From the NCBI GenBank assembly GCA_020891255.1, contig BQFW01000007.1, forward strand, positions 1,240,001 to 1,304,000: a stretch of 64,000 nucleotides of DNA. The letters are read 5' to 3'. Made by a program: the position numbers and the translations under genes. This document shows, piece after piece, positions 1 to 64,000 of the stretch; within the stretch, counting starts at the first letter, position 1, and every line of letters begins with the position of its first letter. The notes beneath the pieces are model-generated. The model saw only the letters and a program-made list of their open reading frames with translations. It was not told where the DNA came from and did no database searches. The stretch comes from Entomortierella parvispora E1425 (Eukaryota > Fungi > Mortierellomycota).

Positions 1-970
1 GGTCTTGCGCAGACAGGAAAACATCAGTGATATTTTTAGCCCCCTTTCATATGTTCATTCGACAGTGCATCGGCCAACGACGACCGTTGTGAGCGCTGGG
101 TACAGAGGAAAATAATAAACTGGTCCATTCCTGTGGCAAGAATTGTCTAGTAGGCAAAGTGCATGGAGCCGATTTGCTTTAGGCCTGCGAAGGAGAGTCG
201 TCCATGAGATATTCGGTACTTGAACACCAGGAGTCTTAAGGCTCAGAGAGCTGTTTCGTAGCAGCAGGGTGCAACCCATTTGTCATCGACGTCTAGAAAG
301 AAACAGGGAGAGAAGAAAAAAAAAGTGAGCCATCAATGGCTCTCGTTCCTTTGCAGACGAAAGAAATTATGGCGTGAGGACCATGTTGCTTGTTGGGTAA
401 AAAGGAAGGGGGCAGGTCAGTTGCGTCAGACCCTGGCGCGCCTCCAGTTCCCGGGTCAGGGAGCGAGCGGTTGTAACCGCACCTGCGCCAGTGAAATGGT
501 GGCAACAAATGCAAATGCCTCGTCCCACGCACAAGGGCGTCGAGCAGCACCCAACCAGAGACCAACAACAGCCATTGGAAGGTAACCATAGAGTCGACGC
601 CCCAGCCGCGGCGTTAGACAGAGTTTTTCGTCAGAGACGAACACAAAACTGGTCTGAGCAAGAGCAGCAAACCAAAAGAGCAGGCAGACAAAGGGAAAAC
701 AGTGAGCAGAGCCATGAGTGCGAGCAGCCAGAGGAAGGGGGACAACAGGCCGGTAGCCGGAGGAACCGATTTGCTCGTTGTTGATTCACTTCTTCCATCC
801 ACCCCCCATCCGCATTCCTCCCTCCTTCTTTCGCTTGTCGAGCCCTGTCTTCGTTCGTCTCCTGTTCAAAAGGGAGATACAAACATCGACACCAAAGAGA
901 GAGACGGTTTCCTGATCATTGCAGCCCATTTCTCTCATCTCGGAATCCTCTCTCGCTCTACATTCAGACT

Positions 971-2764
971 ATGCAGCTTCGACCAAGAAGTATGCCGACT
1001 CTGGTCTGGCAGTCCTGCCTCTCGCTCCTGGCTGCCATGAGTCTTGTTCAGGCACAACTCACGGTAAATAGGAAGACAGGGGTTTTGAAAACAATTAATA
1101 ACAGGAACAATGGCGGTCCAGAGCACTTGCAGACATACCGCTTTAGAAGAGCGACGACAGCCTGACCGTTAACAGCAAAGCTTAAGAGTTGGACGATGTC
1201 ATGGTCTCGACATGTAGACAAGAGAAGGAGAGGAAAGAGGAGAAGAGTGATCTTCCACCTTCTCCTGCACCGGTATCCAAACTCCACAATCGCAACGCGT
1301 CGGACTGACACATCCATCTCCTTTCTATTACAGGTCCCCCCGACATCCGCGACGGAGGTGCCGCCGACAACTATCACAACGACAACAGCAGCGATCATCA
1401 TCACCACCACCACCACCACCACCACCACCAATTCTCCCCCTCCTACCATTCCCGTTACTCCTACTGTCAGCACCACCACCTCCGCCTTTGTCTCTATACC
1501 CACCACTGCTCCTCCATTTACCAGTTCCTTTGTAACATCCACTGGAGCTACGACTACATCTACGACTACCGCTCCACCTTTGCCTACTACAGGTGGCAAG
1601 GAGAGTTCCAGCAACAATGTCCCAGTCATTGTAGGCGCTGCCGTCGGTGGTGTTGCTGTGATCATCATTTTCGCAACAACTATAATCTGTTTCCGACGCC
1701 GCCGACGTAACAACCGGGATTTGACCTTTGATACTCTGCAAGGTATTAGCACATCGGGCGCAGCTTCCCGTCAGAGACCCGACCAACGGTACAATCAGAA
1801 TGTGGCACCAGTTGTCTACGATGATGACTATGATTATGACGTGGCAGAGGCTCATCATGGGCATGTGCCAGGAGGGTACGGTGCGGCCGGAGGACATCAG
1901 GGCTATGACAATGGGTACGACGCCTTTGGCGCGCCTCTCCCATCAACGTACCAGAACCCCTCCATCTTCCAGGAGGATTCTTTGGCCTACTCCACTGCTG
2001 TTGCGCCTATCGGTGGCCGAGGTGGTGGCCGAGGCGGTGCCGAGGCATTGCCAGAGATCACCTACCGAAACGGAAATGATTTGAACCATCCTTCTGGAGG
2101 TGCGACTGGCTACTACGAGGACGATTATAGCCATCAGGCTGGAGGATGGAACCAAGGTAGCGGGTACATTGGACCGAAGGGACTTTGGATCGCCAACCCA
2201 ACTGCAGAAGGACAATACTCGCCTCAGCCGAAATCGCAGGATATGGAGCTGCAGCAGCAAGGATTTGTCGCACCCCCTCCAGTCTCACGCGGCAGTTATG
2301 AAAAGAACTCGATCAACCAGTACGACGCTTCATCAGAAGTGGCAGGCGGCAGCCCATCTAGACCTAAGTTCCGTGGTAACAACCCTCAGAGCTTGCCAGA
2401 GTCTCCACGTCTTCGTCAGTTGCGTAGTGGCGATCTTTTTGGACAGGATGCAGAATCAGGTGCGGCGGCTTCATCAGCCGCAGGGTCCCCCCAGGACGCC
2501 ACGACCCGCAATGCGAGCGGCACCCCGCCCTTGACATCGAGTCCCCGTTCGATGAATAGAGGCGAACTGAGAAGTATTGAGTTGGCTCGCCATTCGCCTG
2601 GTAGATCTTCAGGTGATGGAGCTGTAGGCCATAGCTACGCGGATGATTTGCCAGCAGGCCGTGGTTCGCTTGCGCAAGACAGACCTTCTCTGGATAGCAA
2701 CCATTCCAGCACCCCAAACCAATCAAAGAGTCTTCGTACTCTGAGACGTGAGGACTGGGGTTAG
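971..2764 (+). CDS. Type I single-pass membrane protein with Ser/Thr-rich ectodomain (Mid2/Wsc/mucin-like cell-surface sensor architecture)
   Basis: Exon 1 (971-1063) encodes a signal-peptide-like MQLRPRSMPTLVWQSCLSLLAAMSLVQAQLT. A phase-0 intron runs GTAAAT(1064)..TACAG(1333). Exon 2 encodes a poly-Thr/Pro stalk, the TM helix VPVIVGAAVGGVAVIIIFATTIICF, a stop-transfer RRRRR and a long disordered cytoplasmic tail. Orthology not established. Confidence 0.75.
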
Positions 2765-3176
2765 ATACCTTTGCCTTTCTTGTTCAATATCCTCTCCTTT
2801 ACCTACCTATTTATAATATTCCGTAGCCGACAATCTCTTTCACGTCGCGTTCTTTTCCCCTCGGAACGCGGACTATGTCAATAAGAAGATTGAGATCAAA
2901 AAAAAAAAAAAAAAAAAAAAAAAACCAATCCTTCCGATCCATTCACCTATCACGAAACTTACGACCACCAAACATCTCTCCTTCAGGTGCATCTTTTCTT
3001 CTCCCATGCCATGCTCTTCACTAAAAATCAAATAAAGACAAGCTACAACTGGCCTAAGCTTGTCAGTCATCGAATCAGTCAAGAACAAGAAAATGAAAAG
3101 AGGAAAAAAAAAGTATTTTTAAAAAATGCAACCAAGATGAGAAGTGTATTTATTGTGACAAATGCTAGAGGAATCG

Positions 3177-4516
<1,340 letters not shown>

Positions 4517-5473
4517 GATGGCGATGTGATGTGGAGAGGAAGAGATGGAGACTAATGGGACAGTGGTCAGCATGCACACATTGTCAAAAAAAGAAAAAAA
4601 GTTGTTGTTGGTGGCTTGTGTGCAGCAACAGTCACGTTTTTTTCTTTTTTTTTCCTTTCCTTTCGCCCTAGCTTGGTCGGTGCCTGTGAAGGAGGAGGCC
4701 AAGGCGAGAGGAGGACAGAGGGCCAAGGGCTTTGAATAGATGCTGTACAAAGTGGAAAAAGGTCAATTAGGAACACACATGCAGTACCTGAAGAAGAGGG
4801 CTATATCATGTCACCTGCGCCTGCGGCCTGTCTTTTTGAAGCAAAGATAGGCAACAGGAGGGAGGACAGAAGCAGTTGTTAAGTACTCCTGTTCAGACAA
4901 CTGGCATATGCCGTAGGCCCGTTATCAGCGGCCCGAGGATGCTGAAGTGTCAATGATCGCCGGAGAAATGTCTCCTTTGCCTTTCTTCAGGGCAAGAAGT
5001 GCCACCGTCTTTGCGCCGTCGTTGCCATGAACCCAATTGAAGGGACAGTCACAAAACCGCCGTTCGCTCATGTGATGCATGCTTCATCATCACCTTGGCT
5101 TCTCCACGCATTTCCCCTTTCCTTCTTGCAATCCGCCTTTTCTCCACTCTAGCACACACCCTTCCCTTCTCTGCTCGAGCAAGCACTCGTCGGCGACTTT
5201 TCTCTCGTATTTACTCCGCTCTCTACTCTCTGTCCCATCAAAAAAGACCTCACTGTGCCAATTTTTTTCGCTCCATTCCTTCCTTCCTTCCCTCCTCTCA
5301 GTCTCCATTTGCTGCCTTTCATCCTTCACAACAAGCCGCTTTTCAGTTCCATAGATCGCCCTAAGCCTCGTTAGCAAAGAGGCAGGGCGACACGCCAGAC
5401 GAACAATCTCATTTGCCTTTGACTGCAGCAGGACCTTCTTAATTCGATACGTTCATTAGCTCATTGTGCCAAC

Positions 5474-9959
<4,486 letters not shown>

Positions 9960-10216
9960 GCATCAAATACATAGCAACGAGCAAAAAAAAAATATCGCTT
10001 TCTCTTGATTTTGGTTAGAGTTGGAGAGACATGTCGATCCGGGAGGTCACCCACAGAGTTTGCCCTTGGGCTAAACCACCTTTGTCCCCCTGGATGACCA
10101 CCACCTCCTTGTCGACACAAAATCCTTTTTTTATTTTTTATTTTTTTTTATTTCACTTTCTCGCAGATCTTTGCAGCACTTTCCCATTTTCTTGGAAATA
10201 CCTCCGTCCAAACAAG

Positions 10217-11503
10217 ATGGCCAAGTCCCAGTTTCATCACTACATCCCACGCTTCATTCTGAAGACATTCTCAGACGACTTTACACTTGATTCAACAGAC
10301 TGCAAGTACTTCGCCTCTATCTCGACTGAAGACAAAGGCGATGGCAAAGGCAAAGGCAAAGGCAACCGCAAAGGCAAAGTCAAAGGCAGAGGCAAAGTCA
10401 AAGGTGCAAGCAGCAAGAGCAACAAAAGCAACAGAGGAACGGCACAGTCAAACAACCACTACATCAAAGTCTACCAGGTGCAAAGTCGCACCACTGTCCT
10501 AACCGACATCGGACGCGCTTTTGGTGTGGTGAACCTCTACCGGGAGGAAGCCGAAGAGGATTGCATGAAGTTTGAGAGGCTGCTCAGCGTTTTTGAAGGA
10601 GAGTCGTCTACGTTTATCCGTCGAATCTGGACTGGCGAAGACCTTTCTTTGACTCGAGCCCAGTTGGAAAGGATGAAGAAGTTTCTGATCATCATGATGT
10701 ACCGCAGCGAGAGCCGCAGAGACCAGTACAACAAAGAGGATTATGATATAGAAGTTGCCATCTCGGCTCGAAAACATGCGAGCCATCACAGCATCGCAAG
10801 AATTCGCGACATCTGGTTCAAGAACCTCCAATGGCTCATTGAAACCCCTCTGAGCGACCTCATGAAGGAGTACAACAAGGTTTTGGAGATGGTGATGACA
10901 CGGCCTCTGACAGACCAGGGCGACCTTAAATGGCCTATACATATCTGTGAGCTGAAGGAGTTTGGTGTTATGGCAGAAAACTATATGTGTATCTGGGAAG
11001 CTGAGGAAGGAACAGAGTTCATCTTGTCTGAGGGTGGCTTTGGTGCGTGGGAAGGAGACAAAGGAGTCAAGTTTCACAACATCTTTGTGGTTTCTCCAAG
11101 ATACGCCATCGTTCTCGTCCTTCGAAGTTACATGTTCGGAATGACATTCGGCAGCTTGAGAAAGTCCTACTTTGGCGAGAAGCTCCATGCCAATCCAGAG
11201 ACTGTCTACGTGAAGGGACATCCGCCAGAAGATTTCACAGCCGAGAGTCATTTTACCCCAAGCGACATCTTCAAGTACAAGAGAATCAAGGTTCCAAAGT
11301 CGGACGTTTTTTTCGTCAATTGTATCTTTCTTGATGCCCGAGACAAGCATTTGACGTATAGATCCCCTATCTCGATGCTCAAGTCCTTGAAATATTATGA
11401 CATGGTCAAGGAAGAGAGATTCACATTCCAACACGATTACACTGCCCTGAAACGCGAGTTGTTTGCCGATCTAAACCGAACCCACCGTCCCGAGGAGCGG
11501 TAG
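10217..11503 (+). CDS. DUF4238-family protein, copy 1 (intronless, about 428 aa)
   Basis: N-terminal SQFHHYIPRFILKTF matches the DUF4238 HHY(V/I)P..(Y/F)L..F signature. EFILSE...VSPRYAIVL corresponds to the family F.TSD.P...PLSP motif. Uninterrupted ORF; ATG 10217 in context CAAGATG. Family assigned from motif recall, not from an HMM run. Confidence 0.8.
   Translation: MAKSQFHHYIPRFILKTFSDDFTLDSTDCKYFASISTEDKGDGKGKGKGNRKGKVKGRGKVKGASSKSNKSNRGTAQSNNHYIKVYQVQSRTTVLTDIGRAFGVVNLYREEAEEDCMKFERLLSVFEGESSTFIRRIWTGEDLSLTRAQLERMKKFLIIMMYRSESRRDQYNKEDYDIEVAISARKHASHHSIARIRDIWFKNLQWLIETPLSDLMKEYNKVLEMVMTRPLTDQGDLKWPIHICELKEFGVMAENYMCIWEAEEGTEFILSEGGFGAWEGDKGVKFHNIFVVSPRYAIVLVLRSYMFGMTFGSLRKSYFGEKLHANPETVYVKGHPPEDFTAESHFTPSDIFKYKRIKVPKSDVFFVNCIFLDARDKHLTYRSPISMLKSLKYYDMVKEERFTFQHDYTALKRELFADLNRTHRPEER
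10333..10404 (+). repeat. Imperfect (AAAGGC)n hexamer tandem repeat encoding a Lys-Gly tract inside DUF4238 copy 1
   Basis: caaaggcgatggcaaaggcaaaggcaaaggcaaccgcaaaggcaaagtcaaaggcagaggcaaagtcaaagg encodes KGDGKGKGKGNRKGKVKGRGKVKG. Confidence 0.8.
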
Positions 11504-11774
11504 CCTCTTTGCTGTTTTGTTGGTCCTGTCTCCATGTTCATAAGTCCAAGTTGGATCTGCTGTGTTTTGTGGTGTGGCAATTGCAAAAAAAAAAAAAAAA
11601 AAAACCTTTTCCACATCTACATCAACAAAAGTGTTTTTTGATTGTGGCACAAATTGGACATTTTGCATGAATGATGCACAATGCAGGTCCTGCCACACAT
11701 CATTGTCTTTTTTTTCTTTGTCACTTGCTTTTCTACTTTTCCTTTCCGCTTTCAACTGTCACCATATTACCAAG

Positions 11775-13073
11775 ATGCTGAAGAGCCAATTCCATCACTA
11801 TATCCCGCGCTTCATTCTAAAGACGTTTTCCGACAACTTTGCACTCACAGCCGTCGACAGCGAGTTCTTTGCCACACCTAAGGATCTGTTGAAGACGTCG
11901 GATCTTTCGAAAGAGCAGCTGGTCGACTTGGGTAGAGTCAAAACTAAGGCCAAGAAGAAGAAAGGAAAAAACAAAGGGGCGACACGACCTTTAGGGCAAC
12001 AGAGTCATCACATCAACGTTTACCATATAGAGAATCGCACCACTGTTCAAAGCGATGTGGCGCGAGCGTACGGTATCGACGATATGTACCGTGATATCTC
12101 TGAGGAGGACTGCATGAAGTTTGAAAAGCTGCTTGCCCAACTGGAGTGTGTCGCTTCTAATTTTATTCGTAAAATTTGGAATGGGAGCGACCTTTCGATG
12201 ACCCGTACGGAGCTGCAGGATATGAAGAAGTTCCTGGCCATCATGATGTACCGTGGTCCAAACCGCCGGGGTCAGTACTACAACGTGATGTTTGATCAAG
12301 TGACATTTGCCACAATTCGAATGCATATGGTCCACAACAACATCAGGAGGATCCAGGATGTCTGGTTCGAAAATCTCAAATGGCTCATCAAAACACCCTT
12401 CCAGGAGATCATGGACGAAGCTGAAAGAGCAAAAAGCGTTGCTACAGAGGTTAGAGCTAAGAACGGAGCGAGAGGGAACAGCCTTAAGGAGATGAGACAA
12501 TACCAGGGACCGATCCATGTCGCAGAACTGTTGGATTTCTATCATCAAATGACATTCTACGTCTGTATCTGGGAGGCTGAGGAAGGGTCCGAGTTCATCT
12601 TGTCTGAAAGTTGCTTTGGTTCGTTTGAGGGGGATGGGGGTGTTTGCTTCCACAACTTTTTTGTCGTCTCTCCAAGATACGCGATCGTTCTCGTTAGAAG
12701 AGATTACATGTATGGGACAATGGACACGTTGCCATTGCGGAAATCGTGGTTCAGCGAGAGCCTCCATGCCAATCCAGAGACTGTCTATGTGAAGGGACCT
12801 CCGCTCAGGAACTTCACAGTCGAGAGTCATTATACCCCAAACGACATCTTCAAGTATACGAGGATCAAGGTCCCAAAGCAAGATGTTTTTCTCGTGAATA
12901 GTATCTTTCTCGATGCCCGGCGCAAGTTTTTGACCTACAAGTCCAGCGCTTCCATGCTCAAGTGTCTTCGATTTTATGACAAGGTCAAACACGACAAGTT
13001 CCTCTATAAATATGACTACTCTATTCTCAAGCGCCAACTGTTTAACGACCTGAACAGGACCCACAGTTCTTGA
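11775..13073 (+). CDS. DUF4238-family protein, copy 2 (intronless tandem paralogue, about 432 aa)
   Basis: MLKSQFHHYIPRFILKTFSD start. Shares EEDCMKFE.LL, WF.NL.WLI.TP, CIWEAEEG.EFILSE, VVSPRYAIVL, LHANPETVYVKG and LF.DLNRTH with copy 1. Confidence 0.8.
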   Translation: MLKSQFHHYIPRFILKTFSDNFALTAVDSEFFATPKDLLKTSDLSKEQLVDLGRVKTKAKKKKGKNKGATRPLGQQSHHINVYHIENRTTVQSDVARAYGIDDMYRDISEEDCMKFEKLLAQLECVASNFIRKIWNGSDLSMTRTELQDMKKFLAIMMYRGPNRRGQYYNVMFDQVTFATIRMHMVHNNIRRIQDVWFENLKWLIKTPFQEIMDEAERAKSVATEVRAKNGARGNSLKEMRQYQGPIHVAELLDFYHQMTFYVCIWEAEEGSEFILSESCFGSFEGDGGVCFHNFFVVSPRYAIVLVRRDYMYGTMDTLPLRKSWFSESLHANPETVYVKGPPLRNFTVESHYTPNDIFKYTRIKVPKQDVFLVNSIFLDARRKFLTYKSSASMLKCLRFYDKVKHDKFLYKYDYSILKRQLFNDLNRTHSS

Positions 13074-13712
13074 AACTTGACCAGACCAGCATTGTCCCCT
13101 CCCTGCAAGAGGCATCGTTTATCTGCCCTAGTCGGAAAAAAAAATCAAAAATAAACGATCGCCTTGCTCATTGTTTTTGTTCTGCAGGTCTCATTGAGCT
13201 CTGCTTCGCCATGCAGGAGTTGTACAAAAGGTGAGAGGGAATTTTGAAGTACCAGGGGCAAAGAAGTTGCGTTATGGTTTGCTTTTTCCGTGAAAGGGAC
13301 AATAACGAAGGCAAAGCTTCTGGTCTCTTTGCACAGCATGTCGCATCATGCAAGCAACCATGTTCTCTTTTGTGAGCTTCATTGGCAAATGTACATTCTC
13401 GACTCAAGGGTAAACGGGCAATGGAATAGATGCAGGGCATCTTCATGCCTTGGATTAGCAAGTACAGTGAAGGAGAGATCGGACGGGCACAGGGCGCAGG
13501 TTTCTTCATCTATTGAGCATATAACTTCATGCCGGACACATCGTTGACGCGTCAGTCAGCCCCTTGAGGTGCCAGTTGCGGCACGTTTAACTCATCGCTC
13601 GTTGACAAGCAGCCAATTCCATGTTTTTTCCTTTGATCGAAAGAACGTCAATGTACTGAGTGGCCTTCTTTATTTTTACTTTTTTTTTGTGATGGGGGGC
13701 ACTGGGCATGGT

Positions 13713-15743
13713 TTAGAAATTAGAGTCTGCGGTCGTCTCCTCATCGTCCATGGATGTTCTCTTGGAAAGCTCACTCAAGATGCCCTCAAAATCGGCAATC
13801 TTCCTAGTCAAGTCGGTACGCTTTTTCTTGAGCGCGGGGGACTCCAGCATGTCCACCAAATCATTGTCCGTGGCATTGTGTAGCATATCAGAATACATGT
13901 TGATTCTCTTGACCATGTGGCGTTCAATGGTCTCCACCACAACCTTATCAACAATACGCTCCCTGGCGGTCTTGAGATACGCTAGAAAACAGGGAATCAT
14001 CTCGTCGGTTGTGTGATACTCATTCCACTCCCCAGTCTTCTTTGAAGGGTTGAGGGACTTGAACAATCCTCTTGAGGGCTTTGGGGAGCTCCCTGAGGAA
14101 GGTGGAGAGTCTGAGCCGTGTTCATTGTCGTCTTCGCGGATGCGCGACTCGCTTGCAACTGTAGGAATATCGTTCCTCTTGGGGCGCTCTTTGGCAACCT
14201 CGGAATCGTAGTATCGGTTGAGTGTGAAGGGTGTTTCCTCATCAGAAAAGATGTCTGACAGAGTCTGATTGATGCTCTCTGTCTGTTGGCTGTAGAACCG
14301 ACCAAAAATTCGAATGCAAACGTCCTTGGCTGCAGGATTGGCGGCGCCTTCAATGAAGGTTTTGAGGGCCTCGGCGAGGAGTCCATGCATTTCGGCCACA
14401 CGCGTCCTGCTGAGCCTCCTCCAAACGATCATAAAATTGCTGTTGATCACATTCTTGAAGACAATGGGCGAGACCATGCCATTAAGATCGTTTCCTTTGA
14501 GGAGAGCGACCTGCTTCATGATCTCGGGCCTCTGCAGCCGATTGCATTCTTCTTCCATAGCATCTCTGTAGTCGTGATACATTCTACCGAGTGCGGACCG
14601 GACAAAGAGGATATCCGCCTTTCCAAGATTCTCCTTGCCCTTGTGCAACTCCAGATAGTCCAGTTCATAGTCGGCCCTGAGGAAGGCCTCCATCTTTGAC
14701 ATCAGGGTCCTTGACGTGCCGCGGAGCTTATCGCGTGCTTCTTCAATGCTCAAAATTGGATTGCCCATGTCTTCAACGTTCTTCTTGTATGATCTCAGTG
14801 CGTTATCGACCTCCAGTTTCAGAGCGGGAAGTTCCCTGCTGATGTGCTCCTGCAGCACTGCCCCCAAGAAAGTTCTGGCGGCCTCACGGCCCTTACGTTC
14901 AGGCAGGACGGCATTCCACTGGCTGGACGAGAAGAACTCTTGTTCTTCCTGCTTGGCTCTCTCCCAGGACGAGTTTTTGTCTTCATAGCTTGTATTCCTC
15001 ATGACGAGGTATCCAAACTTCATGTGCTTGCGTCGATTGTTGATAGTCTTGATCCAATCCGAGTGTAAGCCTTGCTCAATTCGATCTGCTTTGGTGATAA
15101 TGGGGATTGTGCGATCTCCTGCAGGATCGTGCTCCGGCTTTCCGGCCATGGAAAGAGCTGTGGATGCGTTCAAGTCAACATCTGCCTGAACGACCGCAAG
15201 AATGATTGTTCTAGGGTCTCGAAGATATTGGTTGTTGATCCTCCAAATGGTGTCGGGGAGAGCCTTGTCCTGGTCATCCAAGGTTGTTCTGATGAAGCCA
15301 GGAAGGTCGATGATTGTCAGGGGAGACTGACCCGGGCCTGACACGGTAATCTCAAGCACTTTCTCAGACACGCCCTTCTCACCCTTCTCGTTATGACAAA
15401 GCGTCGCAACGGCATCCTTGATAACTGCGTGAAAGTACTCGGAAGTTGCTTCCTGCAACACTTTGCGGGCTTCATTAAACTTGTTCTCACCCTCAATCCT
15501 GGCAGAGAGCATATCCTTTTTCAAGGTTGTGTCTCGGCGCAGGTTGACCTGGGTTGCGAAGCGGGTACACATCCCCTTGTCTCGGGGAAACGACAACTTG
15601 GAGATTGCCTCGAGAACGCTCGACTTGCCGCTGGACTGGTCCCCGATAATTGCCATCTGGGGGATACTGAACTTGTGCGAAAGACCATGGCTTTGGATCT
15701 TATTGATCTTGTCAATGATCGTCTGATACCCGGATTCAAACAT
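13713..15743 (-). CDS. Dynamin-superfamily GTPase of Mx-like (non-Vps1/Dnm1) type, intronless, 676 aa
   Basis: G1 GDQSSGKS, G2 MCTRF, G3 DLPG and G4 TKAD; NTSYED motif region; helical middle domain; GED-like C-terminus (LESPALKKKRTDLTRKIADFEGILSEL). No PH domain or N-terminal targeting sequence is evident. Confidence 0.9.
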   Translation of the reverse strand: MFESGYQTIIDKINKIQSHGLSHKFSIPQMAIIGDQSSGKSSVLEAISKLSFPRDKGMCTRFATQVNLRRDTTLKKDMLSARIEGENKFNEARKVLQEATSEYFHAVIKDAVATLCHNEKGEKGVSEKVLEITVSGPGQSPLTIIDLPGFIRTTLDDQDKALPDTIWRINNQYLRDPRTIILAVVQADVDLNASTALSMAGKPEHDPAGDRTIPIITKADRIEQGLHSDWIKTINNRRKHMKFGYLVMRNTSYEDKNSSWERAKQEEQEFFSSSQWNAVLPERKGREAARTFLGAVLQEHISRELPALKLEVDNALRSYKKNVEDMGNPILSIEEARDKLRGTSRTLMSKMEAFLRADYELDYLELHKGKENLGKADILFVRSALGRMYHDYRDAMEEECNRLQRPEIMKQVALLKGNDLNGMVSPIVFKNVINSNFMIVWRRLSRTRVAEMHGLLAEALKTFIEGAANPAAKDVCIRIFGRFYSQQTESINQTLSDIFSDEETPFTLNRYYDSEVAKERPKRNDIPTVASESRIREDDNEHGSDSPPSSGSSPKPSRGLFKSLNPSKKTGEWNEYHTTDEMIPCFLAYLKTARERIVDKVVVETIERHMVKRINMYSDMLHNATDNDLVDMLESPALKKKRTDLTRKIADFEGILSELSKRTSMDDEETTADSNF

Positions 15744-17490
15744 GGTGGATGGATAGCCTGCTTTGAGCTAGACGAAGGGAACGGGTTTGGTGGGAAGGGG
15801 AGGGTGGTGTAGAGGAGAGGAGAGAAGAGTGTAAGTAGGTAGGTATTGTCGTTCAGTCAGGAGCTGCTGTGGGCATGCCTTTTATCTGACAAGTAATGTA
15901 CCTTGGCAAAGCAAAACCTCCTCATTGTATATCTATACCTATCTGTCCTTTCAACGGGTGAGTACATGCGTGCATCTCCCCCCCCCCCGGGAGAAGTTCG
16001 AGGGCTACACAAAGGCAAAGCACAGCAAGGCAGGCATACAGGGCATTCGAGATCCTGCAAAGCCTGCCTATTATCCAGTTTGCCCACTTAGCTGCGAGCG
16101 CTGCTTTGCCAAAACGCCCCCCATGTTCATTCCAGGTAGAATCACGGCGCAATGCTCAAGGCAAAGTACCCCCCCCCCCAAAGAAAAAGATAATAATAAC
16201 AACATAGATTCTCACCAACACCAACGCGAGAAAATCCTTGTGCGTGGCACAAAGGGGTAAAAAAAGCCAGCGCGTATGCATCTCGTCTACCTTTCACATT
16301 GATCCCAAGACAAGCGCAGATGCTTGAAGAGGGAACGCATGCGACAGCTACTGGGTGAAAGGGTGGCCACAAAAAAAAAAAAAGAAGCTGCAAATTCTTC
16401 AATCCCGTTTTTGTGACAACTCTGCCATGCATATTTTTTGTTAAAGACTCAAGACTCAATTGACTGCAATAGATCGAGGACGGAAAAGTGGTGATGGTGC
16501 AAGGCATGGGTAGCAGTGTTGAGTTGGGACCTTCTAGCACCGATAATGATCGCCGTCACTCTCAACTGACATCGCAGGAAAAGATATCACGACAGGCACC
16601 CTTTTATTGCAATCTTTGCAGTGAATGTTGGTAAGGTCTTCTCGAATGGCTACCGATGAGCATGGGCGTCCATTCTATATCCTTTAGAAATCCCGCTGAT
16701 TTCCCGTGCACTCTGGATCCACGTAACGGCATCAGCCTTGAACATTTTTTGTTTCCGTCTAGCACCTCAAAAAACGTTTTCATGAAACTGGAGACCCAGA
16801 GGAGTCTTCAGCTATGTAGCAGAAGATGGCTTGGTTTGCTCGTGATTTGTCAAAGCTGATAGGCACTACAGCTCTATAGTTTGACAAAAGATGAATTGAT
16901 TCACGGGTACGTGTCGACATTGTCGTGATGGCCGCAGTTTTGATTGTAAAGTCCAGCACGAGATCTGTCCCGTCCAAGAAGACCCACGGCTCCACATCAC
17001 GTATCCAAGGCCTTCAAACATGGGAGACTGCTCCTGTACAGGACTCGAGGAAGGCTATTCATGCGTGAGTGGATTTCGAGCTCGCGCCGCAGGCGCCCGT
17101 GGAAGATATTGTTTCAGGTCATGGCGGGCGCTGGGGGATCCATGAGCTGGTGGAGCATGGTAATTCAAGAATGATGAAGGGTTCCTGCAAGAGTCCTTGA
17201 CACAACCCATGGAGATGAATGGCGATGGTCCAAAATGATCAGAGAAGAGCAGTCCATCATTGAAGTGCATGCAAGCATGCAAGCATGCATGTCGCTCTTT
17301 TGCCTTTTGCGTGCACGTGCCACAGCCAGTCAAAGACACTTCTTTTCCTCCCTGACTTTTCTTCTCTCTTGTTCCTTTTCTCTTTCCCCCTCCCTGTCCC
17401 TTCAATTGTACTCCATTGCCTTTTACACTCTTTCCCCCTTTCACTCTCCCTTGCCGCCCTTCCTGCCCGCCCCAAAGCGGCCAAACGTAA

Positions 17491-19117
17491 ATGTCCGCAC
17501 CCACCCGGAGGACTTTGGTCTCCAGCGCACCTCTTGTCCTCGTCGGTACCCTTTCTTTCCTCGTCTTTAGTCTCGATGCCGCCTTTTCCGTTTCCTTTGT
17601 CTACCAAGATCAACTTACCATGCCCCAGTTTGGCGTGCGATACCTTCACGATCTCATCCCAGCTTCAGATCTGCATCCTAAGCATGGATATACCGTCATG
17701 ACTGGACCCTTAGGACGACACTGGGCATGTACCATACCCACCGTACCTGCAGAGATCGTGCAGGACTCGATCGCCAGATCTAGCAAAGTCATGGAGCAAG
17801 AAGATCGCGAGAACATCCAGCGTGGGCTCACTTTGATTGAACCCTTGTCTCAAGCCTGTATTCGGAGGGTAAGTCGGGTATTCCATTGATTCCAAGGGCA
17901 AAAACACCAAGTATCTTTTAATGAAACGTATTTGTCTCCTTGATCATCTCTCTAGACTTTTGACTGGTGGACCTATGAGTTTTGTTACAAAAGCAGGATC
18001 AGACAATATCATGCCATCAAAGTTGGAGGAAACTGGGTACCAGAGAGCAGCGACAGCACGTTTGTCCTGGCCAACTATCAGTCCAGCTCAGAAGAGGCAA
18101 CAGTCGACGATCCAACCCGAGTCCAACTAAATGGAGGGTCATCGTCTCCAGGGTCCAAGCAACACGGAACCTTGCAAACAACATTTTTGGAAAGCCATCA
18201 CGATCGGGTAGTGCTTGTCCAACTGTGGGAGTCGGGCGATATCTGTCCAGAGACGGATCTTCCCAGGACTGTTGAAGTGCAGGTAAAAAAAAAAAAAAAA
18301 ATAGATCAAGAATGTAATTTTGTGCAAGGGTGCTGACACAGCTGCTTCTCCTCCTATTTCCGGTCCATCGCAGTATCACTGCGCACAGGCTTTCCACGAC
18401 CGTATCCATTCCGTCACAGAGCCATCAATCTGCAATTACCTGATGATTGTCAACGTACCAGCGCTCTGTCGTGACCCTGCTTTTGCAATCCAGCTTGCGC
18501 CAGAGGTTCAAGAGATCAAGTGTCGACGGATAGCAACGGAGAGCGAGATCAGACAAGTGGAGGCGGACGCCAGTGATGCTCATGTAGAAGAGAATGCAGC
18601 TCATACAGTAAGCATGGAGGATCAATTGAGACTTTTATACAGCAAGGACCTAGGTCGACCAAAGCACTTTAGAGACGTATTAGAAGGCATCCGACATTAC
18701 GCACAAGCTTGGGAACCGCGGCTGACAGAATCCCAGCAGCAGTTGCTGAAACGAGTGGAGGCGCATGGAGGAATTATCGTTGGTGGAGGTGCTGGAGTTC
18801 AAAGGAACCGAAAACCAAAGGAGGTCATAGAACAAGAGAGACAGGAGAGGCTGCAAGTGGCACAGATGTTTAGAGATTCGTTTGGAGAGCAGCCCGTACA
18901 GCATCGTACAGGCCGAACGCGATTCGATGGGGCAGCCAACCTTGGACAAAGTGGCGAGAATGGTGTGGGCACAGGACCCAGCAGCAGCGGGGGAGGGAGA
19001 TCAAGAGCGAGTATAAGTGAGATGGATTTGGAAGAGTTGATAGAATTGTTGGAGAGTACAGAAGAAGAACTGGAGGAGCGACTGAAAGGAAATTCAAGAG
19101 ACAAGCGGAAAGTATGA
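17491..19117 (+). CDS. YOS9: OS-9/Yos9 ERAD lectin (MRH/PRKCSH domain), 3 exons
   Basis: N-terminal hydrophobic signal; LIEPLSQACI|..DWWTYEFCYKSRIRQYH; QLWESGDICPETDLPRTVEVQ|YHC; DRIHSVTEPSICNYLMIVNVPALC. Introns start GTAAGT at about 17868 and GTAAAA at about 18283. Confidence 0.85.
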
Positions 19118-20152
19118 AAGCTCCCTTGAGAAGAAAGAACTAAACAAGAAGGTGGGGCATGCGTTGGTACTAGGAGATTTGCAGGAGGGGAGAGTTGTGA
19201 GGAAAAACCTGTTCGTACAAGTCGGGGTTATCGGAAAGACCGCTGCGCTTTTATCTTTTTTTTTTTATCCTGAGCTTTTTTCACTCGTGGAATCACGGAG
19301 CCGCTCGAATTCTTCAGGAGGATCCGACGATCATAGCCCCAAGTATACTGCAATCTTATTGTGATTGGCGAAGTTCAGTCCATTGTTCGCTGAAGAGGTC
19401 GTTCAATTGAGCGACCAGATTTTACTCCTAGCCCGAAGTGCAATGACGTTTTCATGTTCATGCTGTGCTGTGGTACCCAAAGCAATAGAAACAATATAAA
19501 CGAGGACATAGCTCATTGACTCTCCACGACAAAGGACATGCAAGTGATCGGTGGATCGGTTTTTAAGGTACATTTCCTGTTTCAAAGAAACGTGCAGGCC
19601 AGCCTTGGGTTATATACGTCCTTCCTTCCCTGGACGAGCCACGAGTTCATGTACAGTACAGATACAGTACAGATACAGTACAGTAGGGGGTTGGGGTTGG
19701 GGTTGGCAAGGGGGGAGGGGACAAAAGGGAAATAGGAGTTTTGGGATTGAAATGACACGAGTCCGGGTTTGTTTTAGGAAAACCCGATCCTTTCTTCGAA
19801 GTGGCGGCTGGCGACGCGTCTACGCTGTGTTTGGCTCGATTGTGTAACCAGTGACCAGTCCCTCTGAGCAAACCCTCCACAGGGCTAACATGGAACTTTT
19901 AAGAGTGGAAACCCGCATCGATCGATCATCATAGATCTGAATCCTGACCCCCCTTGTCGGTGTCTAGTGAACCACAGCTATCTCTGTCCATTATTCCATT
20001 GTCCCACGTTGGTATCCTTGCCCACTCCCCTCTGCTCAGCGGTGCCGTCCAGCACTCCAACTCGCCCTCCAGAGCCCGGTCCAACCCTCTCTTTTTTTTT
20101 TGTGTGAGATCCCCCTACTACCGACGTTGGTGCATTTTTTTTTTTACATTTT

Positions 20153-20522
20153 CGTCTAACGTGCAATGCAAAGCGCATGCAGTATCCAATTCTGATCTAT
20201 TTTCCGGTCCCTGCAGCCAAAGTCTAGTTCCCTCGAGATCGGGTCGCAAAGACCTCGATCGGATACTGCAATAAAGTTCATTTATCGTAGACTCTGGTGC
20301 GCAGCTGCTCAAATTTCAGTCGGAGGGACCGTGAGTGGACTACGGAAGGCGAAATTCTCTTCGCCCAAAGAGGAATATCCTTCCGGGCGAGGATCCGAAA
20401 GATGCAATGCTTATCCAAAATAAGGATCGTCATCCTCCCAAAAGCCGAACGTGGTCTACTCTCCTGGATCAAACATGATCTGAGAGTGCCGCTCAGTCAG
20501 TGAACAATTGCATACGTGGACG
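20153..20522 (+). ncRNA. Candidate structured non-coding RNA of unknown family (multi-helix, pseudoknotted)
   Basis: Helices read directly from sequence: 20178-87/20261-70 (10 bp perfect); 20205-12/20324-31 (8 bp perfect); 20221-26/20288-93; 20237-45/20251-60; 20271-75/20281-85; 20333-44/20450-61 (12 bp, 2 G-U); 20348-53/20360-65; 20389-94/20432-37; 20410-14/20420-24; 20467-71/20476-80; 20481-84/20492-95; possible closing helix 20153-67/20507-22. No convincing ORF. Expression unknown. Confidence 0.45.
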
Positions 20523-20731
20523 TGTGGGCTGATGGGGTGATCTTTCAAAAGGATGAGAGAAGAAAACAGGAAGGGGGAGCCGATGCGCCCGATGGCACCA
20601 AAGTCGTCTCTGGCAACACAAACAAATAAACAAATACCCAAGCGATGACATTCTGCCAGGGCTGCAGAGTGGTCAAGTACATGTATGTGAGCCTCAATAT
20701 CAGGTACCGATCATTTGGGGGGCAAGGTTCG

Positions 20732-20738
20732 TATAAAA
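20732..20738 (+). promoter_or_regulatory. Putative TATA box upstream of the MFS transporter gene
   Basis: TATAAAA followed by a CT-rich leader, about 260 nt before ATG 20998. Confidence 0.4.
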
Positions 20739-20997
20739 CGACAGCAGATCTATGCACTCCCTCTTCTTTCTTCTTCTACACCACACCGTTCCTTTTCCTC
20801 CCTCTCTTGCCTTTTCCTTTTCGTTGTTCTTGACATCAACTCCTCGGTACACGACTGACAGCCAATTGATCTGGTCATTCTTCTGCTGTCTTTTTTGATC
20901 TCGCTTTTGATTTCCACATCGACATTCGCCACTCTTCCCCAACACCTTTCTTTATCCCCTTTACAACTCACTTCACCCACAGCATTTCCAAGCAATC

Positions 20998-21907
20998 ATG
21001 GCATATGAACTAAAGAAGGGCGAGATCGACAACCGAGACTTGGATCAAGCCGTCGTCAAGTCCAGTGGACCATGGTACAAGCGATTGAAAGAGATCAAGG
21101 GACTCTTGTTGGCTCTTGTGTCCATGGCGCAGGTAAACAACAACCCAAAAACAAATAGCCTCGTACCCGACCTTACCCCCCTTTCACACGCCCTCACTTG
21201 CTGTCGCCCGTGCACACGTTTCTATGAATCTTCATATACTAAGTGGACCATTCATGTGCTACATCCTCTTCACAGACTCTGGATATCATCAACATGGCCA
21301 GTGTTACAATCGTCCTCCCCGATATCATGGAAGATGTTGGTTACAAGCTTGACCAGCTCCAATGGGTCATGTCTGCCTACGCACTAGCCTACGGTGCCTT
21401 CCTTTTGGTCGGTGGTCGCTTTGGAGATTTGTTTGGTCACCGAAGAATCTTTATGATGGGTGTCTTTTGGTTCTCGATCTGGGCACTTGTCAATGGCTTT
21501 GCCAAGAACCCCGTCATCATGTCCGTGGGACGTGCCCTTCAAGGTCTCGGAGCCGGGTTCACCGTGCCCAGTGCCCTAGCCATCTTGACTACCACTTATC
21601 CTGTTGGACCTGAGAGAACTCATGCACTCGGTAACTATAATAATAATATACCTCACCCACGCTTGTCTCTTCACTCGTAACTCTTGCTAACATTTCCCTT
21701 TTTTTGTTTTTGTTTTTTAATTTATTTTTCTTCATTTCTCTTTTCTCTTCTCCTCTTCCTCTTTGTCCTCTTCCTCCTCTCCTCCTCTCCTCGTCTCCTT
21801 CTCTTATATCTACTCGTCATGTGACAAGCGATATTCGGCTCAACTGCGGCTTGTGGGTCCATTGTTGGCGTCTTGTTTGGTGGCATCTTTGGTTCGACCA
21901 TCGGTAC

Positions 21908-21939
<32 letters not shown>

Positions 21940-23508
21940 GAGGCTACTTCTTTGTTGGACTTTGCCTAGCAAAACTCCCTACGACTACTTGAGCATTGTA
22001 AACACCCGATTGTGGGAGAGGGACAACAGCTTACAATTCCATGGATGTTTCGCTCTTTTATAATACTTTAGGCTGGAGATGGATCTTTTTTATTACTGCG
22101 ATCTTGGGGTTTTCCCTGGGCACCCTTGCTTTCTTTGTGATTCCAGAAGAAAAGGGTGAGGGTAAGGTGGAGGACCGTCGTGTTGATTATCTGGGAGTCG
22201 GCTGCTTCACTCTTGGTATCGTGGCGGTCATCTACTATCTCAGTGAAGGACCCGCAAAGGGTTGGAAGGCTGGTTCGACGTTGGGACCCTTGATCGCGGG
22301 TTTGGTCCTCTTGGTGGCATTCTTTGTGGTAGAATGGAGGATTGACTACCCAATCATGCCTCTTCATATCTGGAAGTCGCGTCGCTTGATATCGTCCTGC
22401 TTGATCATCGCTTGTATCTCCGCCAGTGTAAACACATTGATCTTCTTTTCTTCCCTCACCTTCCAAAGCGTCTTGGGCTACTCGCCAATTCACACCTCGG
22501 TCTGTTATATTGTCCAAGGTGTCGGTTCCATCATCACCATGGTTGCGTTGACAAGGCTCGTGACAATGGTCAGGACAAAATTCCTAACGCTCGTCGGATG
22601 GCTCTTCTTTATCGCCAGTGGTATCGTCTTTGCCCAAATTAAGGTAAAAAAAAAAAGAAATGGTGCTAACGACACATCTGCTTCAATTACTCGCGGTCTG
22701 ACAGGTTTGCACATTACTTTTTTCATTGCCTTCTCCGCTATAGGAGACTTCCAGCTATGCATCAATTCCTCTTCCAGCTCTTATTCTCAATTTCCTTGGT
22801 GAGTCCTCATCTTGTACCAAAGAAAAAGGTTCATAACAGATACAAGGAGTCTTGAATCTAACCTATTCCCAATCTATTTAGGAATGGCCCCCGTCTGGTT
22901 GTGCGCTCAGATCAACTCCGTTGCAGATGCTGACGACGAGGACCAAGGTGTCGTCGGTGCAGGTGAGATTCAATGGATCCTGTTTTCAGGACAATTGCGC
23001 CTGATCATGACCTTTTCGGCACACGATATTAACACCGCACTTGTCTTTTCCCTCATTCTTTCCTTCCTGAAAAAAAAAAGTTTTCAACACTTGTCTCCAA
23101 ATTGGCGCCCCCATTGGTATTGCCATTTCCAACATCATTGCCAACAACACAAACGCACCTACAGCCATCGGCGCCCAGCTTCTACCCGGATACCGTGCTG
23201 CCTTCTACACCCAGGCCATCATTGGCGGTGTCGGCTTTGTGATCACAATCGTTTACCATCCAAACCGCGATCCCGCCAAATTGTCTGAAGGCATCACAGC
23301 CGAGGAGGTTGCCGTCGTCGCTGCTGCAGGAGGGGATGAGAATCTGAGCACCCATCATCGCAACAATAACGCTGCTCAGAAGGATATCGAGACGGCCCCC
23401 AGCAGCGAAATATTTGAAATGAAATCTGCGGGGTTGGCCTCGGCGGATGCAACCACTATCTTCCAGGGCCCATCTGCTACCTTGGGAGGAACGGAAGAGT
23501 TGAGATAG
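20998..23508 (+). CDS. Major facilitator superfamily drug:H+ antiporter (DHA2/EmrB-QacA-like), multi-exon
   Basis: LDIINMASVTIVLPDI, QWVMSAYALAYGAFLLVGGRFGDLFGHRR (MFS motif A), GRALQGLGAGFTVPSALAIL, LGWRWIFF, VEWRIDYPIMPLHIWKSR; many TM segments split by GT-AG introns; ends GGTEELR-TAG. Confidence 0.9.
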
Positions 23509-24177
23509 AGAAGGAGAGAGATGGTGAAAGAAAGTAGGTATCCTATTATATCATTACTTCCATTTATTTTTTGCAAGTATTTATTCATACCCTTAGCACA
23601 AATAAAAATGCACTGATCGGATGCTCCTGCCAAGTGATGCATCTTGCCAGGGAGCGTTCTGACACACGAAAGCAGCGCGTAAAAAAGAATTGGTGGCGTT
23701 TGACGCCACGTCACCTCTGCCCCTTAACTTATACTCCATCAGGATGGAAAAAAAAAAAAAAGACGGATCGATGCATTTGTTCGTTTTGTTCATCCTCCTT
23801 CTCTTTTCACCATTCTCAATCCACAGACCTTGATCCATCCCCTTGCCTCTTGCGCGCAGCTACCTACCCTTGACAACCTCAACCCCAACAGACAACACAG
23901 ACAGCAATCAACTAAAAAAAAACAACTTCAGATCCAAACAGCCACCCGCTGACAGCCAATAACCTCCGTCCTCTAATCGCATCACCGGGCCACGATCTCT
24001 TTCTTGTTCCCACATCTCCACCTGTTCTCACGCGACCCCATCCTCCAAAAGTCGCTCTGCCCGCTCCCTGTCAATCTCTGAGCGTGGGCCTGCATCAAAC
24101 AACAACAGCAGTAACGGCAGTATCTCCGTCCGATCTCAACTCCCCATCTCTACATCAGTCCATCCAACTTCATCATC

Positions 24178-25915
24178 ATGGCCGCCAACCAACAACCACA
24201 TATGGCGTAAGTAGCTGCCAATGTCTCTTTGTTTCCAATGGCCGAGTCTGCTAGAGAGAAGGAGAGTAGAGTACAAAGAATAACCATCGTTGAACTCTTG
24301 TTGCCTTAGACACGAAAACGACAACTGGAAGAAGCAACTCAATCTCCCCACTAAAGACTCCCGCCCTCAAACTGAGGTAAAAACCAGTGGTGTTTTTTTT
24401 GGTTCTTTTTTCATCGTCTTTACATGTGGAATACCATGGACTCAACCCGATCGTTCTCTTCTTGCTTTGATAGGACGTTACTGCCACCAAGGGAAATGAG
24501 TTTGAAGATTACTTTCTCAAGCGCGAGCTCTTGATGGGTATCTTCGAAGCCGGCTTCGAGCGCCCGTCTCCCATCCAGGAAGAATCCATACCTATTGCCC
24601 TTGCTGGAAGGGATATTCTTGCCCGTGCAAAGAACGGTACCGGAAAGACCGCTGCCTTCGTCATCCCCTCACTCGAAAAGATCAACCTCAAGAAGAACAA
24701 GGTCCAGGCTCTGCTCTTGGTTCCCACCCGTGAGCTTGCTCTCCAGACCGCGCAGGTCTGCAAGACTCTGGGAAAGCACATGGGCGTCCAGGTCATGGTC
24801 ACCACAGGAGGCACCACCCTCAAGGACGACATCATGCGTCTTGCCGAGACTGTTCACATTATCGTCGGAACTCCCGGCCGTATTCTCGATCTTGCAGGAA
24901 AGGGCGTCGCCAACTTTAGCGAGTGCACAACCTTTGTCATGGATGAGGCTGACAAACTTCTCAGTCCAGAGTTCACACCTATTGTCGAGCAGCTGCTGAC
25001 ATACTTCCCCAAGCAGCGCCAGATCATGCTCTACTCTGCTACTTTCCCTTTGATTGTCAAGACTTTCAAGGACAAGCACATGGTGAAGCCTTACGAGATC
25101 AATCTGATGGACGAGCTCACTCTTCGCGGTGTCACCCAGTACTATGCCTTTGTGGAGGAACGCCAAAAAGTTCACTGCCTCAACACCCTTTTTTCCAAGG
25201 TAAGGCGGGTTCTACGACCTGGAAAGCTGTCCTCTCTTGTCAGAATAGTGCTAATGTTTCTTTATTTTTATTGAATCCTCTCTAGCTTCAAATCAACCAA
25301 TCTATCATCTTCTGCAATTCAACCAACCGTGTGGAATTGCTGGCTAAAAAGATCACGGAGCTGGGATATTCATGCTTCTACTCACACGCAAAGATGCTCC
25401 AGTCCCACCGTAACAGAGTCTTCCACGATTTCAGGAACGGTGTCTGCAGAAACTTGGTCTGCTCCGATTTGCTGACTCGTGGTATCGATATCCAGGCCGT
25501 CAACGTCGTTATCAACTTTGACTTTCCCAAAAATGCCGAGACCTATCTCCATCGTATCGGTCGTAGTGGTCGCTTTGGTCACTTGGGTTTGGCCATCAAC
25601 TTAATCACATACGAGGATCGCTTCAATCTCTACAAGATCGAGCAGGAGCTTGGAACTGAAATTCAGGCCATCCCCCCAGTTATTGACAAGCGCCTTTACG
25701 TTGCACCTTCTGCCTTGGATGCCGAGCAGCACCAGGAAGCACAGAACCACCACGAGGAGCAGCAAAAGCTTCACCACCAACAGCAGCAGCAACATCAGCA
25801 GCAACATCAGCACCGTCAGCAGCAGCAGATTGCCCACCACCAAGGTGGTCACCAGTACCCCCATCAGCAGCAGCATGGCCAGTTTCAGCAGCATGCGCAA
25901 AACGTCCGCCGATAA
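24178..25915 (+). CDS. DHH1: DEAD-box RNA helicase Dhh1/DDX6 with Gln/His-rich C-terminal tail
   Basis: [92 protein letters not shown] 24178 is followed by short exons. Confidence 0.97.
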
Positions 25916-26477
25916 TTCCTTTAGTGTTTCAACCTTGCCGCTTTTCCTTATTTGAGCCTCGGGCACTCGACATCTACCAATCTCTTCAACATGCCCGACG
26001 CGGACAAACCGATTCGACAAACACCCCACCGATAGATCGCCGGTATCCTATGGATACCTGTCATGATCAACTCTTACTCTTTTTCTTTTTGTGTTTTTTT
26101 CTTCTTTTTTTCTACCTTTTCTTTATTACTTTTGTGCTTTTTATTGCCTGTACAGTTTTTTTGTTCATGAAAGGTTTTACGTTTGTCGAGTTTTTTTTAT
26201 GTTATTTTCAGTAGGATGGTCGTTGTTTTTCAGTTTCGGAAGTTGTAGTGTGTTTCGGGAATCCTCTGATTGTTTGTACAAAAAAAAACAAGGGACAAGG
26301 CATTCCTTTTTTCTCGCGGGATCTCGTTTTCTTTACCCGCTCCCTTTCTTTTCTTCGTTATTACTAGTTTTTTGTTTCTTGGGATGAGGGATCTAACGGG
26401 CGTACGACGTATTATTCTCACGAATGAGGGTTACTCTGGGGAAACGATCTTTTCAAAGATGTCCATGTCAAGGGACA

Positions 26478-26608
26478 GACCAACTTGGCTTTTTTTTTTC
26501 TTCTTTTTTTTCTTTTTTTCCTTTTTTTTTCTTTCATCCCCCCGTTTTTCTTTTTTTTTTTTTTTTTTTTTTTTTCTCTTTTTTTTTTTTTTTTTCTTCT
26601 TCTCATTG
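26478..26608. repeat. Long poly(T)/pyrimidine low-complexity tract between the convergent 3' ends of DHH1 and RRP42
   Basis: About 130 nt almost entirely T with scattered C. Confidence 0.85.
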
Positions 26609-26815
26609 TGTACTATACTTTCAGCGTCTGCAGCATAGATCTTGATGAAGCAGATGCGGCTATAATAAACCCATTGACGCAAGAACAATGCAAAGCAAAC
26701 AACGATCAAAAAAAGAATGGAACCGACGAGCGGATTGTGAGGTTTTTCTGAGAATGCTATGATATGGTTTTAATGCTTCTTCTTGAGGGGTGAGGGGGAG
26801 AGATTGAGATATCTT

Positions 26816-27776
26816 TTACTGTGCAAAAAATCCCAGTTTATGCACTGGTTCACCACGTTGCCTCTTTGCCAGATCAGCATCTGCCTCGGCCTTAATCTTG
26901 GTATCCAATTGCTTGATCAAGGTCTGACCCATTGTTTTACCAAACTGGATCATCTCGAGCAGTAGACTGGGCTCGATACCGCCCTCCTGACCCTTTTGCA
27001 GTCCACAGAGTTGTCCTGACCGGTTCACGGCAACTACCAATCTTGCTTCTGTGCAAAGTTCTTCCAAAGGCGAGGCATCCACAATATGACAGGCACCAAT
27101 CTAAACAAAGCAAATAATAAACATCATTAGATCCATATTGCCCCTTCCGTTTGAAATAAACTCCATGCATGGTCATATCATCAGTTTGCATCCTGAAAGG
27201 TTCTCTGTTTTACCTTGTTTAACGTGATGCAAATGGGCATATCTTCCCGACCCTCGACTGGATCCGTGTCCTCTGCATCGTCCAAGACCTCAAACTCAAA
27301 CTGACCGTCGCCCAAATCCTGTACTTCTGTCTTTGGGATCCTTGTATCAAAGATGGCGGCGCGGGTGCCCATGAAGATGGCATCCATCAAGTTTCCACCA
27401 TAATCCAGAATCAAGGCGTCGATATAGAGAATCCAGCATTGTTGACCGGGGATGATGCACAGCTTTTGCAAATTGATTCCGCCAGGACCGGAGCTTTGTC
27501 TGGAGGCGGTGGTGGAAGATCCGGTCGTAGAGGCAGCCGTGGAGGTGTAAGAGGAGGTGGTGTTGTTGCAGAGAATGCGAGACATCATTTGAGTGATCTC
27601 GTTGTTGAGATCGTCGGCGCCTCTTCCTTCGAATTGTTGAGATGCACTTGGAGCACTGTTGTTGTTTTACATATTTCCAAGAAGTAAGGATGGCAGGCAA
27701 TGGAGTAAGTATCAAGGAATAGAGAGTTGAAGGCAAAAGGATCAGATCAGACTTTTATGATCCCTGCTGTATTTTT

Positions 27777-27809
<33 letters not shown>

Positions 27810-28102
27810 GGCAGGTATAGCCCGGTGCCTTACCATTCTACACTGCAGATGATCTGTCCCTTGTCTGCGCCATCGCCTGTCTCGGGATCGACCTGGACAG
27901 GTCCAATCTCAGCCTTGACACTGACGAGGACATCCGTGCCTCCTGCGATACGAACACGAGCAGACCCTGAGGTCTGGGAGACGACGCCCGTCTCGAGAAT
28001 GACCTCACGGTAATCAGGGCGCTGACGACCATCGGCTCTGATGTTGCATTCGACGCCTTTGAGGATATAGTCGCGCTCTGCTGGTGAGATGAGGCTGGGC
28101 AT
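26816..28102 (-). CDS. RRP42: Exosome complex RNase PH-like subunit Rrp42/EXOSC7 (3 exons)
   Basis: ISPAERDYILKGVECNIRADGR, GVVSQTSGSARV, DVLVSVKAEIG, LQKLCIIPGQQCWILYIDALILDYGGNLMDAI, VDASPLEELCT. Confidence 0.92.
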
Positions 28103-28970
28103 GGTCGTGGTGTTGTTGATGTCTGGATGTTCTTGTCAAAGAGATGCATGCACCGCCTGGCAGACACAAAAAAGAGAAAAGAGAGAGGGAAGTAGGCAGT
28201 CACATCATCAACACACACACAGGTGTTCTTAAGGGTGTATGGGCGATGTTTCGCGTGTGTGGTGATGTGGACACATCGCGTTTTTTTTGGGTGCAGTTAT
28301 TATACTGCAGCTGAGCTGAGCTTGCGTGTGCACGCGCGTGTGGAGGGGGCCAACCCTGCTGCTGGGCTCACTCAGCCGCAGGAGGTCTGTCTTTCAGCAT
28401 CTATCAAGAAGCTGTTGAGAAAGAGTGGTCTGAGGGAGAGAGAGCAACGCGTCTTTCAGTTTCAGGGAGCAGGCGAGGATGAAGCAAAAAGCAGCTTAAA
28501 GTGTATGGACAATGATCCCTGTCTTTTGTTTGTGCACATCCCCCATCTGTGTTGAGTGGGGGAGGTCATGCGTCCTGCGTTTCCCGCCCTGTCTGTTTGT
28601 CTGCCTGCCCCCTTCCTTCTTCCTTCCTTGGGTTTGCTTTGCTTTGCGAATGATTGTTCTCTTTTGCTCGTCTCCTCCCTCCTGCAGACACTCCCTTCTT
28701 CCCGCGTGGATGACTGAACCACTCCACAAAGAAGGGGGAAACATCCCATTGTCTGTTATGTCTTATCATACGCCCTTGTCGAATCACATCATCCTTCGCC
28801 GAGATGGGCCCTCGTTATCTCTCCCTCTCTTGTCTTTCATTTGTTTCCTCTTTCTATCTTCATCCCATTCTTCCCACACCACCACCTTGTTCCTCCATCT
28901 CTTTCTTTATCGCCGAACCTTTTACCACCTTCCACCATAACTCCTCTAGTCGCACAGATTTAGATATATC

Positions 28971-31946
28971 ATGTCTGCTTACAAACAACGCACTTCCTAT
29001 CACCATCACCGGCAACGCGACGACCATTCCTCAGATCTCCGAGATGAAGACTTTACACAAGAGCACCACGCTTCAGTAGCGCACGCCTCTGCTACAACCC
29101 AGCCCCCAGCAACGGTTGCTATATCCACATCCGCAACAACAATAGCAATGGCATCGTCCTCTATCTCTCCCTCTTCTGCTACACCACGAGATATTCACCC
29201 TTCCTTTGCCACATCATCGACAACAGCGACGTTCCCTCATCACCTTCATCACCTCCACGCGAGCACAGCTTCCAGCGGACTCTTTCAAAGTCTCTCACAC
29301 GTCGGTAGCAGCTATCATACCGCGGCAGAAGACGAACAAGAAATCGTCATCGTCATCGAAAACAACCCTGCGGATCTGGAATGGACCCCGGTTCGCAACT
29401 CTGTCAGTGTCGCCCGTGCCAAGCAACGTCAGCAGCAATACCGAGAACGGCAACAGGAACGGACCAGGGAATGGCAATCCCTTTTGAACCAACACTACCG
29501 ACCCACGACCCCAACAACAGCAACCGCAACCAATTCACAACAGCAGCAACCGTCGCAGGGGTCATATTCATCATCGTCCTCTTCTTGGGTGGCGGCAGGC
29601 TCGCCAAGGCAGGGGTTGGTTGGCGTGGGAAACTCGCATCGCATTGTGAGCTACGACGGCAGCAATACTCAATACAGTGGCATTAGTGGAAAAAGTGAAC
29701 ATGAAGAGTTGCTTCTTCCGCCTGGTGACACCCATCATGAGATCATCCCTGGATCTGGACCGAGAGCGCCTTTGGCCCTTCGTCTTCATCCTGGCAGTAG
29801 TGGCGCGAGAGCAGTACCCACCATGGTCATGGTCCCAACGACTCCCTCTGCCGCCACCGAGGAGCAATTGAGCAGCGGGTTTTCGGATCTCATGACCAGT
29901 GACGGGCTAGAGAGCCTTGGCGGTGGATCGGAGGATTTGGGGGGTTGGTCACAAGCAGAGGACGAAGCGGATGAGCTAGACGAAGATGAAGGAGAGGTCC
30001 TGTCGTTTACGCTATCGACCGCCTCACCCATGCTTCAACGACACCGTCTCTCATTCCCGAATGCCGCATCGCCATCCGTTTTGCCCAGCGCGCCGTCCAC
30101 CGCTGCGGGATCAGCGGACTTTTCAACCCAACGACCTCCAGTGTCTGCAAGAAGCCGATCAAGTTCCTCGGCCACCTCTCTGAGTCAATTGCCCAGACCT
30201 TCATTTGCCGCGGTACCCTCTACCTCGAATAGTAGAACGTATCCCCTCAGACCCCAGGATACCCACAGCCGAACGCCATCTTCACTCTCGGACGGACTTC
30301 AGAACCAAATGCCTCTTCACGATGGATCTGGAAACTTTGTGGATCTCATGGAAGGACATCCGCCACCACTGGAGCATCGATCCTCTAGTCAAACCATCGA
30401 TCTTCTTTCCGACCTTGACGACTCTTCCTTGGACCTGGACCTGGATTGGGAAAGTTCTTCATCTCACGAGTCCTCGCTCCTGCGAACTTATCAGCAACCC
30501 CTCAATGCCTCCTTTACCCTCCGCAGACGGATCTCTTCTTCGGAATTCAAGACGGTTATTCAAAATATTGCCGATCTTCAGCATCAAAGCGCCATGCTCC
30601 CACACCAGAACCTGAATCCTTCCGGCAGCCACAACAACCTCAGTAGTAGTTCCCATAGTCAAGGAATCCTTTCATCACCTCTATCCCTTTCCAGATTGCA
30701 ATGGCGTCCAACACAGAATGTCGGCCTTCCAGGATCACTCCAGGACTCCTCTCGCCCTCGGTTCACGTATCTGTACAGTGGCTCCAGGCGGCCCATCTTT
30801 AATATTTATGAGGACGAGATGGAAAATATGGCCGATATGATGTACGAAATGCCTGCACGACTGGGCTGGGTGGAGGCGTTCCAGACAGCGCTGATGGCGC
30901 TTGAGCCCTGTGAGTCGAGCCCGTACAGTCTCGAGGGTGACAAGGTAAAGCACAACTCCATCTGTTTGGATAAAAAAAAATGTGCAGGATCCGAAAGGGT
31001 CATTCCCGGAAACTAACTAATGGTTGCTATTGTTTGCCAACCTCCAAAAGTGGCATCCGGTCAAGGTCCTGACTGCGCTTTCGGCCGATGCTGACAGATC
31101 CGAGAGTGACGGAGTGCCCAAGGAACAACCACAACCCGCTGCTTCACAGGGCCAAGGGACCTCTCATCACATGGACAAAGACGACGGGAACAAGGAGGCT
31201 TTGCGCCAGATTCGGGAGAACATGAATGCGACTACCATGGAGGCGATGCAGAAGCTGCAACAGAATGGGCGTAGGAGAACGGCAGGACGTCCAATTGCAT
31301 CACAGGGTCATCCGTATCGTCATCATTATCGAGGACCATCCTTTGATCCAATGCAGGTCGATTTCTCTCCGACCGTACGCACACAGGAACAGGATTCTGG
31401 TCTTGATCGGGAAGGGGATGGAGGACTGATATCTCAATCGACAGGGACATCGACTTCTCACAGGTAAAAAAAAAAAAAAAAGAATCGAGCCGAACCATTC
31501 TTTTCGCACATGACTCCGCGGAAACAACAGCGACAACAAAAAAAGGAGAGTATGACGAACCCTTCGTTTCCTTACACCCTTACTTGTCCTTTTGTAGAAT
31601 GTTGGACTCCAACCTATGGGCCGTGGTTCTTTCGACTCTGCGTCGATTCCGGGATCATGTGCAGTCAAATTTCCTTTTTGATACTTATGAGTACGAGGAC
31701 GAAGATCTGGGTGTTCAAAGGTCCACCTCTTCAACTTCAAGGGCAAGGCTAACCCGAGAGAACTTGGCACAATTCCGATCGGGTCCTACTACTAGATCCA
31801 CGTCATCATCCGTTTCATCTTATTCGAACCGTGGTAGTGGTGTCCGTCGCGTCAACAGTGATTGTGGAATGGAAAGCTTACGAGATCATCTCTATAGTCA
31901 CTCAACTTATCCTCATCGACAATTAGAACCTCGACTCGTGGAGTAG
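28971..31946 (+). CDS. Hypothetical low-complexity Ser/Gln/acidic-rich protein (3 exons)
   Basis: A 681-codon first ORF is joined by plausible introns (GTAAAG 30944..AAAG 31050; GTAAAA 31463..TGTAG 31598) to exons ending at 31946. No recognisable domain. Confidence 0.65.
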
Positions 31947-32074
31947 AAAACAAAATGCTAGTTAACCATACCATCTTTGTGGATACATGGATGTCGATTT
32001 TTTTTTAATGTCATTATTTTCTTTCATGTCAAAAAAAAAAAAGGATGGAAGGGTTTCATGAAAGATCACACTTT

Positions 32075-33932
32075 TTACAGCTTGGAAACGGATAGCTTGA
32101 CATTCTGAGCCTTCAAACGGTTGATCAAGACGTGTCCAAAGGCAAACGCGGGCGTCAAAACACCTCCTTCGACCTTGTTCAGGGTTCTAACTTCGTCCTC
32201 GTTCTCAACCATGCACATGGCACCTTCGACCAGGTATCTGCAGGTCTCAAAGTAACCTGGGTCACCTCCATGGATGGTAGCCACAGCCCTCATAGGCGCG
32301 ATCTTTTTCTTATCGCCAGCAACATTCTCGGGCAGAGCCCCCTCACCAATGACCTTGATTGTGAAGAAGGACTTTGCAATGTCTTCGTCCGCAGGGCCTG
32401 TGCCGGGTGCAGGCAGGAGGTTCTTTTCAATCAATCGACGCAAAGGTCCTACGGTCAAAGCCGCACCTCCCAATCCCATGCCAAGAGTCGCGATCGTGGT
32501 GGTGAAGAAGCCCGGGAAGGACATGGACTCTCTGTAGGTGAATTCGGGTCCATAACCGACGCCGTCCCGCTCAATGGAAAGACCATGGCTGCGCTTGACC
32601 AACTTTTCATTGGAGGAGGACATGATAAAGTATCCTTGCCATTTACCGATATCCTTGTCCCAACAGATGGTAGGCAAGGAAATGTTGGCAGGGAGAACCT
32701 TGGAGACAACCGACTCGGGGACAAGCTGGTTCTGATCCTTCATGGCCTTCAAACCAATTTCTGAGCGAGCTTCAATGATTCCACAGACGGATGCCAACGT
32801 GCCTCCAGAAGCTGTTCAGCCAACAAACTTCAGGTTAGTGGCGTTTTCTCATTGGAATTTGAGCATGAAAAAAAAAAAAAAAAAAAAAAAAGACTTGCCT
32901 GATCCACGGAGGTTGGTGACAGAGAGCTTGGCAGACTTTGTAGCAACATTGTGTTCCTTGCGGAGGTAATCCACAACCCTGGAAGGAGAAAGGAAGCGAG
33001 GGGATCGGTATCAAAGTCAAAAGCTGTACTTTTTCAATAAACGATTTGATGTAATCATGGATTCCTGTCACAATCTTCTTTTGTCCTTACATCAAGGTGC
33101 CGAGTTCGGATGGAACAGAGTCAAAGCCACACTCGGGAACGAGCACAACTCGCTTGGCAAGAGCTTCATCGTGGTACTTTTTGATGATGTTCTGTCAACG
33201 GACACAGACAGCAAAAAAAGCGCGTTAGTCTCGCTGGACCAAAAAATATTGACATCATGTGGTTGACATCACAATGATTCTTACATGGACAAAAGGTGCC
33301 TCTCCGGTCGAGTCGACGTAGTGAGTTCCCTGCTTGACACAAGCGCCAACCAAAGGCTCGCCATACTTCAAAAAGGGTCCGACGGTACTGATCACGACCT
33401 TTGTCTTGGCCGCCATGGCCTCCAAAGCCTCCGAGTCTGAAGAATCGGCTTGAATAATGGCCAGATTCTACATAGTCAGTAGACCAATATGAGGAAGGGC
33501 GTTAGATCCTTGAAATCTGTTCCTTCAACAATTGCATTTTCTGTATGCACGTCTTTCTCCCTACCGAAAGCGAGGGGTCAATGGCGACCAACTTTTCGCG
33601 AACCTCCTCCAGCTTGGCGACGGAGCGTCCAGCAATTGCCCAGCGAACATTCTAAAGAGGATGAAACAAGAAGCAAAACAATTAGACCTTCCACACAGCG
33701 CCCGTGAAATTCCTGTTGGGATGGCAAGCAATCGATCATGACTTTCATACCGACTTGTAAGTGCGAGCAAGATACTGTTGCAAAAGGTTAGAAAAAGTTT
33801 CAACACATGTTAGCACAAAGCGACGTTCAGGATCCAGTCAAGAGGAAGCTCCTTCTTATCTACCTGGCACGTCCTCAGCCCAGTAAAGCCAGTGGCTCCA
33901 TAAATAACAATGTCATATTCCTTGGAGACCAT
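32075..33932 (-). CDS. Saccharopine dehydrogenase-like oxidoreductase (SCCPDH-type), multi-exon
   Basis: N-terminal Rossmann motif YDIVIYGATGFTG; VISTVGPF; VVHSCGFDSVPSD; C-terminal GGDPGYFETCRYLVEGA and GGVLTPAFAFGHVLINRL. Confidence 0.88.
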
Positions 33933-34513
33933 GTTGGATGTGAGTTAAGAAAGAGTAAGAGTAAAAAGGGTTGAGGGTAGAGAAGAGGGAAAAGAAAAGA
34001 AAATTTTTCAAGAGCCGGAAAAAAAAAAAAGGTGTTGGGAGTTGGGTCGTGAGAGGAGAGAGAGAGAGAGATGTAAATGAGTAAGAGTCGTTAAACAGGA
34101 TGCGAGAATGCAGAATGAGCAATGGGTAGTAAGGAGGGAGGGAAGAGTGGAGAAGGAATGCGCGCAAGAGACGGGGGTGATGAGTGAAAGACGACGAAAG
34201 AAGTGAGACTCAAGGACATAACGGCACTTCTAAGTGATCGAGCCGATCGGGCGGAGTTGCAGGCAGAGCTGCTTTGTGGGCAGTCGCCGTCTTTAATTTC
34301 TTTCATGACGGACAAAATGTAGAGAGAGAGCACGGACACCCTTCACGAGCCGAGGCCCGAGGCCGTCCTCAGGATCTTCTTTGCACAACCATGACGTGGT
34401 CCTTCCCATCGTCAAGCGTAATGTAGTAAGTGATCGGCAAAGCATGCAAACCATGTGCTCTCGTTCTTCTCAATCTGTGCTTCCGAACATAAGCTACGCG
34501 TTGAAAACACATT

Positions 34514-36572
34514 CTACCGATCATACTTTTGCTGGTACCGGGCAGTTTGAAATGTTGGCCGAGACGCTTGGGACCCAGAACTGGAGCCGGACCGACCGCC
34601 CCCCGCTCCTAGCCCTGTAAATGAACGCGCTGGGAAGGCCTCTTCCATCCCCCTGTGCTTTTGTGGACTTGCATCTTGTCTCCTTCCCCTATCTCGGCCA
34701 AGGCTACGACTACGACTCCTGCTTCTACCTCGACTTCTACTCCTGCTCCCGCTAAAGCTTCTGCCTCTGTCGCCTCTTCCTCTTTGATGTCTGCTCCTGC
34801 TCCTGCTTCTACTTCTGCTGTCGCGAGTGGATCGCTGTCCATGGTGCGAGTTCCGATCGCGGGGCCGAGATCGGGATCGAGATCTGGAGCGAGAGTATGA
34901 CGGTGATCGGGATAACGATCGGGTCCGGGCTCTCCCCCTCGAGGCCTGAACATCGTGCATCCGTTTACCCTTTGAGAAGGCCTGTTTCCGCCTCCAAAGC
35001 ACTGTGTCGTGGAACTTGTCAAGTGCACCTTGGTGCCATCCATCATCACCTGGCATCCTCACAGCCGTCGAAAGACTTTGCTCCTCTGCCAGAAAATCCG
35101 CCAAAGCCCCTAGAACTGCTGCATGCTTGGACTCGTCCCGCTTTAATGGGATCGAGACTTCCGTCGGCATTGGTTCATAGAACCTAGCTTCAGACTTTTG
35201 CAAAAAAAAAAAGACACTTGAGTTTGTATGAATCACATCACAGGTTTTCATAGATGAAGTCTTTGGACATAACTTACGTCAATTCTGGAAGCCATTAGTG
35301 CAGCAGGCAAATCCTTAGTGACGGCATCTCGGAAAGCAGGTGCAGGGGTTGGTGCAGGGGCTGGTGGTGAATGTTGTTGGAAATTAGCTGGCGCCGGAGG
35401 AGGCGGCTGTGATGACTGGTGAAACTGCGGATGTATCTGGTGTTGTTGCTGTTGCTGTGATTGATAAGGTATAGCTTCTTGACGCGGTTGTGATTGCTGT
35501 GACAATGATGGCCAAGGACCTGCGTGCGGAGCTACTGGGGGTTGTTGCGGTTGTGCATACGTCGGGTTATTGTGAAGATGCGGTGGAGGCGCGGGAGCAC
35601 CAGGCAAGAGCGGCGGTCTTTTTACATCCATTTCCATAGTATCCAATACGTGCTGTGGGAAGAATGCCCTGTTTCGCCAAATGTCAAGAACCTAAAAAGA
35701 GATCGACGCCACCAAACTGTTAATTGCCGAGAAACACACCGAAATTACAGCGCGGCGGCAAATGTTGGTCCTGCTTACCTTGATGACGCGTTGTCTTTGA
35801 GAGTCGTCGATTCCAGGAATATAGTAAGCAACGCGCAGGATGGCGACCAGATGAGGACAGAATGCGTCCTTGATCCACGGTAACTGTTTCCGATCACTGT
35901 TGATACATGTGTAGGAGGTAGGATTAGTGGACATGTGCTGCAATTGCTCAATCCTTGCCAAGTTGGTAGCTCTTCTTTATGCAAGTAGCCGCGGTTACGA
36001 TACCTGTGCGACAGAATATCATTAACGAGATAGAGCAAGTGCAATTTCTCCTCGAACGTTTTCCGGGAAATGGCTATAGCCACGATGGCGCGAGCCACAA
36101 GGTCGATCTGTTGAGGATTGTGGCAATTTTGAGCGACCCAACTCTTGCCCGCCTATTACACGGAGGACGAGAATGGTTAGAGTGCCGAACTCAAAAGAAT
36201 GAGAACAAGGGGTCACTGCTTTTTGTTCGCAACCAGATTTCTTGCCTGAATGTTGGCCTGAGAGCAATCACTCATTAAAAGCTCGACATCGCTCCAGAAG
36301 GCAGAAATGTCGTCCTGGACCATGCTAGGGCTGTGCATGCGAAGGAGATCTAGAGCCTGAAGGGCAGCCATGTGGAGTGGATCTTGATGCTGGACATCCT
36401 GTGGTTGTGGCGGCCGTGGTGGCTGCAAGTCCTGGCGATGTTGCTGAGGTTGCTGAGGTTGTTGCTGGAAAGGAGCAAACTGCTGGTGGTGCGGTTGCTG
36501 CAGTTGAGCATTGTTCCCGTAATGCCGAGGAGGCTGCTGGTGGTTGTGGTGAAATGGCTGGTTCCTGTCCAT
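34514..36572 (-). CDS. CID/RPR-domain, RS-rich splicing-factor-like protein (CHERP-like)
   Basis: Gln/Pro-rich N-terminus; CID-like helices (DVELLMSDCSQANIQ; TFEEKLHLLYLVNDILSH); DLPAALM and FYEPMP..(A)VLGALADF motifs recalled from CHERP; long RS-dipeptide tract near the C-terminus. Confidence 0.7.
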
Positions 36573-36804
36573 TGTGATTAGATGGGGCGTGTTAGACTCG
36601 ATCGGATCATGGCGCGTTGGAGTGGACAGGACGACAAGAACAAGCAAGAGCGAATCACGTGCGATCAAGGGCAGCGACCAAAAGAAAAAGAAAAAAAAAA
36701 AAAAAAAGAGTGGAGAAAAAGACACTCTTTCTCCAGACACACTGGCGAGGTGTTCCTCTTCCTTTCCTTCCCTTCCTCGTTCTCCTCCGCCCTGCTGCTC
36801 TGCA

Positions 36805-36920
36805 TCCCATCCCATCCCATCCCATCCCATTCTTCTCCTTCTCCTTCTCTCTTCTCTCTTCTCTCTTCTCTCCTCCTTCCCTTCCCTTCCCTTCTCTTCC
36901 CTTCCTTTCCCTTCCCTTCT
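36805..36920. repeat. Polypyrimidine (CATCC)n/(CCCTT)n/(CTCTT)n microsatellite tract in the divergent intergenic region
   Basis: catcccatcccatcccatccc...cttcccttcccttcccttctcttcccttcctttcccttccctt; nearly pure pyrimidine on the + strand. Confidence 0.8.
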
Positions 36921-37320
36921 ACCAATCTGTCATCTCCACACCGTCAAACACGCGCTCCAAAAAGGACTCGCTTCCATTCACCTGCCATCTCCCCACTCCC
37001 GCCGCTCCTCCACATTCTCGGTCATCATCCTCCGCCAAAAGGCTCTCTTCTTCTCTCTCCTTTGAACCAACCAAATCCCTCCATCTCTATCTCTTCCTTC
37101 TCTCCCTCCCACCCTCTCTCTTTCGCTCTGTATATCTGTGTAAGCATACCGTACTCTGGAGATGCATAGCTCCTTAAAAGAGATTTCTGTTTCTGTCAGA
37201 GTCTCCGTCACTTCCGAAGAGTACCATTACTGACTTGCTGGTCTGGCATCCTTTTTTTTTGCTCCTCCCCCTCGTTCTTCTCCCTTCAATCCATCAACTA
37301 CAATAGACAATCGCTCCCCG

Positions 37321-37539
37321 ATGAACTTTCCGTCACTGCTCTCTGACCATGAACAGCGGGCATTCACAGATTTCCTGAATCAGTTGGCGCAGGAGGACAA
37401 TTCAAACCAGCCAAAAGCCGATGGAGCGCCTGGACCTCCAGGGGTAGATCCCTCCCTTACTCAACAGCAACAGCAACAGCTTCAGCTCCAACTGCAGCAC
37501 CACTTGCACCTTCGTCAACTTCAGCAACAACACCAGCAA

Positions 37540-37573
<34 letters not shown>

Positions 37574-38116
37574 GACAGGGATCCCCGCAGGCTGGCGGAT
37601 TAGGACTTCCAAGCATGATATTGCCACCTTTGGCGCTGGATGCCAACGCAGAGCAGCTTGCCCTGGCTCAGCAGCAGCGCGATTGGCTTCAACAGATCAG
37701 TGCTAATCCTCTACTGGCCCCTGGAGGCGTCATTAACCCCCATGCTATGAGCCAAGCAATGCTGCAGAACCCACTTTTGATGGCCCAGGCGAACGCCATC
37801 TCTCAGGCCATGGTCCTTGCTCAACAGCAGCAGCTTCAGCAGCAGCAGCAGCAACAACAACGTCAGCAGCAAATGCATATGATGCAACAACAACAGCAAC
37901 AGCAGCAACAACAACAACAGCAGCAACAACAGCACCAATACCAACAACAGCATCACCTTCAGCAACAACAGCATGACCACTTTCAGCAGGCCCTTCAGCA
38001 ACAGGCTTTTCAGTTTCGAGCACAGGCAGGCTCAATGCCACCACCCTTCCAACCTCCACTCCCACACCCTTCTACTCAACAACCACAACACCAACAACAG
38101 CAACAACAACAGCAGC

Positions 38117-38189
<73 letters not shown>

Positions 38190-39384
38190 ACAGCATCAAC
38201 AGCAGCCACAGCATGATGTGGTATCACCCACACCAAAGCCATCAAAACCAACAAAACGAAAGTCCAAGGCCGAGGCAAAGAGCGCTCCACCGACAGCTGA
38301 TGCTGGTGTAGGTACCTCATCCAGGTCATCAAGTCCCATACCCTCGCAGACTTTTGATCAAGATTCACCCGCAGCAGAGAATTCTGCGCCACAAAACCAC
38401 GGGTCAAAGCTGGAGAGTGACTCTGAAAACACTCATTCGGCGCCTCCATCCAAGAAAGCAGCTAGACGCAAAGGATCTTCAGCAAAGCCTGGTTCAATGG
38501 ATTCCACAGGCTCGTCAGGGTTGGTGGCCAAATCCGCACATCGGTCGAGCCGTGACGGTTTTGATCCCTTGCAGGGCAACGCACGACGAAAGTCAAAAAG
38601 TGGCGCGCAGCCACAGCAACGGCAGATCAACGGAGGCAGCGCCGATTTCCGGGAAGAAAGTGAGGAGGGCAGCAATGGATTGTTGGAGCCTAAGCTTGAA
38701 GGATCAGGATCTTCCCCTTCGCCGCACGATCAAAATGAATCCACGCTTTCGCCTCCTCCGCGGTCAGGGACTACCAAAAAGCCTCAGCACGAGCTTTTGA
38801 CTGAGGCAGAGAAGAAAGCGAACCACATTGCATCGGAACAAAAGAGGCGACAGAACATTCGTGTGGGATTCGACTCGTTGGTGGAGATTGTGCCAACATT
38901 GAGCGACTGCCATCGGAGTGAAGCTGTCATCTTGCAAAAATGTAAGTTGTGATTTTTTTATGGTTTTCTAACTTTCGTGGAAATGAATTTTTAACCTTTT
39001 TTTTTTTTTTTTTTCTTTTTTTTCTTGCTCTTCTTTGTCCACCAGCTGTCGAGTACATTCACCGCCTATTGAATCAAAAGAATGAACTGAAGGGTCGGGT
39101 ACGGGACCTGCAGACACATCTTGGCGATCCGGTGGACGAGTCAGACTCTGTAAGTGCCCTATTTTGTGTTTGCGCAGAGGAGCTCATTCCTCAGTCGCGT
39201 GAAAAATTGGCTCGTGTCCTTTTTTTGTGTTTTCACATGGGTGTGACAAGGATTGGATTTTGGACCTTATTTGGACCATTCGCCCTGAAGTCATAATTCT
39301 TGACAGCCTTCAAACTATTTGTTGACAATGAAATCACTCGTGTTTTTCTAGGCTTCCGATATGGACATTGAGCCAGATGAATGA
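37321..39384 (+). CDS. bHLH(-ZIP) transcription factor (Mlx/Mondo/Ino4-like) with several polyQ tracts
   Basis: KKANHIASEQKRRQNIRVGFDSLVEIVPTL..SEAVILQK|..VEYIHRLLNQKNELKGRVRDLQ. Introns at about 38942 and 39150; last exon ASDMDIEPDE-TGA (39352-39384, inferred). Confidence 0.85.
38092..38193 (+). repeat. CAA/CAG microsatellite encoding 34 consecutive Gln
   Basis: 102 nt of CAA/CAG codons, including a pure (CAA)14 at 38116-38157. Confidence 0.95.
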
Positions 39385-39786
39385 TCGGGTTGTTTTTCCA
39401 AACTGCCTCAAGGACCTGGAAGAGCACGTTTCAATCCACGAATCAATGCCTTGACGTGGAATTGCGGACAATTGACAGCAACACAACATATCGACATCAT
39501 GTACATAATACCCTCACCTAGTGCAGTACCTCTCTTTCCGCATTCATAAATGTATCGTACTCGTTTCACCCAACTGGAGTGTCACTCTCTGCGGTCTCTT
39601 TTGTCTTTGGGCTGGCGGCTATACCATGTTCAACGTGTCTCCCCCCCCCCCTTTTTTTTTTTTTTTTTAATGGTTCCTTGCTTGCACTACTGCCCATTCT
39701 TGAAGATGGTCAGATCCATTGGGTATTGGGCGGGATATCAGGGAGGAAGCCGGTCATCAGCAGTGCGGCTAGTTGAAAAGCCAGCT

Positions 39787-41329
39787 TCAAAGAACTTGAA
39801 CACCATAGCTTATCGCGCGAGTCGCTATACCCCTGTCAGTCATGATCGATTTCAAGAAAGAATCCATAGCCTCTTCAGGGTGAAGAGTTCCAAAAACCGA
39901 ATCCAGCCGCGGCCAAGAGTCCACCATCCACCGGACATCTTCCTCTGTCAATTGTTGAGATTCAAGCTTCAGTTCTTGCAGCTTTTGCAGGGTCGCCAAT
40001 TGTTCAAGTCCAGCTATCAGTCGAAAGTCCAAGCCCTTCGCACCTCCCCATCCCACATATACAAATAGGTAGGTAAGCGACCTGAGAGTCCCGAGTCGAC
40101 TCATGATCAACCTCTGACCTTCCAGCGCGTCCTTACCTACCACGCTGATGCCCAAGGTAAGACGCTGGAGGCCCAAGCAAGCCCAGGTGGGTCGAGAGTC
40201 GTTCACGATATGCCAATCAGTTAAATAGCGCATCGACAAGGTTTCAAGAGCAGGTAGAGTGTATAGGATCTCCTGGACGATTCTACCACTGTCGGTGACC
40301 GTGTTCATGACATCTAGAGATCGAAGAGTCGATGCGTACCTTATCCGAACCTGGTCGCAGGCAGCCTGACTAAAGAACCCAAGAGGCAGGCCCAATCCTT
40401 GTAGTGGCAAACCGACTCTTTTTTCCAGGAACGGAGCCACATCTTCGGCTGGGGATCCAAAGACTGACAGTGACATTGACCAGTTTGGGACAGTGCCGAG
40501 TTTGTTCCGCCAGATAGGGTCCCAGCGCTTTTGATCCGGACTTGTCTTTAGCAAACCAGATCAAAGTTTCGAGGTCTGGGCAGTATCTCAAAAGAGCCAG
40601 TTCAAAGTCCCGTCTTGTATTCCGGTTGCTGTGCACACCGAGCGTCTTGATCCCAAGGGGTCGTCGACACGGGCTGGCCTCGGCTAACCATTCTGGTAGA
40701 GTGGAAGGGTGTCCTTGAGGGAGGCTGTTCTTGGGTCCACCGAAAGCGCCGGCGTCCAGAAGCGGCGAAAATTCGACGTGACGGAGATGCAAATGGGATA
40801 AACGCGACCAGAGGTCCCAACACAAGGACCAAGTCGCGTGCGTGACGGAGATCCGGTCCACCTTGAGGGTTTCCAGCAATGGACAGGTAGCTATGGCCGA
40901 CCATAATTCGTTGCTTTCCCTTTGCCCTTTCTCAGACCAACCACATACAAAGTGGAGATCTAAATAGACCAGGGTGAGGTGATGGCGAAGGATGAACGTT
41001 GCCAAGTCTGAGGAAGGACCCTTCATTCTCAGCTCCTCAAGAATCTGAAAATAGACATCCTGGACGCCTGTAATAGTATATTCCAACATGCTGCCATCAA
41101 AGTAACTGTAGTGGAGGGTCTTGACATAGTGAGAGTGACGAAGGATCGAGTTTTTGTATAATACTCTGCCGAGGGGTGAATGTCGGATTATACTCAGTTT
41201 TTGCCAAATCAAAGGGCGACAGGTCTGGCTCCAATCCTGGGAGACGAGTGAACACACAGTGAGTTCGTGGGGAGTCAGGAACTGAGCGATGTGACTCTTG
41301 ATCTCTGGTAGATCAAGTGGATGGACCAT
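39787..41329 (-). pseudogene. F-box/LRR (RNI-like) family gene split by a single +1 frameshift near 40465 (pseudogene or assembly indel)
   Basis: ORF 41329-40370 begins with the F-box MVHPLDLPEIKSHIAQFL. Homology to neighbouring paralogues switches to overlapping ORF 40554-39787 after HCPKLVNVTVSL, which carries TWACLGLQRLTL, GLEQLATLQKL and VRWMVDSWPRL. No room for an intron. Confidence 0.7.
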
Positions 41330-41743
41330 GGCAGATGGTAAAGTTGAAGAGATGGGAGGATGGAAGGATGCAACCATGCATGGAGGGACGTTCTCCCTTG
41401 GTCAGAAGTGGCAATGGCAGTGTGCCCTGCCACGATGCTCAGCCTCCGCACAGACTGCATCACAAATTTTTCTGTCCAGATGTTTTTTTTTTTTTTTTTT
41501 TAGATGTTCATCAGATGGTCAACGAAGTTCAACGAACTTGGACCTCGTAGTTTTGTGAATGGGTCTTCACTCCTCTTTTGTCTATTATCTTGCTCAAGGA
41601 GCGAAATTAAGGCCTATCCGTTGTGAAGAGTCCCCAAGATCGAATCCAATCGCGGCCATTTGTCCAGCATCCATTGAACGTCGTCCTTTGACAAACACTG
41701 AGGGTGAAAGCTCATCGTTTTATTCAACAGTGTATTTTAGCAT

Positions 41744-43351
41744 CTAGGATCGAAACCGAGTCGGTGCGTACCGAATCCTGTGTCTGCAGAGCAATTGCTG
41801 TGCACGCGCAGTCAAGGCCACACCCGAGAGTTCCTCCAGAAACGGCCAATGCTTCAATGCCCATTCGACCTCTTCCTCTTTCCACATAGCCCACGGAGCG
41901 TCCTTGCCCGCCTGGACATGAAATCGTCTCATCCGTCGTAGACTTCCCAGTCTATCCAAACCACTCTGGAGGGTCATCCGGAAGCACTCGTCGTGTGGAC
42001 GATTCAATTCACAGATTTCAAGCCTCAACAATGAAGAAAGTCGCGACTGAATCATTCGGTGCGGGTGAGGTGAAGTTCTAAAGACAATTGTCAGAACCAA
42101 TTCCTTGAGATCCTTGCAGATCCATGGTCGCGGATCGTCGATAATGTCTATATCCCACAGATTCCCAGCCTTGAACGACTCAAGGCTTGGGAGGGAGCAG
42201 AGCATATCCTGAATTATGACTCCCGTCATGTTGAGGCATCCTTCCAAATGCAACACTCGAATCGCGCTCATATGCCATGGTAGCGTTTGAAGGGTTGTCC
42301 ATTCCCAAAACCCAAAGTTCGTGGCTGCCAGGTCAATTTCCGTCAACCGTCGCATCTTCTTGACCAGTTCTGTAAAGATGTCCAAGGAATAGTCGAGCCC
42401 AGGCATCAGTAGCGTCTCCAGGTTTGGGCATTGTCCCATCGCAATCAGTGAGAAGACGTAATTCATAGGGGAGGCTTTTTCTACCGCCCGGAGCCAGCTT
42501 TTGGGTTTCCAATACAATCGTGTCAAAGTTGCGGAGCATTGCTTAATCATCCAGGCCTGAGCCTTCATTTTATCCCTGTGCATGTGAGTCCCCTCGATCG
42601 TCAAGTCCCGAAGCCGTCCTGATCCAGGGATCTCGCTTATCGGATCATCCAGCCCTTTCGGAATTATGAAAACCGGATTATCCAGGGTCCCTGGTGCGCA
42701 CCAATCTCCAGACAGCTTGAGGACGTCGAGACGCGACCACAGCATCAGATACAATTCCATGTGTTCAGATGGATCTGTGAGCCGCATTCCAGCATATTCC
42801 AGTTGTCGCAGATGGATGCACTTGACCAGCGCATTCCAGAGATCCGAAGGGTTCTCAAGAGGGCCTACCGCAGCTGTCAAAGACACGGATGTCAGGAACA
42901 TTGAGTGTTGTAGGATGAGCGAGAAGAGGGTTCCGTTGTTGTTGGTGTCCATGATTTCAATGGTCAACTTTGAGAGGTTTCTGCACGTCGGGAAGTTGGA
43001 CAAGCTGAAGGGGAGGATCGGGTGTTTGAGAGCAACGGTATGCTTGCAACGGAGTCGAAGAGTGTGCACAAAGTGGGCGTTCATCAGGACCGTATTATAA
43101 GGAGGCTCCCTCTCAGGCATGGACATGTTCATTTGAGCATCCTTCCACAGATAAGGGGTAAAAGCAGTTCTCCAAGCACGCGAGACCTTCATAGCGTCCA
43201 GGGTGGTCTGTTGATCCAGGAACTCGGCGAGTAGGCAGAGAATCTCTGGGATGGCAAGAGGGTGCGGGCGACGACGAGGGCTGTCAGGAGCTCCTTGTAG
43301 GGTATCTTGGCCTGGTGCCTGTCCAGGTTGAATCTCACGGTGACGCAGCAT
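41744..43351 (-). CDS. F-box/LRR (RNI-like) family protein, intronless
   Basis: HPLAIPEILCLLAEFL..VSRAWRTAFTPYLW F-box; LRR-like LxxLxL repeats; PWICKDLKELVL; GLDRLGSLRRMRRF; VEWALKHWPFL. Confidence 0.85.
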   Translation of the reverse strand: MLRHREIQPGQAPGQDTLQGAPDSPRRRPHPLAIPEILCLLAEFLDQQTTLDAMKVSRAWRTAFTPYLWKDAQMNMSMPEREPPYNTVLMNAHFVHTLRLRCKHTVALKHPILPFSLSNFPTCRNLSKLTIEIMDTNNNGTLFSLILQHSMFLTSVSLTAAVGPLENPSDLWNALVKCIHLRQLEYAGMRLTDPSEHMELYLMLWSRLDVLKLSGDWCAPGTLDNPVFIIPKGLDDPISEIPGSGRLRDLTIEGTHMHRDKMKAQAWMIKQCSATLTRLYWKPKSWLRAVEKASPMNYVFSLIAMGQCPNLETLLMPGLDYSLDIFTELVKKMRRLTEIDLAATNFGFWEWTTLQTLPWHMSAIRVLHLEGCLNMTGVIIQDMLCSLPSLESFKAGNLWDIDIIDDPRPWICKDLKELVLTIVFRTSPHPHRMIQSRLSSLLRLEICELNRPHDECFRMTLQSGLDRLGSLRRMRRFHVQAGKDAPWAMWKEEEVEWALKHWPFLEELSGVALTARAQQLLCRHRIRYAPTRFRS

Positions 43352-43569
43352 CTTTGAAAACAGGGAATTGAATGAAGGAAAGAACAAACGAAAAAGAGGC
43401 GAAGAGCCAGCCTTTTTGTGTGTGTGGTCCCTTTCGAGACGTGCCGCAGACTGCCAGGGGCGGCGCGTGCGCCGCGGCGCGTGGAAGGGGAAAAGGGTCG
43501 ACCGTGCGGCGCAAAAATAAGGATTGAAGAGCCATTCATCCTTTTATTCTTTTTCTTCATCCCATCAGG

Positions 43570-44599
43570 TCATCAGCCATTCATCGCCATTCCAGAATGC
43601 TGACGGCACCGGATCTACCAGAGATCAGGTCCCACGCTCTACATCTTTACGCAGCTCAAGCTGCACGGAACGAGTCTCTCCTCCATGTCTGTCTTCCATC
43701 GCTCGAATTCTATCCGAAAGATTGGCAGTAGCTCGATGGAAGCAGCCTGGGTGCACAGCCTGCACAGCCCAAACCTCAGTGAGCTCGAGCTCTTTGAGGA
43801 GATTCAACAGCAAGAGGTCGATTTCTTGCAGCGTCATCTGGCCTCGCTGCAGACGCTGGTCCTGAACAAGATCGGCTCGCGAAAGGCCAGTGACCAACTC
43901 CACGATGCAGACGAGCTGTGGAAACCCCCCGCTTCCGTTCCGTTTGTCCACTCTTGCAGTGGGTATCTTTCTCCTGACTCCGGAGAGCTTGTCCATCTGC
44001 CGGCCATTGTGGTCGCGTCGAGAACGGTACGGCAGTGTCGTTCAAAACTTGGATCTCAGCTGCGCCTATGAGCTCAAAGGAACGGTTATCCATGACACAC
44101 TCTGCAGTTGCCCCTCATCACCTCGTTCTCTGCAAGGTTGATACACGACCTAGACTTGGATTCGACACCTTGGGTTTGTTTGGGACTGAAGAAGTTGAGC
44201 ATTGATTTTGAAGTGGTCGAGGAAGGGTGGGTCACTCACTGGTTGATTTTTGAGCGACTGGCAACCTTTCAAGCTCTGACCCAACTAAAGATTTCAGCCG
44301 CGCTTGTTTATAGACTCTTTGCAGATAGAGGCCGGCATTTGCAGCTTGTACCCTACGGTGGTTTGCATTGTTTGGAGACCCTTCGTCATTTGAAGCTGTT
44401 GGATGTCACCGATGCGCCACAATCGCTGTCAGAAGATGTTCGGTGGATGCTGGCCCATTGACCGCGGTTAGAGTTTGTGTATGGGCAGTTAAGCCAAAGT
44501 CCCGCCATTAACGAGTCGTTCAACACGATTATGAAGGCTGGAGGTGTGTTACGAGAACTTCCTCGTCGTCATGGAGTTCGGGTTATAGATGAAAGTTAG
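43570..44599 (+). pseudogene. Decayed F-box/LRR paralogue (deletion, frameshifts, premature stop)
   Basis: Degenerate F-box start HQPFIAIPEC-stop; LRR fragments in three frames; PWVCLGLKKLSI, GLHCLETLRHL, and VRWMLAH-TGA-PRL at 44459-61 where the paralogues have (H/S)WP(R/F)L. Confidence 0.8.
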
Positions 44600-44624
44600 G
44601 TTTATTAAATAAAACGAGAGTTCC

Positions 44625-46127
44625 TCATATGACTGACCTCGATGGGACAGGCGGTACATTTACCCCGAACAAGCCCTTTAGTCTGGGCCAGTGATCCTTT
44701 GTCCATTGAACTTCTGCTTGACCCCACTCGACTCCCTGTTGGAGGGGTCCCACTTGAAAACGTTGCATTTGCCTCAAGGTTCGTAACTGATCCAGTCCTC
44801 CTTGTAACGTGAGTTGGAGCGGCACTCTACAGCCTGCGACACCATGCATTCTACAGTCTTCCAGATGGACAAGTCTCGAGATTCGCTCCAAAATCATGGG
44901 CTGCGATGCTTGCGTCTCAAGGGATATTATCAGCCTTAATATCTTCAAGCGGAGGCAGATCCACTCTCTACCATCGTCTACAATGTCGCTATCCTTTATC
45001 ATTTTTGCCTCAAGATGTTCTAGATTGGGCAATGAAGCCATCATCTCTTGAAGAATATTTCCAGTGACAAGGGCACAGTCTATCAAAACCAGCTTTCGAA
45101 GGGACGCCATGTGACGACTGTTCCTTTGTATGGCATGCCAGCAAAATTCGTCAAAATTAGTTGAGTGCATTTGCAATTCCGTTAGTCGAGTCAGCCCATC
45201 AACCACTATCGCAAAGTCACTGGTACGATATTCTTGTGCCAGCAAGAGGGACTCCAGGTGCGGCCAGAGCGTCTGTCCTGAAGTCTGTAACCCTTTGGAT
45301 AGCTGGTGCACCGGTCCCATTTCCTGATCATACCCCCCAGTTTTCCAGTCGCATTGGACAAGAGATTGACATTGTTGAACGATCCAACCTTGGGCCTGTG
45401 TCTGATTGTATCTTTGCTGTTCATCAGGGACAAAATCATCTCGTGCGATGGTGAGATCCTGGATCTTTGCCAGGGGTCTAGAGTCATTTGTTGGTTGCAA
45501 CAACAGGTCTTTCGGTATCTCTATGGGAGTCCAATCCCCAGCGAGATGTAGCACTGTTAGTCGTGACCAGATTCGATCGTAGAGAGAGAGCCATTCCCCT
45601 GGGTAGGTGAGCCTCAATTCCAAGATAGTCAGATCTTCCAGTTGAGTACACTCCTCTAAGGCCGACCATAAGGCCTCGTCTGTCGGTTGGGCGAATCGAA
45701 TGGATTTCAAGGTGTGTCGATGTCGACGTATGAGGTTGCCGAAGGCATAGAGGGGTGTCGCAAAGTAACAATCGATAACAAGGAAGCATTCGATAGAGAG
45801 GTGGGTGAGGTTCGGGCAAAAGAGGTCGGTGCCATACCGCAGGTCGACATCGTCCAAGAGTCTGAGGTCGCAAATGTACTTTGCATTGGCCTTGACAGCA
45901 TCGAATTCTACACGAGAAAGACCGTGCACGCGAATTACCGACCAGAGGATTGGCAAAAAGGAGGAATTCCATAGATGCGAGACCCGAATGCTGGTACAGA
46001 GCGTTCTGTTGTCCATGTGCTGGCCAACGAGGGTGAGTAGCTCTGGTATTTCCAGCGGGTTACGTTGGTACGCGGGATGGACATGAGCGATTGTTGGTCC
46101 AGGCCCTTGATTGAGTGTCGATGCCAT
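44625..46127 (-). CDS. F-box/LRR (RNI-like) family protein, intronless, 500 aa
   Basis: RNPLEIPELLTLVGQHM..VSHLWNSSFLPILW F-box; EWICLRLKILRL; GGLDQLRTLRQMQRF; VQWTKDHWPRL. Confidence 0.85.
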   Translation of the reverse strand: MASTLNQGPGPTIAHVHPAYQRNPLEIPELLTLVGQHMDNRTLCTSIRVSHLWNSSFLPILWSVIRVHGLSRVEFDAVKANAKYICDLRLLDDVDLRYGTDLFCPNLTHLSIECFLVIDCYFATPLYAFGNLIRRHRHTLKSIRFAQPTDEALWSALEECTQLEDLTILELRLTYPGEWLSLYDRIWSRLTVLHLAGDWTPIEIPKDLLLQPTNDSRPLAKIQDLTIARDDFVPDEQQRYNQTQAQGWIVQQCQSLVQCDWKTGGYDQEMGPVHQLSKGLQTSGQTLWPHLESLLLAQEYRTSDFAIVVDGLTRLTELQMHSTNFDEFCWHAIQRNSRHMASLRKLVLIDCALVTGNILQEMMASLPNLEHLEAKMIKDSDIVDDGREWICLRLKILRLIISLETQASQPMILERISRLVHLEDCRMHGVAGCRVPLQLTLQGGLDQLRTLRQMQRFQVGPLQQGVEWGQAEVQWTKDHWPRLKGLFGVNVPPVPSRSVI

Positions 46128-47052
46128 TGGTGACAGAGATGAAAAGGGGAAAAGGTTGATAGTTGTGGTACATGTACACGATTACGGACGGAGCTTTTTC
46201 TTGTGTTTTTTTTTTTTTTTTTTTCCCTTTATTTGTGGAACTGAAAAGACATGGCAAAGACTGAAAGGTTGGCGATCCCAAGGCGAGGCAAAGATGCAAA
46301 AACGAAACCATGGCGCGTCTGGATTCCCGCGTGGTGGACCCGCATCCAGAAGGATCTCTGCACATCTTGTCGCCTACCCCTGACCGCCACCCGAGCGTTC
46401 ATTGGATCTGACTATCCTGCGAAGTCAGGAACAAAGGTCGAGAACCCACTGGGAGGGAAGGGGATGAGGCAATGGAAAAGCCCCCCTTGCGACATGCTCA
46501 ATTGCCAAAGCAGGCAAGGAAACGAAACAGGGACGAACAGGCGGGGCTGAGCCTGCGTCGTTGAGTTTCCACAACGACCAAGAAACTCTGCTGAAGCCAA
46601 AATGAATCACCCGAAATATGGTCCAACAGTCGCTGCTTTCCAATTGCAGCCACGGACGAAATTTATCCGCTCAGCCAAGATGGGCTTTCCTTGAGAGGCC
46701 TTTTTTTCTTGACTTCCTTCTTTCTCCAGTCCAACTAAACTCTGAGCTAGCCTGCCTTTTCTCCCAAGAATTCTCCTTCTGGCCAGGTTAAATCTCGTAC
46801 ACCTTCTTTTTGGCAGGGCTGTTTTCTTTTTCGGCAAAAAAATGATAAACGTGCTCAACAGATGGACACACCTACATGTACCAAGAATGCTCAAAGTCGA
46901 CCCTTGTAGCTCTGGCTGTTTCCCTTCTCGTAAACTCAGCAAGAAGTCAAGACTACGCTGACCATAAGATTCTCTCTTGAACCCTCCGCAATGGCGGCTG
47001 TTCCATGTTCAAACAGCAGGGTCTGGGTCCGTGTGCTGCTCGAATATACTCT

Positions 47053-47060
47053 TATATAAA
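47053..47060 (+). promoter_or_regulatory. Putative TATA box of RTA1-like gene 1
   Basis: TATATAAA about 130 nt upstream of ATG 47188, followed by a CT-rich leader. Confidence 0.45.
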
Positions 47061-47187
47061 TAAGGGGAACCTGCTGTCTCTTTTTTTTTCTCGTTGCTCA
47101 CAAATATCTCTTTCACCTTATTCTTCTTTTTTCCTTCTTTCCTACTCTCTTCACCCCTCCTCTGTCTGTCCGCTCTCCCTCCCGAAA

Positions 47188-48053
47188 ATGGCCTCTGTTG
47201 ACGAGATCCTGTCCATTGTAGCCGGCGTGCTCTTCCTGGCGCTTTTGGGCCTGTTCACGATCAGATTTGTGAAGTCGCACTGGGCACCCTATGCTTATTT
47301 GATGTTCTTCTGTCTCCTCAGAGGTATGGTTCCAACTGTAGTTGTTGCAGATCAGCCCTTTGAACTGTGCAGATCATTAAAAAAAAAAAGGTTGTCTAAC
47401 CGTCCATTGCTGACAAATTCATAGTGGTCGGGTATGGTCTCCGAGCATACGTCGATACGCTCAACCAAGTCGACAACACCAACTGGGTGCCCTACTACAT
47501 TGCCGATACGGTCCTTCTCTCGATCGGTGTCATCTTTATCTTGCTCTTGTTGGCCAAGCTGTACCACTCAATTCTCCCAAAGCTCCGTGCCGAGACGGGC
47601 GAGGAGCGTGGTCGCTTTGAACGCACCCTGGTCGACCGTACCCGCCTCTTCTTGTTGCCTATCGTCATTTGTGTTGTTATTGGAGCTTCTTACGCGTCCC
47701 CCACCAACTCGATCTCTCAGCAAAACACTGGTTTGGTCTTGCGTAAAGTCGGTGTCTGTCTGTTGGCTATCTTTGGTGTCGTTTATTTGATCTCGGCCTT
47801 GACGTACCGCAAGAGATACCCAGCAAACCAGCGCGCATTCACCATCGCCTTGGTGGTCACAATCTTGTTTGATATTTCGTTGGTCTACAAGATTGTGTAC
47901 ACGTTCGATGCGGTTGCCGCGACCAAGACAGCTGCCTACTTTATCTTGGGCCCTTTCCTCGAGTTGATTGCTCTGGGAGTCCTGTCGGTCGATCTGCAAT
48001 CGCACTTCTTGGGCTACAAGTACACTCCTGAGACCGAGCTCGTGAAGCCCTAG
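47188..48053 (+). CDS. RTA1-like multi-pass membrane protein, copy 1 (2 exons)
   Basis: About seven hydrophobic segments; FCLLR|VVGYGLRAY matches the RTA1 F..R..GY..R pattern; RKVGVCL; F...ELIALG; intron GTATGG 47323..CATAG. Confidence 0.7.
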
Positions 48054-49566
48054 GGCCGAGATGCGATATTGTAGGCTTTGGGTCGTGTTGCGTTCCATCT
48101 ACTCTGCTATAGGAGTCTAGGATTTATTCTTGTTCTCCCAAATAGTAATAATAAATAGTATTCCAGCCCCATACGTCAATCGTTTATTTTTCAGTGCATC
48201 ATTATCTGGTTCATCTACCTCGAGAACAATGGTTTACCAATGGTCATTGAGTCTCCAATGGGTCCAATTGCTGTTACCACTGCACCGTCTGAGTATATGT
48301 AGTCAGCAACGGGTGGCTGTGTTAAACGTTGTTGTCGTTGACCATCTTTAAAGCCTAAAGAGAAATCCTCACGGATCAAAAACGTAATAAACAATGTTGG
48401 TCCAACAAGCTGTCCGACTTTTACAGAACAAGCAAGGCGAGTCGCGAAGAGTTTTGACGTTGAAGCGTGGAAAAAGACGACAATGTGCAGGCCACGTGAA
48501 CAAAAAAAGGATTGGGACCCATACGTCCATTGCCTGGTGCTACTTTAGGCTATGGTGAGCATCATGTTCCATGCACTCCCTCCATGTAGGGGGAAAAAAG
48601 GCTAAGAAAGAGAGAGGAGGGAAGCCCATCGTGCGATCTAAAGGGCGAAAGCCCAAAAAAGAAGCGAAAAAGAGGATGAACAAAACAAGGGGGGAATATT
48701 TCTCCGGACAGGATTTGGCTCATTTGGCTTGGGCTGTCTTTCTCCTGGGCTGAACTTTTCCGTTGAAATTCTTGGCTTTCTCCCCCTGTCAAAGTACAGG
48801 TATGGACGAAAACCCTCTTTGGGTCAATTGGACACCCCTCGCGTGCTCTCTCACGTTGCAACAGCTACAGACGCGATAGAGCATGTACACTAGCAGCAGA
48901 GGATGTGGTCACCAGTGGGAAGAAAGTGAGGCAGTATGGAAAAAGGGAAGTCCCCCCCGCAGTTTTTTTTTTACTTTTTTTTAATACGGGCAGGCTTGGA
49001 GGGGCTCAGCCGCCTGGAGGTGCCTTGGCTGAACAGAGTTTTCTTTTCAAAGAACAAGGACAAGAGGGCAAAGGGGTGCAGTGCTTTTTGTCGATCGGTG
49101 ACATCAAGCAGCAGAAGGGACCGGCCGCAGTTTTTTTTTTTTTGTCCTTTGTTTGTTTGCTGACTGGTCTGCTCTGGGTGAATCTAATGTTTGTTTTTGG
49201 TGTGTTTACCCGTTTTTTTGCTCTCAGCTAAGAATGTGGAACCACCCGACAATAGCCATGAATGACCGCGTTCTTGGCGCCCGAATAAACTTTTTCGCGC
49301 ACAGGGCAGTAGGGCATTAACTGGTTCAGCCCTGCCTGTCTATCCCCGTATAAGTACCGCTACCATTCCCACTCTCCAGCTTTTACAACAACAGCTTCTC
49401 AAATACCCTCTTCCCCTCTATACCCGTCTTCACCAGTCTTTCGTACCCTACCAGTCTCTCTCATCTCTTCTTCTCTTTGCCAGTCTCTCCACCAGTCTCT
49501 TTCACACACGCACACGCACAAACACACGTACATCGTCTCACTTCCCGCCAAATCCTATATCTCACA

Positions 49567-50556
49567 ATGGTGAACGCTGATCAAATTTTGTCCATCGTCG
49601 CTGTCGTCTGCTTCGCAGTCCTTCTCGTACAATTCGCCCTCCGTTACCGTCGATCAGGATGGGGACTCTACATGTACATTGCAATCTTCTGTGTTATTCG
49701 AGGTAAGTTCTTACGACCAAAAAAAAAACTTCAGAAAGAGTCCAATTGCTTTTTTTTTTTCCACCCACAGTCTCTAACCTGGTTTCTTCTTTGTTCTTGA
49801 TTAGTCGTCGCATACGGAATTAGAGCGTACATCGATGGATCACCCGACATTAACACAACCACCCTCACCAACCTCACCATTGCCGAGCTGATCTGTATCT
49901 CGATCGGTGCCATCTTTGCCTTCAAGCTGATTGCTCGACTTTACGAATCCATTCTCCCCAAACTCCGCGCTCAGAGTCAAGTCGGACCTGATCTGTTTGA
50001 GCGTACCATGGTGCAACAAAACAAGTTGTTCCTCTTGCCTCTGGTCATCCTCGTCATTTTAGGCGCCGTCGATTCTACCCCTGGCCACACAGAGTCCCAA
50101 ATGTCCCTTGGCCTCACCTTGCGTCGCGTTGGTGTTTCTCTGTTGATGATCATCGGAATCTGGTACCTGTACCAGGGCTACGTCTACCGTCAGCGGTACT
50201 CTGCCAACGGAAGAGCCTTCACCATTGCCTTGTTGACAATCTTGATCTTTGACTTGTCTCTGGTATACAAGGTCATTTATTCGTTCTGGCCACAGGCGGA
50301 GACGGTCACTATTGTGTACTTTGTGCTCTCGCCCTTGTTGGAGCTGATTGCGTTGGCGATCTTGTCGGTCGATTTGCAGGCTTATTTCTTGGGGCATGCG
50401 ATTGTTCAGGAGGATATCGAGATTGCTCAACCGGCCCTCGCAGGATCTAGTCAAGCTGGATACTACCAGCTCGCTCCCACACCTGCCTACCACCCTCAGC
50501 AACAAGCACAACAACAAATGTATAACCCCCCCCAATATTCTTCGGCGCAATACTAG
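49567..50556 (+). CDS. RTA1-like multi-pass membrane protein, copy 2 (2 exons, tandem paralogue)
   Basis: MVNADQILSIVAVV..; FCVIR|VVAYGIRAY with the intron at the same position as copy 1; shares SILPKLRA, FERT.V, RY.AN.RAFTIAL and LSVDLQ..FLG; extra Q/Y/P-rich tail. Confidence 0.7.
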
Positions 50557-50745
50557 ACGTCACAATATTCGCATATCTCTTTGTAAATTATCAAGTGCCT
50601 CTTTTGCATATTAAAACACAACACAACTACAATACAAAAGCTGTAATGATGAAGAATGTGATTTAATGCATGGCGCCATGTCGCACCGGGAATAGAAAAA
50701 CGAAAAGCAGGAAGAAAATCAAGGGCAATGAATGATGCGAGAACT

Positions 50746-53204
50746 CTACAGCTGCTTTTGACTGTGGACTCGGTCGATGATCGAAAGTACAATATCCCGT
50801 GTCTCGATCCATACCTGCTGCAAATGCATGACGGAGAAAGACGTCTTCTTCCTGGCCTATAAAGTTGGAGACGATACTCTGGTTAGTTACAGGGGGTTTG
50901 ACTTTACGCGCACCATGCTGACGCCAAAAACGGAAAAAAAAAAAGAAAAGACGATGTCAATTGAGTATGGGACATACCAGCGCATTCAGGTTGTGCTTGG
51001 CGTTAAGCATGATCTGGTCGCAAAGGCGCTCAATGTGCACGGGGACCAATTGCTCGTTCTCAGGACTAATTTGATCCAGCTCACCATTGACAACGTTGTG
51101 CCACTGAGCGATCGCCAACTGAGTCGCTACTGATGCCTTGTAAAATGGATTGACCAACCTCAAACGCATGGCAGCCATGAGACGGAATGATACGTCGTCC
51201 CGATGCAGGACATAGTCACTGCGGGTGAGTAAGCTCATGGTTAATATAGGGCTTTGTCGACTCTTTGTATACCATACAAATTGGAGATTATCCTCGCTTA
51301 CCCCAAGTATCCAGCCATATCCAAAAGTTCCAGCTTATCTTTTTTTGCGACAGCGGTCTCTCCAGGAATCGAAAGGTTTAGGAAATCGTCGTCCACTGTC
51401 ACATAGTTGTATGGGTTGTTAGGTGTAACGAAGCCATATTCCTACAATGGCGACAGAGGAAACGCAATTGTGTTAATGTCGATGAGCAGCCCACAATTCC
51501 AACTTGCCACATAATTACAGCTAATTAAAAGCATACCACAAGGATGAAGCAATTGTCGTGAGGTCCATAGTTAATAAAGACTTGCTCGCCCTTCTTATAT
51601 GGAAGAAGCGTCTTGATCTGGTACGACTTTGTTTTCGGACAGAAGTAGCCTTCGGTCTAAAAGTAAGGCGGTGTTAGCCAATATCCTAGAATGGCACAAT
51701 ACCCATATTCTGTGAACCATCCAAAGGTTTGTACCTTGGCGTCGTGGGTATGATTGAGGAAATCGAGCATGGGTGCCAATGCAATGTTATCGGCAGCGGT
51801 CTGCTTCTTTGATTCAAGATAAATACAACGGGTATTCACTAATGGATCAAAATTGTGAGTGTTAGACCAAGGGAAGACAAGGGATGGGGTTCTCATATAT
51901 CGCTATGTTGTCCTAACTTACCGACTAGCCAGGCCCACTCGTACTCTTCATAGGTGAGAGGTCGCGTTAAGAGGTCATTATTCGACTATCCAGACCACAG
52001 CGAGGTATTCTGTCAGTAGACATTCTTGATAGACCCCTGACCGCAGCACCATGAAAGCAAACCCGCACTTACCTGCAAAAACTCCATAGTGCAATTGTAG
52101 TCAGCCTGGATCTTTGCTTTTTGCCTATTAACATGTGCAATTGCGTTCTGAGGCAAAATCTCCATGAGCTCTGGTGGGTACCGGACAGGCATGGTATCAA
52201 ACTTCTTTGGAAGAAGTCGCAGGTAAGGTAGCCATCCTGATTTCTCTGGCGCCTGCACCAGGAGTGCGATATGAAGCGCGATAATCATGTGTGAGTTGAT
52301 CTTCTTCGCAAACCTATGAATTCAGAGATTGGGGTCAATGACTCACAGAACACAAGGCTGCAGTGGGACAACAATAAACACTGCGAAAACTAGCCCTACC
52401 GAGTGATCCTTGATCCATAAATGGATTGAAGCGACTTTAGTGTCACGAGGTTGCGTTCGGGGACCTCAACAATGACTTCTCCGGCCTGACAAAAGAGAGC
52501 AAAGTGTTCGTGTGAGTGTTGTGTGTAACCGGGAGGTCCGTGAGAAATCAAACCATGTGGTGTGATTCACGAATGAGCTCCTTCTAGTAGCATCCATTGA
52601 TCCATATTAAGCTCTTCCGCGCGATGCGCAGTCTTGACGCCCTACCTTGATATCCTTTGTTGCCATCATTCCACGACCGGTATCTAGTTGCGTCAATTGC
52701 AGAGTTGGGTTTGTTTAGTCGTCGGAAAGAGCCGCTGGGAGGATGATTCTCGATCCACGATAAAGCTTACTTGAAAACTCGGCAAGGGTCAATTTTGTTC
52801 GTGGACAGCCCTGATCCCTTAACCACTCCAAAAAGTCCATGTACTCCTGATCCTTGATGATGGCTAAGGTGTGGGAGGGAACATATGCATTAGTTCTTGA
52901 TCATTTTACAAGGTGAAAGCAGCACAGCACAAGTGACTAAGGCACAGCGAAGGAACATGCCTGACTCGACCCTTTCTCCTCCACCATTAAGCTCGTTGTG
53001 CTTCTTTTGTGCACGCAGTCGGCTTGTGCGCCCTTTGCGTTGGCGTGTCTTTGTGGAGGATGGAGCAGGAGAGGGCAGACCACCCAGGGATGGAGACGAG
53101 CTGTCAGCGCCGAGAGCCTTTGCCACCAAGCTGCTGTTGCTCCTGTCTGGCTTGAGACGCTTGTTTGGTGGAGGAGGCATTCGAGTGCTGGGGGGAGTGA
53201 CCAT
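50746..53204 (-). CDS. SET-domain protein lysine methyltransferase (SETD3/SETD4/Rkm-like), many exons
   Basis: FLEWLRDQG..LTLAEF|.TGRGMMATKDIK, WLPYLRLLP, EYEWAW..NTRCIY, LAPMLDFLNHT, EQVFINYGPHDN, YGFV; Rubisco-LSMT-like C-terminal helices. Start codon uncertain (53204 or 53180). Confidence 0.85.
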
Positions 53205-53506
53205 CGACTGGTGCAGACTAGCAATGTAGTTGACGTCAGAGAAGGAGGGAGGGAAAGAATGGCAACGGGTGGGAGTCAATGAGCAAGGATGGAGGAATGA
53301 TTGGCCTCCTTGATGGATTGTGATGCGAACAAAGGAAGGACGAAAAAAAAAAAGAAGAGAAAAAAAAAACTCTCCTGCATACACACTCACACAGAGAGGA
53401 ACAGAGACTCTTTTTGTCCCTCCGTGGCTGAGTGCAGAAAGGAGAAAAAATTGCGCCCCTCCTGGAGGAGATCATTCCTTCCTCGGACCCCGCCTACATA
53501 CTGTAG

Positions 53507-54547
<1,041 letters not shown>

Positions 54548-64000: not shown

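Follow-up and report, generated by a model that had tools for sequence, protein, structure and literature searches.

Two tandem DUF4238 genes beside an Mx-like dynamin in Entomortierella parvispora: two candidate immune families in a probably incidental neighbourhood

Introduction

When a fungal chromosome carries, next to each other, genes of two families that include immune proteins, are they to be read as a defence island or as neighbours by accident? The question is raised by a window of 64,000 nucleotides (the whole stretch of DNA that was analysed) from Entomortierella parvispora E1425, in which two tandem DUF4238 genes stand next to the gene of an Mx-like dynamin. Mx proteins have antiviral activity, and what defines a defence island is co-localisation that recurs, by statistical measure, in many genomes. 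That a single-gene DUF4238 anti-phage system exists in bacteria, as an earlier note on this DNA had stated, is borne out by the literature: E. coli is protected against T7 by a DUF4238 protein of its own species, the only one assayed (Rousset et al. 2022, PMC9122126). The same note took the co-location of the two families for a eukaryotic defence island, possibly with a horizontally acquired or retroposed component.

The genes at the locus

The three intronless genes lie directly downstream of Ire1, the dynamin gene being convergent to both DUF4238 genes (table 1). Each is open over its whole listed length and carries domains that pass Pfam, as previously described, and the neighbourhood is indeed intron-containing, both Ire1 (6914-8548 and 8567-9814) and a DEAD-box helicase gene (24531-25274 and 25331-25915) being intron-split. 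Membership of DUF4238 was tested by profile search, in which both ORFs scored well above the PF14022 gathering cut-off of 27 bits.

Table 1. Features of the locus, with positions in the window.
Feature	Position	Strand	Description
Ire1 (kinase + RNase 2-5A)	6914..9814	+	Pfam Pkinase and Ribonuc_2-5A; housekeeping context, synteny anchor
DUF4238-1	10217..11503	+	428 aa, intronless; Pfam PF14022, 82.1 bits, E 5.9e-23
Coding microsatellite in DUF4238-1	10329..10406	+	12-nt and 6-nt AAAGGC-type units; from repeat analysis and translation
DUF4238-2	11775..13073	+	432 aa, intronless, tandem paralogue; PF14022, 94.0 bits, E 1.4e-26
Mx-like (MxF-type) dynamin	13713..15743	-	676 aa, intronless; PF00350 Dynamin_N and PF01031 Dynamin_M

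The ATG codons at 10217 (DUF4238-1) and 11775 (DUF4238-2) are each followed by the N-terminal HHYIP motif of the family, and BLASTP aligns the two proteins from end to end at 53% identity. Downstream of the motif, DUF4238-1 carries a disordered Lys/Gly-rich insert, in which the microsatellite is translated into a (KG)n stretch; the matching segment of DUF4238-2 has a pLDDT below 50 in the AF2 model. A small ORF between the convergent genes (13168-13509) proved unrelated to the GmrSD_C gene found 3' of DUF4238 in M. alpina. The genome holds only three DUF4238 copies (the two at the locus and a broken one on contig C14) and four Mx-like dynamin paralogues, at three places.

An MxF-type dynamin

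The dynamin consists of a G domain, a bundle signalling element (BSE) and a four-helix stalk; residues 527-570 form a disordered loop, and a PH domain is absent. As read in the translation, the G1-G4 motifs are intact (GDQSSGKS, a conserved T60, DLPG and TKAD), and the AF2 model (pLDDT 81) shows the G domain and the helical stalk. Full-length Foldseek matches include dynamin 1, MxA, MxB and Drp1 at E values of about 1e-21, so that this comparison does not separate the protein from dynamin 1 or Drp1. Sequence comparison with solved proteins does rank them: the top nine PDB sequences belong without exception to Mx1 or Mx2 (113-131 bits), the highest non-Mx score being 105 bits, and the E value is 4e-37 against Mx1/Mx2 compared with about 4e-29 against dynamin, Vps1 and Drp1. 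By this ranking of similarities, as distinct from a tree, the protein would stand closer to Mx than to the Vps1, Dnm1, Mgm1 and dynamin lineages. A canonical Mgm1 (573 bits to 6rzt) and a Dnm1 are encoded separately in the genome, and the proposal that the dynamin is Mx-like and distinct from these housekeeping types is upheld. Its identity to Mx is about 18% over the whole protein (Foldseek) and 26-28% against G-domain/BSE ('stalkless') constructs.

Fungal Mx-like dynamins (MxF), with the clades MxF1 and MxF2, have already been described, in copy numbers of 0 to 5 among the fungi surveyed and with an arms-race-like turnover of the genes (Langley et al., PNAS 2025, PMC11789081). The protein fits this class. 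Its family varies in copy number and includes tandem duplicates and a pseudogenised orthologue, in keeping with the turnover described for MxF. Dynamins of the MxF type are numerous in Mortierellaceae, at least seven being listed for one assembly of Linnemannia zychae. By analogy with other dynamins, the GTPase would, driven by GTP, self-assemble as rings or helices that enclose a target; the target could be viral, bacterial or a membrane.

DUF4238 as a fungal family

A profile search with the fungal DUF4238 proteins retrieved 980 clusters at E<=1e-3. The nearest relatives are all fungal, as are all ten sampled matches from outside Mortierellaceae, which add four phyla and bring the total to five with Mortierellomycota. 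In a tree with 10 bacterial sequences, the fungal proteins form a single clade (SH-aLRT 98), the inner structure of which broadly tracks the fungal phyla, and which is set on a long branch from the bacterial members, not nearest to the subgroup that is positive in PADLOC. Judged from these sequences, DUF4238 is an old fungal family rather than an isolated bacterial gene in these genomes, and the pair at the locus would be old tandem paralogues of it. Larger arrays are found in E. chlamydospora (four copies) and Benniella (five copies). An Armillaria member appears to have gained an intron, as its protein is not obtained by direct translation of the called gene.

The fold is without a solved relative. 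The AF2 model of DUF4238-2 (pLDDT 85) superposes on ESM Atlas clusters of bacterial DUF4238 with a TM of 0.88 by target (262 aligned residues, rmsd 2.5). Among solved structures, phmmer gave no match, Foldseek against the PDB gave none at E<=0.001, and the best Z of a wide VIA-align search was only 4.5; OTU-type protease rows in the Foldseek output (E 1-4) were regarded as noise. Ten positions have the same majority residue in fungi and bacteria (H8, P11, L15, Y105, E117, E124, R160, S299, P300 and N375; 25 fungal and 10 bacterial sequences, 60-100% per column), and the His/Tyr/Glu/Glu/Arg/Asn set among them is a putative catalytic or ligand-binding site. The proteins would be cytosolic and enzyme-like.

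That the DUF4238 genes were recently acquired from bacteria, for instance from an endosymbiont, or are recent retrocopies inserted beside the dynamin, is an idea in keeping with their lack of introns in an intron-containing genome and with the mainly bacterial distribution of the family in Pfam, members of which were detected with the Pfam model in 27 of 401 sampled Pseudomonadota genomes. However, a scan by motif, based on the fungal alignment, of 185,579 species genomes of bacteria and archaea gave 139 pattern matches, none of which was confirmed, and tblastn with DUF4238-2 found no match in phage and plasmid collections. The exclusively fungal nearest relatives, the single clade broadly following the phyla and the apparent intron gain in Armillaria argue in the same direction, as do the GC content of the genes (0.45-0.47, equal to that of the flanks) and the fact that neither repeats, transposon ends nor poly-A remnants were found flanking the locus. 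As a recent event, the horizontal acquisition or retroposition suggested previously is, therefore, largely refuted and we give it hardly any credence.

Conservation of the arrangement

The trio is kept together with Ire1 only in metagenome or Logan contigs of three close relatives (L007, L008 and L010), at 75-83% nucleotide and 65-76% amino acid identity (65-70% for the DUF4238-1 orthologues of L007 and L010), the gene order from Ire1 through the trio being identical in L010 and L007. Elsewhere, DUF4238 and an Mx-like dynamin were found together in none of 12 other stretches, from about ten distinct places, of which seven belong to other genera and three to this genome, a sample and not a genome-wide statistic. 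In detail, tblastn searches of the roughly 4-10 kb around the DUF4238 genes of L. gamsii, L. zychae, Lobosporangium, E. chlamydospora, M. alpina, Benniella and Armillaria, and around the genome's own C14 copy, turned up no dynamin. Those around the dynamin orthologues that are closest, at 56% identity (in Dissophora and Mortierella sp. GBA30), and around the genome's own dynamin paralogues on C13 and C1, turned up no DUF4238. In the nearest relative, the dynamin reading frame is interrupted by a TGA at codon 54 in two near-identical independent assemblies, both DUF4238 genes being intact; the stop could be a strain polymorphism. Comparison of the upstream regions of the three genes revealed no common 8-mer (8-10-mers searched).

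These observations bear on whether the trio is a co-regulated or cooperating defence module directed against mycoviruses, endobacteria or non-self, a reading that we consider quite unlikely. Endobacteria are common in Mortierellaceae, and the trio, with intact DUF4238 genes, has been retained in three related taxa. Furthermore, such an adjacency is improbable a priori: with two DUF4238 places and three Mx-like places in 38.9 Mb, its chance in this one genome is roughly estimated as 1e-3, before allowing for the many possible family pairs and windows, and the arrangement has survived a divergence of dS 0.5-1.3. The protection conferred by a bacterial DUF4238 protein, the antiviral action of Mx and the turnover of MxF genes would also suit a module. 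On the other hand, the families are never together at the roughly ten other places, the genome's own paralogues included, the nearest relative has a nonsense codon in the dynamin alone, the genes lack a common upstream motif, the PADLOC model for the anti-phage subfamily gives no match with the fungal DUF4238 proteins (see below) and dN/dS is not elevated.

Among the places sampled, the trio was seen outside this species only in its nearest kin and, therefore, a local accident of gene order is favoured over a conserved fungal immunity island. On balance, we regard the locus as three independent functional genes from two fast-turnover fungal families, brought side by side by a lineage-specific accident, to which the stop codon in one relative's dynamin, the separation of the families at all other sampled places and the lack of flanking repeats also point; the low chance expectation and the persistence of the order speak against it. 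The interpretation of the co-location as a defence island is not sustained, the adjacency being limited to syntenic relatives among the places sampled.

Selection and function

Purifying selection acts on all three genes, with dN/dS of 0.14-0.25 for DUF4238-1, 0.16-0.26 for DUF4238-2 and 0.17 for the dynamin; the two halves of Ire1 give 0.07 and 0.27, and none of the three genes shows any sign of an elevated ratio. The values resemble that of the Ire1 lumenal half, which would suit a reading in which DUF4238 is a fungal housekeeping or metabolic enzyme and the dynamin remodels membranes or organelles, the immune flavour coming only from distant-homology annotation. Such a reading is doubtful, though it deserves to be taken seriously: the neighbours are ordinary genes, the fungal DUF4238 proteins are set off from the bacterial ones by a long branch and are not nearest to the PADLOC-positive subgroup, and a function has been reported for no fungal DUF4238 protein and for no MxF protein (PMC11789081). 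Against it stand the tandem arrays of two to five copies at places that differ from genus to genus, the pseudogenes and the patchy orthology. These features are rare for housekeeping enzymes. The variable MxF copy number (0 to 5 in the published survey, at least seven listed for L. zychae) and the canonical Mgm1 and Dnm1 already present in the genome also weigh against a housekeeping role.

Both families display copy-number dynamics, tandem arrays and pseudogenes of the kind typical of conflict or immune genes and, therefore, each gene may plausibly act in immunity by itself, but nothing indicates that the two families form one module. A bolder possibility, which we hold to be decidedly improbable, is that the fungal DUF4238 proteins descend from a bacterial anti-phage effector, have kept its active site and serve innate immunity, forming a young two-family cluster with the Mx-like dynamin in the E. 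parvispora lineage. If so, the cluster would be among the first eukaryotic examples of a 'defence island'; were the pairing functional, the defence-island principle would extend to fungi and provide a handle on two candidate immune families.

The pairing is probably local and incidental. Of the earlier interpretation, the gene identities stand, whereas the defence island and the recent horizontal or retroposed origin do not. What the locus offers beyond this is, in DUF4238, a large fungal family with tandem arrays, an unsolved fold and a polar residue set in common with a bacterial anti-phage protein, and both families are reasonable candidates for antiviral or anti-endobacterial immunity in fungi, as separate genes.

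Comparison with known systems

Rst_DUF4238 ('DUF4238-Pers' in PADLOC) is a single-gene anti-phage system of P2-like prophage hotspots, the mechanism of which has not been described (PMC9122126). The fungal proteins have in common with it the PF14022 domain, the predicted fold, the HH-x-x-P motif near the N terminus and the conserved residues Tyr, Glu (two), Arg and Asn, and both are single-domain proteins without an obligatory partner gene. They exceed it in length by about 100-150 aa, carry a basic insert that is disordered and are extended by helices at the C terminus; they also form a separate clade on a long branch and reside in a eukaryotic chromosome instead of a prophage hotspot. The PADLOC model PDLC03000 matches four of nine sampled bacterial DUF4238 proteins (E down to 1e-48), whereas neither DUF4238-1 nor DUF4238-2 matched any PADLOC model at E<=0.01.

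With respect to bacterial dynamin-based defence (Eleos/LeoBC, DynA), the protein found here is of the eukaryotic Mx/dynamin type, and in PADLOC its only matches were weak ones, through the P-loop, to models of unrelated ATPases, no dynamin-type system being matched. To our knowledge, fungi lack an interferon system. Antiviral activity has been reported for no MxF protein (PMC11789081). With MxF and animal Mx1/Mx2, the dynamin shares the G domain, BSE and stalk, a disordered loop replacing the PH domain of dynamin. Finally, the locus departs from prokaryotic defence islands in that co-localisation does not recur at the roughly ten other places sampled, and resembles them in that two genes from families with immune members stand side by side.

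Layout of the locus

Translation of the window bears out the reading of 10217-15743 as two tandem DUF4238 genes and a convergent dynamin: three uninterrupted open reading frames with the corresponding Pfam matches lie in this interval, while introns split two neighbouring genes, Ire1 (kinase and RNase 2-5A domains), which lies upstream, and a DEAD-box helicase gene some way downstream. Both plus-strand products score well above the Pfam PF14022 cut-off of 27 bits, which settles their identity as DUF4238 proteins, and share 53% identity along their entire length. Their similarity starts 37 nt before each ATG, the 5′ leader being partly duplicated and still recognisable (71% identity). The GC content of the locus equals that of its flanks, no repeats bounding the region were found, and no 8-mer is common to the three upstream regions. 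Close homologues all belong to Mortierellaceae.

Coordinates of the locus and of related features (plain coordinates refer to the window)
Feature	Coordinates	Strand	Remarks
DUF4238-1	10217-11503, from ATG	+	428 aa; PF14022, 82 bits
DUF4238-2	11775-13073, from ATG	+	432 aa; PF14022, 94 bits
Dynamin	13713-15743	-	676 aa; convergent; Dynamin_N and Dynamin_M (Pfam)
Similar leader/5′ segments of the DUF4238 genes	10180-10287; 11738-11845		
Long flanking ORFs	1196-2764; 3324-4310; 5474-6193; 18320-19117		no Pfam match at E<=0.001
TGA-bearing dynamin orthologue, metagenomic contigs L007 and L008	L007:1555-3582; L008:1498-3525		rest of 675 codons open
Third E. parvispora DUF4238 copy, contig C14	C14:1535558-1536607 (L015:5541-6746)		interrupted by one TAA; annotated only as 237-aa fragment, EMPS_10458
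DUF4238 array, Benniella sp.	L019:10001-18630		5 copies
DUF4238 array, Entomortierella chlamydospora	L011:5856-13052		4 copies
DUF4238 locus, Lobosporangium transversale	L003:593-16215		
GmrSD_C gene, Mortierella alpina	L018:11768-12442		224 aa; convergent, directly after DUF4238
Crinkler-domain gene (PF20147), Dissophora ornata	L012:14245-14571		~7 kb from orthologous Mx-like dynamin

The Mx-like dynamin

In a search of all PDB sequences, the best nine matches of the dynamin are Mx1 or Mx2 (top 131 bits, E 4e-37), followed by dynamin, Vps1, DRP1A and Drp1 at ~105 bits or less. The genome separately encodes Mgm1 (573 bits to 6rzt) and Dnm1, and it has three further Mx-like paralogues: a single gene on contig C13 and two in tandem on C1. 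Mx-like copies are indeed many in Mortierellaceae, with at least seven for one Linnemannia zychae assembly. The G1-G4 GTPase motifs are readable in the translation, and the AF2 model (pLDDT 81) comprises a G domain, a BSE and a helical stalk with a disordered loop (527-570) and no PH domain. In Foldseek, full-length dynamin 1, MxA, MxB and Drp1 match about equally (E about 1e-21), and the Mx assignment is thus based on the sequence ranking and on paralogy rather than on fold. Crinkler, found near the D. ornata orthologue, is a domain family associated with eukaryotic conflict systems.

The DUF4238 proteins and their origin

AF2 models copy 2 with good confidence (pLDDT 85, pTM 0.84); PDB sequence and structure searches returned no solved relative. 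Among ESM Atlas clusters, those of bacterial DUF4238 proteins can be superposed on the model with a TM of 0.88 by target across 262 residues. Residues H8, P11, L15, Y105, E117, E124, R160, S299, P300 and N375, conserved in fungal and bacterial members, form a putative enzyme-like or ligand-binding site. Another Atlas match (307 residues aligned, TM 0.58 by query), whose cluster consists of 686-aa proteins from Basidiomycota with a protein-kinase annotation, may represent a kinase-DUF4238-like fusion or else a spurious helical match.

When 1.84 billion representatives were searched with a profile, 980 clusters matched at E<=1e-3, of which 337 reached E<=1e-30; of 401 Pseudomonadota genomes sampled, 27 carry DUF4238. 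All ten matches sampled outside Mortierellaceae are fungal (Paraphysoderma, Scutellospora, Armillaria, Athelia, Hypsizygus, Candolleomyces, Crassisporium, Tricharina, Peziza), and no BLAST-level relative was found in the phage, plasmid or prokaryote genomes searched. A tree built from 25 fungal and 10 bacterial sequences unites the fungi in a single clade on a long stem (SH-aLRT 98), and the branching within this clade broadly mirrors the fungal phyla. The horizontally acquired or retroposed component that had been proposed is therefore unsupported as a recent event; any transfer must, judging from these sequences, have happened before the major fungal phyla diverged.

Tandem DUF4238 copies also occur elsewhere: the Benniella and E. 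chlamydospora arrays lie at chromosomal sites that have no relation to the Ire1 locus, and in Athelia sp. TMB the locus tags of two copies, HWV62_19991 and 19993, are nearly adjacent. The neighbours in L. transversale are three Zn_ribbon_3CxxC genes and an 1825-aa AAA_11/AAA_12 (Upf1/Sen1-like) helicase; the M. alpina GmrSD_C (DUF1524-type nuclease) protein has a hydrophobic, signal-peptide-like N-terminal stretch, and its gene has no counterpart in the window.

Selection and conservation of the adjacency

The DUF4238 genes have pairwise dN/dS values, to which site-specific positive selection is invisible, of 0.14-0.26; the dynamin has 0.17 overall (G domain 0.11, GED 0.34), compared with 0.07 for the kinase/RNase half of Ire1 and 0.27 for its lumenal half. 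Each of the three genes is functional and evolves under purifying selection.

Three contigs of close relatives, the metagenomic L007 and L008 and L010 from a Logan assembly (75-83% nucleotide and 65-76% protein identity to the window), preserve the order Ire1, DUF4238-1, DUF4238-2, dynamin, and each DUF4238 copy is one-to-one orthologous across them. L007 and L008, which come from different studies, differ by 3 mismatches in 6165 bases. In both, the dynamin has a single in-frame TGA just past the P-loop, at codon 54, where the window encodes Arg; this points to a recent pseudogene or a polymorphism. Both DUF4238 genes are intact in these contigs and are thus retained where the dynamin is broken.

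Among the places examined, the association vanishes beyond these relatives. By tblastn, no dynamin lies within about 4-10 kb of DUF4238 in L. gamsii, L. zychae, Lobosporangium, E. chlamydospora (4 copies), Benniella (5 copies), M. alpina or Armillaria, nor within about 4-5 kb either side of the C14 copy. Conversely, no DUF4238 gene was found near the dynamin's closest orthologues, those of Dissophora and Mortierella sp. GBA30 (56% identity), or near the C13 and C1 paralogues. With two DUF4238 and three Mx-like places in the 38.9 Mb genome, random adjacency has a roughly estimated probability of about 1e-3. Given that there are dozens of Mortierellaceae lineages, that each family has several copies, and that many pairs of families could pass for ‘immune-like’, a single juxtaposition of this kind is unremarkable. 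Less probably, the pairing is a young functional association. The gene calls of the earlier note hold; its ‘innate-immunity island’ finds no support in the loci compared.

Relation to known immune systems

Individually, the DUF4238 and Mx-like dynamin families are reasonable immune candidates, and the present analysis adds, modestly, to their description. In the literature searched, the fungal DUF4238 family seems not to have been described: of the 14 titles listed among 19 papers mentioning DUF4238, none is about a fungal family. The sole functional datum for DUF4238 is an E. coli prophage member that blocks T7 (PMC9122126); the PADLOC model of the anti-phage subfamily (PDLC03000, ‘DUF4238-Pers’) matches four of nine bacterial proteins collected and neither window protein. 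The Mx-like dynamins of fungi are a previously published class, described as MxF1/MxF2 by Langley et al. (PNAS 2025, PMC11789081), present in Mucoromycota and ranging from 0 to 5 copies per genome among the fungi surveyed, with a turnover suggestive of arms races.
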